This document shows, piece after piece, positions 1 to 64,000 of a stretch of 64,000 nucleotides of DNA. The translations under genes and the position numbers were made by a program. The notes beneath the pieces are model-generated. The model saw nothing but the letters and a program-made list of their open reading frames with translations, made no database searches and was not told where the DNA came from. The stretch's first letter is position 1. Each line of letters starts with the position of its first letter. The stretch is from Cyanobacteria bacterium auto_48_18 (lineage in GTDB: Bacteria; Cyanobacteriota; Vampirovibrionia; Obscuribacterales; Obscuribacteraceae). Location of the stretch: the NCBI GenBank assembly GCA_036170915.1, contig JAVHQC010000033.1, positions 128,001 through 192,000 of the forward strand, written 5' to 3'.

Positions 1-1055
1 AGGCTCTCTATTACTGGCGTTTATGCCTCAAACTTTCAGGGGGCAATGAGCCCGACTTACATTATTATGCTGCTAATGCCATGCGCGACGTGGGTCAGAA
101 GACTGAAGCGCGTGAGCATTATCTGCAGGCCATTAAGATGAAACCGTCTCATGCAGCCGCTCACAGTGGTCTGGCGGCGCTTGATCTTGGCGAAGGCCGA
201 CTGGATGAGGCTTTCACCGAGGTCAATAAAGCCATAGCCCTTAAACCTGACTCGGCCTTTAGTTATTATCATTTAGGCTTGATTGAAGAGCGTAGACGTA
301 ATGTCGGCGCTGCCATAAAGGCTTTTGAGACTTCGCTCAAATATGAGAATGTGCCTAAGTACGCGCAAGAGACTCGCAGCCGCATTGCTAAGCTGAGCGG
401 TCAACCGACGGCTAATGACCCAAATCAGAATGCACAGCAGGGCAGCAATCAAAATAATGACCTCGCCGCCCGTCAAGACCTTTTGCGTCAGCACGCTCAG
501 ACGGCCATGAAGCACCGGGCCTGGTCGGAAGCCAGCAAAGATTTAGAGACATTAATCAAAGGTGGCGGGGGCGATGACCCTGTGCTTTTGAACAATCTCG
601 GGCTCTGTCAAGCCAATCTCAATCAACCTGCTAAGGCTGTGGAAAGTTATCGCAAGGCCTTAATGTTGAAGCGCGACGGTTTTCCTGAGGCTCAATTCAA
701 TTTAGGCATGGCCCTGCGCAGGCTTGGTGATAATGCGGGAGCTGAAGCGGCTTTTCGTAAGACCATAATTGACTCAAGTTTGGTCAAGAAAACCAATCCG
801 CTGGCTCAGAATATGCTGGGCATTATTTTGCGCGAGCGTGGCGATTACAGCGGCGCAGACAAAGCATTTCGCAAGGCGATTTTGCAGTCAGGTGGTGACG
901 TTCCGGTGGCGCACTACAATCTAGGCGTTCTGCTTGAGAGAATAGAACGTAGTCGTGAGGCCGTTTCTGAATACAAGACCTATCTTAAGCTGGCACCAAA
1001 AGGCAAGAATGCAGCCATGGCCAGGCAGCGGCTCAAGCGTTTGACCGGAATGTAG
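1..1055 (+). CDS. TPR-repeat protein (5'-truncated by window edge)
   Basis: Frame is open back to base 3; repeated TPR-like motifs (AHSGLA, YYHLG, LNNLG, QFNLG, HYNLG). Confidence 0.85.
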   Translation, partial: ALYYWRLCLKLSGGNEPDLHYYAANAMRDVGQKTEAREHYLQAIKMKPSHAAAHSGLAALDLGEGRLDEAFTEVNKAIALKPDSAFSYYHLGLIEERRRNVGAAIKAFETSLKYENVPKYAQETRSRIAKLSGQPTANDPNQNAQQGSNQNNDLAARQDLLRQHAQTAMKHRAWSEASKDLETLIKGGGGDDPVLLNNLGLCQANLNQPAKAVESYRKALMLKRDGFPEAQFNLGMALRRLGDNAGAEAAFRKTIIDSSLVKKTNPLAQNMLGIILRERGDYSGADKAFRKAILQSGGDVPVAHYNLGVLLERIERSREAVSEYKTYLKLAPKGKNAAMARQRLKRLTGM

Positions 1056-1173
1056 GCAAAAGCTAAATTTGCGCGCTTTCTGAGCTGAATCTGAGGTGAG
1101 GATCTCTTCATGTTTTCTGTACATATAGAAATGGTTGCCAACAGAGCGGCCATCCATATAGTAAAATCAGAAA

Positions 1174-2322
1174 ATGACTGCAGTAGATACATCTGAAATG
1201 ACCACGGCCGAAGCCGTCGAAGCCGTTTGCGCGGTTGCATCGAAGCGCCCTGTTTCAGAGCCTGATGCCACAAAAACGCGAGTGGCAGTGCTAATGAGTG
1301 GTGGAGTAGACTCGAGTGCTACTGCCATGCTCATGATTAAGGCCGGTTATGAAGTTGTTGGTGTCACTGGTTGGTTGATCAAATCAGGCAGCCGCTGTTG
1401 CGATACTGGAATGGTTGATGCCGCTCGTGTTTGCGAACAGCTAGGCATTGAACATCATGCTGTTGATTTGCGAGAATTATTCAAGAGCGAAATTATCGAT
1501 CAGTTTCACGAGTCTTATGCGCGTGCGAAAACGCCTTTGCCATGCAGTGTCTGCAACACTTTAATTAAGTGGGGCGCGTTGCTTCGCTATAGTCAAAAAA
1601 TTCTGAAAGCCAGATATATTGCCACTGGCCACTATGGCCGAGTGGTCGAAACCGAAGACGGATTCAGGCTAGCGCGAGCCAAAGATCCGAAAAAAGATCA
1701 GTCGTACGTGCTCTGGGGTTTGACCATGGAGCAATTAAAGTCTACTTTGTTGCCGCTGGGCGAATACGACAAAGACGAAATTCGTGCCATTGCCGAAGGT
1801 GGCGGTTTAGTTACGGCCAATAAGCCAGACAGCCAAGATCTTTGCTTTATTCCGCGCGGCACCACTACTCAACAATATCTTGGTAATTTTCTTCAAGTAG
1901 AACCAGGGCCAATTGTTCACACCGTCAATGGTGAGATGTTGGGTCAGCACCAAGGCACCTTCAATTACACGATCGGACAACGCAAAGGCCTCGGAATCGC
2001 TTATCACGAAGCGCTCTACGTTACTTCTATTGATCCTGATACCCGCACTGTTTATGTAGGACCGCCTGAGGCGCTTTTACGTAAGGAGTTAACGGCATCG
2101 GCGGCTAACTGGTTAATGGAGACACCACCTGTAGAGTCATTCGAAGGTCTAGCAAAAATTCGCTACAACTCTAAAGCTGAACCGGCAACGATTTACCCTT
2201 TGCCTGATGCTCAAATTCGTGTGGTTTTTCATGAACCACAACCGGCGATTACTCCAGGGCAGGTACTCGGCATATACGATTTGACCGATACCTATATGCT
2301 TGGTGGTGGCTGGATCGACTGA
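1174..2322 (+). CDS. mnmA: tRNA 2-thiouridylase MnmA
   Basis: MSGGVDSS PP-loop, PCSVCN, IATGHY, KDQSY, DSQDLCF, YTIGQRKGLG, AITPGQ motifs. Confidence 0.96.
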   Translation: MTAVDTSEMTTAEAVEAVCAVASKRPVSEPDATKTRVAVLMSGGVDSSATAMLMIKAGYEVVGVTGWLIKSGSRCCDTGMVDAARVCEQLGIEHHAVDLRELFKSEIIDQFHESYARAKTPLPCSVCNTLIKWGALLRYSQKILKARYIATGHYGRVVETEDGFRLARAKDPKKDQSYVLWGLTMEQLKSTLLPLGEYDKDEIRAIAEGGGLVTANKPDSQDLCFIPRGTTTQQYLGNFLQVEPGPIVHTVNGEMLGQHQGTFNYTIGQRKGLGIAYHEALYVTSIDPDTRTVYVGPPEALLRKELTASAANWLMETPPVESFEGLAKIRYNSKAEPATIYPLPDAQIRVVFHEPQPAITPGQVLGIYDLTDTYMLGGGWID

Positions 2323-2412
2323 AGCTTAAAAAGCAGCTGAACCGGCCGATTGAGGCAGTTTAGTGATTGCGAAGCGGCTATTTATCTTTTATAATGAACA
2401 AAACACGACGCT

Positions 2413-3771
2413 ATGGGTGGTGCGCTTTTCATGTTCAAGAAGTATTGTCTCTCGCTTGCCATGGTTCCAGTAATGCTGGCATCATTGCTGCTTCCTTTAG
2501 ATGCTGAGGCTCGCAAGCATTCATCGAGCTCAGTTTCCAGAACTTCTCACTCAACTAAAAAAAGCACAGCAAAATCTGCCAGAAGTCGCGGTTCGCGAAC
2601 AGTGGTGGCACAAAAATCTTCCAGCCGCCGGGGTAAATCGCGCACTCGTGTCGTTGCTTCATCAAGGCAATCTCGTTCGCGCCGCGGTCATGTGGCTCAC
2701 GCTTCAAGGCACCACGCTGTCGCCCATGCTGCTCCGAAGCCTCGTTATGCTTACCCGCTGGGCATTTTTATGCGCAATCCACCAGCTTTTGATACCAGCC
2801 CCCTTGATGTTCAAAATGCCAATCACATAGCTTCTGCTTTTGAGAACGGTTCGGCCAACACATACGCAGCTCGAGTACTGGTGCGTGCCGGTGTAGTCAA
2901 ATATCACCCACTTCGTGGTGGCATTTTTTGGCGCCGCGAACCGGTTAAATACATCATTATGCACTCTACTGAAACCGGCGTTCCTATTGGTGCTGTGCGC
3001 GTCATAGAAAGCTGGAGCTCAATGGGCATGCGCCATCCGGGTGCTCAATATGTAGTAGAGAGAGACGGCACCATTTATCAAGCCGTTGATCCAGATCTGG
3101 CCACTGTGCACATCAACATTTTCAAAACTTTGCCTGGTATCAATAACGACAATAGTATTGGTATCGAGATGTGCCATACCGGTTCGCAAAATTATCCACA
3201 AGCACAGTTGCATGCAGTCACCCGTCTCGTTGGCTATTTGCAAAGTCGCTATAACGTTGGCGATGAGAATATCATCACGCACCGCTACGCTCAGCAAGGC
3301 GATCATACTGACCCCGTTAATTTTGATTGGTCAGGTTTCATTGCCACTAAAAATGGTTTCCGTAACCAGGCTATTGCCTACCGCTCGCACAAAATCAAAG
3401 AAGATTCCAAACATTGGAAGCGTGAAGTGGAAGTTCCGGTCAATACTTATATGAAGCCGCACACGCAACTAAGTAAACCCACGGGCTTAGCACCAGGCCA
3501 GTCACCTGCTGTGGTGCCAAGCATTGTGCCAAACGTGGTGCCTGCGGCAGTTCCATCTGTAGTACCAGCAGCTGCTCCAGCAGTGGTACCAGGTGTAGCA
3601 CCTAAACCTGGCAGCGATTATATCGAAGTGCCCGTGCCTGAACCAAGCCAAGCTGATCCAACCAGCGTAACTGACCGCACGCCAGTTGCTCCACCAGTTA
3701 AAACTGACAGACCACCAAGTGGTGCGTTAGGTGCTCCTGGAAGTGCCCCGTTGCCCGGCGAAGATATTTAA
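2413..3771 (+). CDS. Secreted N-acetylmuramoyl-L-alanine amidase (Amidase_2-like) with basic Ser/Arg-rich N-terminus and Pro/Val-rich tail
   Basis: Signal peptide ending AEA; YIIMHST, YVVERDGTIYQ, NDNSIGIE, IITH...DP motifs. Confidence 0.85.
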   Translation: MGGALFMFKKYCLSLAMVPVMLASLLLPLDAEARKHSSSSVSRTSHSTKKSTAKSARSRGSRTVVAQKSSSRRGKSRTRVVASSRQSRSRRGHVAHASRHHAVAHAAPKPRYAYPLGIFMRNPPAFDTSPLDVQNANHIASAFENGSANTYAARVLVRAGVVKYHPLRGGIFWRREPVKYIIMHSTETGVPIGAVRVIESWSSMGMRHPGAQYVVERDGTIYQAVDPDLATVHINIFKTLPGINNDNSIGIEMCHTGSQNYPQAQLHAVTRLVGYLQSRYNVGDENIITHRYAQQGDHTDPVNFDWSGFIATKNGFRNQAIAYRSHKIKEDSKHWKREVEVPVNTYMKPHTQLSKPTGLAPGQSPAVVPSIVPNVVPAAVPSVVPAAAPAVVPGVAPKPGSDYIEVPVPEPSQADPTSVTDRTPVAPPVKTDRPPSGALGAPGSAPLPGEDI

Positions 3772-3783
3772 GTTTGCGGGTGT

Positions 3784-4647
3784 GTGAGTAAGGTAAGGAA
3801 ACGCCTTTTGTATGAAGTCCTATTTGTAGTAGGGCTTTGGGCTATCCTATCTCCACTTGTAGCAATGCCGCTCTACGAGCGCCTTTTGTTCTTTCCAGAC
3901 AAATCGGATCCAGTGAAAGTCTTAGGACTGTTTCGCGATGATCCCAGGTTGCTTTGTGATTCTTGCGAGCAAATTTCTTTTTATAATGGTCCACAAGTTA
4001 AGCTCGAGGGGTTGTTCTTTAAAAAGAAAGCGGCAACAAGAACAGTTTTGGTCAGTCATGGCAATGGCGGAAACCTGGGTCACCGTGCCGTTCTTGCATC
4101 AGCTCTGCTAAAGTCTGGCTGCTCAGTTTTGCTATATGATTATGAAGGTTATGGCAATTCGCAAGGCACGCCAACTGTTCGCAGCGCTGTAGATGACGCG
4201 TGTGGTGCTTTCGATTATTTGACGACCGTGCAAAACGTTAATCCTGCGCACATAGTCGTCTATGGTGAATCGCTAGGAGCAGGCGTGACCTCTGAGCTTA
4301 GTCGAAAGCGTCCTGTTTCTGCCATGATTTTGCAATCAACTTTTCCAGCATTAACCTGGGCCGCGCATGATCGTCTCTGGTTTACCTGGCTTTATCCGAG
4401 CAGCTGGTTTCAAGAACTTGACTGTCTCGCGGCGGTGCGTTCTTCAACGACACCGCTGCTGGTTATACACGGAACAGAAGATCCCATCTTTCCGGTACGC
4501 TATGCCGAGATTGTGTACAAGCAAAGTCAAAAACAGAAAGGTAGGCAAAGTACGCTTGCTATTATTCCGGGCATGAATCATAACCTTGAAGACAGTAATA
4601 ATCCTGGGTATCTGGCAGCATTACGCGAGTTTTTAAAAGAACTATGA
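3784..4647 (+). CDS. Membrane-anchored alpha/beta hydrolase
   Basis: HGNGGN, YDYEGYGNSQG, GESLG nucleophile elbow, IHGTEDP, distal His. Confidence 0.9.
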   Translation: MSKVRKRLLYEVLFVVGLWAILSPLVAMPLYERLLFFPDKSDPVKVLGLFRDDPRLLCDSCEQISFYNGPQVKLEGLFFKKKAATRTVLVSHGNGGNLGHRAVLASALLKSGCSVLLYDYEGYGNSQGTPTVRSAVDDACGAFDYLTTVQNVNPAHIVVYGESLGAGVTSELSRKRPVSAMILQSTFPALTWAAHDRLWFTWLYPSSWFQELDCLAAVRSSTTPLLVIHGTEDPIFPVRYAEIVYKQSQKQKGRQSTLAIIPGMNHNLEDSNNPGYLAALREFLKEL

Positions 4648-4946
4648 CAGACGATAGCGTAAATGCTTTGATTAGAGACATGGCGGCTATCCGGCTTGGT
4701 ACGCTCGCCTTCAATCTTGGTGCCATTGCCTGGATAGCGTTGAACACGCAATTTGGCAGTGGCGGAGCAAGCTTCCAACCGGGCTGTTATCTAACTCCCA
4801 ACATCGTCAACGTGGTAGCGGCACTGGTGCTACTATACAGTGGTTATCTCGCATGCTTGGCTATCAAGAAAGGTAGCTTAATACCTGCCTTTCTCACTTT
4901 AACTTTTATATTTGCGATGCTTGCAACACTTATGCGCGAAATATGA
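4644..4946 (+). CDS. Small membrane protein, unknown function
   Basis: Three hydrophobic segments; ATGA overlaps with both neighbours. Confidence 0.65.
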   Translation: MTDDSVNALIRDMAAIRLGTLAFNLGAIAWIALNTQFGSGGASFQPGCYLTPNIVNVVAALVLLYSGYLACLAIKKGSLIPAFLTLTFIFAMLATLMREI

Positions 4947-5377
4947 CTGCACTGCTTCTGTTGACAGCGATTGTTTTTATTAAGGCATCTATGGTGCAAG
5001 CACTTTGTGCTAGGGCCGATATCGCAGATACTGAAAAAGAACAGAAGCGCGCGCGGCGCATTGCTCTCATCGCCTGCGTGGTACCAGCTCTCGCTACGGT
5101 TGTCCTGGCTGCTCTTTGTATTCCCCTTGGTATAGATATAGGCAATAAGCCGGTCACTGGCGACACATATTCTACCTTCGGTAACTGCGCTCTTTTCTTG
5201 CCCTTATATTTTGCCTGGATAAGCGACTTTGTCATCACAGTAGTGTGCTGGACTAATTACAAAGACATGAAAATAAATCAGCCTTTCACAGCGGTCTGCC
5301 TGGCCTATGTAGTCATCGTTATTTTTGAATATACAACCACTGCTGGTGCAGTAGTTATGGCCAATCCAGCACGGTGA
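4943..5377 (+). CDS. Membrane protein, unknown function
   Basis: About four hydrophobic segments; translational coupling to upstream gene. Confidence 0.65.
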   Translation: MTALLLLTAIVFIKASMVQALCARADIADTEKEQKRARRIALIACVVPALATVVLAALCIPLGIDIGNKPVTGDTYSTFGNCALFLPLYFAWISDFVITVVCWTNYKDMKINQPFTAVCLAYVVIVIFEYTTTAGAVVMANPAR

Positions 5378-5384
5378 AGCGCTT

Positions 5385-6713
5385 CTATTTGCTCAGCGAC
5401 AATCGCTTCAAGAACCTATCTGGCCCCATGAAGCCGCCCAGCTGTTTCAACAATTTGCCCTTGCCGTCCAATATTAAAACCATGGGAATGCCGTTGAACG
5501 GATGCTTTGCCTGAAGATTTTGTGCTTCCTTACTTTCCAGATTTAGCCTCACTGGGACGAAATCTGTATTTAGCTTTGCCACCACATCAGGGTCGGTATA
5601 GGTGATTTGATCCATTTTGCGGCAGTATCCGCACCACTCTGCACCAAACTCAACCAGTATCGTTTTCGTGCTTGTTTTCGACTCAGCCACTGCTGTGGCA
5701 TAATCTTTTCGCCAGTTTATTGTAGCTGTCTGCTCAGCACCTAGTGGCTCGCCGCTTACCAGCTTTTGCACCCGGCGAGAATACTTGGCACCACTTGCTT
5801 CTAGATCAGGGCACAACATCGACGGCATAAATTCTTCGATATGCATGAACGATTTTGGTGCTGAAATTGAAGCAAAAAATTTGCCTGCACCAGTCATTTC
5901 TGGCTCTGACGTCACCACCAAAATAGGAGGGTGGTCTTTAGCCACCAGATCTAAATTGCTCAGGCCATTGTCGCTGTAGAGCTGCTGAGGCACCATGCGC
6001 ATAGCCAGTGCTCCTGGCACTTTGTCGACATACTCTTTGACAGTCGTCCAGGGGTTTTCTAAAATCAAAGCTTTGCATTTATTTGATGCTGCTATTTTCA
6101 GACAGACATATGAGCCAATATCGCGTCCCAGTAAAATTATGTGCTCTGGCGATATCTTTTTCTCTTTGATCAAAAAGTCATAGGCTGCTTGACCGTCAAT
6201 ACATGCTGTTTGTGGTGACGCTTTTACTGCAGAATTATTTAGCCCACGATAATCAAATAAAAATACCGATAGCCCAGCGGCTCTGAGCATTTTTATATAA
6301 CCGGCTGCTAGTGGTAAACGCTTGCCGAATCCGTTGTAACAAACAAGCACTGTGTCGGCACCAGAACCAGGAAAAAACCACCCCTCCAGTTCCACTTTGT
6401 CGGTGGTACTAAATTTGAGTTTTTCAGGCACTTCGAGATTTAGCTTTTTGAATTCTTGATCAGAAGGCTTTGTCTCAAGGCCTTCCAGAATGGTAACGCT
6501 GGCAGTATCAGGCCCCATCACTGCTCGTACGAAGTTAGAAATATGCTTGCGATCTTCAGCAGTACTGCCGCGAAAAAGCACTGATGATAAGAACGACGGG
6601 TTAGTGGCTGGAGCAAAGGAGAGAATCAGAGCCACTATGCCGAGAGCAAGGCAAATAACTGCAAAAGCACTGAGTTTAAAAATATAGGTAAGAACGTTCT
6701 TTGATGTAGGCAC
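5385..6713 (-). CDS. Alpha/beta hydrolase-fold plus thioredoxin-like fusion protein
   Basis: N-terminal TM, LEGWFFPG, FDYRG, GRDIG at the elbow position; C-terminal WCGYCRKMD thioredoxin domain. Confidence 0.8.
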   Translation of the reverse strand: MPTSKNVLTYIFKLSAFAVICLALGIVALILSFAPATNPSFLSSVLFRGSTAEDRKHISNFVRAVMGPDTASVTILEGLETKPSDQEFKKLNLEVPEKLKFSTTDKVELEGWFFPGSGADTVLVCYNGFGKRLPLAAGYIKMLRAAGLSVFLFDYRGLNNSAVKASPQTACIDGQAAYDFLIKEKKISPEHIILLGRDIGSYVCLKIAASNKCKALILENPWTTVKEYVDKVPGALAMRMVPQQLYSDNGLSNLDLVAKDHPPILVVTSEPEMTGAGKFFASISAPKSFMHIEEFMPSMLCPDLEASGAKYSRRVQKLVSGEPLGAEQTATINWRKDYATAVAESKTSTKTILVEFGAEWCGYCRKMDQITYTDPDVVAKLNTDFVPVRLNLESKEAQNLQAKHPFNGIPMVLILDGKGKLLKQLGGFMGPDRFLKRLSLSK

Positions 6714-6722
6714 AAATTACTC

Positions 6723-7865
6723 CTAAGCCGACCAAACACTCTTTCGATCTTTTACTCGCCAGATGAAACCATCTAATAAGTAATGGGTTGATTGCGGCAG
6801 TGATAGCAGTGGTATCAGTAGAGCCAGTATGGCAGTGTCTCCAATAGACGGCAAGAATGAAAATGGAGCGAAGAGGCTAAGATGTTCGCGCCATACAAGC
6901 CCGTCCCAGAGCCCTTCTTCAAGATAGGCAAGTGCTGCCAGAAAAACAAAGAAGATTACAACGTTTGAAATTAGCAAGCGGCCCAGCTTAATTCGATTGT
7001 CACTGCCCGCGCCATCACCATGACTTGTATTACTAATTTGGTGGTGATAAAGCCAGATTAGTGCCATGTAGGGAATGCCGTGACTGACTACATTTGTAAT
7101 AGTGAATGCCATGTCTGAATTAAATGCTACTATGCCGACCCACCAGCTCAGCGCAGTTCCTGCGAGCAACAAGTTCTTCGGTATATTGAAAAATCTGGTT
7201 TTTGCACCCAATACAATTTCTTTTATGACGTAGGCAAATGCAATTATTGTGTATGCTGCAAAGCCGCCTTGTGTCACTATTTGCGGCAGTGTTTCGATAA
7301 AATCGCCAGCCACAAACCAGCTGAAATTTCTTGGCATATTGGTATGCCAGAAGAGTATGGGATAAAGCGTAGCTAAATAAACGGCAGCACAATCGAGCCA
7401 TCTATATCTTTTAAACTCAAGCGGATCTTTTCTCGAATAAAGAATGACGAATCCAAATTGTTGACGAATAAAATGAAACACAGCCAGGTAAGCCAGGGCG
7501 CGCCAGAAATAAATGGCGTCAAGCGAATAGAGTAAGCTCCCACCAACCCATGCTATGGCCGGAATGGCGAGCAAAATAGTTTTGTTATTTTCAAAGGCTG
7601 TGGGGTCAAGATAAGTGCGGAAAAGTGTGGCATAAACGTGAGCTACATCAATAAGCAAAACAAAACACACCCAGACCCACAAGGGCACATTTGTGCTGGC
7701 TGCCATCTGTCCGCGAAATAGAACCACACAGGCAACTGCAATGAAAGCTGGCGAGAGAATCCAGATGCTGTCCCAGAGCGGTGATGAAAGCCAGGCTTGT
7801 TCAGTGGGTCGCTCTGTGGAAGCGGCCACGATTTGGTCAGGCTGAAAATGTATATCAGGATTCAA
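6723..7865 (-). CDS. Polytopic membrane protein, last gene of the spermidine-synthase-like operon
   Basis: Many TM segments; conserved-looking His motifs (DVAHVYAT, FHFIRQQFG, SHGIPY, THYLLDG). Confidence 0.8.
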   Translation of the reverse strand: MNPDIHFQPDQIVAASTERPTEQAWLSSPLWDSIWILSPAFIAVACVVLFRGQMAASTNVPLWVWVCFVLLIDVAHVYATLFRTYLDPTAFENNKTILLAIPAIAWVGGSLLYSLDAIYFWRALAYLAVFHFIRQQFGFVILYSRKDPLEFKRYRWLDCAAVYLATLYPILFWHTNMPRNFSWFVAGDFIETLPQIVTQGGFAAYTIIAFAYVIKEIVLGAKTRFFNIPKNLLLAGTALSWWVGIVAFNSDMAFTITNVVSHGIPYMALIWLYHHQISNTSHGDGAGSDNRIKLGRLLISNVVIFFVFLAALAYLEEGLWDGLVWREHLSLFAPFSFLPSIGDTAILALLIPLLSLPQSTHYLLDGFIWRVKDRKSVWSA

Positions 7866-9537
7866 GTTTTTTTAAGACCATCTTAGCTGCTTCTACACCG
7901 TGATATTGAGCTTCTTCAAAGTTAGACATACCGCTCATGTCTGAATGAGCAAACAGTATGTTGCCTTTTGCCTCTTTCATGCGCTTGCGATCTTGGCCCC
8001 AAATGAGCCCCACTGTCGGTCTAATTAAGCCGTGACCCCACGGCCAGAGGTCAATCGAAAGAATATCGTTTTCGATATTGGGGTGCATGCTCTTGAGGTC
8101 TTCAATTATTATTTTAGACCACTCTTCTTTGCTCGACTGAAAAAGCTTTTGTCGAGCTGCTTTAGGTTGCATTTGTGAAAGTGGAAAATAATATGTGATT
8201 ACAGTGGGCTTTTGCCTGGTGGAAATATCTTGATGGTTGGAGATTACATAACCAAGCGAATCGCTGTAATAGCTGACATTGTCCCAGGCTGGTGCCAAAC
8301 CCCTCGAATCAGGCAAACGCTTCAAGCTGATATTGGCTACCATCCATGGTGCGTAGCTGAGGTTGATATCACTTGTTTGCGTATGTGTTGTCTGCGTATG
8401 TTTTGTCTGCGTATGGGTTGCTTCTGTTTGCTTCTCGTCTTTGATTACATGATTAGCCACATAGCGCGGTGCGGCGAAGATGACAAATTCTGATTCGATT
8501 GCAGAATATTCATTGGTATCACTGTGCAGACAAGTCGTAATCACCTTGCCGCCTTTTTGTTTGACTGCGGTGGCCATTTGGTTATTGCAGATGCTGCCCT
8601 GTACTGGGGCTTTCAGTTTCTCTACCAAAAAACCGTTACCTTGCGGCCAGGTTAACACGGCGTTGGGTTCAGAATTTGCAGCAGTGCCTCGTCTGCCGGC
8701 AAAATAATGAATGCCTGCCCAGGCTGAGACGTTTTCTGTGCTCGAGCCATAATCGTCGCGACAACAATAGTTGACATACCACAAGAGGGGCTGGCTCTTG
8801 AAGTTGTTGTCTTTAAGCCACTGACTCATAGAAATGCCATCAAGGGCTGTGAACTCTTGATCTTGTGAGCTCAAATCGAGTGGAATAGTAAAGGCGAGTT
8901 TGCCATCACTTCCGGTGGCACGGCGAAAGCTCAGCATCACTTCAAAAAATCTTGCCACTTCAGCACTTTCATTTGGTTGCAGGCCGCGTTTTGGAACCAA
9001 TCCTTCGTGAAAGGAACCGTCTTTGTAAAGTCGGTCCTGCGGCTCGTGACAGAGCATTAGTTCATCATAAACTGGCTCACCAGCTGCATTATATCCTTGA
9101 ATTATTTTCAGTTCTTCAAATAACTGTCGAACATAATGCGACTCAGGATTAGCAATAGGCACATAATGTGCCCCCCAGGGGAAGGCACCATATGCACTGC
9201 TGCTGCTGGCCGAATTGCCGCCAACTTCTTTTTCTAACTCCAAAATTACAAAATCGTTGACTCCATGTTTTTTGAGCCACCAGGCTGCCGATAAGCCTGC
9301 TATGCCACCGCCGATTATGGTAACCCTGGTAGATTGAGTACCAGTGATGGTTTCATTGCCGGCTGACTGGCGCAGACGATGGCCGAGTTTACTCGAAGGG
9401 CCAAGCATGCGACAGCGTATTCTTTCGCTAGATCCCTTCAGCAAAGGTGCGTCTAGTGCGAGTTTTCCTGCCACAGCAGCTACACCGCAACCGGCCAATA
9501 CTTTTAAGAAAACAGCGCGGCTAATGGGCGTCGACAT
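7855..9537 (-). CDS. FAD-dependent amine oxidoreductase with Tat-like leader
   Basis: SRAVFLK leader, IIGGGIAGLSAAW Rossmann motif, WGAHY, HSDMSGMSNFEEA; start placed at MSTP. Confidence 0.85.
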   Translation of the reverse strand: MSTPISRAVFLKVLAGCGVAAVAGKLALDAPLLKGSSERIRCRMLGPSSKLGHRLRQSAGNETITGTQSTRVTIIGGGIAGLSAAWWLKKHGVNDFVILELEKEVGGNSASSSSAYGAFPWGAHYVPIANPESHYVRQLFEELKIIQGYNAAGEPVYDELMLCHEPQDRLYKDGSFHEGLVPKRGLQPNESAEVARFFEVMLSFRRATGSDGKLAFTIPLDLSSQDQEFTALDGISMSQWLKDNNFKSQPLLWYVNYCCRDDYGSSTENVSAWAGIHYFAGRRGTAANSEPNAVLTWPQGNGFLVEKLKAPVQGSICNNQMATAVKQKGGKVITTCLHSDTNEYSAIESEFVIFAAPRYVANHVIKDEKQTEATHTQTKHTQTTHTQTSDINLSYAPWMVANISLKRLPDSRGLAPAWDNVSYYSDSLGYVISNHQDISTRQKPTVITYYFPLSQMQPKAARQKLFQSSKEEWSKIIIEDLKSMHPNIENDILSIDLWPWGHGLIRPTVGLIWGQDRKRMKEAKGNILFAHSDMSGMSNFEEAQYHGVEAAKMVLKKLES

Positions 9538-11029
9538 ACTCACCCCACTCTGATTCAAAAAGATGAACAAGAGATTGGTTATTCAATTTGTTGACAGTTG
9601 AAACAGTGGGCATCATATCTTTTGCGAACGACAGCATGGGCGGAAGGGTGTCGGCTGAGACGTAGCGTAGCCCGTCGGGATACGCATCTTGTGAAGCGGG
9701 TTTGAAGGGCGCAAGACTTCCAATTACATAACCCCAGTCGCCAAAAGCAGGCACATAAGCGTGGTAAGGGGTTGTATGAAAACCAACTGACCGCAGAGTT
9801 TGGTCTACGCACCAGAACGAATTTTTTGCATAAAATGGTGATGTGCTTTGCACCACGACCATGCCATCAGGTTTGAGCACGTTTTTTAAAGTCTTGTAAA
9901 ACGTGTCGCTATAAAGTTTTCCAAGAGAATAATTACTGGGATCAGGAAAGTCTATGACCGCCAGATCAAACTTTTGTGTTGTGGTGCGCAGCCAGATAAA
10001 AGCGTCATTGATAATCACTTTTACTTTGCTGTTATTCAAAGAATTCTGGTTCAGGCGAGTGAGCATGCCCTGATTTTGAAAAAGCACCGTCATTTCTTTG
10101 TCTAGATCGACGAGTGTAATTGTTTGCACCGAGGGATATTTGAGCAATTCGCGCACCGCTAAGCCGTCGCCGCCACCAAGCACCAGAATGTCTTTTGGAG
10201 CATTGATACTGGCCATGGCCGGGTGCACCAGTGCTTCGTGGTAGCGATATTCGTCTCGCGAGCTAAACTGCAAATTGCCATTGAGGAAAAGCCTCAAGTC
10301 TTTCGAGTTTCCGGTAAGTACAATGCGCTGATACGGGGTTGACGTTGAGTAAATCACAGGATCTTGAAATGTCGAAGCCTCGGCTATTCCCATTAGTTTG
10401 TCTGCAAAAGCAAAACCACAGACCAGTGCAAAAATCAGAAAATATGCCGTAGATTTCAAAGTGTTCTTATAGGGCAATTCGTTGCGAAACAGGTGAATGG
10501 TCCACACTGCTACACCAAGATTGAATAAACCAAATAGAAAAGACGTTCTAATTAAACCCAGGTAGGGTACCAGCACCAGAGGGAACAGCAGTGACGCTAG
10601 AAGAGCACCCACATAATCGAAGGTGAAGACTTGAGAGACCAGATCTTTAAAGTCGAGGCGGTCTTGAAGAATGCGCATCAGCAGCGGTATTTCTAGGCCG
10701 ATTAGAATGCCGATGATAGCCACAAGGCTGTAGAGCAGAATACGAAAATTGTCTATCTGATTGAACAAGAGAAATAGCAGTGTCGCTGAGCAACCGCCAA
10801 TTAATCCTACTAATAGTTCAACCTGCACAAAAGTAAAGGCGATGTTTTTCTCTACGTATTTAGAGAGAAAAGAGCCGATGCCCATAGAAAATAGGTATAC
10901 GCCTATGACAGTAGAAAACTGAGTGATGGAATCGCCCAGCAGATAACTGGCGATGGTTCCGGCAATCAATTCGTAAATTAGACCGCAAGTTGAGATGACA
11001 AATGCGGTAATTAAAAGGGCGTATGTCAA
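9521..11029 (-). CDS. speE: Membrane-fused polyamine aminopropyltransferase (spermidine synthase-like)
   Basis: N-terminal TMs (CGLIYEL), LFLNGNLQFSSRDEYRYHE, LGGGDGLA, DFPDP. Confidence 0.9.
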   Translation of the reverse strand: MTYALLITAFVISTCGLIYELIAGTIASYLLGDSITQFSTVIGVYLFSMGIGSFLSKYVEKNIAFTFVQVELLVGLIGGCSATLLFLLFNQIDNFRILLYSLVAIIGILIGLEIPLLMRILQDRLDFKDLVSQVFTFDYVGALLASLLFPLVLVPYLGLIRTSFLFGLFNLGVAVWTIHLFRNELPYKNTLKSTAYFLIFALVCGFAFADKLMGIAEASTFQDPVIYSTSTPYQRIVLTGNSKDLRLFLNGNLQFSSRDEYRYHEALVHPAMASINAPKDILVLGGGDGLAVRELLKYPSVQTITLVDLDKEMTVLFQNQGMLTRLNQNSLNNSKVKVIINDAFIWLRTTTQKFDLAVIDFPDPSNYSLGKLYSDTFYKTLKNVLKPDGMVVVQSTSPFYAKNSFWCVDQTLRSVGFHTTPYHAYVPAFGDWGYVIGSLAPFKPASQDAYPDGLRYVSADTLPPMLSFAKDMMPTVSTVNKLNNQSLVHLFESEWGEYVDAH

Positions 11030-11035
11030 CCGAGT

Positions 11036-11254
11036 TTACCCATGAATGGCGGCGGCGATTATATTGCCGACTGCAATCATCATGGCTGCAAGAGCAATGG
11101 CGAGAGGCAAATTCTTTTCTATGACAATGTCTTTCCACAAATCGCCTGGGGTGAGCCAGTCAAAAACCTTTGTGGCAAAGCACAATATTGCTATTCCGAG
11201 CGAGGCATAAACTAGTGCCGCCAGAATATATTTTGCCGTTAGTACTTGTTCCAT
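11036..11254 (-). CDS. DUF350-like small membrane protein
   Basis: FDWLTPGDLWKDIV..KNLPLAI...IIAAAIHG pattern; operon context; GGAG SD upstream. Confidence 0.85.
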   Translation of the reverse strand: MEQVLTAKYILAALVYASLGIAILCFATKVFDWLTPGDLWKDIVIEKNLPLAIALAAMMIAVGNIIAAAIHG

Positions 11255-11281
11255 AAAATTCTCCTTTGATTGTCTGAATGA

Positions 11282-11422
11282 TTATTTGTGATAGTGACCG
11301 CCTGGTCCCAGTGGTCTCGATGCGGAAACGGCAAATGGGTCAACCACTTTGTAGCCGTTCATGCCTGCGTAGACAAAAATCGCGCATAGCAGCGAGCCCG
11401 TAACAAAATAAAAGCGAACCAT
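11282..11422 (-). CDS. 46-aa small membrane protein (not in ORF track)
   Basis: Hand translation MVRFYFVTGSLLCAIFVYAGMNGYKVVDPFAVSASRPLGPGGHYHK; GAGG SD upstream; fills the operon gap. Confidence 0.75.
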   Translation of the reverse strand: MVRFYFVTGSLLCAIFVYAGMNGYKVVDPFAVSASRPLGPGGHYHK

Positions 11423-11431
11423 GTTCTGACC

Positions 11432-12772
11432 TCACTCACTTGAAACGTAGGGACTAAAATCGCTATTAGACCAGCGGCTTACTTCTTCTTGGCGCATGGC
11501 ACCCCAGCTGACTAAGGGTAATATGGAAAGGAAAAATGCAAACCAGAAATAGTTGTCGTAGAGAGGTACTCCTCGTATCACTTTCAAGTTGTATTGATCT
11601 TTATTATTGGAAGCGTAGCCACCACTTTCGGTGTCAAGGTTTAGGTAATATTTTCCGCCTGGAACAGCGGAAATAGAGAGCGCTGCTTCGGAGCTGCCTT
11701 CGGTCCAGGCGCCATCACTATCGGTGCCATAATAATATTCCACTGTTCGCTCAAAGGGATAAGAAGCACCAGTGGTGTTATTAACAAGTTCGCCGGAGAC
11801 ATAAAACCAACTATTGCTCACCGGTGCGTGCACAGTAATCTGCACATTAGACATCTCTTTTTCGAGAGTAAATACCGGCGTAGTCTGGTCGTTTTGTTTG
11901 CCGTTCTGCAAATAAATACCGCGGTAATCACAGGCGACCTCATTTGGAGAAGTGCCAGAAATCCAGATTTGGGCGCAGGTGATAAAGGCTAAAAATAGTG
12001 CCCATAACATGCACATTTGTTCCCAGCGCTTTTTCGCTCTGGGCGGCTCATTGGCAGCTGTTCCGCTGGGGTTCGGCAGCTTATCTAGTTTGAATGTCTT
12101 CTTAATTTCATTGTGCGAAATATACTCGCCGATACTCCAGACCACTTCGCTTTCGTCTTTTTCGCATGAGAGCATCAAAGGCGGGTCAATGTAGTCAGCT
12201 GTGTTGGTTTGGCTGCCAATGACCACTCGCCAGTAAAATTCACCAATCACATAATCAACTTGAGTACGGCCAGAGTTGAAAATCCGATAGCGCTTGCTGT
12301 CTAGTGTGAGAACCTCGCCATACCTTCCGAGACCAGCGACTTTTAAATTAGTCTCTGGTTTTTTCTTGATGGTGGTGATGAAGTTCCAGTGACCTTTATC
12401 TTCAACCAACCATCTGTATCCATAGAACGGATTGAACAGTAAATATTCCGTCCAGAAGTAGGCGCTATTCACATCAGAGCGCGCCATGAATCCAATTACT
12501 TCCCAGGTTTTACCTTTGAGCGATCCCCGCTGCCCTAGCGGAATTAGAGGCTCATACAGTTTTGTGCTTTTGAAGAATTTGGTCAGGATTTGGTAATTTT
12601 CATTGGCAACGTCGATGATTGATTGGCAGTTATCGCAAACCACCGTCATGGACGCACCAGGATATCGCAGTGTGATTGACCCACCACAGTTAGGGCAGGC
12701 AAACATCTTCACTCGCGGTTTTTTTACCGACGGGTTGGGAACATCAGGAATGTCGGCATTACCAGCCATCAA
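11432..12772 (-). CDS. DUF4178-like protein with zinc ribbon and two TMs
   Basis: CPNCG...CDNC zinc ribbon, WTEYLL...YRWLVE, GEFYWRV. Confidence 0.85.
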   Translation of the reverse strand: MMAGNADIPDVPNPSVKKPRVKMFACPNCGGSITLRYPGASMTVVCDNCQSIIDVANENYQILTKFFKSTKLYEPLIPLGQRGSLKGKTWEVIGFMARSDVNSAYFWTEYLLFNPFYGYRWLVEDKGHWNFITTIKKKPETNLKVAGLGRYGEVLTLDSKRYRIFNSGRTQVDYVIGEFYWRVVIGSQTNTADYIDPPLMLSCEKDESEVVWSIGEYISHNEIKKTFKLDKLPNPSGTAANEPPRAKKRWEQMCMLWALFLAFITCAQIWISGTSPNEVACDYRGIYLQNGKQNDQTTPVFTLEKEMSNVQITVHAPVSNSWFYVSGELVNNTTGASYPFERTVEYYYGTDSDGAWTEGSSEAALSISAVPGGKYYLNLDTESGGYASNNKDQYNLKVIRGVPLYDNYFWFAFFLSILPLVSWGAMRQEEVSRWSNSDFSPYVSSE

Positions 12773-13388
12773 TTGGCCTCAAATTTTTAAATTGGAAATC
12801 ATCGAAGTCTAGATAATGGCCGATGAAAGTGCGTGTTTCTTTTGCAGCATACTCAATTGTCGCCATCTCCAGCTCAAAGCCGGTTAGGTCAACGCTGGTT
12901 GATTGTCTCCCTTGTACCGCATCGAAGGGCAATTCGCCTTCGCTATAGAGGCATTTGACTACTCGAATGTCTTCAATTTCGTAAATGCCCTTTTCTTTCA
13001 AATCTACTGCCTGACCGATTTTTAGAGTTTTGACCGGTGGCAGGTCAGTCGCCTCATATGGGTAACAGAAAGCTAAAAATCCCTGTGCTTCTGCCAGCCA
13101 GGCAACACGTTCGTCACCAAATGTGGTGAACCACTCATTCCAAAATCCATCGCTGTATCCAACTTTAAGTCGGCCAATAATCTCAAACTTTTCTTTGTTG
13201 TACATACCGGTGGTGCCGATTTGAAAAGGAGTGAGATCATCTTGCAAATCGGCAATTTTGCCAATTTCGTCCAGGTTCATATCTTGACGAACCAAACTAG
13301 ATTTGCAGAAACTACAAACTGCAAACACCGAAGATTTTGACTGAAAATTGACGTTTGCACCACATGAGGGGCAACTCAATGTCAGCAT
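12759..13388 (-). CDS. DUF4178-like protein with zinc ribbon
   Basis: CPSCGA...CSFCKS, GFWNEWF, WLAEAQG, EGELPF. Confidence 0.85.
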   Translation of the reverse strand: MLTLSCPSCGANVNFQSKSSVFAVCSFCKSSLVRQDMNLDEIGKIADLQDDLTPFQIGTTGMYNKEKFEIIGRLKVGYSDGFWNEWFTTFGDERVAWLAEAQGFLAFCYPYEATDLPPVKTLKIGQAVDLKEKGIYEIEDIRVVKCLYSEGELPFDAVQGRQSTSVDLTGFELEMATIEYAAKETRTFIGHYLDFDDFQFKNLRPIDGW

Positions 13389-14381
13389 TTACGAAATACT
13401 CTTAAGCAGTTCTGCCTTCTTCGCATCAAACTCTTCTTGGGTGAGCACGCCCTTTGTCACCAGACCGTGCAATTTTTCCAGCTTGTCATACACGTCTTCT
13501 TGACTGGCACCACCTGCTGCGGCGGGTGAGCCACCAGGCATGGCTTGAGCCATAGTTTGTCCTAAGGCAGCACCGACGCCCAGACCCATTCCGGCTCCTG
13601 CCAGACCGCCGGGATTGTTCGCCGCATCTTTAATGCTGTCGGCAGCTTGGAAGTTGGCATACTTTTTCAAGTCGCCGACAAGATTCATCTGAGACTGCTT
13701 GTCGAGATATTCTTGCAATTCTTCGGGCAAAGTAACGCTTTGCACCAGGAAGGTGTTCAACTTCAAACCATACTGGAGAAATGCCAAATCAAGCTCAGAT
13801 TTCATCTGCTCTGAAAACTTTTGCTGATTGGCGGCCAGGTCTAAGAAGGCGGTATCAGCCTGGCCAAGCTTAGTGGCAATTTGCGTGATAATCATCGAAC
13901 GCAACTGGCCGTCTAATTCACTGGTTGTATAAGCCTGCCGGGAGCCACTGATTTTCTGATAAAACGTGGTGGGCTCTTCGACTTGATATGAGAATGTGCC
14001 GAAAGCTCTTAAGCGAATTACGCCAAATTCTTTGTCGCGAATAGAAATTGGCTGCTGCGTTCCCCAGCGTTGATCTATTTGCTCGCGTGTAGAGAAAAAG
14101 TAAACTTCAGACTTAAAGGGCGACTTGAAAGCTTTGTCCCAGTTCATCAGCGTGGTGAGAATCGGCATGTTCTGAGTGTTTAATGTATAGCGGCCAGGGC
14201 CGAAGCAGTCTGCGACATTGCCTTCATTGACGAAAAGTGCCATTTGCGAATCGCGAACAGTCAGTTGGGCACCAGATTGAATTTCTTTGTCGAGCGTGGG
14301 AAAGCGGTAGGCGAGCACGCCATCTGTTTCTTCTGTCCACTCGATAACTTCAATGAACTGCTTTTTGAAAATGTCTAACAT
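13389..14381 (-). CDS. SPFH/band-7-like (YdjI-type) protein with C-terminal SHOCT-like segment
   Basis: FIEVIEW, GAQLTVRDSQMA, FGPGRYTL, SPFKSEVYF; C-terminal GVLTQEEFDAKKAELL. Confidence 0.88.
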   Translation of the reverse strand: MLDIFKKQFIEVIEWTEETDGVLAYRFPTLDKEIQSGAQLTVRDSQMALFVNEGNVADCFGPGRYTLNTQNMPILTTLMNWDKAFKSPFKSEVYFFSTREQIDQRWGTQQPISIRDKEFGVIRLRAFGTFSYQVEEPTTFYQKISGSRQAYTTSELDGQLRSMIITQIATKLGQADTAFLDLAANQQKFSEQMKSELDLAFLQYGLKLNTFLVQSVTLPEELQEYLDKQSQMNLVGDLKKYANFQAADSIKDAANNPGGLAGAGMGLGVGAALGQTMAQAMPGGSPAAAGGASQEDVYDKLEKLHGLVTKGVLTQEEFDAKKAELLKSIS

Positions 14382-14711
14382 CTGGCACTCCCGCCTGCAT
14401 TTAAAGGGAAGAAAAACTGCTATGAATCCAAGTGCATCTAACTATTTTAGATGTTACCTGCTCGGAAACCGTTTAATCTTCGAAAGTACAAAATTGTTTA
14501 GCTTTTCAAGTGCCACGGTCTGCTTTTGAAGCAACTAATCAAGCAGTTTGCTCGCCAGTGGAAAGCCACTAAGGTTAAGTGGGCTTCGCTCAGCAGGTGT
14601 CGTGCTGGCACCGTATCTGGTGCGTTGACTCTAATATGAAAATGGCCTCGGCATGCATGTTTGGCTTACTGCTTTCAAAATCCTGTAAGATGATGCCTTC
14701 ATTTTTGAGGT

Positions 14712-15329
14712 ATGTTCATGAGTCTTTCTAGAACGATATTGGCAGCTTCAGTCACCTTTGCCATTGCTACAGCAGTAGCGCCCTTTACTGGCCTGGGTCT
14801 TATTGAGCGTGCCCACGCTGACTCGTTACCTGCGACAAAAGAAGCCCAAGCATCTGCAGAGGGCGCGCTTAAGGAATTTGTTGAATATAAGAATTCTGAA
14901 CGAGGCATCAGCATTGAATATCCAAAGACTTGGGAGATGATTGAACCCAAAGACTCACCAATCATCTGCAAATTTAAAGGCTTGGGTGGCTTAGTTAGCT
15001 ATCGAGTCTATTCGGAGCCATTGCCGGCAACCATGACATTAGAGGCTTACACTAAGGCCTCGCTTGATGCGCTCAAAAACGGCATGGCGCAAGCTAATAT
15101 TCCAATAGAGATGGTCAGTGAAAAAGCTGCTGTTTTTGCTGGAAGTCCAGCAACTGAAATTACCTACATCATAAAAGACATAGAAGCCAAGTGCACTGCC
15201 AAGGCTCTTATGATTATGACCACCAACAAATCGCGCGGTTTTGGTCTGAACTACACTGCCGATAGCGAATACTATGACACTTTCATGCCTGTGATAAACG
15301 CTGCTTCCAAATCAATGAAGGTTCTATAG
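14712..15329 (+). CDS. Secreted PsbP/DcrB-like fold protein
   Basis: Signal peptide ending AHA; YKNSERGISIEYPKTW motif. Confidence 0.6.
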   Translation: MFMSLSRTILAASVTFAIATAVAPFTGLGLIERAHADSLPATKEAQASAEGALKEFVEYKNSERGISIEYPKTWEMIEPKDSPIICKFKGLGGLVSYRVYSEPLPATMTLEAYTKASLDALKNGMAQANIPIEMVSEKAAVFAGSPATEITYIIKDIEAKCTAKALMIMTTNKSRGFGLNYTADSEYYDTFMPVINAASKSMKVL

Positions 15330-15331
15330 CT

Positions 15332-15922
15332 TCAGGCATCTTCTTTTTTAGGCAAAGCGTTTTTTATAACGTCTTTGACTCCCTCAGCACCACCCAGCCC
15401 TTTGACGACAAAGGCGCCACCGATGGCAAAGGGTAGAAACATCAAAATTGTTTGCATAAGCGTGAGCGATGGAAAGCGGAATGTTAACGTGAAAAGAATG
15501 GCTAGCAGTAAAGTTACGCAGCTGCCGACAGTGATGACTTGGCCCCATTTATTTCTGGCGTTGTAAATCATCATGCTGATGCCGATGAGCAAAGGCAGTA
15601 AAAAGAAGACTAGACCACTGCCGCCGCCCATCATCATGGCTAAAAAGCCATTGCCGACTTGAACGTGGGTGAAGACCAGAAATAAACCTAGAACAAGTAG
15701 GCCGACGCCACCAAAATAATAGCCGTCAGATCGGTTCAGGGGCGCAATATCGCCACCAGCGCTAGAACCGTATGTGCCACCATTTTGCAGGCCGCCTTTT
15801 TTGCGATTAGTCAAGTCGGTACGACTACTGGCGTTGCTGGTCACTATGTCAGCTTGTTCTTTGAGGACAGTGGTTTCCAGCTCCACTAATTTCCGCTGAA
15901 TTTCCTCTTCCTTCTTATTCAT
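15332..15922 (-). CDS. Membrane protein, unknown function
   Basis: N-terminal coiled segment plus four TM segments. Confidence 0.75.
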   Translation of the reverse strand: MNKKEEEIQRKLVELETTVLKEQADIVTSNASSRTDLTNRKKGGLQNGGTYGSSAGGDIAPLNRSDGYYFGGVGLLVLGLFLVFTHVQVGNGFLAMMMGGGSGLVFFLLPLLIGISMMIYNARNKWGQVITVGSCVTLLLAILFTLTFRFPSLTLMQTILMFLPFAIGGAFVVKGLGGAEGVKDVIKNALPKKEDA

Positions 15923-16216
15923 TAATTCGCTTGCCCTCTGGCTTTGAGAATAACTTGTGAATCCCGCCGGGCGCTTGATCGCCTTAGCTGATCGCTAGCA
16001 TATCACCCCGCTATATGCCCTCATAGCGGCCTTTTTACACCTTAAGGCCGCGTGACTGATAAAAGCGCAGATAAATGTGGAATATATATACTCAAAAGTT
16101 TCATTATTAATGCCCCGCTGCCGTTTTTAGTGCCCAATAGCAAAAGAAAATGGTGGCGCAGGTCTGATACCACGTTTATACTTGAAAAAATTAGCAGCAA
16201 TTCTTCTTTGGTAGCC

Positions 16217-17707
16217 ATGATTAATAAATTTCCCACTCGCAAGCTTAGTCTTACTATTGCTCTCTCTGTCTCGCTTTCAGCGCTTAGCTTGGTGTTGACT
16301 TGTGCTCAATCAGCCACGGCCAGTGGTGGCGTCGCCGGTGAGGCCAAAATGCCTCTGCTGCACGCCTCAAGTGTTGTGCCTATGGATACATTAAATCCAC
16401 CAGGTATGGCTGAAGGCTCCGGCGTCTGGGTTAATCTCTGGAACTACCCTAAAAACGATATTGAAGGCTATTGCCAGAAAATCTATGGCAATGGCATTCG
16501 CAATCTATTTGTTCAAACCTCACGCAGTACCACCCAAGCCATCACTCAGCCGGCGGAGTTGAGTCAGCTGATTGAGGCCTGCCACAAATATCATATTCGG
16601 GTAATTGCCTGGTCATTTGCCGAACTGAAAAATCCCATTGCTGACGCCGACAAGATGATTGAGGCTGCTCGTTTTCGCACGCCTAGCGGCGATCGGCTTG
16701 ACGGTATCGCCCCCAATCTCGAAAACAATTTGAGCAAAGCTGCAGTTGAGACTTACAGCAAGCATATAAGAGATGCCATTGGCAGCGGTTACCCTATGAT
16801 GGCCGTTGTTTACAGCCCGCTCAACCGAGCCCCCGCTGTGGCCATGACGCCATGGAAAGTACTAGCCAAGCATTATGATGTCATTGCGCCAATGGCCTAC
16901 TGGAATGGACGCTATCAAACCGTTGACGCCTACACCTACACCAAGCAAACAGTGGAGCGTGTGCGCCAGTTGACCGAAAAGCCTGATGTCGAAGTGCACG
17001 TCATTGGAGACGGCATGGGCACCAGAGCCAATGAAATCACAGAATTTATTCGCGCCTGCCGCGATGTCGGAGCCCAAAGCGCCAGCCTTTACCCGAACCA
17101 GCGCACAACTGAAGAGCAATTTGGGGCCATGGCGCGTTATTCAGACTTGATGCCAGCCAATGGTCGCCATCGGTTAGAAGTGCTAAGAACTCTTCTGTCA
17201 CGTGGAGTTGTGGCCAGCCCGCCGACTTTTGACCCAGCCAAGCCTTTGAGCCGCGGGGAATTTATGAAAGTTGTTGCCCACGGTTTGAAAGTTAATAGCG
17301 CTACCGACAGCCATTCTGCTTTCAATTATTTCAAACAGCTTGGTGTGGTTGACCTGGTTGCCACTGAGTTTCCTGAAATGGCGGACGATGACGACTTAGT
17401 TTCACCTATCAGTTTGCAAGCCGGCCAGAAATTTGTCGCTCTTGCTAAGAAGGCAGTTGCCAACCAGGCTAAATCACGCGCCAAGGCTGGTAAGAAGCCT
17501 GCAGTCGCCCCGGTTTCAAGTTCGAGCTCATACTTGACCATCAATCGGCCAACTCGAGTTGATCGCCTCTTTGCTGCACCTGTCTTTGCCGCTGCCAGTG
17601 AGCGTGCACAAGGTACGCCGGTGGCTATTGACGCAAAATACAACAACAAGCAGCACCACATTAACTACCTGGACGCAGCTCAGCTGTTCGAAGACCTGAA
17701 TAACTAA
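16217..17707 (+). CDS. Secreted glycoside-hydrolase-like TIM-barrel protein with SLH-like motif
   Basis: Signal peptide; LIEACHKYHIRVIAW, DGIAPNLE, DVIAPMAYW; FDPAKPLSRGEF SLH-like; start placed at MINKF. Confidence 0.6.
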   Translation: MINKFPTRKLSLTIALSVSLSALSLVLTCAQSATASGGVAGEAKMPLLHASSVVPMDTLNPPGMAEGSGVWVNLWNYPKNDIEGYCQKIYGNGIRNLFVQTSRSTTQAITQPAELSQLIEACHKYHIRVIAWSFAELKNPIADADKMIEAARFRTPSGDRLDGIAPNLENNLSKAAVETYSKHIRDAIGSGYPMMAVVYSPLNRAPAVAMTPWKVLAKHYDVIAPMAYWNGRYQTVDAYTYTKQTVERVRQLTEKPDVEVHVIGDGMGTRANEITEFIRACRDVGAQSASLYPNQRTTEEQFGAMARYSDLMPANGRHRLEVLRTLLSRGVVASPPTFDPAKPLSRGEFMKVVAHGLKVNSATDSHSAFNYFKQLGVVDLVATEFPEMADDDDLVSPISLQAGQKFVALAKKAVANQAKSRAKAGKKPAVAPVSSSSSYLTINRPTRVDRLFAAPVFAAASERAQGTPVAIDAKYNNKQHHINYLDAAQLFEDLNN

Positions 17708-17994
17708 GATTTAGGCGGCTTCAAAGCTTTTCTGCGAATATGGTTATAGTGGAAGCCAGTACGGGTAAATGATTATCGGAACACCGTTTGTCGATACTCG
17801 TTTTGGGCTCAGTAAAATGAGCGTTCTGCTTTAAAAAGCGTCAGGGATATTCCTTTTGAAGTTGACATAGATCTCCAATAATCCTGCAGGCCAGTGTGCT
17901 TGTAGGATTTTTTGCCTGATTATCAAATCGCATCGAATATTCTTGTGGTATCACTTTCTGTGTTTTATTTATCCCTTCGTTTCGGAGGATAGTT

Positions 17995-18585
17995 ATGCTA
18001 GTAACCGTAACTGGACGCAATATTGAACTGACACCTGCTCTCAAGGAGTATTTGACTGAAAAGTTGCAGCGAGCCCAAAAGCATTTTGATCACAGGCTCG
18101 ACTGTACCGCTCTATTGAGTGTGGCAAAAAATCCTTCCATTGCGAAGAGCCAGAAGGCGGAAATCACAATCAAGGTCAACGGCAACGTTATTCGCGGTGA
18201 AGAAGCCACCGAAAACATGTATGCGTCGATTGACTTGGTTGCAGATAAGATTGAAAGACAATTGCGCAAGTACAAAACGCGCCATTACACCAAGACGGGC
18301 AAAGCGAAAGATTATAGCGAAGATGATAGTGCAGAGGTCACTGATGACGATCTGGAGCCAATCAATTTTGCCGTCAATAAAGATAGTTCAGCTGATGACA
18401 TTCGACCGAAGATTGTTCGCTCCAAGCGCTTCCCGCTTAAGCCGATGATGGCTGATGAAGCCTGCAAGCACATGGACCTTCTTGGACACGATTTCTTCAT
18501 GTTCATCAACTCAGAATCGAATCACGTCAACACGGTTTATCACCGTCGCGATGGCAACTACGGACTGATTGAGCCGGAGGCTTAG
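17995..18585 (+). CDS. hpf: Ribosome hibernation promoting factor (long HPF/LrtA)
   Basis: VTGRNIELTPAL, MYASIDLVADKIERQLRKYK, GHDFFMF, YHRRDGNYGLIEP. Confidence 0.95.
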   Translation: MLVTVTGRNIELTPALKEYLTEKLQRAQKHFDHRLDCTALLSVAKNPSIAKSQKAEITIKVNGNVIRGEEATENMYASIDLVADKIERQLRKYKTRHYTKTGKAKDYSEDDSAEVTDDDLEPINFAVNKDSSADDIRPKIVRSKRFPLKPMMADEACKHMDLLGHDFFMFINSESNHVNTVYHRRDGNYGLIEPEA

Positions 18586-18606
18586 TTTCAGTAAATTGGG
18601 TTTCAC

Positions 18607-18633
18607 GGGCGCTGCTTCGGTGGCGCCCTTTTT
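18607..18633 (+). terminator. Intrinsic terminator after hpf
   Basis: GGGCGCTGC-TTCG-GTGGCGCCC followed by TTTTT. Confidence 0.85.
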
Positions 18634-18743
18634 CTTGTGGATCGGTTGGGGGTGCGAAATTGAATAAATTGATGGTCGGTGGATCGGGTGGTGCTAAATT
18701 GGATAAATCGGCCATCAAACATTGTAATTACGCCGTAATTACA

Positions 18744-19181
18744 ATGTTGCATGGTGGAATTTTTCGTTTGGCGATGGTGCTAGGTGTCTGTGCACTTATC
18801 ACCGTGTTTTTGGCTCTTCCTGTTGGAGCAGACGAGTTAGATGACCTCGCGAATCAAATAAAAGACCCAAATTCACTTGAAACACAAGCGGATGTATGTC
18901 GTGTGCGTGATGAGAACGATAAGGCTATTGTGCATTATTTGGCAGCATCGAAATTAAAGAATTCCGCCACCATCCAGGTTAAGCTTGGGCAGTCATATCA
19001 AGCTTTGGGAGATTCGCCTCGCGCAATAGCTAGCTATAAAAAGGCAATGACAATGCCTTTAAAAGATGTAGATGTCCGAAACGCTTTGATATCGTGATGG
19101 GAAATAGAGCTAAAGTTGGCAAAAAGCAAAAAAGAGAAGGCAAATATTGCTGCAGTATTGGCTCTACTTACTAAGCTATGA
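18744..19181 (+). pseudogene. Short secreted TPR gene related to the 1289-aa TPR protein, interrupted by in-frame TGA at 19095-19097
   Basis: ADVCRVRDENDKAI...VKLGQSYQA...ALIS*WEIELK aligns to ADVYRVRDENDKAI...VKLGQAYQA...ALVSGWEEALK. Confidence 0.65.
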
Positions 19182-19211
19182 GGCAAATTGAGAAAGTAAT
19201 CAAAGCGGATG

Positions 19212-19703
19212 TTACGGCACTGCCTTCGGTGGCATCGTTGTATTCAGCTTCCGCCCGTGCAGACCGTCGAGTTGCCCTAATCGGTGTTCGAATTTGTAAT
19301 GCACATATTCAACAGGTGGCTGTTTTTTCTGCGCAATGCCCTTTTTATGTTGTGCAAACTGAGTGGCATTTTTATTGTTGTTAGAGCAGCCGCTTAAGCT
19401 GACAGAGAGTGCTAGTGAAATCGTTAATATTGCGGCAACCGATTGTACGCTACTACGCGCGTTTTTTTCCGATGTGTTTGATTTCAGCGGTTGTCGAAAT
19501 GCAACGCAAATGTTTTCGCCTTGATCGACACGCAATCGGAGTGCCTGAATTTCTTTATTACTATATTCGCTTACATCTTGAACATCGCAGTGACATTGCT
19601 GGCAGTTGCGGACATCACCTTTGCCGGCAAGGTCTTTCCATTTCTTTTGGCATGTAAAAGAAAGAGGTATAGCGTTCGATTGCCCAAGTTCCATTTCTCG
19701 CAT
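19212..19703 (-). CDS. Cys-rich N-terminal domain protein with internal lipobox-like motif
   Basis: CxxKWxD...VRxCxQCxCxVQD...GExICVxFR, then hydrophobic stretch ending LSGC. Confidence 0.7.
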   Translation of the reverse strand: MREMELGQSNAIPLSFTCQKKWKDLAGKGDVRNCQQCHCDVQDVSEYSNKEIQALRLRVDQGENICVAFRQPLKSNTSEKNARSSVQSVAAILTISLALSVSLSGCSNNNKNATQFAQHKKGIAQKKQPPVEYVHYKFEHRLGQLDGLHGRKLNTTMPPKAVP

Positions 19704-20605
19704 CAGTTAGCTGCCTCAGGATGCTCGGCAATAAGTTTGTCAACGGCAGATTTTAGCTGTGCACTGCGTGGATAATTTCTGTCTTGGATGGCCAGCGTAA
19801 TAAGCAATAAATAACAACGGTGCGCAGTTGCAAACTGTTTCTGCTCAACAAAATATTTAGTAAGAATTTCTACGTTTTTGACTGACATCTTGCCAGCTTT
19901 TCTCTCGGTTTCGTATGATTCGAGCACATGTCTTTCGTCCCATCCATTGACCGCATCCAGGAATGGAATTTCTGCTCTATGACGAAGAAGGTAAAAGCCG
20001 TCGATTTGGCCGACACTGTGATCATTTAGTGCGCTTGTAGGAAGTATCGCTTCTGGTGAAGAGCTCAGGTACTGCACTTCACTTTTGGTGGGTACAGGCC
20101 GCTTCGCAAAACGGTTTACTACGTGCCCGGTAGCTTCTCTAAAATTACTAAGTTGGCTATCCATCGAACAGCTGCTCAAGCTTATCGACAACGCTACTAG
20201 AATGCCTAAAGAAAAAGCCGGATTAGCTGAAGTAAAACCGCTGACTAACTTTGAATAAACTCCCGTTGGCAAATCAATACTTTCGCCAGCACTTACTCGC
20301 GGCAATACTTTCCATTCTTCCAAGTCAAAGCTTTGCTGTCTTAATGCTTTTGGCTTGCGAAACGAAACGCAAATTTTTTCGCCTTGATTGACTCGCTGTT
20401 GAAGGCCGGCAACTTGTTCTTTAGAAAAATCGCTAATGTCTTGCACGGAGCATTTGCATTGCTCGCAGTAGCGAACCTGATCTCCACCGCTCATATCCTG
20501 CCATTTAATTTGGCAGTCAAAAGCCAGTTTGACGGGAGCTTCTTGCTCAATGCCGGTTTCAGTCATGAGCACCCCGTATTGCTTGCTGCTATAAGTTGTA
20601 CCCAA
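19703..20605 (-). CDS. Cys-rich N-terminal domain protein with internal lipobox-like motif (paralog of neighbour)
   Basis: Same Cys motif; hydrophobic stretch ending LSSC. Confidence 0.7.
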   Translation of the reverse strand: MGTTYSSKQYGVLMTETGIEQEAPVKLAFDCQIKWQDMSGGDQVRYCEQCKCSVQDISDFSKEQVAGLQQRVNQGEKICVSFRKPKALRQQSFDLEEWKVLPRVSAGESIDLPTGVYSKLVSGFTSANPAFSLGILVALSISLSSCSMDSQLSNFREATGHVVNRFAKRPVPTKSEVQYLSSSPEAILPTSALNDHSVGQIDGFYLLRHRAEIPFLDAVNGWDERHVLESYETERKAGKMSVKNVEILTKYFVEQKQFATAHRCYLLLITLAIQDRNYPRSAQLKSAVDKLIAEHPEAAN

Positions 20606-20889
20606 TGAGGCCCAGAGTCAGCTTAGCAATGAATTTGGGTCGCCGCTCGTTTTTGCTCGGCAACCCCCAATCAGTCAACCGTCGTCAAGCGTTATAGCTT
20701 GGCATCATGAGGTTGTAACGAGATTTGCCCCAAATATCGAGATGTAAATAGCCATTTTGGCCTCTTACTTAAAGACCAGGCAAAATCCTATAGCTATGTT
20801 TAGCCAGGAAAGCTAAAAGAGAAGTTAATAGAATAGAATCCTATTTAGCTATTACTTTCATATGATTTAGTACCTCCGAACTTTGATCA

Positions 20890-23800
20890 ATGACAACCCA
20901 AAGGAATTCCCAGAAATTGTTCTCAAAATTGTTTGAAAACGGCTTTACTGGCCAATCTTTACCCCGTCCGGTTGCGCGCAAGGCGTCACGGCAGTTCGTC
21001 GCTCTGGCTCTGTCATTCGGTTTGGCTGCCGCGAGTGGTCTGGCTTCTGTGGCACCGGCACTGGCATATGTCGATCAGGCTCAACTAATTCAACTTAATA
21101 ACGACGCCGTTAAAGCAATTAACCAGCAGCAGTATCCGCTGGCTATTCAGAAGCTCGAACAAGCACTCAAGCTTGATCCCACCTATAAAAATGCCAGGGC
21201 AAACCTGGCGATTGCGCTGAATAACTATGGTCTGGTTTTCCAGGGCAACCCCATGGAAGCCATCAAATACTTCCACAAAGCTGTTTTGCTTGATCCTGCC
21301 AACCCGACCACATTGTCAAATTTGACCGGCATCATTCAAAAAATGGGCAAGAATCCACGGTCTTTTGCTGACCGTGTAGCCATTGGTGATGCGTCCCGCA
21401 AGTCTGCCGATTTTGTCGGGGCCATTGTCGAATATGCCGAAGCCTTAAAAATCAAAGATGACGGCGCTGTGCACGAGAAGTTAGCTGATGTTTATCGCGT
21501 GCGCGATGAGAACGACAAGGCCATCGAGCAATATCAAGCCGCATCACGCAGCGGCGACAGTGCTGCTATTGAAGTTAAGTTAGGCCAAGCGTATCAGGCC
21601 AAGAAAGACATCACTAACGCAATTGCCGCTTACACCAAAGCGATTTCAATGAAGTCTGACGATCCAGATGTGCAAGAAGCACTGGTTTCTGGATGGGAAG
21701 AAGCGCTTAAAGACAGCCCAACTGAGCCAAACAACCACATCGGTTTGGGTCAGGCTTTTCAATACAAAGGTGACTTTGGTCAAGCAGAATCAGAATATAA
21801 ATTAGCCATATCACTTTCACCTGGTCGCAAGAACGCCATTGCTGAAAAGCTTTTGCAGGGCTTGGCGGCTGTGAAAGACAATTTCCAAATTACCAAATAC
21901 ATCAACATGGGTGTTGACTTGCAGAGTCGCAAGCAATACGGCCCAGCCCTCGATTCATATAAACGTGCACTGGCATCGGCAAAAGACCCCAAACAAAAAT
22001 CAGACATTTTGATGAATATGGGTACTGCTTATCAGGCTATGAGTGATTATCCAAGTGCCATCGGCGCATACCAACAGGCTATTCAGCTTGATCCTGGTAA
22101 CACAGCCGCGCAACAGGGCATCAAGACTGCTACCGATCAACAGAAAGATAAAGCAGTGGGCGATCTATCAAGTGCTGCCGATGGTCTTTTCAAAGCCGGC
22201 AATTATGATGGTGCCATTGCAAAATACCAGGAATTACTAAAAGCTGATCCCAAAGATCCGGCTGTGCACTTTAATATTGGTGCTGCTTATCAGCTCAAAA
22301 AAGATTTTGACAATGCCATTGTTGAATACAACATGGCCATCAATCTAGACCCCAAGAACAAGAGCTACCAAGACTCTTTGACTAAGGTCAAAGATTTGAA
22401 AGTGCAGCCTATCATCAACAATGCGGTGGCGAAACACCAGGCTAAAGATTACGCCCAAGCGATTAGTCTCTATCAGCAGGCACTGAATATAGTGCCTAGC
22501 AATGCCAGCCTCTGGTATAACCTTGCTTCGGCTCAGTACGCTTCGCAAGATTATGGTGGCGCTCGCAGTTCTTACGTTAAGAGCTTAGAAGTTGACCCCA
22601 AAGCGCAGCCTGATAGTGTTTACTTCCTTGCCACCATTGACGAAAACAGTGGTAAAGGCGACCAGGCCAGAAGTGAATACCAGCAATATTTGAGCTCAGC
22701 TAAAGGCGGGCCCTACGCTACTCAAGCGCAGTCTAGAATCGCAGCTCTGAGTAAAGATCCATCAGCCACCATTAAAATTAAGTCTGAGAGCGATCTGGCT
22801 AAAGATAAGGAAGCGACTGATTCTTATGCCAAGGCCGTTGATTTGCAACGTGCTGGGCAATATGATCAGGCCATTGCTATGTATCAAAAAGCCATTGCCA
22901 TTCAGCCTTCCAATGCTGATTTCAAATACGCCGTTGGTACTGCTTATCAGCAAAAAGGCGACCTTGATCAAGCTCTGGCTAATTACAATCTGGCATCAAA
23001 TATGATGCCGGCCAATGCCGACTACAAAAAAGCAATTAAGGACGCCACCGTTCTAAAAGCTGGTCCTCTGGTTAAACAAGCTTTCGATAAACAAACCGCC
23101 GGTGACCTTCCTGGTGCTATCGATCTCTATAGCCAGGCCTTGAAGCTAGACACTGATAACGGCTCGGTCTATATGAACCTTGGTGTTGCCTATCAGGCTA
23201 GCGATAATTTTAAGGCTGCCTATGACGCTTATCAGAACGCCTATAAATATGATCCTACCGGTTGCGTCGATTGTCTGTATTTCATGGGACAAATCGAAGA
23301 GAACAATGGTCAAGTTGGGCCAGCGCTCGCCCACTATTCTCAATACAATCAGAAAGCACCATCCGGTGCATACGCTGCCGCCGCCAAGGGCAGAATGGCA
23401 GCCTTGCAGACAAATCCTGCCAACGCACAAAAACTGTCTACATCCACTGACGTGAAAAATGCTCAGGGTGCTGCTGACGCTTACAATAAAGCTGTTAAAT
23501 TGCAGGAGGCCACCAAATATGATGAGGCTATTCCGCTTTATGAACAAGCCATTTCAATGCAGCCCAAAGAACCTGCCTATGTGTATGCGTTAGCCACTGC
23601 CTATCAGGCTAAAGGTGATTTTGACAATGCCATCACCAAGTACAAAGAGGCCATAGCTAAGGCTCCGGCTAACCAGGTCGAGTCATTCAAGCAGGCCATG
23701 GCCTCGGCTCAGTTAGCTCAGGCAACTCCGATTATGGATCAAGCAGTGGCAAAACACAGCGGCGGCGATCCTGCTGGTGCCATTCCACTTTATGAAAAAG

Positions 23801-24759
23801 GCCTGGCGCTTTATCCTGGTAATCCGCATGGTTACACCAACCTGGCGGGTGCTTATCAGGCCATTGACGATTTCAATAAAGCTAAAAGCAATTATCAGAA
23901 AGCCATTGATTTAGATGCAAAAGGCGAGTCAGATAACTGGTACTTCATCGGCTTAATTGATGAGAATAACAGCCAGGTGCCGACGGCACTTTCTGATTAT
24001 GGTAAATATCTTGCCGCTAAGGCCACCGGCACTTATGCAGCCGACGCCAAGGCTCGAGTAGCCAGGCTAAAGGCTAATCCGGCTTCAGCTCAGAAGCTAT
24101 CTACTCAAGCGCAGGTCAAAGCCTCTAGTGCCGCATCTGGTGCCTTCAATGACGCAGTTGCTTTGCAACAAGCGAAAAAATATGATGAGGCTATCGCCAA
24201 GTATAAGGAAGCCATTCAAGCAACACCAAACGAAGCTTCATACTATTACAGCCTGGGTACTTGCTATCAAGCCAAGGAAGATTGGGATAGTGCACTGGGA
24301 GCATATCAAAGAGCCAGCCAAATTAACCCTAATGAAAGTGCTTACAAACAGCTAGTTACACAGATGAAACAAGCGAAGGCATCGCCACTGGTGAATTCAG
24401 CCATCGAGAAACAGACCAAGGCTGATGCCTCTGGTAAATTTGACCTTGCCGGCGCCGTTGCTGACTACGAAGCTGCTTTGAAGGTCAACGATGATGGCGC
24501 TACTCACAGTTATCTGGGTACTGCCTATCAGGGTCTGGGAAATAATCAGAAGGCACTGAGCGAATACACTAGAGCTCTAGCTCTAGATAAGAGTCTTGTA
24601 GACACCTATTATTATTTAGGCACCGTATATGAAGCTCTCAAGCAACCAGCTAAAGCAATTGAAGAATATCAACGCTTTGTGCGCTCTGCACCAGCCAATA
24701 ATCAAAACATGGCTGCGGTAAAAGATCGCTTGAAGCTGCTTGCGCCTGGTCGCAAATAA
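20890..24759 (+). CDS. Large secreted TPR-repeat protein (1289 aa)
   Basis: Signal peptide ending PALA; TPR motifs throughout; higher-order internal repeat. Confidence 0.92.
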   Translation: MTTQRNSQKLFSKLFENGFTGQSLPRPVARKASRQFVALALSFGLAAASGLASVAPALAYVDQAQLIQLNNDAVKAINQQQYPLAIQKLEQALKLDPTYKNARANLAIALNNYGLVFQGNPMEAIKYFHKAVLLDPANPTTLSNLTGIIQKMGKNPRSFADRVAIGDASRKSADFVGAIVEYAEALKIKDDGAVHEKLADVYRVRDENDKAIEQYQAASRSGDSAAIEVKLGQAYQAKKDITNAIAAYTKAISMKSDDPDVQEALVSGWEEALKDSPTEPNNHIGLGQAFQYKGDFGQAESEYKLAISLSPGRKNAIAEKLLQGLAAVKDNFQITKYINMGVDLQSRKQYGPALDSYKRALASAKDPKQKSDILMNMGTAYQAMSDYPSAIGAYQQAIQLDPGNTAAQQGIKTATDQQKDKAVGDLSSAADGLFKAGNYDGAIAKYQELLKADPKDPAVHFNIGAAYQLKKDFDNAIVEYNMAINLDPKNKSYQDSLTKVKDLKVQPIINNAVAKHQAKDYAQAISLYQQALNIVPSNASLWYNLASAQYASQDYGGARSSYVKSLEVDPKAQPDSVYFLATIDENSGKGDQARSEYQQYLSSAKGGPYATQAQSRIAALSKDPSATIKIKSESDLAKDKEATDSYAKAVDLQRAGQYDQAIAMYQKAIAIQPSNADFKYAVGTAYQQKGDLDQALANYNLASNMMPANADYKKAIKDATVLKAGPLVKQAFDKQTAGDLPGAIDLYSQALKLDTDNGSVYMNLGVAYQASDNFKAAYDAYQNAYKYDPTGCVDCLYFMGQIEENNGQVGPALAHYSQYNQKAPSGAYAAAAKGRMAALQTNPANAQKLSTSTDVKNAQGAADAYNKAVKLQEATKYDEAIPLYEQAISMQPKEPAYVYALATAYQAKGDFDNAITKYKEAIAKAPANQVESFKQAMASAQLAQATPIMDQAVAKHSGGDPAGAIPLYEKGLALYPGNPHGYTNLAGAYQAIDDFNKAKSNYQKAIDLDAKGESDNWYFIGLIDENNSQVPTALSDYGKYLAAKATGTYAADAKARVARLKANPASAQKLSTQAQVKASSAASGAFNDAVALQQAKKYDEAIAKYKEAIQATPNEASYYYSLGTCYQAKEDWDSALGAYQRASQINPNESAYKQLVTQMKQAKASPLVNSAIEKQTKADASGKFDLAGAVADYEAALKVNDDGATHSYLGTAYQGLGNNQKALSEYTRALALDKSLVDTYYYLGTVYEALKQPAKAIEEYQRFVRSAPANNQNMAAVKDRLKLLAPGRK

Positions 24760-24791
24760 TTTAACCAAGTAACAATAAGAAAGAGAATTTT

Positions 24792-25433
24792 GTGCCAGTA
24801 AATTCAGCTATAAAGCGGATGTTGAAGACTTACAATCAATGTCGAACCTATAGCGATCAAGGCTCTTTCTATAATTCGTCGGGGCCGCTTGGTCTGGAAT
24901 ATACAACTGACTTCGAGCGGTCTAAACAATTCAAATTGGCCTGGCGTCAGATAAAAGACGAGCCTGGTTCTGAACTGATGAGCGGTGAGCTGATAGCAAA
25001 TTCTAAAGGCACTACGGTGACAATGCGCTTAGAAAAAGCCGACTGGCCGGAGCCGCGAGTGAAGAACCGCGACTATGTGATGGTATTTGATGCACTGGCC
25101 GACATCGAGGGCGTGATTCAAAGTCTTGTGATCGTGCCGCAGTATCTTTTTTACCCACCTGACGAAATTGTTGCCACTGGTCAGTTTGATGCATTTCAAG
25201 AAAGTGAAGACGTAATCTTTAACGACGAAGCTTGTGTTAAGTTCACCACCATGAATAGTGGCATCAGGCGCGAGATTGTCCTTTCTCAAGTTGATGGCAC
25301 TCTGCGCAGACACTTTATGGGCACGGGTCTTCAGGAAGGCGGCGAGGAGCTTCTTTCGGCCCTGGGAGCACCAATGTCAAACTGTCTTGATATTCGCTCA
25401 GTGAAGTTAGAGGCCGGCATTTACAGCGAGTAG
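24792..25433 (+). CDS. Hypothetical protein
   Basis: 213-aa ORF filling the intergenic space, protein-like composition. Confidence 0.6.
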   Translation: MPVNSAIKRMLKTYNQCRTYSDQGSFYNSSGPLGLEYTTDFERSKQFKLAWRQIKDEPGSELMSGELIANSKGTTVTMRLEKADWPEPRVKNRDYVMVFDALADIEGVIQSLVIVPQYLFYPPDEIVATGQFDAFQESEDVIFNDEACVKFTTMNSGIRREIVLSQVDGTLRRHFMGTGLQEGGEELLSALGAPMSNCLDIRSVKLEAGIYSE

Positions 25434-25450
25434 TTTCGCTTCTAGCCCTC

Positions 25451-26164
25451 TTATTCTGTTGGTCCAAAAAGAAGTTGATAATCAGCGTCGCTCTTGCGGG
25501 TGGCATCCCCCGTAACTACCTCGCGTGTCGACTTGGCTAATCGATAGCCGGCAGGAACATTGAAAAGCTTACCGTCAGTAGGCACACTTTTAATATTTTC
25601 TGTGGTCAAGCTAACTTCCATTAGTCCTTTCACGCTCTTGCCGCTCAGGTAATCTTTCCCTGAAAGAGTGCGGGCAAAGCCGGTGGTGATGCCACCATTT
25701 GTTGGCAAGGCATAAAAAGCAAAGAGTATTCGCTCTATTTGCGGTGGTAAGCCATTCAGCGGCATGTACTTTAGTGTTTTATCTGAAGCGGTCATGCGCA
25801 CAAGCTTTTGACCCGAAAAATTAAAAGTCGATGTAAGGCTTTTCTTAGTGAAGTTGCGATTGGTTTTATCGAGTATAACCCCAGTAGCTATGCCGGTATT
25901 TTCGAAGCTTTCGAGACTTTGGGTAATGTACGTCTTGTCGTCATTGCGAAAAATACTGACTTGCCATTTTGGCGCCTTCGACACCAGCACAAATTTCAGC
26001 CGACCGCGATTTTCAATGCGAATTCCTTCGGGGGCGGCAGTAATTTCGTTGGCACCATAAAAAACATGTGTTTGATTCAGTCTGATACTTTTGCTGGCAG
26101 CCATTGATGGAAGAGCCGTGCTCAAAATGAGAAGGAGGCTGCAAATGTGTCTCAAGATAATCAT
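25451..26164 (-). CDS. Secreted protein, tandem paralog 4 of 4
   Basis: Signal peptide; IRLNQTH, RIENRGRL, DDKTY, PTNGGI, FNVPAGY. Confidence 0.8.
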   Translation of the reverse strand: MIILRHICSLLLILSTALPSMAASKSIRLNQTHVFYGANEITAAPEGIRIENRGRLKFVLVSKAPKWQVSIFRNDDKTYITQSLESFENTGIATGVILDKTNRNFTKKSLTSTFNFSGQKLVRMTASDKTLKYMPLNGLPPQIERILFAFYALPTNGGITTGFARTLSGKDYLSGKSVKGLMEVSLTTENIKSVPTDGKLFNVPAGYRLAKSTREVVTGDATRKSDADYQLLFGPTE

Positions 26165-26913
26165 TTAAAGAAAAGTGCGTCAGATTCTTCAACTTCACGC
26201 TTGGCGGCACTGCCCGCCACGACGTCACGAATAGATTGGGCCTTTCTCAAACCGCGTGGCATGGTAAAGGTTGACGGTGACACGGATACTTTAGTGATTT
26301 TAGTGGTGTCGAGAGTAGTCTCATGTCTGCCACCACCTTTCATGCCTGTGACAAAGTCAGCAGAAATTTTCACACTATCGAAAAATATGGGTATGCCACC
26401 ATTGGTAGGTTGTTTATATGCGGCATACAGAATCCACTCGACCTGCTCGGCAATGTCACCACGCTCCATATATTTGATTGTGCACCACGAAGAAGTTAAG
26501 CGCTCAATACCGAAATTATCAATTTTCATTTTTGAATGTCGATATATTTTGCCACGCATAAAACGATCTTTGCGACCAATTAGAAGGTCTGACATTAAGC
26601 CAGTGTCTCGAAAGAGATCGATGCCTTGAGTAAAATATGTTTTGTCGTCTGGACGATAAACAGTGACTTTCCAATCTGGTGCTTTGGCTACCAAAATATA
26701 ACGTAGCCTAGAAATGTTTTCGATTCTTATGGCGTTTTTGGCAATGGTGACTTCTGATTTACCCATAAAAAAGTGAGTCTGGCTTAGTTTGATTGCTGGA
26801 ATAGTAGGAGTCGAAACTGCTTTCGCAAAGGTCGGTGCAGCCTGCAACAGACACGCTAAAAGCATCGCGTTTAAGACTTGTCTTCGATTTTTTGAGATAC
26901 CAGGGCTAATCAA
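26161..26913 (-). CDS. Secreted protein, tandem paralog 3 of 4
   Basis: IKLSQTH, DDKTY, PTNGGI, FTMPRGL. Confidence 0.8.
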   Translation of the reverse strand: MISPGISKNRRQVLNAMLLACLLQAAPTFAKAVSTPTIPAIKLSQTHFFMGKSEVTIAKNAIRIENISRLRYILVAKAPDWKVTVYRPDDKTYFTQGIDLFRDTGLMSDLLIGRKDRFMRGKIYRHSKMKIDNFGIERLTSSWCTIKYMERGDIAEQVEWILYAAYKQPTNGGIPIFFDSVKISADFVTGMKGGGRHETTLDTTKITKVSVSPSTFTMPRGLRKAQSIRDVVAGSAAKREVEESDALFFK

Positions 26914-27650
26914 AATAGAACTCCAAAGTCAGCATTTTTATCTCGTGTCGATTCTCCGGCAACCACTTCTCGAACTGATTTGGCAAGCTTGTAGCCGGAA
27001 GGTGGATCGAAGGAGTTGGCACCAATCGAAATATCCTCAATTTTATCTGTTTCTAATACTGTTTCAATGCTACCTCGAACGCTCATGCCGCTGATGAAAT
27101 CTTCGCTTTTGCAAACACGGCTGAAGCCGGTGCTGATTCCTCCGTTGGTGGGGGTTTTATAAGCTGCATAGACTAGTCGTTCAATCTGTGGCGGCAAACC
27201 ATTGAGGGGCATATATTTAACAGTTTTGAACTTTCCCGTTAATCGCACAAGCTTTTTACCGCAAAACTCTAACTCAGACTTTCTGTTGTTTCCTAAATAG
27301 TACTTGTCTTGCCTTTTAACCAGCATCTGTGATGCCAAACCGCTCTCTTCAAATTGAGCCAGGCTTTCGCTTATATATACTTTGTCATCGTCGCGAAAAA
27401 TGGTCACTTTCCACTCGGGTGCTTTAGCAACTACAGTAAAGTGTAGGCGCCCTTTGTTTTCCATGCGAAAGCCCTTCGGGGCAAGGATCAGCTGGCATTT
27501 TCCGAAAAACACATGAGTTTGGCTCAACCTTATGGCTTTATTGTTTGCACCGTTTGCCGCAGTATAACTCAGCATTAGACCAGCTGCCAGGAGTGATGGC
27601 ATCAAGCGCAAGTATTTTTCTGTTTGCGCCACAAGCATGGGTGAACTCAA
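26910..27650 (-). CDS. Secreted protein, tandem paralog 2 of 4
   Basis: IRLSQTH, DDKVY, PTNGGI, FDPPSGY. Confidence 0.8.
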   Translation of the reverse strand: MSSPMLVAQTEKYLRLMPSLLAAGLMLSYTAANGANNKAIRLSQTHVFFGKCQLILAPKGFRMENKGRLHFTVVAKAPEWKVTIFRDDDKVYISESLAQFEESGLASQMLVKRQDKYYLGNNRKSELEFCGKKLVRLTGKFKTVKYMPLNGLPPQIERLVYAAYKTPTNGGISTGFSRVCKSEDFISGMSVRGSIETVLETDKIEDISIGANSFDPPSGYKLAKSVREVVAGESTRDKNADFGVLF

Positions 27651-27667
27651 TTCTCCTTCGCCGGAAT

Positions 27668-28414
27668 TTACTTGACGGGGTGAAATAATGCTTCGAAGTC
27701 TACGTCTTTAGCGCGCGTGGAAGATCCCGCCACCACTTCTCGTACTGATATTCCCTTTTTGTAGCCTGGCGGTACGCTGAACATTTTTTCGTTGGTGACT
27801 ACGTCTTCTATCTTTGTCGTATCAAGTGTGATTTCAATTCTGCCCTGGTTGCGCATGCCGGTGACGTAATCTCGCTGCAACAACGTTCGAATAAAACCGG
27901 TGGGTATGCCGCCTTGAGTAGGACATTTATAAGCACTATAAAGTAGTCGCTCTATCTGTGGTGGCAGGCCATTGAGTGGCAAGTATTTCAGGGTTTGATC
28001 TTTGGCGGTTATACGCACCAATTTCTTACCTGAGAAATTAAAAGTAGATTTGCGATTTTTCTCCCGGATAAACCGCTCTTTAGCCACTAAAACAAAACCC
28101 GAAACTAACCCGGCTTCTTCAAACTTTGCAAGGCTTTCGGTGACAAAAACCTTGTCGTCGTCTCGAAATATCGACACTTCCCAGCTGGGTGGTTTGGCCA
28201 CCACCACGAACTTCAGGCGCCCAGTATTTTCCATGCGAAAACCTTCAGGTGATACCGTCAGCTGGTTGGTGCCAAAAAACTCATGCGTTTGATAAAGCCT
28301 GATGCCTTTGCTGGTTGCACCGGCATCAGGGCACCACAGAAGGCAAACAGCAGTAAGCAGTAACAGTATTGCTCTGGCAGAGAATCTATTTCTATTGTGT
28401 GGGGGCGCCTGCAT
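27668..28414 (-). CDS. Secreted protein, tandem paralog 1 of 4
   Basis: IRLYQTH, DDKVF, PTQGGI, FSVPPGY; overlaps the end of lgt. Confidence 0.8.
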   Translation of the reverse strand: MQAPPHNRNRFSARAILLLLTAVCLLWCPDAGATSKGIRLYQTHEFFGTNQLTVSPEGFRMENTGRLKFVVVAKPPSWEVSIFRDDDKVFVTESLAKFEEAGLVSGFVLVAKERFIREKNRKSTFNFSGKKLVRITAKDQTLKYLPLNGLPPQIERLLYSAYKCPTQGGIPTGFIRTLLQRDYVTGMRNQGRIEITLDTTKIEDVVTNEKMFSVPPGYKKGISVREVVAGSSTRAKDVDFEALFHPVK

Positions 28415-29195
28415 TCTTCTGATATATCCTCAGCAGTGCACATAAGGCTAATGCCATTGTACCTGCGCTGACCAGAAGCGGCACGGGAATATTCATATAA
28501 CTGGCAATGCTATCGACTCGCATGGGCTCAATAATCATTCGTCCCAAGGAATATCCAGCCAGGTAAAGACAACTTACTGCTCCGGGATATTTGATTAACT
28601 TTTTGGACGCGTAAAAGTAGAGAAGCAAAAACAGTCCGAGATTCCAAACACTTTCATAGAGGAAAGTGGGATGAAAATAGTTGTAAGTGCGAAAAGCCAT
28701 TGGTCGACAATCAACAGGAATAAACAATTTGAGTAAAAAATTGTCTGCCACCGGCTGACCGAAGGCTTCCGAATTGAAAAAATTTCCCCAGCGGCCTACA
28801 GCTTGTGCGAGCGGAATCGAGGCAAATAAAATGTCGCAATAGGTGAGTATGGGAAGTTTTTCGCGATGCAAGTAGTAGATACCGGCAATGGTGCCTCCGA
28901 CCAAGCCTCCATGTATGGAGAGACCACCTTTCCAGGTGGCGAGAATGTCGGCCGGATGAATGAGAAAATAACTTAAATTGAGTGCGGCATAGTAAAGGCG
29001 CGCTCCCAGGACACCAGCGACAAAACAAATCAGCGCAAGGTTGATGATTTTGTCGCTATCCAGACCTCGCGCTTTGGTCATTTTCACGGCCATGGCCACT
29101 GCCATCATGAACCCGATTGCAATCATCACTCCATACCAGCGCACGGTTAGCGGGCCGAGCTGGCAAAGTATGGGGCCGGGTGATTGAAATACCAT
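28392..29195 (-). CDS. lgt: Prolipoprotein diacylglyceryl transferase
   Basis: VRWYG, GARLYY, GGLSIHGG, GRWGNFFNSEAFG, HPTFLYES. Confidence 0.96.
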   Translation of the reverse strand: MVFQSPGPILCQLGPLTVRWYGVMIAIGFMMAVAMAVKMTKARGLDSDKIINLALICFVAGVLGARLYYAALNLSYFLIHPADILATWKGGLSIHGGLVGGTIAGIYYLHREKLPILTYCDILFASIPLAQAVGRWGNFFNSEAFGQPVADNFLLKLFIPVDCRPMAFRTYNYFHPTFLYESVWNLGLFLLLYFYASKKLIKYPGAVSCLYLAGYSLGRMIIEPMRVDSIASYMNIPVPLLVSAGTMALALCALLRIYQKNAGAPTQ

Positions 29196-29219
29196 TAAAT
29201 TGAAATTGAGATAATTGCG

Positions 29220-29501
29220 CTAGTAGGGCTGCTGGTCGTTTGGAAAATGACCACCATAAACGTCTCTAGGAGCTTTGCCCTGGCTGCGGTCTTTATTGGC
29301 AGGCAGTTTACTGTCATGTTGTTCATCTCTAGGGTCGTCGCCATGGGGATCCGCACCACGTGGGTCAGTTCCGCCATATTTTTGCAGTGAAACCGCCTGA
29401 TCTTCCAGCTTTTGAACTTTAAGCTTTCCGATTCCGTCTACTGTTGAAATAGCCACTAGGGCGCCTACAGAGATAGTAGTAATGACAGCAACACTTGACA
29501 T
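29220..29501 (-). CDS. Small hypothetical protein with N-terminal hydrophobic segment
   Basis: GGAGG SD upstream; 93 aa. Confidence 0.55.
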   Translation of the reverse strand: MSSVAVITTISVGALVAISTVDGIGKLKVQKLEDQAVSLQKYGGTDPRGADPHGDDPRDEQHDSKLPANKDRSQGKAPRDVYGGHFPNDQQPY

Positions 29502-29656
29502 TTTAAACCCTCCACAAGACTCAAGATTGAGCGATTTCAGGATGCCTGTCTGTATTTCTGAGCAAAATCAGGTGGGGTCACAGAACAGATGACAGTATAG
29601 AGTAGTAGGGCGCCATTAACGATAAAATGTTGACTTAAGATGAGGAAATAGCTTTT

Positions 29657-31153
29657 ATGGCCAAGGCGAAAACGCGCTGGGTTTGCCAGCAATGCGGCTT
29701 TCAGACTTCGCGCTCAATGGGCCGTTGTACTGAGTGTGGCAACTGGAATTCTTTTGTAGAAGAGCTGGCACCTGAAGATGACGCTGCTAAGAAAGGCTTT
29801 GCCGCCAGGCTTTCAAATGTGGCAACCGGCCCATCAACTGCCAATAAAGCGTTACCTTTATCAGAAATAAACACTGATGAATCTGGCCGCTTGGTCACCG
29901 GAATGGCAGGCCTAGACGAGGTTTTGGGCGGTGGCCTAATGCCTGGGTCAGTCATTTTAATTGCAGGCGATCCGGGTGTTGGCAAGTCGACGCTGCTCAT
30001 GCAAGTAGCAAAGAATCTTTCTCAACACAGCCAAATCTTGTACATTACAGGTGAAGAATCGGCCGCTCAAGTCAGGCTTAGAGCCGGTCGGCTTGGAGTT
30101 GACTCAGATAATGTGTTGGTTGCCTCAGAGCAAAATGTAGTCAACGCAGCCGAGATGATGCTGTCGAGTGATGCTGCCGTATGCGTGGTTGATAGTATTC
30201 AATCGGTCTATCACCCTGAAATTGCCAGCGCCGCAGGCTCAGTTAGCCAGGTGAGAGAAGGCACACAACTTTTGATTCACGCTGCTAAGCGCAAAAATAT
30301 TGCCACCATTCTTGTCGGTCACGTGACTAAAGAAGGCACCATCGCCGGGCCTCGCGTGCTTGAACACATGGTTGATGTGGTTCTGCAGTTCGAAGGCGAT
30401 CGCACCAGGCAACTGAGAATATTGCGTGCAGTTAAAAATCGCTTTGGCTCAACTGCTGAGTTGGCAATTTTTTCAATGTCTGAAGACGGTCTCAAAGAAG
30501 TTGATAATCCGAGCGCTTTATTCCTGGGCGATAGATTATCTAAAGTCGGCCAAAAGCAGGCACCATCAGGAACGGCGGTGATTGCCGGCGGAGAAGGTAG
30601 CCGCAGTTTGTTGCTCGAAGTACAGGCCTTGACCGTTTCTACCCCTAACCCGTCGCCCAGGCGCGTGGTCAACGGTTGGGATTATAATCGTCTATTGCAA
30701 CTCGTGGCGGTCTTAGACAAAAGGTCGGGCCTGCACTTGGCTCGACTTGATGTTTACGTCAACATTGTGGGCGGCCTCGACTTCAACGATCCTGCAGGCG
30801 ACCTGGGAATTGCTCTGGCAATAGCCACTTCTTTTCTCGACCGATCGATTGATCCTGGCCTGGTAGCCGTGGGTGAAGTAGGATTAACTGGAGAGATTCG
30901 CCCTGTTCTCAATCTCGGGCAACGATTGAAAGAGGCTTCTCGCCTTGGTTTTAAAAAGGCACTTGTGCCTAAAGCTTCATTGCCGCTGAATTCTGCACCG
31001 AAGGGTATGGAAATAATTGGAGTCGAAACCATATCTGAAGCATTGCAAAAAGCTATGCCCAACTTGAATTTTGTCAAAAAACCCGACAGCACTGAACGAG
31101 CACCTGGAAGCCGAGCCGAAAATTTAGAAGATGAAAGCGTATTCTCCATCTGA
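29657..31153 (+). CDS. radA: DNA repair protein RadA/Sms
   Basis: C4 zinc finger, GDPGVGKST, KNRFG, Lon-like C-terminus. Confidence 0.97.
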   Translation: MAKAKTRWVCQQCGFQTSRSMGRCTECGNWNSFVEELAPEDDAAKKGFAARLSNVATGPSTANKALPLSEINTDESGRLVTGMAGLDEVLGGGLMPGSVILIAGDPGVGKSTLLMQVAKNLSQHSQILYITGEESAAQVRLRAGRLGVDSDNVLVASEQNVVNAAEMMLSSDAAVCVVDSIQSVYHPEIASAAGSVSQVREGTQLLIHAAKRKNIATILVGHVTKEGTIAGPRVLEHMVDVVLQFEGDRTRQLRILRAVKNRFGSTAELAIFSMSEDGLKEVDNPSALFLGDRLSKVGQKQAPSGTAVIAGGEGSRSLLLEVQALTVSTPNPSPRRVVNGWDYNRLLQLVAVLDKRSGLHLARLDVYVNIVGGLDFNDPAGDLGIALAIATSFLDRSIDPGLVAVGEVGLTGEIRPVLNLGQRLKEASRLGFKKALVPKASLPLNSAPKGMEIIGVETISEALQKAMPNLNFVKKPDSTERAPGSRAENLEDESVFSI

Positions 31154-33176
31154 GCAGCTAGTTAAACAACTAGCGGGGTTGCCTGACAGCCCCGGTTGCT
31201 ACATTTTTAAAGACAATCTCGGCGATATTCTCTACATCGGTAAAGCCTTGAGCCTGCGTTCGCGCGTGCGCTCTTACTGGACCGATATCTCGTGGCGCGA
31301 TCGTCCTAAGCTCGCAGTAATGATGCCAAAGGTTTCATTGATTGAAACCATTTTGACTAATTCTGAAAAAGAAGCGTTGCTCTTAGAAGCCAATTTAATT
31401 CGGCAGAAACTTCCTCGCTACAATGTTTCGCTTAAAGACGATAGACGATATCCGTGGCTTGCCATCACATATGATGTCGCTTATCCACGTCTTGTAATGT
31501 GTCGCGATCCGGTTCGTTTTAAAAAAGATAATCCGCGCGCCAAAGTTTTTGGACCTTACGTAGAAGCCGGTCAGATGTGGGAAACCATGCGCATTTTGCG
31601 TCGCGTTTTTCCTATGCGGCAGCGCAAAACACCGTTATTTAAAGATCGTCCCTGCATGAATTTTCACATCGGCTTGTGCCTGGCACCATGTCAAAAAATG
31701 GTTGAGGTCGCCTCCTATGATCATATGGTCAAACAGGTAGAAATGTTTCTGGCTGGTCGCCAAACTGAAGTAATGGATCAACTCAAAGCTGAGATGGACA
31801 CAGCCAGCGAGAATCTTGAATTTGAACAAGCGGGAAAAATCAGAGATCGACTGGTGGCATTGCGTACAGTCATAGAAAAACAGCAGGTATTTTTCCAGAG
31901 CAATAAAATTAGCCATGACATTGTTGCTGAAGCGCACACTGAAAAAATGATGTCTGTGTGCTTGATGAAAGTACGAGAAGGGAAACTGATTGCCTCTGAA
32001 ACTTTCGCACTACCACTCTTAGAGAAAACGTCTTGGGATGAGGCTTTTCAGGCCTTTGTTGACCAGTATTACACTGCTTGTGAAGACGTGGCCATTCCAC
32101 AGACTATTCTTTTGCAACACGAACTTAGTGATATTGACGTATTGCGTGAATATGTCAGTGGCAAAGCTGAAATGGCAGTAAAGGTGCTGGTACCGCAGCG
32201 TGGTGGCAAAAACGATCTGATCGACATGGCCGTTAAAAATGCTGAACACTCTCTAGGCCAAGAAATAAATCGCGTAACTGAAATTGACGTCAAAGTGCAG
32301 CGCACACTTACGTCGCTTAAAGAGGCATTGGGAATCGACAAATTGCCCAATCGCATTGAATGCTTTGACATATCAAATATCTCTGGAACTGATAACGTTG
32401 CCAGCATGGTTTCTTTTGAAAGCGCCAAACCAAAAAAATCTGAATATCGCATGTTCAAAATTCAGAGTGTCGAAGGCGAACCAAATGACTTTGCTTCGAT
32501 GAAGGAAGCCGTGGGTAGACGTTATTCGAGGCTCTTGCGCGAGAATAAACCTTTTCCTGATTTGATTATTATCGACGGTGGAAAAGGGCAATTAAGTGCT
32601 GCTATGGAAGCCTTAAGTGCGCTTGATGTGAGCGAGCACCAGTTTTCAATTGTTGGCCTGGCAAAAAAGCAAGAAGAGATTTATTTTCCTAATCGCTCTA
32701 CGCCGGTTTATGTGCCCAGGCGTTCAGAGGCCTTGCATTTGCTTCAGGCCGTGCGCGACGAAGCTCACCGTTTTGCCGTCACTTTCCATCGTAAGCTGAG
32801 AGCGAAGCGTGTTATATCGTCTCAGCTTGATGCCCTTAAGGGTCTAGGGGCAGCCAGACGCAAAAAACTGATCGATCATTTTGGTTCGTTTGAAAAAATC
32901 AAAGTTGCCACACTTGCTGAAATTGAAGCATGCCCTGGCGTTCCTAAAAAGCTGGCACTGGAGCTTTTTAATTTCATGACCGACTTAAAGAGCAAACCCA
33001 CAGTCAAACCGCAGATAGTGGTAGGTATGGTGGCAGAAGAAGTCTCGGCGCAGGAATATCAAGCTGATGTCGAATCGGAAGCTAAAAATCTTGTCGAAGA
33101 AGGCTATGAGGAAGAGTTCGACGCAGAAGACGTAGAGCCTGATGAGGAGCATCTGCCGCAGCCAGATGACGAGTAA
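31131..33176 (+). CDS. uvrC: Excinuclease ABC subunit C
   Basis: GIY-YIG (PGCY...YIGKA), RIECFDISN, IIDGGKGQL, RDEAHRFA, HhH; acidic tail. Confidence 0.97.
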   Translation: MKAYSPSEQLVKQLAGLPDSPGCYIFKDNLGDILYIGKALSLRSRVRSYWTDISWRDRPKLAVMMPKVSLIETILTNSEKEALLLEANLIRQKLPRYNVSLKDDRRYPWLAITYDVAYPRLVMCRDPVRFKKDNPRAKVFGPYVEAGQMWETMRILRRVFPMRQRKTPLFKDRPCMNFHIGLCLAPCQKMVEVASYDHMVKQVEMFLAGRQTEVMDQLKAEMDTASENLEFEQAGKIRDRLVALRTVIEKQQVFFQSNKISHDIVAEAHTEKMMSVCLMKVREGKLIASETFALPLLEKTSWDEAFQAFVDQYYTACEDVAIPQTILLQHELSDIDVLREYVSGKAEMAVKVLVPQRGGKNDLIDMAVKNAEHSLGQEINRVTEIDVKVQRTLTSLKEALGIDKLPNRIECFDISNISGTDNVASMVSFESAKPKKSEYRMFKIQSVEGEPNDFASMKEAVGRRYSRLLRENKPFPDLIIIDGGKGQLSAAMEALSALDVSEHQFSIVGLAKKQEEIYFPNRSTPVYVPRRSEALHLLQAVRDEAHRFAVTFHRKLRAKRVISSQLDALKGLGAARRKKLIDHFGSFEKIKVATLAEIEACPGVPKKLALELFNFMTDLKSKPTVKPQIVVGMVAEEVSAQEYQADVESEAKNLVEEGYEEEFDAEDVEPDEEHLPQPDDE

Positions 33177-33444
33177 GTAAGTCGGTAAGTAAGTCGGCAA
33201 GTAGCGATAGTCTAGCTGGCTTATGAGCACTTTTGGGCTAGAGAAATGCTTGCACCAGAAATGGTGGCAATGATTTTCTGTTCACCCGCCTGGCTTTGCG
33301 GCCTCATCTGTGCACAGGCTTATAGATACAGGTGCTTTGAGTCGAGCAAATTTTTATATGAGCTGTCATAGTATTAGCAGCATTCGGCGTTAAAAGTCAC
33401 TCCCAGATGACCGTCAGGTGTCCTTAACCTACTGGAGCAGGGCT

Positions 33445-34185
33445 ATGTCATCTTATGAGAAGCGCAATTTACTATTGCGCAGTTTACCGACGCATATTGC
33501 TGAAGAAATTTGTACTGCTGGTCGAGTAGTTCCTTTAGAGTTGCGTGAACAACTAACCAGACCGGGCAGTCCGCAAAATTATGTTTATTTTCCTGAAACA
33601 GGTGCAATATCGCTGTTTATTCCAATGGATGACGGTTCACTAGTAGAGATCGCCACCATCGGCTATGAAGGAATGGTTGGGCTATCGCAGGTTTATGGAG
33701 TCTCCTCAGTAGCAGATATCTGCTTGTGTCCCATAGCTGGCTCAGCTTTGCGCCTTGAGTCAGATCGATTTCTCAGCTTGGTGGAGCAGTATCCAGAGCT
33801 GAAGCTGCTCTGTGAGCGCTATAGCATGACTCTTTTTAATCAGGTTGCCAGAATACTGGGTTGCAACCGTACTCACAGTGTCGAGCAACGCTGCGCCAGC
33901 TGGCTTTTACTCGCTTACGAGCGCAGCAATTATTTGCCCTTTGTTCTGACTCAAGAGTATTTGGCATTGTTGCTTGGAGTTTCGCGTACGGGTATTAATC
34001 AGGCGGCGGGAAATCTTTCTAAAGCTCGCTTAATTAGCTATGTGCGAGGGCGCATCAATGTGCTCGACGTTAAAGGTCTCGAGAAAGTGTGTTGTGGGTG
34101 TTATAGTTCCGTCAGGCAGTACTACAAGACAGTGATGCAACCTACTCCAATAAGTAATCCTGGGAGCCACTTGAGGCTAATTTAA
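33445..34185 (+). CDS. Crp/Fnr-family transcriptional regulator
   Basis: VYFPETG, EIATIGYEGMVG, HSVEQRCASWLL, LTQEYLALLLGVSR HTH. Confidence 0.9.
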   Translation: MSSYEKRNLLLRSLPTHIAEEICTAGRVVPLELREQLTRPGSPQNYVYFPETGAISLFIPMDDGSLVEIATIGYEGMVGLSQVYGVSSVADICLCPIAGSALRLESDRFLSLVEQYPELKLLCERYSMTLFNQVARILGCNRTHSVEQRCASWLLLAYERSNYLPFVLTQEYLALLLGVSRTGINQAAGNLSKARLISYVRGRINVLDVKGLEKVCCGCYSSVRQYYKTVMQPTPISNPGSHLRLI

Positions 34186-34277
34186 ATCTCTAGTTTGTCG
34201 TGGGCGCTAGGTTTTCTTTGCTATTATGCATGCGATCTAGAAACACTTATCTTGGTCGACGGAACACGGCAATTAAT

Positions 34278-35012
34278 ATGCTCGACAATCATTACGCCAA
34301 TTCTAAGCTCGCTGAACTTTATGATTTTGATAGCGGATGGTCTAGCGATAGAGATTTCTATTTATCGCTCGCCGAATCTCAGCCTCAAATGATTTTAGAT
34401 CTCGGCTGTGGAACGGGCCTTCTTTGTAGTGCCTATGCGGGTAACGGTCATCAAGTTACTGGCGTTGATCCGTCGTCTGCCATGCTTGAAATCGCACGCA
34501 GAAAACCACATGGAGACAAAATTGAGTGGGTACAGTCCACTGCCCAGAGTTATAGGTCTGGCAAACTTTTTGATCTAATAATTATGACCGGTCACGCCTT
34601 CCAGGTCTTATTGAAAGACGCTGATATTCTAGAAACTTTTTCGACAATGCAGAAGCACCTGAAGCCAGGTGGTACTGTAGTTTTCGAATCTCGTAACCCC
34701 TTAATTGATTGGCAGAATGAATGGGACTACGAGATGGTAATTGATTTGCCAAAAGGAAAGGTTACAGAGTCAAGGCGATTTCTCGCGATGAATAGCGATT
34801 TGATGAAATTCGAATTGCGATACCAGTTTTCTGATGAGACTTTGATTTCTAAAAGTGAGCTTCGATTTTTGTCACAAGACGAAATCAATAAGCGCTTAAG
34901 TGCATCAGGCCTGAGTTGCAACAAAGTGTTGGGCGGCTGGGATGGTCGTCACTTTGACGAATCTTGCCGAGAGATGATTTTCATTGTCCATACAAGAACT
35001 AATTTAATTTGA
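34278..35012 (+). CDS. Class I SAM-dependent methyltransferase
   Basis: ILDLGCGTG, GVDPSSAML, FDLIIMTGHAFQ, HLKPGG. Confidence 0.9.
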   Translation: MLDNHYANSKLAELYDFDSGWSSDRDFYLSLAESQPQMILDLGCGTGLLCSAYAGNGHQVTGVDPSSAMLEIARRKPHGDKIEWVQSTAQSYRSGKLFDLIIMTGHAFQVLLKDADILETFSTMQKHLKPGGTVVFESRNPLIDWQNEWDYEMVIDLPKGKVTESRRFLAMNSDLMKFELRYQFSDETLISKSELRFLSQDEINKRLSASGLSCNKVLGGWDGRHFDESCREMIFIVHTRTNLI

Positions 35013-35943
35013 GCTCCCAGTTTTGGCCGGTCAAATGATGCCCAAAGCTGTAATGCTGCTCTTCCAATACCAATTGAAAACCTGCTTGTTCGTAAATTCT
35101 ACGGGCGGAATGAAGAATATCGTTTGTCCATAAAGTCATTTTCTGGTAGCCACGTTGCCTGGCGAATTTTATGCATTCTTGCACCAGGCGGCGACCGATG
35201 CCCAAGCCGCGTGCATGAGGTTCAACGTACAGCAGCCGCAACTTAGCTACTTCGTCGCTCTCTTTAACTACAAAGACGGAGCCAACTATTGCGTCGTTTA
35301 CCTCGGCAATCCAACAGTGTTCTTTTTCTGCATCGAAGTTGAGGATAAATTTGGCCGCTATTTCTGCAATCAGAGCTTCGAATTTTTCATCCCAGTTATA
35401 TTCTTGATTGTAGAGAACGGCCTGACGGTGAATGATCCAACCCATGTCACCAGGTTGGTGTTCTCGCAAGACATAAGCGGCAGTGTTTTTTGTGCGAGAG
35501 CTATCCAAAAGCTGCTGCACCAAATTAATCGCCTGAATAAGTTTATTCTGCTCATCTAGTGAGAGTGGCTTCAACATCGCCGCCACTTCTTTCTCTGACC
35601 GTGCATTGAGAGGCTCAAAAGCTGCGCGGCCCTTGTCAGTGAGCGACAGAATGTGCTGCCGGGCATCTTGTGCCGATGGTGATTTGGCAATTAATTTTTG
35701 TTTTTGGAAAGCGCTTAGTATCCGACTTAAATAACCGGGATCAATAGAGAGGTCTCGACACAAATCGCTGGCAGTTAAATTTTGACCGTGATAAAGCTCG
35801 TACAAAATTCTTACTTCAGTTAATGAAAATTGACTTTCTAATAATCCTTCATGCAGCACACCAATTTTTTGTGTGTAAAAACGATTAAATTCTCTAACTG
35901 TGGCCACACGCTTGTGTAGATCACTCTTCTTCAGGCTGGGCAT
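34999..35943 (-). CDS. MarR-HTH plus GNAT acetyltransferase fusion
   Basis: VREFNRFYT, SLTEVRILYEL, PGDMGWI, AKLRLLYVEPHARGLGIG. Confidence 0.92.
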   Translation of the reverse strand: MPSLKKSDLHKRVATVREFNRFYTQKIGVLHEGLLESQFSLTEVRILYELYHGQNLTASDLCRDLSIDPGYLSRILSAFQKQKLIAKSPSAQDARQHILSLTDKGRAAFEPLNARSEKEVAAMLKPLSLDEQNKLIQAINLVQQLLDSSRTKNTAAYVLREHQPGDMGWIIHRQAVLYNQEYNWDEKFEALIAEIAAKFILNFDAEKEHCWIAEVNDAIVGSVFVVKESDEVAKLRLLYVEPHARGLGIGRRLVQECIKFARQRGYQKMTLWTNDILHSARRIYEQAGFQLVLEEQHYSFGHHLTGQNWELKLN

Positions 35944-36079
35944 GCCTTGAAACCTCAAACCGATAAGGTTGATATTGTCAACGAAATTAGTTGACTTTGT
36001 CAACTATCTCCCTAAATTCTCTACGCTGTTAGTTAGCAGCTATACATCTATTTCTCTATTTATGCGGTTTGAGTGCTAT

Positions 36080-36107
36080 TTGCACATTTGCAAACACGTG
36101 CTATATT
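36080..36107 (+). promoter_or_regulatory. Sigma70-like promoter, tRNA module 1
   Basis: TTGCAC-16 nt-TATATT with extended TG, 14 nt before tRNA-Gly. Confidence 0.55.
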
Positions 36108-36121
36108 GAAAAAACGTTGAT

Positions 36122-36195
36122 GCGGATTTGGCACATTGGTTGTGCACTAGTCTTCCAAACTAGCGAAAAGAGTTCGATTCTCTTATTCCGCTCCA
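36122..36195 (+). tRNA. tRNA-Gly(TCC)
   Basis: Cloverleaf: GCGGATT/ATTCCGC, CTAGT-CTTCCAA-ACTAG, TTCGATT loop, T73, CCA. Confidence 0.92.
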
Positions 36196-36201
36196 TTTTT
36201 A

Positions 36202-36305
36202 GGTGAATGAAATGAGTTCAGTGATTCGGGTAATGAAACGTAATTATGGCAGACCTTATATGTCTGCTGATCGTTTTGTCACACCCGTTTTGGATTCTAA
36301 TCACC
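36202..36305 (+). ncRNA. Putative structured leader RNA, copy 1
   Basis: Nested pairings GGTGA/TCACC, GAGTTC/GGATTC, CGGGT/ACCCG, GAAACG/CGTTTT, GGCAGAC/GTCTGCT; ATG follows at 36306. Confidence 0.55.
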
Positions 36306-36390
36306 ATGTTTCAACAAGTACAACCATTCCGAAGACCACGTCTACCAGAGCTTAAAGCTTGGTGCTCTGGTTCGTTCGGAGAAAAAACAC

Positions 36391-36466
36391 GCCCATGTAG
36401 CTCAAAAGCAGAGCATTCGCCTTGTAAGCGAGAGGTAGCGGGAGCATTACCACGCCTTGGGCTCCA
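36391..36466 (+). tRNA. tRNA-Thr(TGT), atypical T-arm
   Basis: GCCCATG/CTTGGGC, TTCGC-CTTGTAA-GCGAG, T-loop AGCATTA, CCA. Confidence 0.8.
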
Positions 36467-36488
36467 TTTTTCTCCAATTCAAAAATTT

Positions 36489-36560
36489 GCGCACGTGGTC
36501 TACTGGATGGGCACCGTTCTTCTAAAGCGGCTTAAGCAAGTTCGATTCTTGCCGTGCGTG
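36489..36560 (+). tRNA. tRNA-Arg(TCT)
   Basis: GCGCACG/CGTGCGT, CCGTT-CTTCTAA-AGCGG, GCAAG-TTCGATT-CTTGC; no encoded CCA. Confidence 0.88.
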
Positions 36561-36584
36561 AGTTTTGTACAAGGAGATTTTTTT

Positions 36585-36657
36585 AGATCGCTAGTTCAAT
36601 TGGTTAGAATCCTGACTCTTAATCAGCGAGATCCAAGTTCGATCCTTGGGCGGTCTA
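36585..36657 (+). tRNA. tRNA-Lys(CTT)
   Basis: AGATCGC/GCGGTCT, CTGA-CTCTTAA-TCAG, CCAAG-TTCGATC-CTTGG. Confidence 0.87.
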
Positions 36658-36668
36658 TTGTTGTTTTG

Positions 36669-36740
36669 CCTCTGATAGCACAATGGCGGTGCAGCTCTTT
36701 TACACAGAGATGGTTCTACGTTCAAGTCGTAGTCAGAGGA
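36669..36740 (+). tRNA. tRNA-Val(TAC)
   Basis: CCTCTGA/TCAGAGG, CTCT-TTTACAC-AGAG, CTACG-TTCAAGT-CGTAG. Confidence 0.87.
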
Positions 36741-36744
36741 CTAA

Positions 36745-36819
36745 TGCGTTATAGCTCAGTGGTAGAGCGGTCGCCTGTTAAGCGAATGATCCCTGGTTCG
36801 ATCCCAGGTAACGCAGCCA
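36745..36819 (+). tRNA. tRNA-Asn(GTT)
   Basis: TGCGTTA/TAACGCA, TCGC-CTGTTAA-GCGA, canonical D and T arms, G73, CCA. Confidence 0.93.
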
Positions 36820-36822
36820 TTT

Positions 36823-36894
36823 TCCACTGTCGTCTAATAGCAAGACTTCCAGCTCATAACTGGAATAATGTTGGTGCAAATCCAGCTAGTGGAA
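36823..36894 (+). tRNA. tRNA with CAT anticodon (Met or Ile2), atypical T-loop
   Basis: TCCACTG/TAGTGGA, TCCAG-CTCATAA-CTGGA, T-loop TGCAAAT. Confidence 0.82.
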
Positions 36895-36912
36895 TATTCC
36901 AAAAAAAAGTTA

Positions 36913-36942
36913 TTGCGCAGTTTCGCTGCCCTGTGATATGTT
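36913..36942 (+). promoter_or_regulatory. Sigma70-like internal promoter, tRNA module 2
   Basis: A-tract, TTGCGC-18 nt-TATGTT with extended TG, just upstream of hairpin 2. Confidence 0.5.
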
Positions 36943-36964
36943 GAGCAAAGTTGAAGTCAGGAAA

Positions 36965-37076
36965 GTTTCCAATGAAAGCCGTTCTCCAAAATTTGTATAG
37001 CATGAACGATAGACAGCCTCGGGGCTGCTTCTTATCGTTTGTCGTGCCTGTAAATTTCATTGGAGTATTTGGAAAT
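36965..37076 (+). ncRNA. Putative structured leader RNA, copy 2
   Basis: TTTCCAA/TTGGAAA, CTCCAA/TTGGAG, AAATTTGTA/TGTAAATTT, GCATGA/TCGTGC, AACGATAG/TTATCGTT, CAGCC-TCGG-GGCTG; ATG at 37075. Confidence 0.6.
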
Positions 37077-37141
37077 GAGACCAACACAATTAGTTTGCGA
37101 ATTACACCGCCGTCTACCAGAGCATAATGCTGGGTTGATAT

Positions 37142-37216
37142 GGCCGTGTAGTTTAGTGGTAAAACGCGCTCCTGATGAGAGTGTTAGCGATTGTTCGATT
37201 CAATCCATGGCCTCCA
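37142..37216 (+). tRNA. tRNA-Ile(GAT), atypical (G37, T73)
   Basis: GGCCGTG/CATGGCC, CGCTC-CTGATGA-GAGTG, GATTG-TTCGATT-CAATC, TCCA. Confidence 0.85.
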
Positions 37217-37275
37217 TATTCTTTCACCGATGCCGGTGCGGCACCGCAGATGATACCGCATGCTCGCCGGCTTTT

Positions 37276-37347
37276 GCTCCAATAGCCCAATGCAGAGGCA
37301 GCAGATTTAAACCCTGCAAAGTGAGGACTCATGCCCCTCTTGGAGCA
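37276..37347 (+). tRNA. tRNA-Leu(TAA), short variable arm, degenerate T-arm (possibly pseudo-tRNA)
   Basis: GCTCCAA/TTGGAGC, GCAG-ATTTAAACC-CTGC, T-loop CTCATGC. Confidence 0.68.
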
Positions 37348-37350
37348 CTC

Positions 37351-37422
37351 GCCCTATTACCCCAATGTAGAGGGAATAGTTTCAAAAACTATAAAGTCTC
37401 AGTTCGCGCCTGAGATAGGGCA
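37351..37422 (+). tRNA. tRNA-Leu(CAA), short variable arm
   Basis: GCCCTAT/ATAGGGC, ATAGT-TTCAAAA-ACTAT, CTCAG-TTCGCGC-CTGAG. Confidence 0.8.
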
Positions 37423-37425
37423 TTT

Positions 37426-37502
37426 GGTTCTGAAGATAAACCAGCAGAGTCGCCTCGTTGTCAGCGAGGAAATAGCGGGGGCAGCACCCGTCAGAACCGC
37501 CA
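37426..37502 (+). tRNA. tRNA-Asp(GTC), atypical D and T loops
   Basis: GGTTCTG/CAGAACC, CCTCG-TTGTCAG-CGAGG, T-loop GGCAGCA, G73, CCA. Confidence 0.8.
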
Positions 37503-37517
37503 TTTTTTTTGATATAT

Positions 37518-37603
37518 CGGCATGTGGGTGAGTGGTCGAAACCAGGACTCTGTAAAAGTTCTCCCTAAAAAGCACATTCGTTCGAATCGAATCATGCCGA
37601 CCA
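37518..37603 (+). tRNA. tRNA-Tyr(GTA) with C1-G72 pair
   Basis: CGGCATG/CATGCCG, A73, CCA; GGACT-CTGTAAA-AGTTC; long variable region; ATTCG-TTCGAAT-CGAAT. Confidence 0.87.
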
Positions 37604-37676
37604 ATTTTAGACTTAACCGACTTCTAGTGAGGTAAGTACGGTGCTCATGAGCCAACACTTCGGCTAGACTGTCTTT

Positions 37677-38369
37677 ATGCTCAGAATAAAGCAAAGCATC
37701 TGCGTCCTTCTCGTCCTGGCTCTTGCCGGCCCTTCTTCCATGCAGGTAGTTTTGGCAGATGACATCAACGATGAGAAACTTTCCAGAGCTGAGGCCTTGA
37801 CCGAATTAGGCCACATGAGAACTGATCGATTCCGATTTGCTGAAGCAGCTCAACTTTATAGCGACGCGATTAAGTTAAACCCTGAACTTACTCTTGCTTA
37901 CGCTTGCCGCGCAGATGCTCGCGTAAAGTTGCACGACGACGTTGGTGCCTTGACAGACTACGACATGGCCTTAAAACTTTCACCTGATGACGCATTTGTC
38001 TATGGATGTCGCGGGGAGCTTAAGCTTCTAACAGGAGAGATCAAGGGTGCACTTCGTGATTTAGATATGGCAGATGCATTAGGGCTAGATTTCTTCTTTA
38101 TTTATTGGCGACGTGCAGAAGCAGAACTTATAGCTCGTGACTACGAGGGAGTTATCAAAGACTGCAATCGAGCGTTCCAATACGATTGCTTAACCGATTC
38201 TCGCCTCTATTTTCTCCGTGCTCAAGCAGAGTTTCACACGTTTAATTACATCGCTTCAGTTATTGATTTTTCTTTGGCCAACTATATTGAGTGTGCTGCG
38301 ACTTTGAGAAGGGTTTTGCTTCAATCAATAACTAACGTGAACGGCGCACATAAACGTGCCACAAACTAG
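37677..38369 (+). CDS. Secreted TPR-repeat protein
   Basis: Signal peptide; AYACRA, DYDMALKLSP, VYGCRG TPR motifs. Confidence 0.8.
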   Translation: MLRIKQSICVLLVLALAGPSSMQVVLADDINDEKLSRAEALTELGHMRTDRFRFAEAAQLYSDAIKLNPELTLAYACRADARVKLHDDVGALTDYDMALKLSPDDAFVYGCRGELKLLTGEIKGALRDLDMADALGLDFFFIYWRRAEAELIARDYEGVIKDCNRAFQYDCLTDSRLYFLRAQAEFHTFNYIASVIDFSLANYIECAATLRRVLLQSITNVNGAHKRATN

Positions 38370-38862
38370 GTGCAATTTGTTCGGACCAGAATTCAAATCC
38401 GCGTGAGTGCCAAATGTCATAAAAAGGCTGCGGTTCCCAGCGATGCTTGATGCCTATGACTTTACCCGGCGCCGCCGTATTGACCGCAATATTGATTGGT
38501 GGCATTGGGTCGCCTTGTTTATCGTCGATAGCGGTGACGTCAACCCAGACAATGGAATTGTTATCTAGATTCAGCATCCAATCAGGCTTCTCTAAGGGTG
38601 ATTGCGGCAAAACTTCGGTGGCGCTATCCACGATTTCGTCATCGGCATTTAGTCCTGCGAGTTCGTTTATCTTCGCTAAGAATTCTTTTTCAGGAACCTT
38701 TGCAATTGCTGCCACTCTGCTTAAACTGATGCGTGGTGGCATAACCTTTTGCAGCAATGGATTACGCAGTCGTTCAAAATCGTGTCTGTTCAGGCTAATT
38801 ACATATTCAAGCACGTCGGGGCTGGCTGCCAGCGCTTCGGACAGACGCGTTTTTCCATTCAT
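38332..38862 (-). CDS. DUF1858-like plus DUF2249-like protein
   Basis: FERLRNPLLQK...SLSRVAAIAKV; DPMPPI...HRWEPQPFYDIW..RGF. Confidence 0.7.
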   Translation of the reverse strand: MNGKTRLSEALAASPDVLEYVISLNRHDFERLRNPLLQKVMPPRISLSRVAAIAKVPEKEFLAKINELAGLNADDEIVDSATEVLPQSPLEKPDWMLNLDNNSIVWVDVTAIDDKQGDPMPPINIAVNTAAPGKVIGIKHRWEPQPFYDIWHSRGFEFWSEQIAPSLWHVYVRRSR

Positions 38863-38868
38863 TCGACC

Positions 38869-39627
38869 CTACTCCACCGGATACTTGAGCTCAATCGCTT
38901 TTTTTTCGTCAGCCGAATATGCTTTTTCATTACCAAGTTTTTTATGCAGCATGGCACGGTGATAATAGGCCTCAGCATAATCACTTCTATGAGCAATGGA
39001 AGTATCAAAATCTTTCATGGCCAGATCAAAGTGCTTCAGGGCAAAATTGATTGTGCCGCGCGTGTCATAGGCTTCTGCCATCTTTGGTGCTAACTCCAAA
39101 GCTTTATTAACGTCCGCTAGGGCTGCATGTAGTTCACCGGCTTGAGCGCGCATCCAGGCTCGATTGTTGAAAGCAGGAGCATAGCTATCGTCAGAACTTA
39201 CTGCTTCATCGAGATCGTTAATTGCTTTTGCGCGTTCGCCGATGAGGGCGAGGCACGTGCCTCTTAAATTAAGCAAGGCAGCCAGACGCTTGGCGTTGGC
39301 TGCAGGGTCAGAGTTTTGTTTTTTTGCCGCTGGTTTTGCAACGCTCGCCGCTTGTGTCAAAGGCAGGCTAGATGAGCTATGAATGCGACTGATTGCAGCA
39401 TTTAACACACTAAGGTCGCTCATCGCCTTCATTTTCTCAGCGGTGGTTACTCGCACCTTAAATAAGTTCGGCAAGCTGGAGCTGTGATTGTCAGACCCCG
39501 AGTTAAAATCCCCCACGGACGGAGGCATTTTCGCCAAAACCGCCTGAATGGGCAAGCTCGATAAGACAGCAACCATAAGTGCGCAAGCCGGCGCCTGCGG
39601 TGAGCGTCTGCTCGGTTGTCTCATCAA
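38869..39627 (-). CDS. Secreted TPR-repeat protein
   Basis: Signal peptide; AFNNRAW, AYDTRG, AYYHRA. Confidence 0.82.
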   Translation of the reverse strand: MMRQPSRRSPQAPACALMVAVLSSLPIQAVLAKMPPSVGDFNSGSDNHSSSLPNLFKVRVTTAEKMKAMSDLSVLNAAISRIHSSSSLPLTQAASVAKPAAKKQNSDPAANAKRLAALLNLRGTCLALIGERAKAINDLDEAVSSDDSYAPAFNNRAWMRAQAGELHAALADVNKALELAPKMAEAYDTRGTINFALKHFDLAMKDFDTSIAHRSDYAEAYYHRAMLHKKLGNEKAYSADEKKAIELKYPVE

Positions 39628-39931
39628 ATTCCCTCCGGCGAACGTAATTATGAGGTTTACGGGCCCGCCCTATAGTTTAGGACGAAAAATTGATGAATTT
39701 CATCTTTGAATGCCCCTAGTTTCCCTTGACATATGGAATGATGGTTTCAGGAGTGCTTGATTTTCGTCTCATAGGGTCCTGGCTGGCGCTTGCTTTGTCT
39801 ACCATTGAAGCATTCCTTGGTTTTTCTTGATCGCACATCAGAATATGAGCGCTGCCGACCACGGCGGCGCTTTTATTCTTTTTGATGGTATATTCTTCAA
39901 TATTCGGTCGCCCATCTATATAGAGATAGCT

Positions 39932-40069
39932 ATGGCTCTTTCATTCAAGAAATTTCAAGCAAGAAATTTTCTCCGCAAGAATTTTAAACAAATCGTCGTT
40001 TGGACCATGATTTTCTTGTTCCTTGGCACACTCGTGCCGTCGACCTTCTTTATGTTCATGAATAACTAG
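39932..40069 (+). CDS. Small basic single-TM protein (45 aa) upstream of rarA
   Basis: MALSFKKFQARNFLRKNFKQIVVWTMIFLFLGTLVPSTFFMFMNN; stop lies 4 nt before the rarA ATG. Confidence 0.55.
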   Translation: MALSFKKFQARNFLRKNFKQIVVWTMIFLFLGTLVPSTFFMFMNN

Positions 40070-40073
40070 AACA

Positions 40074-41366
40074 ATGTTTGTTCAAAAAAATCGGCCTCCG
40101 CTGGCAGAGCGCATGCGCCCCAGGGAGCTGGACGAATATTATGGTCAGGAAAAACTTTTGGCTGACGGCGGTGTATTGCGCACTATGTTGGCCGAAGGCA
40201 ATTTAAGTTCGTTTATTTTATGGGGGCCGCCGGGCGTAGGTAAAACTACCCTGGCCCGCATTGTGGCCAAAGAGACCGACAGTAAGTGGATTGCCTTTAC
40301 TGCGGTCACCGCCGGCATGAAAGAAATCAAGGCCGTGATGAATGAAGCGGAAGCCTTCATGAAAATTGAAGGCCGCCGCACCATTATGTTTGTCGATGAA
40401 ATTCATCGCTTCAACAAAGCTCAACAAGACGCCTTTTTGCCCTATGTAGAAACAGGCACCATTTGTCTGGTTGGTGCCACCACTGAAAATCCATCATTTG
40501 AAATCAATTCTGCTTTGCTCTCGCGGCTCAAAGTTTTTGTTATGGATGAACTTGATTTGCCTGCTCTGCTCAAAATCATGAACACCGCACTAACAGACAA
40601 AGAAAGAGGTATTGGTGATCTTGAACTCACCGCTAGCGAAGACACTCTCAAATTAATCGCCGCCTATTCATCAGGTGACGCACGCACCGCGCTTAATTCG
40701 CTGGAGCTAGCGGCCAATCTTGCCAGCAAGCGTGGCCAGAAAGAAATAAGTGAAAAAGAGATTCGCTCAGCTGTGCAACAAGCGGTTTTACGATATGACA
40801 AAGATGGCGAAAATCATTTCAATCTAATTTCGGCTTTGCATAAGTCAATTCGCAATTCAGATGTGCAAGCAAGTTTGTACTGGTTGGCACGCATGATGGA
40901 AGCCGGTGAGGAGCCTCTTTATGTTGCTCGTCGACTGGTGCGTTTTGCATCTGAAGATATTGGCCTGGCCGCACCACAAGCACTGACTCAAGCAGTGGCG
41001 GCCATGCAGGCTGTAGATTTTATCGGTGTGCCAGAAGGTAAATTGGCTCTGGCTCAGTGTGTTGTTTACATGGCCCTGGCACCGAAATCGAATGCGTTAT
41101 ATAAGGCTTACAATGAGGCCGCTCAAGATGCACTAAATACAGTGCAGCATCCGGTTCCTCTGCACTTGCGCAATGCTCCGACTAAATTGATGAAAGAGAT
41201 TGGATATGCTAAGGGCTATCAATATGCTCATGATTATGAAGGCGGCAAGGCCGAAAACATGAAATGTATGCCGGCTGAATTGGCTCATCGCAAATACTTC
41301 CAGCCTAGTGATCGCGGCTTTGAAGGTAAAGTGCGGAAGGCCGAGAACAATAACGTAGTCGAGTGA
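40074..41366 (+). CDS. rarA: Replication-associated recombination protein A (RarA/MgsA)
   Basis: PLAERMRP, WGPPGVGKTT, VDEIHRFNKAQQD, GATTENPSF, SALHKSIRNSD, EDIGLA. Confidence 0.96.
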   Translation: MFVQKNRPPLAERMRPRELDEYYGQEKLLADGGVLRTMLAEGNLSSFILWGPPGVGKTTLARIVAKETDSKWIAFTAVTAGMKEIKAVMNEAEAFMKIEGRRTIMFVDEIHRFNKAQQDAFLPYVETGTICLVGATTENPSFEINSALLSRLKVFVMDELDLPALLKIMNTALTDKERGIGDLELTASEDTLKLIAAYSSGDARTALNSLELAANLASKRGQKEISEKEIRSAVQQAVLRYDKDGENHFNLISALHKSIRNSDVQASLYWLARMMEAGEEPLYVARRLVRFASEDIGLAAPQALTQAVAAMQAVDFIGVPEGKLALAQCVVYMALAPKSNALYKAYNEAAQDALNTVQHPVPLHLRNAPTKLMKEIGYAKGYQYAHDYEGGKAENMKCMPAELAHRKYFQPSDRGFEGKVRKAENNNVVE

Positions 41367-41388
41367 GTGGAGTTGAGCAACAAAAGTA

Positions 41389-42024
41389 TTATTTGCTATT
41401 TTGCGGCTCTATGCTAAATCCTAATTCTCCGGCCGTCTTCTGCAGGGTTTGTTTCAGGCTCGAGTGACTTAGGGGGATGCTGCTGATTACCTTTAAAGCG
41501 CTTCGAGACCGCTCGTAAAGAGCAAGTGCCAGTTCGTCATTGTGAGCGTTGCCAAAAATCAATCCATCGAGTTGTTTGTAGATAAAGAGCGTCTCGTAAA
41601 AATATCGTGACCATTTTTGGCTTAGTGAATGGTCGCTGTCTTTGCACAGTGCAGCCACTGAGCCTGCTCTCATAGCACCATCTCCTCTTAAATCTAAGAG
41701 CATTAGCTCTCTTTCGATTTCAAAGCCGCTCAATTGCCAACTAGCGTATTGAATGATTCGCGTATCTCCGAAGATTTCAACCAGGCAGCCTGAAAGCGTT
41801 GCACCGGCATATAAAATTCCTCGATGGGGATCTAGCTCAGGGCCGCTTGCATTGTCGGTGTGATGATCAAAGCGTTTATGTGGGCCATGACTGCGAAAAC
41901 TGATTGCAGTCGCATCGTATGATGTTGGGTCAAACATGCGAACAAACTTCGACCCTCGAGGAGCGGTGAACCAAACTGGGTTGGGTGCAACCACGGGCGG
42001 TGGCGGCATAATGATTACCATCAA
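41389..42024 (-). CDS. RES-domain toxin (putative NAD+-consuming)
   Basis: RFDHH, ILYAG, CLVEIFGD, LLDLRG, SQKWSR..Y, DGLIF, LALYER. Confidence 0.8.
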   Translation of the reverse strand: MMVIIMPPPPVVAPNPVWFTAPRGSKFVRMFDPTSYDATAISFRSHGPHKRFDHHTDNASGPELDPHRGILYAGATLSGCLVEIFGDTRIIQYASWQLSGFEIERELMLLDLRGDGAMRAGSVAALCKDSDHSLSQKWSRYFYETLFIYKQLDGLIFGNAHNDELALALYERSRSALKVISSIPLSHSSLKQTLQKTAGELGFSIEPQNSK

Positions 42025-42638
42025 GCCACCCCGACAGAACGTGCCTCGCGCAATACCCGTTCTGTGTCGCCGTGCCTCAAAATATGAATCGGTGAATCAC
42101 CATCGAACACTGCATTTGGTGTCACAAGCCAACTTACCTTACTAAGCAAACTACCAGACAGGTCTTTCAAAACCTCAGTTAAACCGGACACCGTCCCATC
42201 TGGGCCTGTAGGGTCGAATTGAAAGAGCGGTAGTCTCATTACATTTGATTCTATAAGACCGATCAACTTGTTCTCGCGTATGCGATCATGAATAGTTTGT
42301 TTTGAAACACCAAGCATTTCTGCAGCTTCAATCGAGCCAATAGAATTGTCTAGAAGCTCGCGTCTGCGTTTAAAGAAGTTGTATAAGCTAGTCACTTCCA
42401 GCGATTTGGCCTCATGAGGAGTAAATCTTTTGATGCCCAAAAGCTCAGCAAGAGCGGGATCTATTTCCTGATTGCGCTCGGCGGAAACGCTGGACATGCG
42501 ACTCAAGAGACAGGCGACTCCCTCTGGGCCTAGAGTGTCTACAAAAAAGCGTGCTGCTGCTTCATCACTTCCAAGTTCTTGAAAGTATTTTTGCAACATG
42601 TCGACGGCAACCATCTGGTTTTTGGCCTTGGCACGCAT
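42021..42638 (-). CDS. Antitoxin-like protein (HTH plus Xre/MbcA-type C-terminal domain)
   Basis: EAAEMLGVSKQTI HTH; LPLFQF; WLVTPNAVFDGDSPIHIL; ATGA overlap with RES gene. Confidence 0.78.
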   Translation of the reverse strand: MRAKAKNQMVAVDMLQKYFQELGSDEAAARFFVDTLGPEGVACLLSRMSSVSAERNQEIDPALAELLGIKRFTPHEAKSLEVTSLYNFFKRRRELLDNSIGSIEAAEMLGVSKQTIHDRIRENKLIGLIESNVMRLPLFQFDPTGPDGTVSGLTEVLKDLSGSLLSKVSWLVTPNAVFDGDSPIHILRHGDTERVLREARSVGVA

Positions 42639-42755
42639 GTTAAACCTCGCCTATTCTGACTTTAATACTATCAGCCTTTGGCAAGCGCGTCAAGTTTCCA
42701 CGCTTGACCAGCGTTCTCAGCTGCTATCCGTGGGGGTTCTGGACTCTCTTCCATC

Positions 42756-42799
42756 CAATAAAAAAAAGAGGAAGCATACACTTCCTCTTTTTTTTATTG
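42756..42799. terminator. Bidirectional-type intrinsic terminator
   Basis: CAATAAAAAAAAGAGGAAG-CATACA-CTTCCTCTTTTTTTTATTG perfect inverted repeat. Confidence 0.85.
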
Positions 42800-42817
42800 T
42801 CATTAGTGCCTACAAAG

Positions 42818-43441
42818 TTAGTGTTTGTACCAACTTTGAGGAACGAATTTGTGCCACCATTTTTGTGCCTTAACGGCTTCTAGTTCGGTGCGGGTGCTAT
42901 TAAGAATGCTCGATAGGCGAGTATTTTCTTCTTCGACTGTTACTAGAATATCTTCAAGATAATCGCGTTCGACTTTCACCTTAGCCAGTGCGTCCATTAG
43001 ATAACGGCGCTCTTTTACGGCTGCTTCTTTTTCGTATTCGACAACCTTGAGCACGCGCACTTGTTCTTCTAGTACAGGAATTCTTTGAATGGTGAAGTAT
43101 TGGCTGACCATGATTTGCTTAACGGCAGCATTCTCTTCAGTCATTTCCTGCATTTTAGTAAGAAGAGCGATCACTCTTCTTTGCAGGTAAGTTACTTCGT
43201 CTTGACTCTTGCTAGCGACTTTTTGTTCTTTGTACTTTTGAACAACATCGAGCACCTGATAGCGCACTCGACGATCTCTAGTTTGCTTGAGTCTAAGATC
43301 TTCTGGTTCTGGAGCAGGCTCGGAGGCCCATTTGAAGATGTGATCTAATCCGTCAACTTCAATGGCATCGGCGTGCTGACCTGGTGCTTCACCAGGAGAA
43401 AAATCTAGGTTGTCGGCAGTATTTTTTTTACGATTGCTCAC
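42818..43441 (-). CDS. Coiled-coil protein with C-terminal KWWHKF motif
   Basis: Heptad-rich Glu/Lys/Arg composition; Trp-Trp amphipathic terminus. Confidence 0.75.
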   Translation of the reverse strand: MSNRKKNTADNLDFSPGEAPGQHADAIEVDGLDHIFKWASEPAPEPEDLRLKQTRDRRVRYQVLDVVQKYKEQKVASKSQDEVTYLQRRVIALLTKMQEMTEENAAVKQIMVSQYFTIQRIPVLEEQVRVLKVVEYEKEAAVKERRYLMDALAKVKVERDYLEDILVTVEEENTRLSSILNSTRTELEAVKAQKWWHKFVPQSWYKH

Positions 43442-44084
43442 ACTTATACCCCTTTCTTAAAACCTATAATACCGATAAACCATGAATTTGTAAAAGTAAA
43501 TTTGCCATTGCCAATGGTGCGGCACCACTTACCTCTTGGAAGCACCGCTTATGGTGCAATAGTGGTGGCTGGTGGCATTTTGCGCTGGCACTATTGGTGG
43601 TGACATAAGTTAAAAATGCGGCGTTTTCGCACCCTGTTGCGTTGATGCAAATGATTAATTCGTGCCGTAATTCATTTATAAGTCGGTTGAATGTCGGTTG
43701 TGAGCCAGTGTAAAAGCGCATTAAGTCTTTTATCGGACGCACATTTTGGCGATACGATGGAAATGGAGAGCGGTATTCCTATATAAGGCGATTTGATATC
43801 GGCGAGTTGAAGTGCGGGTTCGAAAAGTTGAACGCACCGTATGCGGCTAGGCCCTTAACCCCGGGGAAAATGGCTGAATATTTTCCAAAAATATTTTAAA
43901 TTCATGTATGCCTTGCCTGGCGCAGGTTTCGGGAGTTTGAAGGGCCGCAAAAGCAGGGAATAGTGGGAGAAACCGGGGGGTAGTACGTAATTACGCGCAA
44001 GACAAGAGCCTGGCGAATGGCTAAGGTAGATACGAGCCGCAAACAGGCAATTGAAACCTGATTAAGGCCCGAAGGAGAGAAGAC

Positions 44085-44795
44085 GTGAGCACCAAGTCGG
44101 TACAGAAAATAGCAAATGCACTTTCAACCGCTCTATTGGCTGTCGCTGCTTTCTCTTGCCCAGTGTTCGCTTATGGCGAATCTGACGTGATGAATACATT
44201 GAGAAGTCCGCTCATCTACGGCGCGCCCAATAGCCCAGCATGGGTGCCCGCCCAGGAAGGTTGCCCACCACCAATCGGTAGTGGCGACTGCCCTTTACCT
44301 GTTACCGGTGGTGATTATGGTGCGCCTTTCCTACCAGTGACTTCAGTGCCAATGCCTCTAGTAGGGCCTCTGGATAAAGCCACGGTCAATGCCTTTGCCG
44401 CTCCCTACTTGTGCCCACCACCTTCAACTCCAGGTTACGACCCTTATTCAATAAATGGTTCGAGTGGAGGTTATGGTGTTAGTGCTCCGGTCTCGGTGGT
44501 TAATGTAAGCCCCGGCGGCGGTTTGGAAGGTAGTGCACCAACTCGTAGATGGAGAGCCCAGCGCTCATTCGACCATGGTCAACCCAACAATGTACGCGGC
44601 AATGGTTCAACCCTCAACGATTTTGGTCAGAAGCTCTGTGATAAACCAGATTTGAAAATGGTCCCGCAAGTTTCACAAGATGGCCCGAGACAACAAGGCA
44701 GCTGGATGGGCCAGACCACACAAGATTTACACGGAAACAGGTCGCTCTTTAAAGGACCAAATCTCCGCTCTCAACTCACAATCGCTCCATATTAA
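44085..44795 (+). CDS. Secreted Pro/Gly-rich protein (paralog A1)
   Basis: Signal peptide ending VFA; AGGAG SD; shares TLRxPLI, EGxPPxIG, PSTPGxDP with next gene. Confidence 0.75.
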   Translation: MSTKSVQKIANALSTALLAVAAFSCPVFAYGESDVMNTLRSPLIYGAPNSPAWVPAQEGCPPPIGSGDCPLPVTGGDYGAPFLPVTSVPMPLVGPLDKATVNAFAAPYLCPPPSTPGYDPYSINGSSGGYGVSAPVSVVNVSPGGGLEGSAPTRRWRAQRSFDHGQPNNVRGNGSTLNDFGQKLCDKPDLKMVPQVSQDGPRQQGSWMGQTTQDLHGNRSLFKGPNLRSQLTIAPY

Positions 44796-44863
44796 CTTCA
44801 CGAATTTTTCCCTCGCCCGCCACGCTCAACTTATTCTTTATAACGGCTTCAGGAGGCCAGACA

Positions 44864-45856
44864 ATGTTTAACCGTAAGTTCATCCCCGCAGTATTCTCTG
44901 CAATCACCATAAGTGCCACTTGCGCACTTGCCTCCTCAGCCCAACCGTGGCCAGGCAGCCCACCACAAGTTGGCCCTGCTCCGGTGAGCCCAGTGAGCAC
45001 TTTGCGCACACCATTGATTCAAGGCCAGCCAAACGGCGCGCCGTTCCAGGCACCAATCGAAGGCGCTCCACCAGCGATTGGTGACGGCCCAACTCCAGCA
45101 GGTGTCAACCCAGGTATGGGTGGCTCACCAGAGTTGATGCCATGGGTACCGGCCATTCCAGCCAACCAGATTGACAATAGTTTTTCAGGCATTCCTTTAG
45201 GCATTAGTCCAGCAATCGTTTCTCCTCCTGGAGTATTGGGACCATCGCTGACAGGCATTGTGCCGCAGTCGCCATCAACTCCTGGTGTAGATCCTGGATC
45301 GCTTTCGGCTCCTCCTGGATTCATTAATGCTTCACAGCAAGTCAACATCATGCCTTACGGCGGATTTGCCGGTACTGGTGGATATAACACCACAGTTCCA
45401 ACCGTGCGTCGTGGTGGACAGGAGACTGCCCAGTGGGGATACCGCGGTCGTAACTCAATGATTGGTGGCTTCGGTGGTGACGGTTCGCAAGACAACGTAG
45501 AGCGAATGGGGCCATGGGCCGGCTGGGGCGCTGTAACCGGCGTACCTACAGGTAATGGCTTGAGATCTGGATCTATCGACCTCGGCGGCGGTCAACGCTT
45601 CCAGGCCGGCGGAGCCATCATTCCAACCGGTTCGAGCATTCAAGACTTTGGTCTGTCTGCCACCAGAAACAACCCGATTGGTGCATTGCAAGCTAATCAG
45701 TCTTATGAATTCGGCCAGGGCTTCAGACGGATACCCATGTACAGCAGCAAGACTACTGACTTCGGTTTCCCCTACACCCAGTTCTCACCAGGCAACGTAA
45801 CTGCTCAAAAGACCGGCCAACGTTTGCTTCCAACTGGAGTAATCACCAACTTCTAA
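44864..45856 (+). CDS. Secreted Pro/Gly-rich protein (paralog A2)
   Basis: Signal peptide ending SSA; AGGAGG SD; shared motifs with A1. Confidence 0.8.
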   Translation: MFNRKFIPAVFSAITISATCALASSAQPWPGSPPQVGPAPVSPVSTLRTPLIQGQPNGAPFQAPIEGAPPAIGDGPTPAGVNPGMGGSPELMPWVPAIPANQIDNSFSGIPLGISPAIVSPPGVLGPSLTGIVPQSPSTPGVDPGSLSAPPGFINASQQVNIMPYGGFAGTGGYNTTVPTVRRGGQETAQWGYRGRNSMIGGFGGDGSQDNVERMGPWAGWGAVTGVPTGNGLRSGSIDLGGGQRFQAGGAIIPTGSSIQDFGLSATRNNPIGALQANQSYEFGQGFRRIPMYSSKTTDFGFPYTQFSPGNVTAQKTGQRLLPTGVITNF

Positions 45857-46069
45857 AAAGAAATTGTGTGGCTTAAATTTTGTCCCGGTAATCCGTAAAG
45901 TCGCAAGACTCCAATCCTGCCGGGTTGCCGGGATGAAACTAAATAAAACCCTTAGGGGGGAATTCCCATGATCGTGGGAATCCCCCCGATTTCATTCCTG
46001 GTGGGGGTTTCGTAATATGTATCTAACGAACCGCATTGCGGCACCCCTAGGACAACGGACTCAAGAATC

Positions 46070-46783
46070 ATGAGAAGAGAAGCCCCAACAAACAGAATCG
46101 CTAAATTGGCACTAGCTGTGGCCCTGGTCTCTTGCTTATTCGGGCAGACACTACCTGCGATGGCACAGTACAGTCTGCAAGCTGAGCAAGATGCAATGCT
46201 TCCTCCCGATGTTGTGCCACTAGACCCGGCTGTGGGTCAAAGAATGTCCCAAGCGCAAGCTGCAGCTCGTCAGAACAACGCCAATAATAGCTATAACAAC
46301 GGCCAACAGTCAGCAATGGCTGGTGACCCTTCCATGGCTAATGGCATGTCGAACGGTATGTCTAACGGAATGCCTAATAACATGTCGAATGACCAGGGCA
46401 TGCAAAACAATTTCAACAATCAGTCACAGGGCCAGTTCAACAACATGCAACAGGCCAACAACATGGGTCAGCCTAATGGCAATGCTCCAGGCAGCACCGG
46501 TACATCAGACTGGATCATGCCTAATGGCCAGGACCAAAATGCCCCAATGACCGCTTACGGTAATGTCAGCCAAACTCAAACACTGACTGCACCTCCATCT
46601 AATCCAATCGTACGACGCTCCACTCGCCGCGGCGGGATGGGCACTGCTGTTAGCGCTCTGGCCGGATTCGGCGCCGGCGCTATGGTAGGCACCATGATCA
46701 GACGGCCCAACACGCTGTTCGGTCTCGGCGCTACCGGTCTGTTTATGACCGGCTTCGGTACACGCAACGGCTTCCGGTTTTAG
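46070..46783 (+). CDS. Secreted Asn/Gln/Met-rich protein with C-terminal glycine-zipper-like segment
   Basis: Signal peptide ending AMA; MSNG repeats; GGMGTAVSALAGFGAGAMVG. Confidence 0.78.
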   Translation: MRREAPTNRIAKLALAVALVSCLFGQTLPAMAQYSLQAEQDAMLPPDVVPLDPAVGQRMSQAQAAARQNNANNSYNNGQQSAMAGDPSMANGMSNGMSNGMPNNMSNDQGMQNNFNNQSQGQFNNMQQANNMGQPNGNAPGSTGTSDWIMPNGQDQNAPMTAYGNVSQTQTLTAPPSNPIVRRSTRRGGMGTAVSALAGFGAGAMVGTMIRRPNTLFGLGATGLFMTGFGTRNGFRF

Positions 46784-46809
46784 TTTTCTTTTTGTCTGGA
46801 GACAAGGCA

Positions 46810-47451
46810 ATGAATTTCAAAATTTTTCTTTCTGTAATCGCTCTTGCTGTAACTACTGTTGCTGCTCAACCGGCTGCCCGAGCTGATGAGGGTGGTGGTG
46901 GCAACATGAGATGGAAGTTTGCCCCAAACGTTTACAGACTTGAAGAGCCTACCGGACCACGTCACCATGCTTTTCATGAGCCACCAGCGCAACAAGTGCG
47001 TCGTGGTCAAACTCCTGGTGTACACAATATGCTCGGATTCAACCCAGCAACTTTGAAGAAGCCAGTGGCCGCTGTGCCGCAGCAACAGCCCAATGTCATG
47101 GCTCAACTGGTGCCTCCAGGTTTCAACAATTTGTTTGGCAAACCAACTTCAACTGGTACTGCAGCCACTGCCCAGGCCAAGCCTCTGACAGCTTTGATGG
47201 CTCCTACCGCTTCAACACTTGCACCATCGAGACCAGCCGTCAAAGCGCCTGTGCGTCGTATGGCTAGCAACAACAATGTTATGGCTCGCATGAGACGGCC
47301 TGCTCGCAGTCAATCTCACAATGCCAGCGCCGGACCGATTGCATCGTACGGACAAGGTGTGGGTTACATTCCTGGATCGACCGCTCCTGGCGTAACCGGT
47401 GGAAGTGGTGGTGCCAACGCTACTGTTAACGGTAAGTTGATTCGTCACTAG
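46810..47451 (+). CDS. Secreted basic low-complexity protein (paralog B1)
   Basis: Signal peptide ending ARA; C-terminal SYGQGVGYIPGSTAP...GKLIRH. Confidence 0.78.
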   Translation: MNFKIFLSVIALAVTTVAAQPAARADEGGGGNMRWKFAPNVYRLEEPTGPRHHAFHEPPAQQVRRGQTPGVHNMLGFNPATLKKPVAAVPQQQPNVMAQLVPPGFNNLFGKPTSTGTAATAQAKPLTALMAPTASTLAPSRPAVKAPVRRMASNNNVMARMRRPARSQSHNASAGPIASYGQGVGYIPGSTAPGVTGGSGGANATVNGKLIRH

Positions 47452-47471
47452 TCCACAGTTAAGCATCAACT

Positions 47472-47510
47472 GAGAAATACACTCTTCGGGGTGTATTTCT
47501 CGTTTTCTTT
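47472..47510 (+). terminator. Intrinsic terminator
   Basis: GAGAAATACACTC-TTCG-GGGTGTATTTCTC followed by T-rich tract. Confidence 0.85.
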
Positions 47511-47531
47511 TTCTTGAGGGTCGGTATATTT

Positions 47532-48140
47532 ATGAAAATTTTGCCTCTCTTTTTGATTTCGGCAGTGGTCGGCATGGCCAGTATTTCTGTGTCGGTGCCG
47601 GCAGCACAGGCGCAATCTCCGCGCTTTGAATATGCTCCTCATTATTGGGAAAAAGATCAGTCGACGGGAGGTCGTCGCCGCCGTGGCTACAACAATCTGG
47701 CACCACTTGTGCTGCAAAACGTACCGAGCGGAAAAACTGTCAGTGCGCAGAATATGACTGGTGTGGATTTCGCCAATCTGCCTAAACGAAGTGCAGTAGC
47801 CCCTGCGAGGACGACAGCGGTGAATTCTGTGGCGTCAGATTCTGGTGCTTTTGGTAAACCAAACGTACCGGCCGCAGCTCGGGCAGGTTCAATCAGACCA
47901 GGACTGCCGATGACTGCGATGCCTGAATTGGCCACAACTCCAGCAAAGCCAATTAAGGCTGCGAGCAAATCCACTAACGCTTTAAGAAATATAAGCGGCA
48001 AGCGACTGGCAAAACTGCCTACTATCCAAAGCTATCCTCAAGGGGCTGGATATGTGTCCGGCTCGACGGCTCCGGCCTTGTATGGCGTGAATACTAAAGC
48101 AAGGATATCGGTCGGTGGCAAGCTGTTGCCCAAGCATTAG
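47532..48140 (+). CDS. Secreted basic low-complexity protein (paralog B2)
   Basis: Signal peptide ending AQA; C-terminal SYPQGAGYVSGSTAP...GKLLPKH. Confidence 0.75.
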   Translation: MKILPLFLISAVVGMASISVSVPAAQAQSPRFEYAPHYWEKDQSTGGRRRRGYNNLAPLVLQNVPSGKTVSAQNMTGVDFANLPKRSAVAPARTTAVNSVASDSGAFGKPNVPAAARAGSIRPGLPMTAMPELATTPAKPIKAASKSTNALRNISGKRLAKLPTIQSYPQGAGYVSGSTAPALYGVNTKARISVGGKLLPKH

Positions 48141-48148
48141 CGGTAACG

Positions 48149-49027
48149 CTATCTAATCGCGCAGTCAAACAATGCAGTGTATCTGTTTCCCTTTTTGATT
48201 GCCGTAATGGGATTTGGAAAGAGCGGGCCACCAAAAGTTGGGCTTTGAATTCTTTGCACGAGATAGCTCGCCATTTCTCTTGCGCCAATCGGCCTTTCAT
48301 TGCCCATCAATTCATCAAGCATTCTCATTCTGCGAGACATGCGAGTTGATTCTGCAATCTGCTTAAAATTGGCCTCGAGCATCATTAAGCCATTTTTTTG
48401 ACTTTCGCTCAAATTTGGGGCCGTAAAAGCCTTCCTTACTTCGGCGTGCGTAATGGACGCATCTTTATCTGCATCTATCCATTTGGCGTTACTGCGTAGG
48501 AAGTTGAGGGCGCCATATTCGCCTGGTGCATGTTTCTGCAGTAGCGCGAGATCCTTGTCCAGATCGCCTCGCCATCCAGTGACAACATTCAGGTCTTCTC
48601 TAGACATAGCATCTGATTTGTCATTGCTAGCCGAAGCGAGGAATGGAAAATGATTCCGTACAAAGTTTAAATAGGTTTTGTCACTGGCGTTGACGTTGTG
48701 GTCGTTAATGGCGGCCCGGCATTCGTAGTAGCCCAGGGCTTTATCACCGTTGGTGTCATCTTTACTTGCATTCTTGTCGAACCAACCGGTCACATCCTCT
48801 AATTTTACTGTGGGCAAAACTTTATTGGCGGTGTCTGTTTCTTTTGCACCCAGCCTGGCCAGCATTTCTTTGCTGTGGTCAAGAAACATATTATGTGGAA
48901 TGGTGTCGCGTCTACTTTGGTCTCGTTGATCGAACGCATATATTGGCGGTTTGCCATCAGTAGGATCGGTTGTATCTGCGCCGGTGTCGAATTCTTTCAT
49001 GATTGATTTCCTTAGCAGGTGTGTCAA
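48149..49027 (-). CDS. Hypothetical protein with EF-hand-like loops
   Basis: DTNGDKALGYYE and DADKDASITHAE loops. Confidence 0.65.
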   Translation of the reverse strand: MTHLLRKSIMKEFDTGADTTDPTDGKPPIYAFDQRDQSRRDTIPHNMFLDHSKEMLARLGAKETDTANKVLPTVKLEDVTGWFDKNASKDDTNGDKALGYYECRAAINDHNVNASDKTYLNFVRNHFPFLASASNDKSDAMSREDLNVVTGWRGDLDKDLALLQKHAPGEYGALNFLRSNAKWIDADKDASITHAEVRKAFTAPNLSESQKNGLMMLEANFKQIAESTRMSRRMRMLDELMGNERPIGAREMASYLVQRIQSPTFGGPLFPNPITAIKKGNRYTALFDCAIR

Positions 49028-49139
49028 TCATCGGGGGTTTTTGAATCTACACGGCTGCAATAGTTTTTGGACAGAGGCGAGTGCACTTGCTGTCCTTAAA
49101 TGGTAATGTCAACCAGTGCTTCTATTTGAGGGCTGAAAA

Positions 49140-49685
49140 TTGTCTACTGAGCTAGTTATACCTGGGCCAGATGAACCCATCGGTTTTCCCATATCGCCGC
49201 TGAAGTTGGCGGTTATGCACGTTGCCACTTTTGGCCTCTATGACATTTTTTGGGCCTGGAAGAATTTTGCTAGCCTAAGTTATCCCAGTCGCAATGGATT
49301 TCGCAGGATGATTTTTGCGCTATTTCTTTCCCTATCTTTGCACGGACTATTGAAAAGATTCAAAGAATTGGGTGCTCAGCTCGGGCACAATGTAGATATA
49401 AGGCAAAATGCACTAGCCATTTCGTTCTTCTTACTAGTAATCATAAGTAATATCATTCTTCGAGCGAAAGACCCGGCATTAGTACATTTCCTTCCCGGAT
49501 TATTAGTGGTCGTTCCGCTCTATTTGAGTCAGTCGAAAATAAACGAGCTACATTGTGCTCTCAGGCCTAACATAGCCGTCGATGCCAAATTCAATGTAGC
49601 AAACATAATTGGTATTGTCGTTGGAGGAATTATGTGGCTCCTAATCTTGGTTGGCTCGTTTCTGCCACCGCTTCCAACGGATTAG
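49140..49685 (+). CDS. Membrane protein (DUF4234-like N-terminus)
   Basis: TFGLYDIFWAWKNF motif, several TMs. Confidence 0.65.
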   Translation: MSTELVIPGPDEPIGFPISPLKLAVMHVATFGLYDIFWAWKNFASLSYPSRNGFRRMIFALFLSLSLHGLLKRFKELGAQLGHNVDIRQNALAISFFLLVIISNIILRAKDPALVHFLPGLLVVVPLYLSQSKINELHCALRPNIAVDAKFNVANIIGIVVGGIMWLLILVGSFLPPLPTD

Positions 49686-49867
49686 AAAAAATATTTGAAA
49701 TTTCCGTCTGCCATGGGAATTACCACATATTCAAGGTCGGGGATAAGCCTTATTGTTCATGCATAAGCCAGACGAAGCGATTGCACGGCGGTCACCTGCA
49801 AGTCCTCAAATAAGTCTGACAACCAATTAAATGCAGTTCCAACTAAATATCAGAGGTTTCTTTCACC

Positions 49868-50296
49868 ATGAATAAAGTATCAACCCTAGCCAAGAAAATT
49901 TCCAAGTCGCACTCATTCAAAGTCGCTACCCGCCTGGGATTTGTACTTGCTCCCCAGTTGGTGTTGATGGCCTTTGGAGTTTATGATCAAGCCGCTCACG
50001 CACAAGGTTTGGTTGGCGCACCAGTTGATCCACGTTATGGACAATCAAACGAAGTTGGCCAATTGGCAGACTACGGATATGACTGTGCAAGAGATATTTC
50101 CCGCGTAGTTACTGCTCTGTCCACTGTTCCATCATCTTTAGCCGGCATGAAGATTGCCTTCGGTCAAAGAGACGGCGGTGAGTCAGCAATGAACGTAGCG
50201 AAAGGCCTGGGCATCGGATTCGGCGGACCAACTGCTGTTCACTTGCTCGGAACATTCGCCATCAACAACATGGGCGGTCTGGGTGGCGGTCTCTAA
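49868..50296 (+). CDS. VirB2/TrbC-like pilin, copy 1
   Basis: Long leader ending AHA; AGMKIAFG...VAKGLGIGFGGPTAVHLL two-helix pattern; upstream of VirB6/VirB4-like genes. Confidence 0.75.
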   Translation: MNKVSTLAKKISKSHSFKVATRLGFVLAPQLVLMAFGVYDQAAHAQGLVGAPVDPRYGQSNEVGQLADYGYDCARDISRVVTALSTVPSSLAGMKIAFGQRDGGESAMNVAKGLGIGFGGPTAVHLLGTFAINNMGGLGGGL

Positions 50297-50345
50297 ACCA
50301 AGAGACGCGAAACACCTATATAAAGACTGCTGACGAAAGCTCTCG

Positions 50346-50377
50346 AGAGCCGGGTTTTGGCCCGGCTCTTGCGTTTT
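50346..50377 (+). terminator. Terminator after pilin copy 1
   Basis: AGAGCCGGG-TTTTGG-CCCGGCTCT then TGCGTTTT. Confidence 0.7.
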
Positions 50378-50656
50378 GTCCGAATATTGTTCAAATCAGT
50401 CCAGACCCTCGACTACTCACATCAGCTTTTGACTCAACTGGCGTTGGGCGGCTACGTATTTCTCCCACGAATTCCTCGAAATATGAGTAATTTCTCCGTC
50501 TTGCATGGGAATTACCACATATTCAAGGCCGTGGGAAAGTTTTATTGTTCTCCCATAAGCCAGACGAAGCGATTGCATGTCGGTCAACGGCAATCAACAA
50601 ACTGAGTCTGACACCCGCACCAAAGCTGCTCCACGTAATCAGAGGTTTCTTCCACC

Positions 50657-51085
50657 ATGAATAAAGTTACATCCCTCGCTAAAAAAGTTTCTCAGTCTCA
50701 CTCTTTCAAAGTCGCTACCCGCCTGGGATTTGTACTTGCTCCCCAGTTGGTTTTGATGGCTTTCGGAGTATATGACCAGGCCGCTCACGCACAAGGCCTT
50801 GTAGGTGCCCCAGTAGACCCACGTTACGGACAATCAAACGAAGTAGGCCAATTGGCAGACTACGGTTATGACTGTGCAAGAGATATTTCCCGCGTAGTTA
50901 CTGCTCTATCGACTGTTCCATCATCTTTAGCTGGCATGAAAATTGCCTTCGGCCAAAGAGACGGTGGAGAATCGGCCATGAACGTTGCAAAAGGCTTGGG
51001 CATCGGATTCGGCGGACCAACCGCAGTTCACTTGCTCGGAACATTCGCCATCAACAACATGGGTGGTCTGGGTGGCGGTCTCTAA
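50657..51085 (+). CDS. VirB2/TrbC-like pilin, copy 2
   Basis: Mature part identical to copy 1. Confidence 0.75.
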   Translation: MNKVTSLAKKVSQSHSFKVATRLGFVLAPQLVLMAFGVYDQAAHAQGLVGAPVDPRYGQSNEVGQLADYGYDCARDISRVVTALSTVPSSLAGMKIAFGQRDGGESAMNVAKGLGIGFGGPTAVHLLGTFAINNMGGLGGGL

Positions 51086-51117
51086 TTCGAGACAGTTCGC
51101 TCATCGAAAATAAGTTT

Positions 51118-51143
51118 AAAAGCCGGGCCCAGCCCGGCTTTTT
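51118..51143 (+). terminator. Terminator after pilin copy 2
   Basis: AAAAGCCGGG-CCCAG-CCCGGCTTTTT. Confidence 0.8.
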
Positions 51144-51406
51144 GCTGTGTTGATGGTCTTGCGCGGTTGGCTAGGGGGCCTCTAATAGATAGTTCCAAAA
51201 CGCAGAGAAAAATTGCGCAAATTTCTCTGCTTGATTAAGTGCAGAAAAAAACTTTTCGCACTTCGTGTTTTCCACATATTCAGGCCGGTGGGAAAAAGCT
51301 ATTGTTCACACATAAGCCGGACGAAACGCAAATCCAATAATGATTTCAGCAAATCGCAACCGACAAACTCTTCGCTCCTATCTACAACTAGAGGTTTTCT
51401 TTCACC

Positions 51407-51835
51407 ATGAATAAAGTTGCATCCCTCGCTAAAAAAGTTTCGAAGTCGCACTCTTTCAAAGTCGCAACACGCCTGGGATTTGTACTTGCTCCCCAGTTGG
51501 TGTTGATGGCCTTTGGAGTTTATGATCAAGCCGCTCACGCACAAGGTTTGGTTGGCGCACCAGTTGATCCACGTTATGGACAATCAAACGAAGTTGGCCA
51601 ATTGGCAGACTACGGATATGACTGTGCAAGAGATATTTCCCGCGTAGTTACTGCTCTGTCCACTGTTCCATCATCTTTAGCCGGCATGAAGATTGCCTTC
51701 GGTCAAAGAGACGGCGGTGAATCAGCAATGAACGTAGCGAAAGGCTTGGGCATCGGATTCGGCGGACCAACCGCAGTTCACTTGCTCGGAACATTCGCCA
51801 TCAACAACATGGGCGGCCTGGGTGGCGGTCTCTAA
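51407..51835 (+). CDS. VirB2/TrbC-like pilin, copy 3
   Basis: Mature part identical to copy 1. Confidence 0.75.
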   Translation: MNKVASLAKKVSKSHSFKVATRLGFVLAPQLVLMAFGVYDQAAHAQGLVGAPVDPRYGQSNEVGQLADYGYDCARDISRVVTALSTVPSSLAGMKIAFGQRDGGESAMNVAKGLGIGFGGPTAVHLLGTFAINNMGGLGGGL

Positions 51836-51878
51836 TTAGAGGCTCAACCGTTCAGACTCTCTGCAAAAAAGCTCTAAT

Positions 51879-51906
51879 GAGCCGGGTTCTGCCCGGCTCT
51901 TGCTTT
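51879..51906 (+). terminator. Terminator after pilin copy 3
   Basis: GAGCCGGG-TTCTG-CCCGGCTC then TTGCTTT. Confidence 0.7.
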
Positions 51907-52184
51907 ATCTAGTTATGACGACTATGTAGAGCTCGTTCGAACAATTTGAAAGCGCGACGGAATCAAGTTCCACTTGACTTCGTAATGCCACCATGAAAAT
52001 CTCTGAAAATGAGCAAAATTGCCGTTTGCCATGGGAATTACAACATATCCAAGGCCTCCGCAAAGCCTTATTGTTGTCCCATAAGCCAGACGAAGCGATT
52101 GCATGTCGGTCAACTGCAAATCAACAAATTAAGTCTGACACCCGCACTAAAAGCTGCTCCACGCAATCAGAGGTTTCTTCCACC

Positions 52185-52613
52185 ATGAATAAAGTTACAT
52201 CCCTCGCTAAAAAAGTTTCTCAGTCTCACTCTTTCAAAGTCGCTACCCGCCTGGGATTTGTACTTGCTCCCCAGTTGGTTTTGATGGCTTTCGGAGTATA
52301 TGACCAGGCCGCTCACGCACAAGGCCTTGTAGGTGCCCCAGTAGACCCACGTTACGGACAATCAAACGAAGTAGGCCAATTGGCAGACTACGGTTATGAC
52401 TGTGCAAGAGATATTTCCCGCGTAGTTACTGCTCTATCGACTGTTCCATCATCTTTAGCTGGCATGAAAATTGCCTTCGGCCAAAGAGACGGTGGAGAAT
52501 CGGCCATGAACGTTGCAAAAGGCTTGGGCATCGGATTCGGCGGACCAACCGCAGTTCACTTGCTCGGAACATTCGCCATCAACAACATGGGTGGTCTGGG
52601 TGGCGGTCTCTAA
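52185..52613 (+). CDS. VirB2/TrbC-like pilin, copy 4
   Basis: Coding DNA appears identical to copy 2; true ATG at 52185 by homology. Confidence 0.75.
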   Translation: MNKVTSLAKKVSQSHSFKVATRLGFVLAPQLVLMAFGVYDQAAHAQGLVGAPVDPRYGQSNEVGQLADYGYDCARDISRVVTALSTVPSSLAGMKIAFGQRDGGESAMNVAKGLGIGFGGPTAVHLLGTFAINNMGGLGGGL

Positions 52614-52645
52614 TTCGAGACAGTTCGCTCATCGAAAATAAGTTT

Positions 52646-52671
52646 AAAAGCCGGGCCCAGCCCGGCTTTTT
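52646..52671 (+). terminator. Terminator after pilin copy 4
   Basis: Identical to the copy 2 terminator. Confidence 0.8.
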
Positions 52672-52860
52672 GCTGTGTTGATTGTCTAGTTTGGCGTCGA
52701 TTTGATAGTCGATTGGATGGTTTGAATATGCTGTGTCCAAAACGCAGAGAAAAATTGCGCAAATTTCTCTGCTCTATTAGAGGAGGGATAACCGGGGTGC
52801 CAAAATTGGCGCCAGGGCTTACTGTAATAAAACCGCAAAACTTTTTTGGAAGCGAAAATC

Positions 52861-53343
52861 ATGACTATCTTAACTGGCCCAATTCCATCTGTGCCGCGTT
52901 CGCTAAAACAAAGATTGGCGATTTTTGCTGGGCTGCTACTTATTTGTGATTTCTCCACCGGCATTTTGGTCGACTGGGCGAATACGCCATTTTGTGAAAC
53001 TCGTGCTGATGCTAAAGCCCTTCGGTCAAGTTCCTGTGACCGATTCGGAAAGACGACACTTGTCTTGGAGCAGGCCGAAAACAATCTTGATGCAGTCGCT
53101 CAAGATATTGAACAGCAGGTGTGTCCTGGTAGTACCGAACCGGCACACCGCCTCTGCTTTCATTCCCACGATACGGCTTGTATTCTTGCAGCCAATTTGG
53201 AAGACATCGCATACACACGAATGATTCGAGTGCAGAATCGATTGGCAAAAATCATGCAACATCCGTGGCACACAAATTGCCAGCTATACGACGGTGTTGT
53301 CCCTAAATGCCCACTCAGCTTAATCTTATGGATTTTAGGCTAA
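52861..53343 (+). CDS. Short Cys-rich paralog of the VirB6-like N-terminal region (1)
   Basis: DRFGKTTLVLEQAENNLDAVAQDIEQQVCP vs DAPGQTTLVQQQAEQNTEAVAQNVEQQLWP. Confidence 0.6.
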   Translation: MTILTGPIPSVPRSLKQRLAIFAGLLLICDFSTGILVDWANTPFCETRADAKALRSSSCDRFGKTTLVLEQAENNLDAVAQDIEQQVCPGSTEPAHRLCFHSHDTACILAANLEDIAYTRMIRVQNRLAKIMQHPWHTNCQLYDGVVPKCPLSLILWILG

Positions 53344-53409
53344 TTTGATCGTGATAGAAAAGTTTGCGCGCATTTCCCTGTGTGCACGCAGGTACAAGGA
53401 TGCGAGATA

Positions 53410-53880
53410 GTGATTAATCTAACCAGCCCTACTCAATTTGTGCAGCGTTCGTTAAAGCAAAAATTCGCGACACTGGCAGGTCTCTTACTAGTTTGTGATT
53501 TTTCGACCGGCATTTTTGTCGAATGGGCGAATACGCCGATCACGTGCGAGCATTTTGCTATTTTGGGGAAGTCACAGGTATTAGGTTTTCCCTGTTGCGA
53601 TGCATCTGGGCGAACAACATTGGTCCGACAAGAAGCTGAAAATAATTCTGAATGCGTATCGCAGCTGTTAGATATCCAATTAAATCCAAGTGACAGTTGT
53701 TTGGATGGTCTATCTTTCTGCAGCGATAATATCCTCACAAATTTTTTCGAGAATGTTCCCATATATTGCCGTCAAGTCGTAAGCCACCGACTCGGAAAAG
53801 TCCAATGCCGGCTGTTATCGTTAATCAAATTACCGCACTCGTGCCACAGAGGCTGTCCTTTGACGAAGGCTCTCTTCTGA
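53410..53880 (+). CDS. Short Cys-rich paralog of the VirB6-like N-terminal region (2)
   Basis: DASGRTTLVRQEAENNSECVSQ...DNILTNFFENV vs ...DDIISNFFANI; N-terminus close to the previous gene. Confidence 0.6.
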   Translation: MINLTSPTQFVQRSLKQKFATLAGLLLVCDFSTGIFVEWANTPITCEHFAILGKSQVLGFPCCDASGRTTLVRQEAENNSECVSQLLDIQLNPSDSCLDGLSFCSDNILTNFFENVPIYCRQVVSHRLGKVQCRLLSLIKLPHSCHRGCPLTKALF

Positions 53881-53923
53881 CAAAGGCTCTCTTCTGACAA
53901 AGGCTCTCTTCTGACAAAGGCTC
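53861..53923. repeat. 17-bp tandem repeat, about 3.7 units
   Basis: TGAC(A/G)AAGGCTCTCTTC at 53861, 53878, 53895, partial at 53912. Confidence 0.92.
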
Positions 53924-54376
53924 ATTAGGCCTATAAACGTTGCCCGCCTTTGCCTCGCGAAGATTCGGGTCTGACATTTAATATTACAGAGAAATTTTGC
54001 GCAAATTTCTCTGCGTTTTGGAAAGTCAAAATTAACTACCACCCAGGCAGCCAAAAAACACCAAACAAAAATCATTTATCAAAACGCCTCTAGGATGGGA
54101 ATGACCGGGGTGTCAAAACCCACAAGGGGCCTTAAAGTAATATCAGCATCGTGCTGACGTGTGCTTGCGAAGGTCTAAAAAATCTAAACAAGTAAAAATA
54201 TCCCCCGAAAGCCTTAACAGGACATTAAAAGATGCCTGTTTTGCCCGCAGAATGGGAATAACCACACTGACAAGTTTTTATTTTGGCACTAGAGTGTTTT
54301 ACACGAGATACTTTTGCCGGCCTCATAGAGCCCAATAAGCAGTCTTTACTTTCTTTTTTTAAAGCAAAAAACCACA

Positions 54377-57300
54377 GTGGATAACGGAAACAGTCAAGCC
54401 AGTTTTAAAAGACGCTTTCACAAGCAATTATTAGCGCTCGTGGCACTCCTCATGCTGCTTGCGCCATTCGCATTTGCAGTACCGGTGGTGCTGGCGCAAA
54501 CTATGGTGCCTTCGCCAAACGATGATTTCCTTCCAACTGACGGCGGTTCAACCAGTCCTGGCGCCAGCGCGACTCAACCTACTGCCGAAAATATTTACGA
54601 CGCTCCTGGTCAAACCACGTTAGTTCAACAGCAAGCTGAGCAGAACACAGAAGCTGTGGCGCAAAACGTCGAGCAACAATTATGGCCTGATTTTGGTGCT
54701 TATAACGAGACCTATCAGGGCTTAAGCGCATTCTGGGGAGACGACATCATCTCCAACTTCTTCGCCAATATTGGTCAGTTGATTGGTAAATGGCTAAGTG
54801 AATTTATCAACGGTTGGGTCGCAGATGCTGTGCAATTCCTCACCGGCTTCTTGCGCATCTTTGTACTTAACCCCAACATCGCCGTCAACGGATTGAGCAC
54901 TACACCTGGCCAACCAGGTGCCGCCATTGACGATATTTCGCCTTACGTTCGTCAAGGCGCCGATATCATGTACGGTATCGCCATCGATTTGCTCTTATTG
55001 CTCTTCATTCTCTGCATCTGGAAATATTGGGCCGAAGCTGCCTGGCGCGGCGGCGGCAACATGATGGGTGCAGTTGGTCGTCTGATTTTCACTTCCGGTC
55101 TGCTTTTAGCCTGGCCGACAATTTACGCTTTTGAAATTCAGATCACCAACGAAATGATCAAGGCGCTCTATTTCAACTCTGCTGACCAGGTGGCAATGCT
55201 TGATGCCGCTATGGCCGCTGCTGTCAAAGGCGGTCTCGTAGCTGGTGCCGGCTTGTTGGCCAATGCTACTGCACCTATCGCCGGCCAAGTGCTGGGTGGT
55301 GTGCTCGGCGGTGGCGCTGGTGGTATTGTTTTGGGAACGGTTGGTAGCCTGGTTGCCTTTGTTGGTCTGATTATTTACTTAGTGCTGGGCGGCATTTTGA
55401 TTGCCCAACTAATTTATATTCTTGTGCTCAAGGCCATTCAAACTGCTTTGCTCACCGCTCAATATATGTTCGCACCTCTTTTCCTCGTCTTCTTCGCTTT
55501 GCCTGACACTGAAAATGTCTGCTCCGGATTCGTGCGCTCATTTGTTGAAGTCAGCCTCTGGACCTTTGTCTGGGTAGGCATGCTCAAAATTATGGTAATT
55601 GTGGTTCTTTCCGACTTTAACCCGTGGGGCAAAATCGTTATGGCCGTGGGCGTTCTGCAGCTCATGATTCAAGTGCCGTCGTTCTTGGCTCGCGCACAGA
55701 TTTCACCAATGTCAGATTTCATCTCTGCTGGTCTGGTCACTGGTGGTTTGCTCTCAGGTGGTAAGGCTCTAAGTGGAATGCTTGCAGATCGCGGTAAACA
55801 CTTTGCCAATGCCGTGGGTAACTTTGGTTATGCCGGAGCAAAAGGTGCTCCAAAATCACAAAGCGTAGAACTTAACGGTTTGGCTAATGACGTTGCCAAT
55901 CCAGGACTATTGAAAGATATTCGAGGCGCAGCAGCCACAGGTCAAGTTCCTGGTAAAGACGGCAAAAAGCCGCCACCCGGCGCTGGTGGTCTTGGAGCTG
56001 ACGGTAAACCAATCAAGCCACCAGAAGGTCCTAAGGGGCCAAAAGATGGTAAGGGTGGTGCTGGTATAGGACCAGACGGCAAACCAATCGCGCCTGCGGC
56101 CAATCCACTTGGAGCTAAAGGAGCCAAAGGCGAAGGCGAGCAGGGCACCAGTGCCAATGTCGTTCCGCCCGGAACTAAACCAATAACACCAGCTAATCCT
56201 GGCGATAAGAGTGCAGCTGAAGCTCTGGCCAACGCAGGGAAGAACGGCGCTACGGTGGCCGCAGTGGCTGGCGTGGTCGGAGCAGGCATGGCAGCAGCAG
56301 GCGCAAATGGTGCTCTGTCTGAAGCCAACAAAGCGGCTGGAACTGGTGATCAGACCGGTAAAGATTTGAGCGCGCAACAGCTTGCCGAAGCGGCGAAAGC
56401 CACAGGCAACCTAGTTAATGCCGCCGGCAATTTGACCGACGGCAAAGGCAAAGAGCTGCTTGACTCTAAAGGCCAACCTATTAAGGCGACTGTGCCGCCG
56501 GCAGCTGGCGACAAAGGTAAAGCTGGCGAAGTATTAAAAGACCAGGCTACAGTCAGCGCTAAACTGGCTGACGGTAAAGATGCTGCCGGAAAAGTAAATG
56601 GCCCTGAAGCCACAGCCAAAGGCAAAGATCTTGCTACCGGAATCAAGCCTGGTGACTTGCCTAAGGCCGGTGGAGTCGGCACAAACACTGATGGTGCCAG
56701 CCTGAAGACAGCCGGCGATGAAGTCGAAGTTACCGGTCAGAACGAAGATGGCACCAAAGCAGTGGCATCAGCAGTGGTGCCTGGCATGAAGGTAGCTAAT
56801 GCTACAACTACCGGCGCGCCTAATGCTAATCTCAACCCTGACGGCTCTACAAAAACTACTGTTGATGGCGGCAAACCCGGCGGCACAGGCGCCAAGCTTG
56901 AAACAGTCAAAGGCGAGACCAATGTTGTTCCCAAACCTGGTGTCAATCCTGTTGCCACAGGTAACGGTAACAAACCGGTTGTGCCACCAATTAACTCTTC
57001 TCAGCTAGCCACCGCCACTAGTGCCATCGCCACTGGTAAGGGTATTGATCCAACTACAGCAATTGTCACCGGCGACGAAACTTTGAACCCTGCCGATCCT
57101 GGGGCTCCAGTTGTCGCTGATGCTAAAGAAGGAACATTCAATAATAAGCAAGGCACAAACAATGCCGCTACTGCAGCTACTGCTCTAGCAACAGCAGCTA
57201 CAGTTGTGGCGGGTTCAGCAGCGCTGAAGAATGCTGCCACTTCCCCTCAAGGAAAAGTCGAAACCAACGTCACCGGCAAGGTGACAGGCGACGGCTCTAC

Positions 57301-60300
57301 TACTGGTAAACCTGGTAGTGTCGTTCCTCCAGTTGGCGCAGCAGCCAATTTACAGACTAACACCCCTGCTTCAACAACTGGTGTTAACGCCGCAGGCGCT
57401 CCTGTGGTCAATGCCACCACTGAGACAGTTGAAGAAGGGCAGCAAGCTGCAAGCGTGCTTGGAGCCGAAACCAATAAATTGGGCACCACAACTCCTGGCG
57501 TCAATAGTGCCAATCCAGCAGCTACTCTGGCTACAGCAGCCACAGTGATGGCAGGTTCTGCAGCGCTTAAAAATGCTGCCACCTCACCTCAACAAAAAGT
57601 TGAGACCAACACGACGGCCAAAGTTGTAGGCACCGGTACTGGCACTGGCAGTGTCGTCCCACCAGTGGGCGGAAACCCACTACAGACTAATGCCAACCCT
57701 GTTAATGGAATCAACAACCCTGCAGGCACTCCTGTGGTCAGTACCAATACTGAAACACTTGAAGAAGGGCAGCAAGCTGCAAACGTGCTTGGAGCCGAAA
57801 CCAATAAATTGGGCACCACAACTCCTGGCGTCAATAGTGCCAATCCAGCAGCTACTCTGGCTACAGCAGCCACAGTGATGGCAGGTTCTGCAGCGCTTAA
57901 AAATGCTGCCACCTCACCTCAACAAAAAGTTGAGACCAACACCACAGCTAAAGTTGTCGGCACGGGTACCGGAGCCGGCAGTGTGGTCCCACCAATGGGC
58001 GGGAATCCACTACAGACTAATGTCAACCCAGTTACTGGAGTCAACAATGCAGGCGCTCCGGTAGTCACCAATACCGAATTAGTTGAAGAAGGTCTTGAAG
58101 CAGCCGGAGCGTTGGGCGCAGCCAATGTCGTTCGGGCCACAGGGGCCACCACTATGCCTGGTGCTAACAAATTAGACAATGCCACCGGCACTACCACCAC
58201 TACATCTGCCACCGGCAAGATAGTGCCGCCGACGAACCAAACAGCTAATCCAACTGTGACTACTCAGGTCACCGGTGCTAAGGGGGCAGGTATTGTGCCT
58301 CCCGTAGCTACACCTACTCAGTTTGCCAATACCACTGGTGGTACCGGCGGCGCACCACCTACGGCTGGAACTGCAACTAAATTTATGGATGGCGGTGACG
58401 GCGGCGACGGTGGAGATGATGGTAGCGGCGGTGCTGGTGGTGGTGGTGGTGGTATGCCACCAGGTGGACCTGCAGCTCAACCTACTCAGCCTAGCGGCGG
58501 CCAGAAAGCTTCGATGTTTGATGGTTATATGCAAGCCGGTTACAGACACGTGCCTTACAGAGTCGCCGCAGCAGCCATCAGATTGGCTCAAGGCGCCACT
58601 CTGGGTGTGTCACGCAGTGGTAAGCCAGAAAACATCTACGATAATCAAGGCCACATGATGCACGTCCGCTTTGGCGAAGGCGCGTCTGATGAGCAAAAAG
58701 GTATGCAAATCATGGCCGGCGCTTACGGCGAGTTGATGAGCACCGATGCCGAAGCTTATGACGCAGCCAGACAGTCATCTATTGATGCCGGCGAGCATAA
58801 ACCGCAATCAATGGCTGAAAGAGCCGCTGCTGGTATTTTGGCTTATAACGGCAGTTCATGGAGTCAAACTGCTGCCGCCAAACAAAGATTTGCCCGCTCT
58901 ATGTCTAAGCATGCGGCACTTGGTGCTCAGTCTTACATTAATGGTGAAGAAGGCAACGCTTACACCGAGCACCTGGTCAACAGATACGGACCAATGAGTG
59001 AAGACCAGCAAGCTTGGGCTGCTCACATTATGACCAGCACCGATTCGCCAGAATCTGGATGGAGCTGGAGAATGGGCCCTGCCACTGATGCTCTCATCCA
59101 GAGTGGTTTGCCAATCAGCCCTGTCAACAGAGCCGTGGCTGCCAACCAGAGCGTGCTCAAAGCACAGCCATGGTTGCGTGGAGCTGCCATTCGTGGTGGT
59201 GGCGAGTATATGCAGGCTCGTGCGAAGGCTGAAATTCCTGAAGGTACAAGTGGACTGGTGCAAGATGCCTGGTACGGCAACCGTGCACAATCTATGCCTG
59301 CTGAAGTTGTGAATACACTTGGTGCATTGACCCTGGCTGGAATCATGGATGAGGATGGCCATTCCGTATGCCGCGACTTCGCCACAGTAGACCAAGTAGC
59401 TGCCATGGTCGGCCCTGGTGCTAGACCTGAAGATTATGTAGGCGCTTACAACACCCTGCACGGCGGCAGCAAAGTCATGGCCAACTTCGTCCCTAGCGGG
59501 GGCGGTGGTGGTGGTGGCGGCGGTGGTGGCCATGTCAATTTGGGCAGCGCTCACATGGGTGGCGGATCACCTCCTCCGTCTGGTGGTGGTGGTATGACCC
59601 TCGGTGGTGTCACTGTATCTGGTGGCGGCGGTGGTGGTGGCGGCGGCGGCACAGCCGACGTTGATCTCTTCCTCGACGGCCCTTCTGCAGGCGCATCGAA
59701 CATCAACCCTAACGCTATTCCTCTACCTAATAACTTGCCTAACTTGCAAGGCGGTGGGCCAACTGTGGTCAACTCCCGCTTGCAACCTCCAAGCAATCAA
59801 GGCGGCGGCGGCAACGTCAATCTTGGCTCAGTTAAACTGCCTGGTGGTAATGTCGGATCTTCCACCGGTCAGATTCAAATCGGCCGCGTCGATGGTGGCA
59901 ACAGTGGTGGCAGCGGTAGTTTGCCCAGCGAAAATGTTTCCATGGACGTCGAGCAGTCTGTATCTGGTCAGGTTGTAGATTATGGCGGCGCTCAACAGCA
60001 AGCCATATCCAGTGCCGTCAGTCAATTTGGCGGTTCGCAAAATCTGGTCAAGCAAGTGGTGGCAGATTTGAGAGCCAGTGGGATGGATTGGAAACAAATT
60101 TACGATCCCACTAAGAGTGATTCGGATCCTGGTAAATATCAGTTGCTCGAAACCGCTGTTCAAGCCTACTCACAAAATCCGGAATCTATGCCGGCTGTGG
60201 CAGTGGCTGCTCAAGCTGTGGGTGCCTCTAATGTTTCCATGGGTGATGTGCAAATTGTTCAATCAATGTTTGACGCTGATCCTAAGTGGCAGTCCAATAA

Positions 60301-60568
60301 CATTGATTACGGCGCGGTCTATACTGCCAGAGCGATTGTTGACGCTCACAGTACCGATCCGCAAACATACGGAACGCCTTATCTGAGCAAAGATTATGTC
60401 GATTCCGTACGCCAGGATCCTCGCTTCGTGCCAAGACCGGTGCCTGTTCGCGACCAGTCTGGGTCCGTAGCCAGATATGATCAATCGCCTGTGCCGAAAG
60501 ATCGCCTGGTCAAGCGTATGATGGAACGGATGTTGGGCCAGGATGGCTACAACAACGGTAATGGTTGA
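54377..60568 (+). CDS. Giant VirB6/TrbL-like polytopic membrane protein with low-complexity repeat tail (2063 aa)
   Basis: Signal-like N-terminus; TM block with YMFAPLFLVFFALPDTENV...VPSFL TrbL/VirB6-like pattern; position between pilins and VirB4. Confidence 0.72.
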   Translation: MDNGNSQASFKRRFHKQLLALVALLMLLAPFAFAVPVVLAQTMVPSPNDDFLPTDGGSTSPGASATQPTAENIYDAPGQTTLVQQQAEQNTEAVAQNVEQQLWPDFGAYNETYQGLSAFWGDDIISNFFANIGQLIGKWLSEFINGWVADAVQFLTGFLRIFVLNPNIAVNGLSTTPGQPGAAIDDISPYVRQGADIMYGIAIDLLLLLFILCIWKYWAEAAWRGGGNMMGAVGRLIFTSGLLLAWPTIYAFEIQITNEMIKALYFNSADQVAMLDAAMAAAVKGGLVAGAGLLANATAPIAGQVLGGVLGGGAGGIVLGTVGSLVAFVGLIIYLVLGGILIAQLIYILVLKAIQTALLTAQYMFAPLFLVFFALPDTENVCSGFVRSFVEVSLWTFVWVGMLKIMVIVVLSDFNPWGKIVMAVGVLQLMIQVPSFLARAQISPMSDFISAGLVTGGLLSGGKALSGMLADRGKHFANAVGNFGYAGAKGAPKSQSVELNGLANDVANPGLLKDIRGAAATGQVPGKDGKKPPPGAGGLGADGKPIKPPEGPKGPKDGKGGAGIGPDGKPIAPAANPLGAKGAKGEGEQGTSANVVPPGTKPITPANPGDKSAAEALANAGKNGATVAAVAGVVGAGMAAAGANGALSEANKAAGTGDQTGKDLSAQQLAEAAKATGNLVNAAGNLTDGKGKELLDSKGQPIKATVPPAAGDKGKAGEVLKDQATVSAKLADGKDAAGKVNGPEATAKGKDLATGIKPGDLPKAGGVGTNTDGASLKTAGDEVEVTGQNEDGTKAVASAVVPGMKVANATTTGAPNANLNPDGSTKTTVDGGKPGGTGAKLETVKGETNVVPKPGVNPVATGNGNKPVVPPINSSQLATATSAIATGKGIDPTTAIVTGDETLNPADPGAPVVADAKEGTFNNKQGTNNAATAATALATAATVVAGSAALKNAATSPQGKVETNVTGKVTGDGSTTGKPGSVVPPVGAAANLQTNTPASTTGVNAAGAPVVNATTETVEEGQQAASVLGAETNKLGTTTPGVNSANPAATLATAATVMAGSAALKNAATSPQQKVETNTTAKVVGTGTGTGSVVPPVGGNPLQTNANPVNGINNPAGTPVVSTNTETLEEGQQAANVLGAETNKLGTTTPGVNSANPAATLATAATVMAGSAALKNAATSPQQKVETNTTAKVVGTGTGAGSVVPPMGGNPLQTNVNPVTGVNNAGAPVVTNTELVEEGLEAAGALGAANVVRATGATTMPGANKLDNATGTTTTTSATGKIVPPTNQTANPTVTTQVTGAKGAGIVPPVATPTQFANTTGGTGGAPPTAGTATKFMDGGDGGDGGDDGSGGAGGGGGGMPPGGPAAQPTQPSGGQKASMFDGYMQAGYRHVPYRVAAAAIRLAQGATLGVSRSGKPENIYDNQGHMMHVRFGEGASDEQKGMQIMAGAYGELMSTDAEAYDAARQSSIDAGEHKPQSMAERAAAGILAYNGSSWSQTAAAKQRFARSMSKHAALGAQSYINGEEGNAYTEHLVNRYGPMSEDQQAWAAHIMTSTDSPESGWSWRMGPATDALIQSGLPISPVNRAVAANQSVLKAQPWLRGAAIRGGGEYMQARAKAEIPEGTSGLVQDAWYGNRAQSMPAEVVNTLGALTLAGIMDEDGHSVCRDFATVDQVAAMVGPGARPEDYVGAYNTLHGGSKVMANFVPSGGGGGGGGGGGHVNLGSAHMGGGSPPPSGGGGMTLGGVTVSGGGGGGGGGGTADVDLFLDGPSAGASNINPNAIPLPNNLPNLQGGGPTVVNSRLQPPSNQGGGGNVNLGSVKLPGGNVGSSTGQIQIGRVDGGNSGGSGSLPSENVSMDVEQSVSGQVVDYGGAQQQAISSAVSQFGGSQNLVKQVVADLRASGMDWKQIYDPTKSDSDPGKYQLLETAVQAYSQNPESMPAVAVAAQAVGASNVSMGDVQIVQSMFDADPKWQSNNIDYGAVYTARAIVDAHSTDPQTYGTPYLSKDYVDSVRQDPRFVPRPVPVRDQSGSVARYDQSPVPKDRLVKRMMERMLGQDGYNNGNG
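57180..58090 (+). repeat. Intragenic ~330-bp (110-aa) repeat, about three units
   Basis: 57431-57612 and 57761-57942 match with one visible mismatch; ATAATVxAGSAALKNAATSPQ occurs three times. Confidence 0.9.
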
Positions 60569-60620
60569 TAATTCAATCGTTACCAATGCTAGCGGCTGAT
60601 AAAACAGCAAAGTCAAAGCC

Positions 60621-61295
60621 ATGAAGTTCTTTAAACTGCGCCATCTGACAGTGGTCTGTCCTGAATGTCAAACAATTTTCGCCACTTATGAAGTGGCAAG
60701 AATGCCTGCCATCGACCCCACTACTCCCGTTGAGAGCGACTTGCATCGCATTTTACCTGATGCCGAATTACGCTCAAGTTTGCTTGCCATGTGTCCTAAT
60801 TGCATCTACACCTGGTGGTTGTCATCGTTTAAGGAGCATTTTTATCTGCCGCAAGTGGTGCCTGACAGCCCGCCTACAGAACCGGCAAAAAAGTTCGCCC
60901 ATGCCGTGGCTTCGGGTCGTAAACATAATGTGCACGCCCTAGATAAAGCAGTGCTCGCTTTAAATGGTTACTGGTGTGCCAAAGAACAAGGGGTGGACGG
61001 CAGCAGATTTCTTGCCCTGGCCAAGTCAGAGCTGCAAACGGCCTTAAACGATGACAGCTGGGCCGGCAACCGTAGTCGCTACAACTATGTTATGGGCGAG
61101 ATTGCGAGACTTACCGGTGACTTTGCTCTAGCGGTTAATCATTTTGAGAAGGTCGATAAAACTGCGGGTCTTCCCACTGAGCTGGTTTCTAAGATGCAGG
61201 AGTTCGCAGTTTCTGGGAATAAAAGCAGTGTAAGGCTTCCACCACATATCGTAGGTATGATTTTTGTTCCTGGCCACCGTGGGGCCGTCAGTTGA
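60621..61295 (+). CDS. DUF2225-like zinc-finger/helical protein
   Basis: CPECQTIF...ESDLH...MCPNCIY; C-terminal YVMGEIARLTGDF..A..HF TPR-like. Confidence 0.65.
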   Translation: MKFFKLRHLTVVCPECQTIFATYEVARMPAIDPTTPVESDLHRILPDAELRSSLLAMCPNCIYTWWLSSFKEHFYLPQVVPDSPPTEPAKKFAHAVASGRKHNVHALDKAVLALNGYWCAKEQGVDGSRFLALAKSELQTALNDDSWAGNRSRYNYVMGEIARLTGDFALAVNHFEKVDKTAGLPTELVSKMQEFAVSGNKSSVRLPPHIVGMIFVPGHRGAVS

Positions 61296-61331
61296 CCGTT
61301 TAAAAGCCAAGTTTTTAAGTAGAATGAAATT

Positions 61332-61670
61332 ATGGATGACATTACACCTCTAAACTTAGAAGACGCTCCCAAGTTATTTGGTATGCGTTTTGATCAGCTG
61401 TTCGCGATTCTTGCCAGCTTGATTGTTTCCACGCAGCTTTATTCGTGGATGAATCCGCTCATGTTCAATGGGCAAGATCTCAGGCTCTATATATGTCTGT
61501 TTTTCGGCATCCTTGGCCCTTTCTACTGTTTGGTTACTCTCAACCATTCAGCATCCTACTGGGAGACTTTGCTCAATTTTTATACCGGCTCACAAGTGCT
61601 GATTCCTGGGCCTGATCCAAATCCTGTCAGGTTTTTGACTGACGAAAAACTGCCGGAATTTATTGATTAA
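61332..61670 (+). CDS. PrgI/VirB3-like small membrane protein
   Basis: PLNLEDAPKLFGMRFDQ motif, two TMs, directly upstream of VirB4-like gene. Confidence 0.65.
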   Translation: MDDITPLNLEDAPKLFGMRFDQLFAILASLIVSTQLYSWMNPLMFNGQDLRLYICLFFGILGPFYCLVTLNHSASYWETLLNFYTGSQVLIPGPDPNPVRFLTDEKLPEFID

Positions 61671-61688
61671 AGGAGTTCTGCTTACTTA

Positions 61689-64000
61689 ATGGTCACATCC
61701 ATAAATCGGTCTTACTCTAAAGAAAATAGTTTGCTTGGTTTTTTCAAACGAGGCAAAGATAAAGAGGCGCCGGTTTCTGCTGAAATTTTAGGCAAGATTC
61801 CTGGCCATGCTGTACCGAGACCCCATACATCAGCCGCCAGCATTTTGCCATTGTGGGATTTATTCCATGATGACGCTTCCGGACAGGGCATTCTTTGTTT
61901 GAAGGACGGTACTTATCGATGCGTCTTTGAGCTTGATGGTGTGCACGTCTCAGGTTTTGACGAGATGCGTCTGGTTTCTTTGATGAATCACTTTACTGGT
62001 TTTCTCAATGGTATCGACACTTCGGCGCAGTTAACGGTTGTCTGTCATAACATTTCTAAGCGCGAATATTTTCAAAGGCATCCAGTCGAAGTTAATGAAG
62101 ATCCGTTCTTGCGATATGTGGCCAAAGTAGTAGAGAACGACCAGGCGTCGCTCTTGTCGCGCAACTTTGTGCCTGAGCTCAAGTTCTATGTCACTTTCTG
62201 CTATCGGCCTCCTAAAGAAAAACCACCGAAGCAGACAATGATTGATGCCGCTGTCAATTCAGTGATGAATGCACTGACAAGTCAGGCTGCCAGACAAACT
62301 GTGGGAAGCCATTTTAAGAATGTCACCACATTAGTGCAGCGGGCCAATGGTTATGTCAGCCAGCTTGGTGCCTGTGGTATGGCCGGCCGGCCAGTGTCTG
62401 CCCTGGAATATTTTCGCATGATTTATCGCGAGCTTAATCCTAAGCAAGCGGAGCAATCAGAAGACACCTTGCCAGTGCCGGTGCGCCCCCAGACTCAACC
62501 TGTGCCGCCAATGATCAGACGCGTCTTTCCTGATATGGAACCAGCCACGGTGCGTCAACAATTAGTCGAATCTTGTTATGACTTCAGTTCGCCTGACTTC
62601 GTCAAGATTTCAGATATGACTGATTATATTGAAGCCACCGACCCTGGTGCCGATTTAACTAACCCTGAAGTAGCGGGGCGCTATGTGCGCACCCTTTATA
62701 TGAACCGGCTGCCAGAGCGCACCGGGCCGCTCTGGTTGCAACCCTTGCTGCGCCTTAACTGCGAGTGGCGTCTCAATATTTATGCGCATAAATTAGACAA
62801 AGAACTCTTCCGTAAGAGCTTGCAGAAAAAACAAGCGCAAGCATCAGCCAACACTTATCAGGGCATCATGGGTCAGCGCTCAGCCCCTAACCAGGAAGAA
62901 GCGGAAAAGGCACAGGAAGCCGCTACCATTGGTTCAGAGTTGTACACCACCAACATGGAAGTGTTCAATTACGCCATTTATTTCACTCTCTTTGCCGACA
63001 GCTTAGAAGAGCTAAATCGCTCTACCGAATTTGTACGATCAGCTGCTTCGCAGTGTCGTGGTGCCAGATTTATCATTGGTCACCATGAACAAAGATCACT
63101 ATTTATCGGCAGTCTGCCTGGCTTAGGTGTTGATGTTGCTCGTCGCGGTAAAGCCGTGCGCACACCCACAGTGCGAAATTCATTCCCCTTCGTTCATGCT
63201 AAGTTAGGCTCTGAATACGGTGACTGGTTAGGATTTTCCAAAGAAACTCTAGAGCCGGTCTTCCTTAATCCATATGATGAAAAATTACCAAACGCCCTCT
63301 GCATCGTCTTCGGTCAGCCGGGTGAAGGTAAATCTATGGTGGCGCAACAAATTATTCAGATGAAAACTTTGTCTGGAGCTAAGACGGTAATCATCGATAG
63401 ATCAGGCTCATATCGCATGTTGACTGAAGTCTATGACGACTGCGCCTATATCAAACTCGGCCCTGACGGCCAGGTTTGCATCAATCTATACGACTTGCCA
63501 TATCAGGGCCCCGATGGCAAAGCTGTAGATCCGGCCAGCCCACCTGAATCACACATTATCAAAATTTTGAATTTCCATTCAGTCATGCTTGGCGAACGTG
63601 GTGAGCAAGCGCTCAACAAAGATGAAAAGCCAATATTGATGCAAGGCATTCAGGCTATTTATAAAAGTTGCGCTGAGGCCGGACGCATTCCAATTGAATC
63701 TGACCTGGTGGCCTGGCTCACCGACGAATCAACTAAGCATGGCAAAACCAAGCGTGGTGATACTTGCGAAGATTTGTCCAACCGCCTCAGTCTTTACTGC
63801 AAGGGTGCTATTTTCGGTAAGCTTTTTGATGGGCCTACATCCATTCCCCTTGATACGCAGCTGATGGTTTTTGACACCTCAGATTTGGCTCACGACAAAA
63901 CTTTAGAAGCCGTTGTCACTTTGTTCGTCTCTGACTATGTATTGCGTAGAGCGGCTCAGCATAAAGCTGAACAAGTTGCTCTGGGTAAACCATCGCGCTT
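61689..64000 (+). CDS. VirB4-like type IV secretion ATPase (3'-truncated; not in ORF track)
   Basis: AAGGAG upstream; hand translation gives GILCLKDGTYRCVFELDG, in-frame Walker A GQPGEGKS at 63312-63335, VIIDRSGSY, INLYDL, FGKLFDGPT. Confidence 0.88.
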   Translation, partial: MVTSINRSYSKENSLLGFFKRGKDKEAPVSAEILGKIPGHAVPRPHTSAASILPLWDLFHDDASGQGILCLKDGTYRCVFELDGVHVSGFDEMRLVSLMNHFTGFLNGIDTSAQLTVVCHNISKREYFQRHPVEVNEDPFLRYVAKVVENDQASLLSRNFVPELKFYVTFCYRPPKEKPPKQTMIDAAVNSVMNALTSQAARQTVGSHFKNVTTLVQRANGYVSQLGACGMAGRPVSALEYFRMIYRELNPKQAEQSEDTLPVPVRPQTQPVPPMIRRVFPDMEPATVRQQLVESCYDFSSPDFVKISDMTDYIEATDPGADLTNPEVAGRYVRTLYMNRLPERTGPLWLQPLLRLNCEWRLNIYAHKLDKELFRKSLQKKQAQASANTYQGIMGQRSAPNQEEAEKAQEAATIGSELYTTNMEVFNYAIYFTLFADSLEELNRSTEFVRSAASQCRGARFIIGHHEQRSLFIGSLPGLGVDVARRGKAVRTPTVRNSFPFVHAKLGSEYGDWLGFSKETLEPVFLNPYDEKLPNALCIVFGQPGEGKSMVAQQIIQMKTLSGAKTVIIDRSGSYRMLTEVYDDCAYIKLGPDGQVCINLYDLPYQGPDGKAVDPASPPESHIIKILNFHSVMLGERGEQALNKDEKPILMQGIQAIYKSCAEAGRIPIESDLVAWLTDESTKHGKTKRGDTCEDLSNRLSLYCKGAIFGKLFDGPTSIPLDTQLMVFDTSDLAHDKTLEAVVTLFVSDYVLRRAAQHKAEQVALGKPSR

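Follow-up and report, generated by a model that had tools for sequence, protein, structure and literature searches.

In the attenuators of amino-acid operons (trpL, hisL, thrL), the leader is rich in the operon's codons and its completion reports that supply is enough. In translational attenuation of the ermC type, the upstream open reading frame (uORF) pairs with the downstream ribosome-binding site and a stall switches the gene on, and arrest peptides of the SecM/RAPP kind carry a conserved arrest motif in the nascent peptide. In toiL-topAI of E. coli, too, a single hairpin joins the uORF to the ribosome-binding site of the gene behind it; the uORF ends before the gene, a stall turns the gene on and Rho gives polarity (PMC12121999). 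In the coat-lysis pairs of MS2 and fr, with overlaps of -50 (MS2) and -38 (fr), termination on the coat gene activates a lysis start hidden in structure (PMC12548453). Occlusion of a start by upstream ribosomes has been described as well (PMC13285730). The cryptic trn operon (L-array) of Anabaena PCC 7120 holds spare tRNAs that are thought to serve under translational stress, and it is under TrcR repressor-operator control at its promoter (PMC8421152, PMC10272220).

We analysed a tRNA array in a 64,000-nucleotide stretch of DNA (the window) from Cyanobacteria bacterium auto_48_18, which belongs to the Obscuribacteraceae, a family of non-photosynthetic cyanobacterial relatives and the host of the modules described below. 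An earlier note, made from this sequence, had proposed that a translation-sensing leader encoding an RLPE peptide heads each half of the array. Its general idea of a translation-sensing leader for spare tRNAs is strongly supported by comparison with relatives, while the peptide and the frame that it named are not. Judged from sequence comparison, the element is real, family-wide and other than the one named there.

All features lie on the forward (+) strand. The array starts with a sigma70-like promoter found by consensus scan (promoter 1, 36079..36107), with an extended -10 and an A-rich stretch downstream. It is followed by tRNA-Gly(TCC) (36122..36195; ARAGORN/Rfam), by the decayed 5' remnant of a tRNA-Ala that comparison shows to be intact in most congeners (36361..36390), by tRNA-Thr(TGT), missed by ARAGORN and called by Rfam (36391..36463), and by the tRNAs Arg(TCT), Lys(CTT), Val(TAC), Asn(GTT) and Met(CAT) (36488..36895). 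A putative promoter 2 of weak consensus (36913..36942) was recognised by eye and by its conservation in relatives. Behind it come tRNA-Ile(GAT), Leu(TAA) and Leu(CAA) (37142..37422), a tRNA-Asp(GTC)-like gene seen by eye and uncalled by ARAGORN and Rfam (37426..37502) and tRNA-Tyr(GTA) (37518..37603). The content is 9 ARAGORN tRNAs together with Thr(TGT) and Leu(TAA) by Rfam and the Asp(GTC)-like gene by eye. The anticodons of most of these tRNAs are also present elsewhere in the source genome, and the array was found in 13/14 congeners. The Rfam covariance models gave tRNA only at gathering score on the array and no T-box match up to E=10, and a known RNA family or cis-regulator for the leaders was rejected on these tRNA-only matches. 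No TrcR-type operator repeats were noticed by eye at promoter 1.

The two leucine tRNAs (TAA, CAA; 37276-37422) are only 72 nt long and are without the long variable arm. The second array of the source genome (G000:C33:15652-16690; loci L021, L055), headed by a third module, contains 10 tRNAs behind the same promoter, and between them the two arrays serve almost every amino acid. Some genera have, 5' of the switch, a Met tRNA that carries a 1:72 mismatch and by eye resembles an initiator (e.g. L015, 1420-1574); this tRNA and tRNA-Gly(TCC) are positioned outside the control of the switch. The neighbourhood also includes a gene for a MarR-GNAT fusion, which points away from the promoter of the array (34999-35946), and a RES-domain gene after an HTH/Rv2175c-like gene, likely a toxin-antitoxin pair (41389-42638).

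We are highly confident of the anatomy of the element as read from sequence: a weak-start frame, uORF-A, which is codon-matched to the array, lies over a hairpin that would hide the start of a second frame, ORF-B, and ends inside ORF-B, which is itself open through the tRNA genes. The long hairpins at 36202..36305 and 36965..37076, predicted by folding, and the ATGs at their 3' bases (36306 and 37075) are present as the earlier note had described them. Its order of one sigma70-like promoter and one hairpin for each module applies in part, since promoter 2 was missed by the consensus scan and tRNA-Gly sits between promoter 1 and hairpin 1. The hairpins are more stable than shuffled sequences, with z-scores of -3.05 (hairpin 1) and -2.82 (hairpin 2). 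The covariation check that had been suggested for them was positive for the module 1 hairpin, with double changes in 5/29 pairs among 12 sequences and 0/500 shuffles, the tested structure being itself derived from the same 12 sequences.

uORF-A has a Shine-Dalgarno (SD) sequence, starts with ATG or GTG at the 5' base of the hairpin and crosses the hairpin. uORF-A1 (36212..36355) has 47 codons and a TAA stop, and its SD (36201..36206) is predicted to be paired in the hairpin base (covariation helix 1); uORF-A2 (36972..37127), with its SD at 36959..36962, has 51 codons and a TAA stop. ATG and GTG occur at the equivalent start position in different genomes, with GTG in 17/27 modules, and TAA is the stop in 22/27. 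ORF-B has its own conserved SD and an ATG at the 3' base. Hairpin 1 pairs the start regions of uORF-A1 and ORF-B1, and in the predicted folds the weak SD of ORF-B1 (36292..36294) is paired with codons 2-3 of uORF-A1 and the GGAG of ORF-B2 (37062..37065) with the codon 5 region of uORF-A2. Such pairing of the leader with the downstream SD is indicated in the modules by predicted structure and covariation; in most of them the predicted anti-SD of ORF-B falls at nt +1 to +16 of uORF-A. The uORF-A stop lies about 50 nt 3' of the ORF-B ATG in the window, 17-86 nt inside ORF-B across 60 modules and at +35 to +59 of ORF-B in 22/27. Additionally, the end of uORF-A can form a small helix with the 5' strand of the first tRNA: with 18 nt, the predicted energy was -7.4 kcal/mol, compared with -5.9 kcal/mol when permuted (p=3e-4, n=23), and a first test, restricted to nt 1-7 of the tRNA, gave no significant difference (p=0.15).

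The hairpin-base ATGs had been taken as the starts of short leaders. Their frames are actually 212 codons long for ORF-B1 (36306..36944), in the +1 frame relative to uORF-A1 and running through the Thr, Arg, Lys, Val, Asn and Met tRNAs, and 112 codons for ORF-B2 (37075..37413), which runs through tRNA-Ile and tRNA-Leu(TAA) and stops inside tRNA-Leu(CAA), leaving the Asp-like gene and tRNA-Tyr past its end. The stop of ORF-B1 falls within the -10 region of the putative promoter 2; in six congeners ORF-B1 is fused in frame to uORF-A2, and in another genus it ends at the uORF-A2 start region, so that the modules are chained by fusion or abutment. Across 60 modules, ORF-B spans at least 3 ARAGORN tRNAs in 41, with a maximum of nine, compared with at most one tRNA, in 5/120 cases, for the other two frames, and with 3.6% of 699 starts that reach three tRNAs in control arrays without the module. 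With random phases, the observed openness would have a probability of 1.8e-3 in module 1, 0.11 in module 2 and 5.5e-3 in the second array. tRNAs common to several arrays mostly hold their phase at varying distances while they are covered, and several lose it past the stop. Length changes are multiples of 3 in 47/64 cases inside ORF-B, 17/64 past its stop and 7/7 in uORF-A alone, these counts being pairwise events of incomplete independence. The open frames over up to nine tRNAs, together with the in-frame indels, argue for selection on the continuity of ORF-B.

The product of ORF-B shows no conservation and matches no Pfam family; the peptides are dictated by the tRNA sequence and differ between arrays. 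The stop codons are mixed (10/10/7 in 27 modules), the stop position is not under selection, and many arrays have tRNAs beyond it. Past the uORF-A stop, the use of matched codons in ORF-B is neutral (z about 0.5), and upstream of its start the B frame is open no longer than the third frame. Comparison of the modules thus shows ORF-B preserved as an open frame across tRNA genes, without conservation of its protein. Coverage was lacking in 11 modules, of which 4 enter an unusual tRNA-Ala missed by ARAGORN and 7 (of 60; six genomes of one genus and one of another) stop before any intact tRNA; uORF-A is well matched even in these 7.

Some features of individual arrays are worth recording. The tRNA at the Asn position after Arg is 3 nt shorter in L005, L006, L010, L013 and L014, where it is called Leu(TAA) or undetermined, and the shortening leaves ORF-B in frame. 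Extra SD-ATG starts occur in distal spacers (L002, L154, L158, L166, L182, L186) with frames that cover the next tRNAs; starts of this kind cover the next tRNA in 8/15 cases, compared with 4/23 in other arrays, which is suggestive only. A short palindrome recurs 5' of a Gln tRNA, before the first intact tRNA, in L147, L148, L152, L161 and L162, and may be a REP-like repeat or an operator.

The codons of uORF-A were then compared with the tRNAs of the array. In uORF-A1, 23/46 codons specify amino acids carried by the downstream tRNAs; in uORF-A2 only 9/50 match its present tRNAs, which is consistent with a recent rearrangement of module 2. Over 27 modules, the amino acids of the A frame match the downstream tRNAs with z=8.7, a test that includes eight hand-added tRNA assignments, compared with -2.7 and -0.9 for the other frames. 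The match persists in narrower sets (z=7.9 in 22 modules and z=5.9 in 12 more distant ones), and 19/19 testable amino acids are commoner in uORF-A when the array contains the corresponding tRNA. The choice among synonymous codons tracks the anticodon as well, with 241 matches observed and 196 expected in 371 codons (z=5.1); the modules used for these codon tests, all from this one family, were representatives picked by the analyst and are mutually related, so that the z-scores overstate independence. The match is found in every segment of uORF-A, which samples 4-14 tRNAs at once and also matches tRNAs beyond the ORF-B stop (z=6.0). Matched codons are rare at codons 2-3, reach 0.54-0.68 at positions 4-7, peak from 7-8 and in the A/B overlap, and have a density of 59% in the overlap compared with 35%. 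The idea of two outputs, in which the overlap codons sense the covered tRNAs only, was initially borne out and was weakened once non-covering modules were added. No peptide motif is common to the modules in uORF-A or ORF-B. Therefore, the comparison supports the view that uORF-A is a tRNA-matched codon sensor, composed of codons that its own array's tRNAs decode. The sensor frame would be this one, which starts at the 5' base of the hairpin, rather than the frame of the hairpin-base ATG.

The identical 13-mer that drew attention to the locus is indeed present at 36339 and 37111, 33 and 36 nt past the two ATGs and in frame with them. It ends, however, one base before the TAA of the overlapping -1 frame: with this TAA, it forms the last codons and stop of uORF-A1 (36339..36355) and the end of uORF-A2 (37111..37127), where the predicted fold places it opposite the 5' end of tRNA-Ile in a helix. 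In module 1 of relatives, the equivalent site abuts the tRNA-Ala that is decayed in the window and is part of the small helix with its 5' end. An extended 21-nt motif occurs at only 2 places in the 4.9-Mb genome, both in the window; the 13-mer by itself is found at one more place, unrelated to these two. Most simply, the second 13-mer of the window would be a local copy from module 1.

The A/B design is present in 38 Obscuribacteraceae genomes of 11 genera, with array loci fetched from the family genomes by similarity and 82 clusters in 78 loci analysed as a non-exhaustive set. A hairpin search that left the frame relation free and did not require tRNA coverage gave 85 matches, in which uORF-A passes the ORF-B start in +1 in 60, in +2 in 2 and in frame in 6, and ends earlier in 17. 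An ORF-first search, alternative starts included, gave 73 vs 5 rows for the frame relation; 7 weak rows were dropped from this set before the peptides were listed. A genome-wide scan blind to tRNAs retained 3 hits in 16 candidates, with the two modules of the window on top. The same architecture before stress genes was sought in a relaxed scan, and its 55 rows formed no obvious translation-stress set by eye. Outside the family, single-tRNA matches only were obtained in 201 class genomes, phages and plasmids with searches that depend on sequence similarity and would not detect the design in a lineage of separate origin, and 9 matches of the hairpin motif in viral contigs had no tRNAs behind them. 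In one genome of the family (G101), uORF-A of module 1, which has a net -1 indel, reaches its stop within the hairpin loop (L166, 2030-2150) and ORF-B of module 2 is in the +2 frame relative to uORF-A (L166, 2586-2715); ORF-B is nevertheless open through 3-4 tRNAs (module 1: three).

We also looked for the machinery of termination. No Rho was found above the TIGR00767 cut-off in 61 genomes, which are incomplete, and Rho polarity as the output was rejected because Rho was not found. No intrinsic terminator was found between the uORF-A stop and the first tRNA in A/B modules, so the attenuator of the earlier note has no terminator-type counterpart in these modules. The U-tracts at tRNA 3' ends were considered as hidden terminators and dropped, covered, uncovered and control tRNAs being alike. 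In the source genome only 67 canonical intrinsic terminators stand behind 3335 long ORFs, and 6% of the 67 lie within 12 nt of a stop codon. A second leader type is also seen in the family (L146, L171-L176, L183, L191, L192), a short ORF that is rich by eye in the amino acids of the array, whose end is, by eye, able to pair with a conserved intrinsic terminator, and that precedes short arrays and long L-arrays.

Taken together, we consider it probable that the module is a two-ribosome, codon-matched switch that sends ribosomes through the spare tRNAs. In healthy translation, ribosomes would finish uORF-A and thereby switch ORF-B on, as termination on the MS2 coat gene activates the lysis gene. 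RNase P requires a folded tRNA, and ribosomes on ORF-B would unfold the pre-tRNAs, which would not be processed, the transcript being treated like an mRNA. When a matched tRNA is scarce, ribosomes would stall on uORF-A, cover the ORF-B start or let it close again, and unwind the small helix sequestering the first tRNA's 5' strand; with ORF-B silent, the tRNAs of the array would fold and mature. We infer the effect of ORF-B translation on the tRNAs, as well as the sign of the response (shortage turns the tRNAs on), the latter from feedback logic and from sister arrays of the family, where the leader end can pair with the terminator, so that finishing the leader should stop transcription. Most likely, then, maturation of the spare tRNAs would be confined to times when their supply to the ribosomes is short.

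Several observations bear on this repressor model. What is read seems to be the completion of uORF-A and not the place of a stall, because every segment of uORF-A is matched, and an overlap of about 38-60 nt, equal to the termination-activated overlap of fr and MS2, favours coupling by termination. The small helix between the end of uORF-A and the first tRNA fits the model as well. In the folding model, opening the ORF-B start costs about 13 kcal/mol without a ribosome, about 5 with a ribosome at codons 2-3 and, with the ribosome footprint, 9-13 from codon 8 onward. For most codons this leans towards a stall that closes ORF-B: matched codons are rare where modelled access to its start is best and frequent where the start is closed or covered. 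The repressor model is weakened by the 7 modules in which ORF-B ends early yet uORF-A is tuned, by the tRNAs beyond the ORF-B stop that uORF-A also senses, by the matched codons at 4-7, where a stall would partly open ORF-B, and by the window's own module 2, which is poorly matched. Coupling by completion is inapplicable to G101 module 1, because its uORF-A stops in the hairpin loop, and the +2 frame of G101 module 2 also departs from the model.

The early-ending ORF-B, the tRNAs beyond it and G101 fit better with the opposite sign, in which a stall on uORF-A opens ORF-B by the logic of ermC and toiL, and the tRNAs fold behind ribosomes that aid expression by accompanying RNA polymerase or protecting the RNA. 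We regard this alternative as rather unlikely. The position of the anti-SD at the start of uORF-A in most modules is the toiL geometry (PMC12121999); ORF-B need not reach intact tRNAs in the 7 early-ending modules, stays open through three tRNAs in G101 module 1 where uORF-A ends in the loop, and the few canonical terminators near stop codons are compatible with coupling. On whether a stall would switch ORF-B on, the folding model leans the other way at most codons, and G101 fits such a switch. Against the alternative, the densest matched codons are in the overlap, where a stalled ribosome covers the ORF-B start. ORF-B does not avoid matched codons past the uORF-A stop, there is no U-tract excess behind covered tRNAs, and the missing Rho in the 61 genomes speaks against it too.

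The fixed frame relation (+1 in 60/62 modules with uORF-A passing the ORF-B start out of frame) and the dense matched codons in the overlap would also be explained if hungry codons there gave +1 shifts from uORF-A to ORF-B. This is very improbable in view of the conserved SD and ATG that ORF-B has of its own, of a B frame no more open than the third frame upstream of its start, of the one +2 module and of the lack of a common slippery motif. It is improbable, though less so, that uORF-A acts by another route, such as hairpin cleavage or weak termination, with ORF-B as a by-product or a functional peptide: T-rich bases after several ORF-B starts and the unselected ORF-B stop would suit this, but the frames kept open over as many as nine tRNAs and the in-frame indels require selection on continuity, and peptides dictated by tRNA sequence, which vary between arrays and lack a Pfam match, speak against a functional product. 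Least credible is the earlier reading, in which ribosomes stall on a short RLPE arrest peptide begun at the hairpin-base ATG and the array is attenuated in this way. The 13-mer shared in frame by both modules and an RPP run in many congeners speak for it. RLPE itself, however, occurs in 0/13 congeners, whose module 1 has RPPA or a one-residue variant in 11, RPPE in 1 and FPPA in 1, and it is missing from other modules and genera; the 13-mer is absent from module 2 of relatives, so that neither stands as a conserved, selected signal. There is no stop after the motif in that frame, and synonymous variation, which had been offered as a check for a peptide, points to the other frame, the substitutions in the overlap being oftener silent in frame A (19/48) than in frame B (10/48).

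Under the preferred repressor model, ribosome traffic would act as a repressor of tRNA maturation, a product-less frame in which the tRNA genes are embedded would be under selection and be switched by a leader that samples precisely the array's anticodons, and a protein-free feedback would free the backup tRNAs; we lean towards this set of novelties with some reserve. Release of tRNAs in such a loop would follow the loss of a specific tRNA, e.g. by anticodon-nuclease attack. tRNA genes are usually taken as non-coding, and frames across them are dismissed as annotation noise. Here these frames seem to be selected and tied to a sensor, and ribosomes are apparently sent through pre-tRNAs deliberately. 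If this is true, it would add a new level to the control of tRNAs, in organisms without detected Rho, and would make testable the purpose of spare tRNA arrays and whether a cell senses the loss of a single tRNA species. The module, of about 150 nt, is portable and could act as a reporter of tRNA depletion.

In the open-licence literature we found no codon-matched control of tRNA arrays and no reading frame maintained across tRNA genes; these loci might be listed in the supplementary array tables of PMC8421152. Like the L-array of Anabaena PCC 7120, the array of the window is supernumerary, while the Anabaena array has no A/B-type leader and no frame over >3 tRNAs. The sister arrays of the family share with the A/B modules a leader frame, codon-rich by eye, before spare tRNAs, but their leader stops before a terminator and no second ORF through the tRNAs is described for them. 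Unlike SecM/RAPP, the A/B modules have neither RLPE among congeners nor any motif common to uORF-A or ORF-B.

As in toiL and ermC, uORF-A pairs with the SD of ORF-B in one hairpin; it differs from them in that uORF-A passes the ORF-B start, ORF-B covers tRNA genes without a conserved product, and Rho is not found. As in MS2 and fr, the ORF-B start is structured and the overlap is of similar length (22/27 at +35 to +59), whereas here the first of the two frames serves as a codon sensor and the second seems to matter for ribosome passage and not for protein. Like trpL, hisL and thrL, uORF-A is a short leader enriched in those codons that its operon helps to keep supplied. Unlike these, the A/B module governs tRNA genes, sampling 4-14 tRNAs down to the anticodon, and has a second ORF through the tRNAs as output in place of a terminator and antiterminator. 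To judge from its sequence, the module, which fails the defining outputs of both attenuator classes, would work like a leader-peptide attenuator combined with a coupling of the MS2 type.

What the first reader, a model, noticed from the sequence alone, without database searches (positions are those of the whole stretch)
36202..37076. Two homologous long hairpin RNAs with shared motifs and a sequestered ribosome-binding site
Seen: both hairpins carry AATGAAA at the end of the 5' closing strand, ATGAA(A)CG on the 5' arm and TCGTTT(T)GTC on the 3' arm, while the stem sequences differ yet still pair. In copy 2 the SD-like GGAG (37062-37065) pairs with CTCC. A second perfect register, TCCAATGAAA (36968-36977) with TTTCATTGGA (37055-37064), competes with it. 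Copy 1 has TTGGA at the equivalent position. Inference: an unannotated cis-regulatory RNA (switch or protein-binding leader), or a small RNA released by tRNA processing.
Basis: partly seen in the sequence, partly recalled or inferred. Interest (0 to 1): 0.75.

Follow-up and report, generated by a model that had tools for sequence, protein, structure and literature searches.

The report
Codon-sensing leaders gate translated tRNA arrays
The two hairpins are folded "test" reading frames that hide the start of a second, protein-less frame running straight through a row of tRNA genes, which looks like a switch that lets ribosomes themselves decide how many spare tRNAs the bacterium makes.

Summary
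The hairpins are real (z about -3.5, covariation, no Rfam match), but they are probably not small RNAs. Each is the folded mRNA of a ~50-codon leader (ORF-A). Its stem hides the start of a second frame (ORF-B, +1, overlapping A by ~50 nt) that reads through the downstream tRNA genes: 212 codons across six tRNAs here, and 137-259 codons in 14 of 14 congeneric loci. The module recurs, with diverged sequence, in several Obscuribacterales genera and at this genome's second tRNA array. ORF-A codons mirror the tRNAs downstream (344/763 vs 247 expected; two held-out modules agree), although the mirroring is weak in this window's own copies. Terminators are absent in 14 of 16 modules, and Rho was found in 0 of 61 genomes. 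Best model: completing A switches on B (MS2-lysis geometry), and B ribosomes suppress tRNA excision; tRNA shortage stalls A, closes B and releases tRNAs. The direction is inferred, my simulation was ambiguous, and B stops short of the tRNAs in two modules. The scan has noted terminator-type leader attenuators at tRNA arrays on other DNA, but not this read-through output.

The parts
36079..36107 (+). Promoter 1 (sigma70-like, extended -10); a near-identical copy heads the genome's second tRNA array
   Evidence: consensus match only
36122..36195 (+). tRNA-Gly(UCC), upstream of the gate
36201..36206 (+). SD of ORF-A1 (AGGTGA); also the 5' closing strand of hairpin 1
   Evidence: -8.3 kcal/mol with a generic anti-SD
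36202..36305 (+). Hairpin 1: folded ORF-A1 mRNA that hides the weak SD (GGA, 36292-36294) and the bases just before the ORF-B1 start
36212..36355 (+). ORF-A1, 47-codon leader; overlaps the B1 start by 50 nt
   Evidence: open, 46-47 codons, ATG/GTG start and TAA stop in 14 of 14 congeneric loci
36306..36944 (+). ORF-B1, 212 codons, +1 frame to A1, reading through six tRNA genes
   Evidence: no Pfam match
36391..36895 (+). tRNA block inside ORF-B1: Thr(UGU) 36391-36463, Arg(UCU) 36488-36561, Lys(CUU) 36584-36658, Val(UAC) 36669-36741, Asn(GUU) 36745-36819, Met(CAU) 36822-36895
   Evidence: the Thr gene from Rfam; anticodon read and ARAGORN calls in relatives
36913..36942 (+). Promoter 2 (TTGCGC-18-TATGTT with TG), heading module 2
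   Evidence: pattern; similar hexamers at this position in relatives; consensus match only
36959..36962 (+). SD of ORF-A2 (AGGA), outside the stem
36965..37076 (+). Hairpin 2: folded ORF-A2 mRNA; CTCC 36984-36987 pairs with the SD of B2 (GGAG 37062-37065)
36972..37127 (+). ORF-A2, 51-codon leader; overlaps the B2 start by 53 nt
   Evidence: open, 46-54 codons, in 8 of 8 loci that keep it
37075..37413 (+). ORF-B2, 112 codons, reading through tRNA-Ile and tRNA-Leu(UAA) and ending in tRNA-Leu(CAA)
   Evidence: phase to tRNA-Ile kept in 10 of 10 loci, including two that deleted the hairpin
37142..37603 (+). Second tRNA block: Ile(GAU) 37142-37216, Leu(UAA) 37276-37347, Leu(CAA) 37351-37422, Asp(GUC) about 37426-37502, Tyr(GUA) 37518-37603
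   Evidence: Asp gene read by eye
37331..37531 (+). Possible relay frame C (66 codons, strong SD inside the T-arm of tRNA-Leu(UAA)) covering Leu(CAA) and Asp; conservation not testable
   Evidence: (SD -7.1)

Best explanation
Each hairpin is the gate of a two-frame translational switch at the head of a block of spare (L-array-type) tRNA genes in an Obscuribacterales bacterium. SHOWN by sequence comparison: (1) a ~50-codon leader ORF-A with an SD, whose peptide is not conserved but whose frame is; (2) its mRNA folds so that A's start region pairs with the SD/start of ORF-B; (3) ORF-B is usually in the +1 frame, starts ~50 nt before A's stop and usually stays open through several tRNA genes, with no recognisable protein; (4) A's codons are enriched for those read by the tRNAs downstream. 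INFERRED: with ample tRNA, ribosomes run through A and terminate, which opens the stem and starts B (MS2 coat-lysis geometry). When those tRNAs run short or ribosomes are poisoned, ribosomes stall in A, leave the stem shut or sit on B's start, B goes off, and the tRNAs fold and are released. This would be a negative feedback loop acting at tRNA maturation. My odds: architecture about 0.9, codon-sensing role about 0.8, this direction and output about 0.5.
For: A open in 14/14 congeneric loci with the other frames closed in 14/14, and 15/16 modules vs 3/16 and 1/16 for the other frames. B1 137-259 codons in 14/14 vs 7-43 and 14-15 for the other frames. Window B1 uses the only open phase in five tRNAs and one of two in the sixth (about 0.003 by chance, my arithmetic). 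B-covered intervals keep their length class mod 3, while uncovered spacers spread over 2-3 classes. B frame median 140 open codons from the first tRNA vs 14.5 in module-less arrays and 37 for best-of-three frames; among null frames that pass one tRNA, 13/119 reach 90 codons vs 14/16 for B. Codon mirroring: 344/763 vs 247 expected; 8-module subset 149/368 vs 101, p 5e-5; B N-terminus and third-frame controls null. Held-out modules L098 (15/44 vs 7.2) and L103 (22/41 vs 13.3) agree. Mirroring also holds after the B start (46/90 vs 30), where a stalled ribosome covers B's start. Median overlap 50 nt matches MS2 -50 nt and fr -38 nt (PMC12548453). No terminator-like site between A start and B stop in 14/16; Rho over cut-off in 0/61 genomes. 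L-arrays are induced by impaired translation (PMC8421152). Translation and excision of a nested tRNA were proposed as alternatives for selB-selC (PMC8124441).
Against: There is no expression or ribosome data. Mirroring is weak in the window's own copies (14/46 and 9/50; z 1.2 and 0.4) and negative in L081. B does not cross any tRNA in L098 (stops 8 nt into the first) or L103 (stops about 220 nt short); B is 41 codons in L106's first module; and B2 covers only tRNA-Ile in most relatives. tRNAs upstream of A and downstream of B's stop escape such control: 74/139 tRNAs in module arrays lie in SD-led frames. In L087 copy 1, A is only 14 codons and cannot cover B's start. Codons 2-8, where a ribosome opens B, are also mirrored (48/112 vs 34). 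A traffic simulation gave B availability down about 3-8-fold under 30-fold shortage at high loading in seven of nine modules, but up about 2-fold at low loading in most, and mixed for single tRNAs. Modules are related by descent, and I curated the tRNA sets after seeing the peptides.
Confidence: 0.5

Rival explanations
1. Same sensor, opposite output (ermC/cat-like). A ribosome stalled or queued on A's first codons uncovers B's start, B turns ON under tRNA shortage, and B ribosomes protect the precursor from decay (RNase J/E) or help RNA polymerase through the array, raising tRNA output.
For: A ribosome on A codons 1-7 (and 9-11 in copy 1, the conserved K/R-R-N codons) lowers the cost of opening B's start by about 2-11 kcal/mol. 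Codons 2-8 are mirrored. L087 copy 1 has a 14-codon A with K-R-N matching its Lys, Arg and Asn tRNAs and gains B access under shortage in simulation. At low loading B access rises in most modules. RNase J, E and III are present.
Against: A runs 13-89 nt past B's start in 15/16 modules, with mirrored codons there, which a stall-to-open design should avoid. There is no terminator for B to suppress in 14/16 modules and no Rho. A ribosome passing through a pre-tRNA must unfold it (established helicase property; inference).
Confidence: 0.27
2. The hairpin is a nuclease or pausing switch (for example an RNase III site) whose folding is set by ribosomes on A; ORF-B is secondary, a ribosome sink or relic kept open to avoid harmful stalls.
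For: Long irregular stems; RNase III present; B is short or stops before the tRNAs in L098, L103 and L106.
Against: It does not explain why the stem pairs specifically with B's SD/start in every module, why B's phase and SD survive deletion of the hairpin in two loci, or why B stays open over up to nine tRNAs.
Confidence: 0.1
3. One reading: a small structured RNA released by tRNA processing, or a protein-binding leader, with the reading frames incidental.
For: Stable covarying stems; flanking tRNA processing could free a leader fragment; the inner CGTTTTGT stem recurs in several genera.
Against: Frame conservation, mod-3 indels, codon mirroring in the A frame only, and the lack of family-wide sequence motifs.
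Confidence: 0.07
4. ORF-B (or A) encodes a functional protein or toxin, with A as a mok-like activator as in type I toxin-antitoxin loci.
For: The overlap of an upstream frame with a sequestered SD recalls hok/mok (recalled, not tested).
Against: No Pfam family for A1, B1 or A2 and one sub-threshold hit for B2; B N-termini differ between genera and lengths run from 41 to 284 codons; A1 changes are mostly non-synonymous; no antisense partner was looked for.
Confidence: 0.06

Closest known systems
MS2/fr coat-lysis translational coupling (PMC12548453, passages read)
   Same: Downstream start hidden in a hairpin inside the upstream frame and overlapping it by -50 nt (MS2) or -38 nt (fr); median overlap here is 50 nt.
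   Different: The upstream frame is a short codon-sampling leader rather than a structural gene, and the downstream frame makes no known protein but runs through tRNA genes.
Leader-peptide attenuators: trp/his/thr type (transcription) and ermC/cat type (translation) (recalled)
   Same: Short translated leader enriched in the sensed codons; ribosome position controls a hairpin; in the ermC/cat type the hairpin hides a downstream SD.
   Different: No terminator (14/16 modules); the leader overlaps the downstream start; the controlled product would be tRNA rather than an enzyme or resistance protein.
selB-selC nested tRNA-Sec in Alphaproteobacteria (PMC8124441, parts 1-2 of 3 read: all of the main text and part of the reference list)
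   Same: A whole tRNA inside a conserved reading frame; translation and tRNA excision proposed as alternatives.
   Different: One tRNA in the tail of a real protein gene, with no gate. Here up to nine tRNAs lie in a dedicated frame behind a codon-sensing gate. That paper calls itself the first report of a nested tRNA in a bacterial ORF.
L-array / trn operon of Anabaena PCC 7120 with the TrcR repressor (PMC8421152, PMC10272220, passages read)
   Same: Supernumerary divergent tRNA array; induced by translational stress in Anabaena.
   Different: Anabaena uses a DNA-binding repressor. Its array (L028) shows no A/B module, and its longest sense open stretch covers 3 of 24 tRNAs. No match to the TrcR 8-mer within two mismatches at promoter 1, and one two-mismatch match at promoter 2.
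Leader-ORF attenuators at tRNA arrays noted by this scan (e1-2978539, e1-5998120 and others; AI notes)
   Same: Leader codons mirror the downstream tRNA array.
   Different: Those notes describe terminator/antiterminator switches. This one has a sequestered start and a read-through frame instead.

Membership tests
Any Rfam 15 RNA family (6S, SRP, Y RNA, T-box, riboswitches, GOLLD etc.) | Covariance-model score at or above the gathering threshold | tested here: not met
   only tRNAs pass; the best hit on copy 1 is snoRNA ceN108 at 18.9 of 50 bits, E 0.8
Leader-peptide transcription attenuator (trp/his/thr type) | Short translated leader enriched in sensed codons | tested here: met
   at family level; weak in the window's two copies; translation itself not shown
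Leader-peptide transcription attenuator (trp/his/thr type) | Intrinsic terminator/antiterminator, or Rho site, downstream of the leader | tested here: not met
   No hairpin+U-tract between A start and B stop in 14 of 16 modules, including both window copies (one search's looser scan flags only the apical stems, with poor tails); Rho over cut-off in 0 of 61 genomes
Translational attenuator (ermC/cat type) | Downstream SD/start sequestered in a hairpin that a ribosome on the leader can open | tested here: met
   (computed folding only)
Translational attenuator (ermC/cat type) | Leader ends before the downstream start, so a stall exposes it | tested here: not met
   A overlaps B's start by 13-89 nt in 15 of 16 modules
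Translational attenuator (ermC/cat type) | Downstream frame encodes a functional protein | tested here: not met
   No Pfam match, N-termini not conserved, 41-284 codons through tRNA genes; no wider homolog search was run
Translational attenuator (ermC/cat type) | Stalling turns the downstream frame on | tested here: inconclusive
   Simulation depends on loading rate and on which tRNA is limiting
MS2-type overlap coupling | Hidden start about 38-50 nt upstream of the upstream stop | tested here: met
   Overlaps 50 and 53 nt here; median 50 over 16 modules; reference values
MS2-type overlap coupling | Downstream initiation needs upstream termination | not testable with these tools
   Needs reporter assays
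Nested tRNA in a reading frame (selB-selC type) | Entire tRNA inside a frame kept open across relatives | tested here: met
Nested tRNA in a reading frame (selB-selC type) | Host frame is a conserved protein gene | tested here: not met
L-array (long tRNA array) | Supernumerary tRNAs redundant with housekeeping ones, patchy in distribution | tested here: met
   separate housekeeping copies exist for most of these tRNAs; the array is in 13 of 14 congeners but not found in many family members searched; here it is split into arrays of 12 and 10 genes
L-array (long tRNA array) | Silent normally, induced by translational stress | not testable with these tools
   Needs expression data

The most novel reading that the evidence does not exclude
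Obscuribacterales regulate tRNA supply by translating their own tRNA precursors. A codon-sampling leader gates a protein-less frame, and ribosomes on that frame stop up to nine pre-tRNAs from folding and being excised. tRNA genes thus behave as mRNA in plenty and as tRNA in scarcity, a feedback on tRNA maturation with no repressor, terminator or Rho.
Probability: 0.45. Interest if true: 0.93.

Novelty: new variant of a known kind. Interest (0 to 1): 0.82.

Why it matters
tRNA genes are assumed to be untranslated, and how stress-induced tRNA arrays are switched is known mainly from one repressor in Anabaena. Here a bacterial family keeps 100-280-codon frames open through whole tRNA blocks, under a leader that samples the same tRNAs. 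If the model holds, it is a new layer of control: ribosome traffic deciding whether an RNA becomes tRNA or decays as mRNA. It would also make the untested 'translation versus excision' idea for nested tRNAs testable with simple reporters, and warn annotators that long 'spurious' ORFs over tRNA arrays can be under selection. Whichever direction proves right, the gated read-through frame is not described in the papers I could search.

Tried and rejected
Rfam: no family for either hairpin. Recalled look-alikes (6S, SRP, Y RNA, T-box, HDV/theta ribozyme, GOLLD, 5S loop E) were dropped because their core motifs are not in the sequence and Rfam gave no support. Exact tail pattern: 0 hits in genome contigs. 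The inner-motif pattern found Obscuribacterales arrays; the other hits I opened (L054, L056, L058, L063, L074, L077-L079) were chance or CRISPR repeats; L053 and L055-L068 other than those were not opened. Plasmids: only tRNA-level hits. The two-register switch is not conserved. Rho antitermination: rejected. A leaderless frame through tRNA-Gly ending in A1's SD (36120-36206) was seen only in the window and perhaps one relative, so it is not counted. A genome-wide scan for the same module before protein genes tested 23 candidates and returned the two window modules and one GC-rich doubtful hit; its filters missed the second-array module. No module was found in L023, L024, L046, L047, L050, L052 or Anabaena L028. 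The SD-B motif scan of 301 genomes gave 18 sites; of 13 loci opened, 5 were chance hits without tRNAs. Expression: no RNA holder listed. The traffic simulation did not settle the direction. Literature searches found no description of this arrangement; the library lacks most subscription papers, and supplements were not read. Scan look-ups by place, sequence and read-through wording were blank.

Full report
Context. The hairpins lie inside a 12-gene tRNA array (36122-37603): nine genes by ARAGORN, two more by Rfam, and Asp by eye. Record titles of close relatives name Ca. Obscuribacterales. The genome has separate housekeeping copies of most of these tRNAs and a second array of ten genes with a near-identical promoter. 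This fits the L-arrays of PMC8421152 (passages), which in Anabaena are silent until translation is impaired.

Observation. Copy 1 covaries (5 of 29 pairs) and so does copy 2 (10 of 41 pairs in 3 sequences). Only tRNAs pass Rfam. But AATGAAA is kept in 1 of 14 copy-1 loci, the inner copy-2 motifs in 1 of 8, and the second register in 1 of 8 with probability 0.03, whereas CTCC:GGAG is kept in 8 of 8 with probability 0.97.

What it is. Each hairpin is the mRNA of a leader frame. A1 (36212-36355) is open with SD, start and TAA in 14 of 14 congeneric loci, and the other two frames are closed in 14 of 14. A2 (36972-37127) is open in 8 of 8 loci that keep it. The peptide drifts freely, so the frame, not the product, is kept. 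Right after each stem an ATG begins ORF-B in the +1 frame. B1 (36306-36944) runs 212 codons through six tRNAs; in relatives it runs 137-259 codons, against 7-43 and 14-15 for the other frames, and in 6 of 14 it continues into A2. Five of the six tRNAs have a single stop-free phase and B1 uses it. Relative to B1's start, Thr keeps its phase in 12 of 12 loci, Met in 13 of 13, Arg in 13 of 14 and Asn in 12 of 14. B2-to-Ile has four lengths, all in one class mod 3, while four uncovered spacers spread over two or three classes. Two loci that lost hairpin 2 keep B2's SD, start and phase.

Generality. A script looked for SD-led start pairs whose stem hides the second SD. It required B to cross at least one tRNA but did not require A to be open or in any frame. 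In 22 arrays it found 17 clear modules in 14 arrays from at least five genera, including the second array of this genome (B 174 codons over five tRNAs) and L080 (284 codons over nine). For statistics I used 16: I dropped L089 as a near-duplicate of L088, and two weak candidates (L001 A at 2711, L081 A at 2618). L022, whose module the script missed, was also left out. A is open to B's start in 15 of 16, B is in +1 in 14 of 16, and the median overlap is 50 nt. From the first tRNA, B stays open a median 140 codons, against 14.5 for 288 null frames and 37 for best-of-three; of 119 null frames that pass one tRNA, 13 reach 90 codons, against 14 of 16 for B. Seven arrays, including Anabaena's, have no module.

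What A senses. Scan notes on phage and other arrays prompted a test of codon mirroring. A's codons are read by its own downstream tRNAs more often than by those of other modules: 344 of 763 vs 247 expected; in eight less-related modules 149 of 368 vs 101, p 5e-5; B's first codons and the third frame show nothing (amino-acid version, where L080's start was set one codon too early). The signal holds in codons 2-8, in the stem, and after B's start. Two modules found later from the SD-B motif alone agree (15 of 44 vs 7.2; 22 of 41 vs 13.3). Against: the window's own copies are weak (14 of 46, 9 of 50), perhaps because this array has lost tRNA-Ala and been rearranged relative to its congeners (inference); L081 is negative; the modules share ancestry; and I curated the tRNA sets after seeing the peptides.

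How it may work. There is no terminator-like site between A's start and B's stop in 14 of 16 modules, and Rho passes its cut-off in 0 of 61 related genomes, so the output is unlikely to be termination. In computed folds B's initiation region costs 6-16 kcal/mol to open. A ribosome on A's first codons lowers this, one in mid-stem leaves it shut, and one around codons 23-45 covers it. The overlap equals that of the MS2 coat-lysis pair, where a terminating ribosome activates the hidden start (PMC12548453, passages). I therefore favour: completing A turns B on; B ribosomes unfold the pre-tRNAs and compete with excision, as proposed for selB-selC (PMC8124441, main text read); shortage stalls A, shuts B and frees the tRNAs. 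These steps are inferred. A traffic simulation with assumed rates showed flux through A falling steadily with shortage, but de novo access to B falling at high loading and rising at low loading, so the ermC-like opposite sign stays open. B fails to cross a tRNA in L098 and L103 and is short in L106's first module. Only 74 of 139 tRNAs in module arrays lie in SD-led frames, against 13 of 99 in module-less arrays. RNase III, J and E are present.

Known or new. It works like a leader-peptide attenuator joined to MS2-type coupling, but it fails membership of both attenuator classes (no terminator; leader overlaps the target; target encodes no recognisable protein). Searches (listings only, apart from the four papers named) found no account of a gated frame through tRNA arrays; supplements were not read. 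The scan has noted terminator-based leaders at tRNA arrays on other DNA, but nothing with this output. The comparisons with ermC, cat, trp and hok/mok are recalled. TrcR details come from passages of PMC10272220.

Verdict. A real, conserved and unusual element. Interest 0.82; a new variant of leader attenuation whose output, if confirmed, would be categorically new.

Noticed in passing
G000:C33:16900-15000 (minus strand), outside the window: Second tRNA array (Pro, Asn, Ser, Gln, His, Cys, Leu, Trp, Ser, Phe) with the same promoter and its own A/B module; its leader shows among the clearest codon mirroring.
   Followed up: yes
window 36339-36363 and 37111-37135: The two copies share a 22/25-nt tail (both A frames end STRA*), but only 1 of 8 copy-2 loci has it, suggesting recent copying from module 1 into module 2 in this lineage.
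   Followed up: partly
window 36361-36390: Remnant of the 5' end of tRNA-Ala(UGC), which is intact at this place in most congeners; the deletion kept ORF-B1 in frame.
   Followed up: partly
window 37331-37531; L021:4492-4644; L081:2750: Further SD-led frames start where B stops and cover more tRNAs, suggesting a relay of read-through frames.
   Followed up: partly
window 36120-36206: Nearly leaderless 28-codon frame through tRNA-Gly in its only open phase, with its stop inside A1's SD; not evident in most relatives.
   Followed up: partly
window 37276-37347 and 37351-37422: tRNA-Leu(UAA) and tRNA-Leu(CAA) are only 72 nt, lacking the long variable arm usual for Leu tRNAs; several array tRNAs have atypical T-loops.
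   Followed up: no
window 37229-37276: GC-rich branched hairpin between tRNA-Ile and tRNA-Leu, inside ORF-B2; possibly a decayed tRNA.
   Followed up: no
L082, L083, L085 (genus g46 arrays): Two A/B modules in tandem, one before a divergent tRNA-Ala and one before the Thr-Lys-Arg-Arg-Val-Asn-Ser-Ile block.
   Followed up: partly
L088 and L089 after tRNA-Phe; L084:2497-2713: Tandem repeats (about 38-nt units in L088/L089, about 73-nt units in L084) at or inside the arrays.
   Followed up: no
window 34999-36003 (-) and 37677-38369 (+): The array sits between a divergent MarR-GNAT fusion gene and a TPR-protein gene.
   Followed up: no
leader codons 6-7 across genera: Codon 6 is mostly Gln or Arg and codon 7 often AAT, CAT or TAT; this may be a stem constraint or a sensed position.
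   Followed up: no
L053: A contig in an assembly titled Flavobacterium carries the Obscuribacterales-type motif; likely mis-binned.
   Followed up: no
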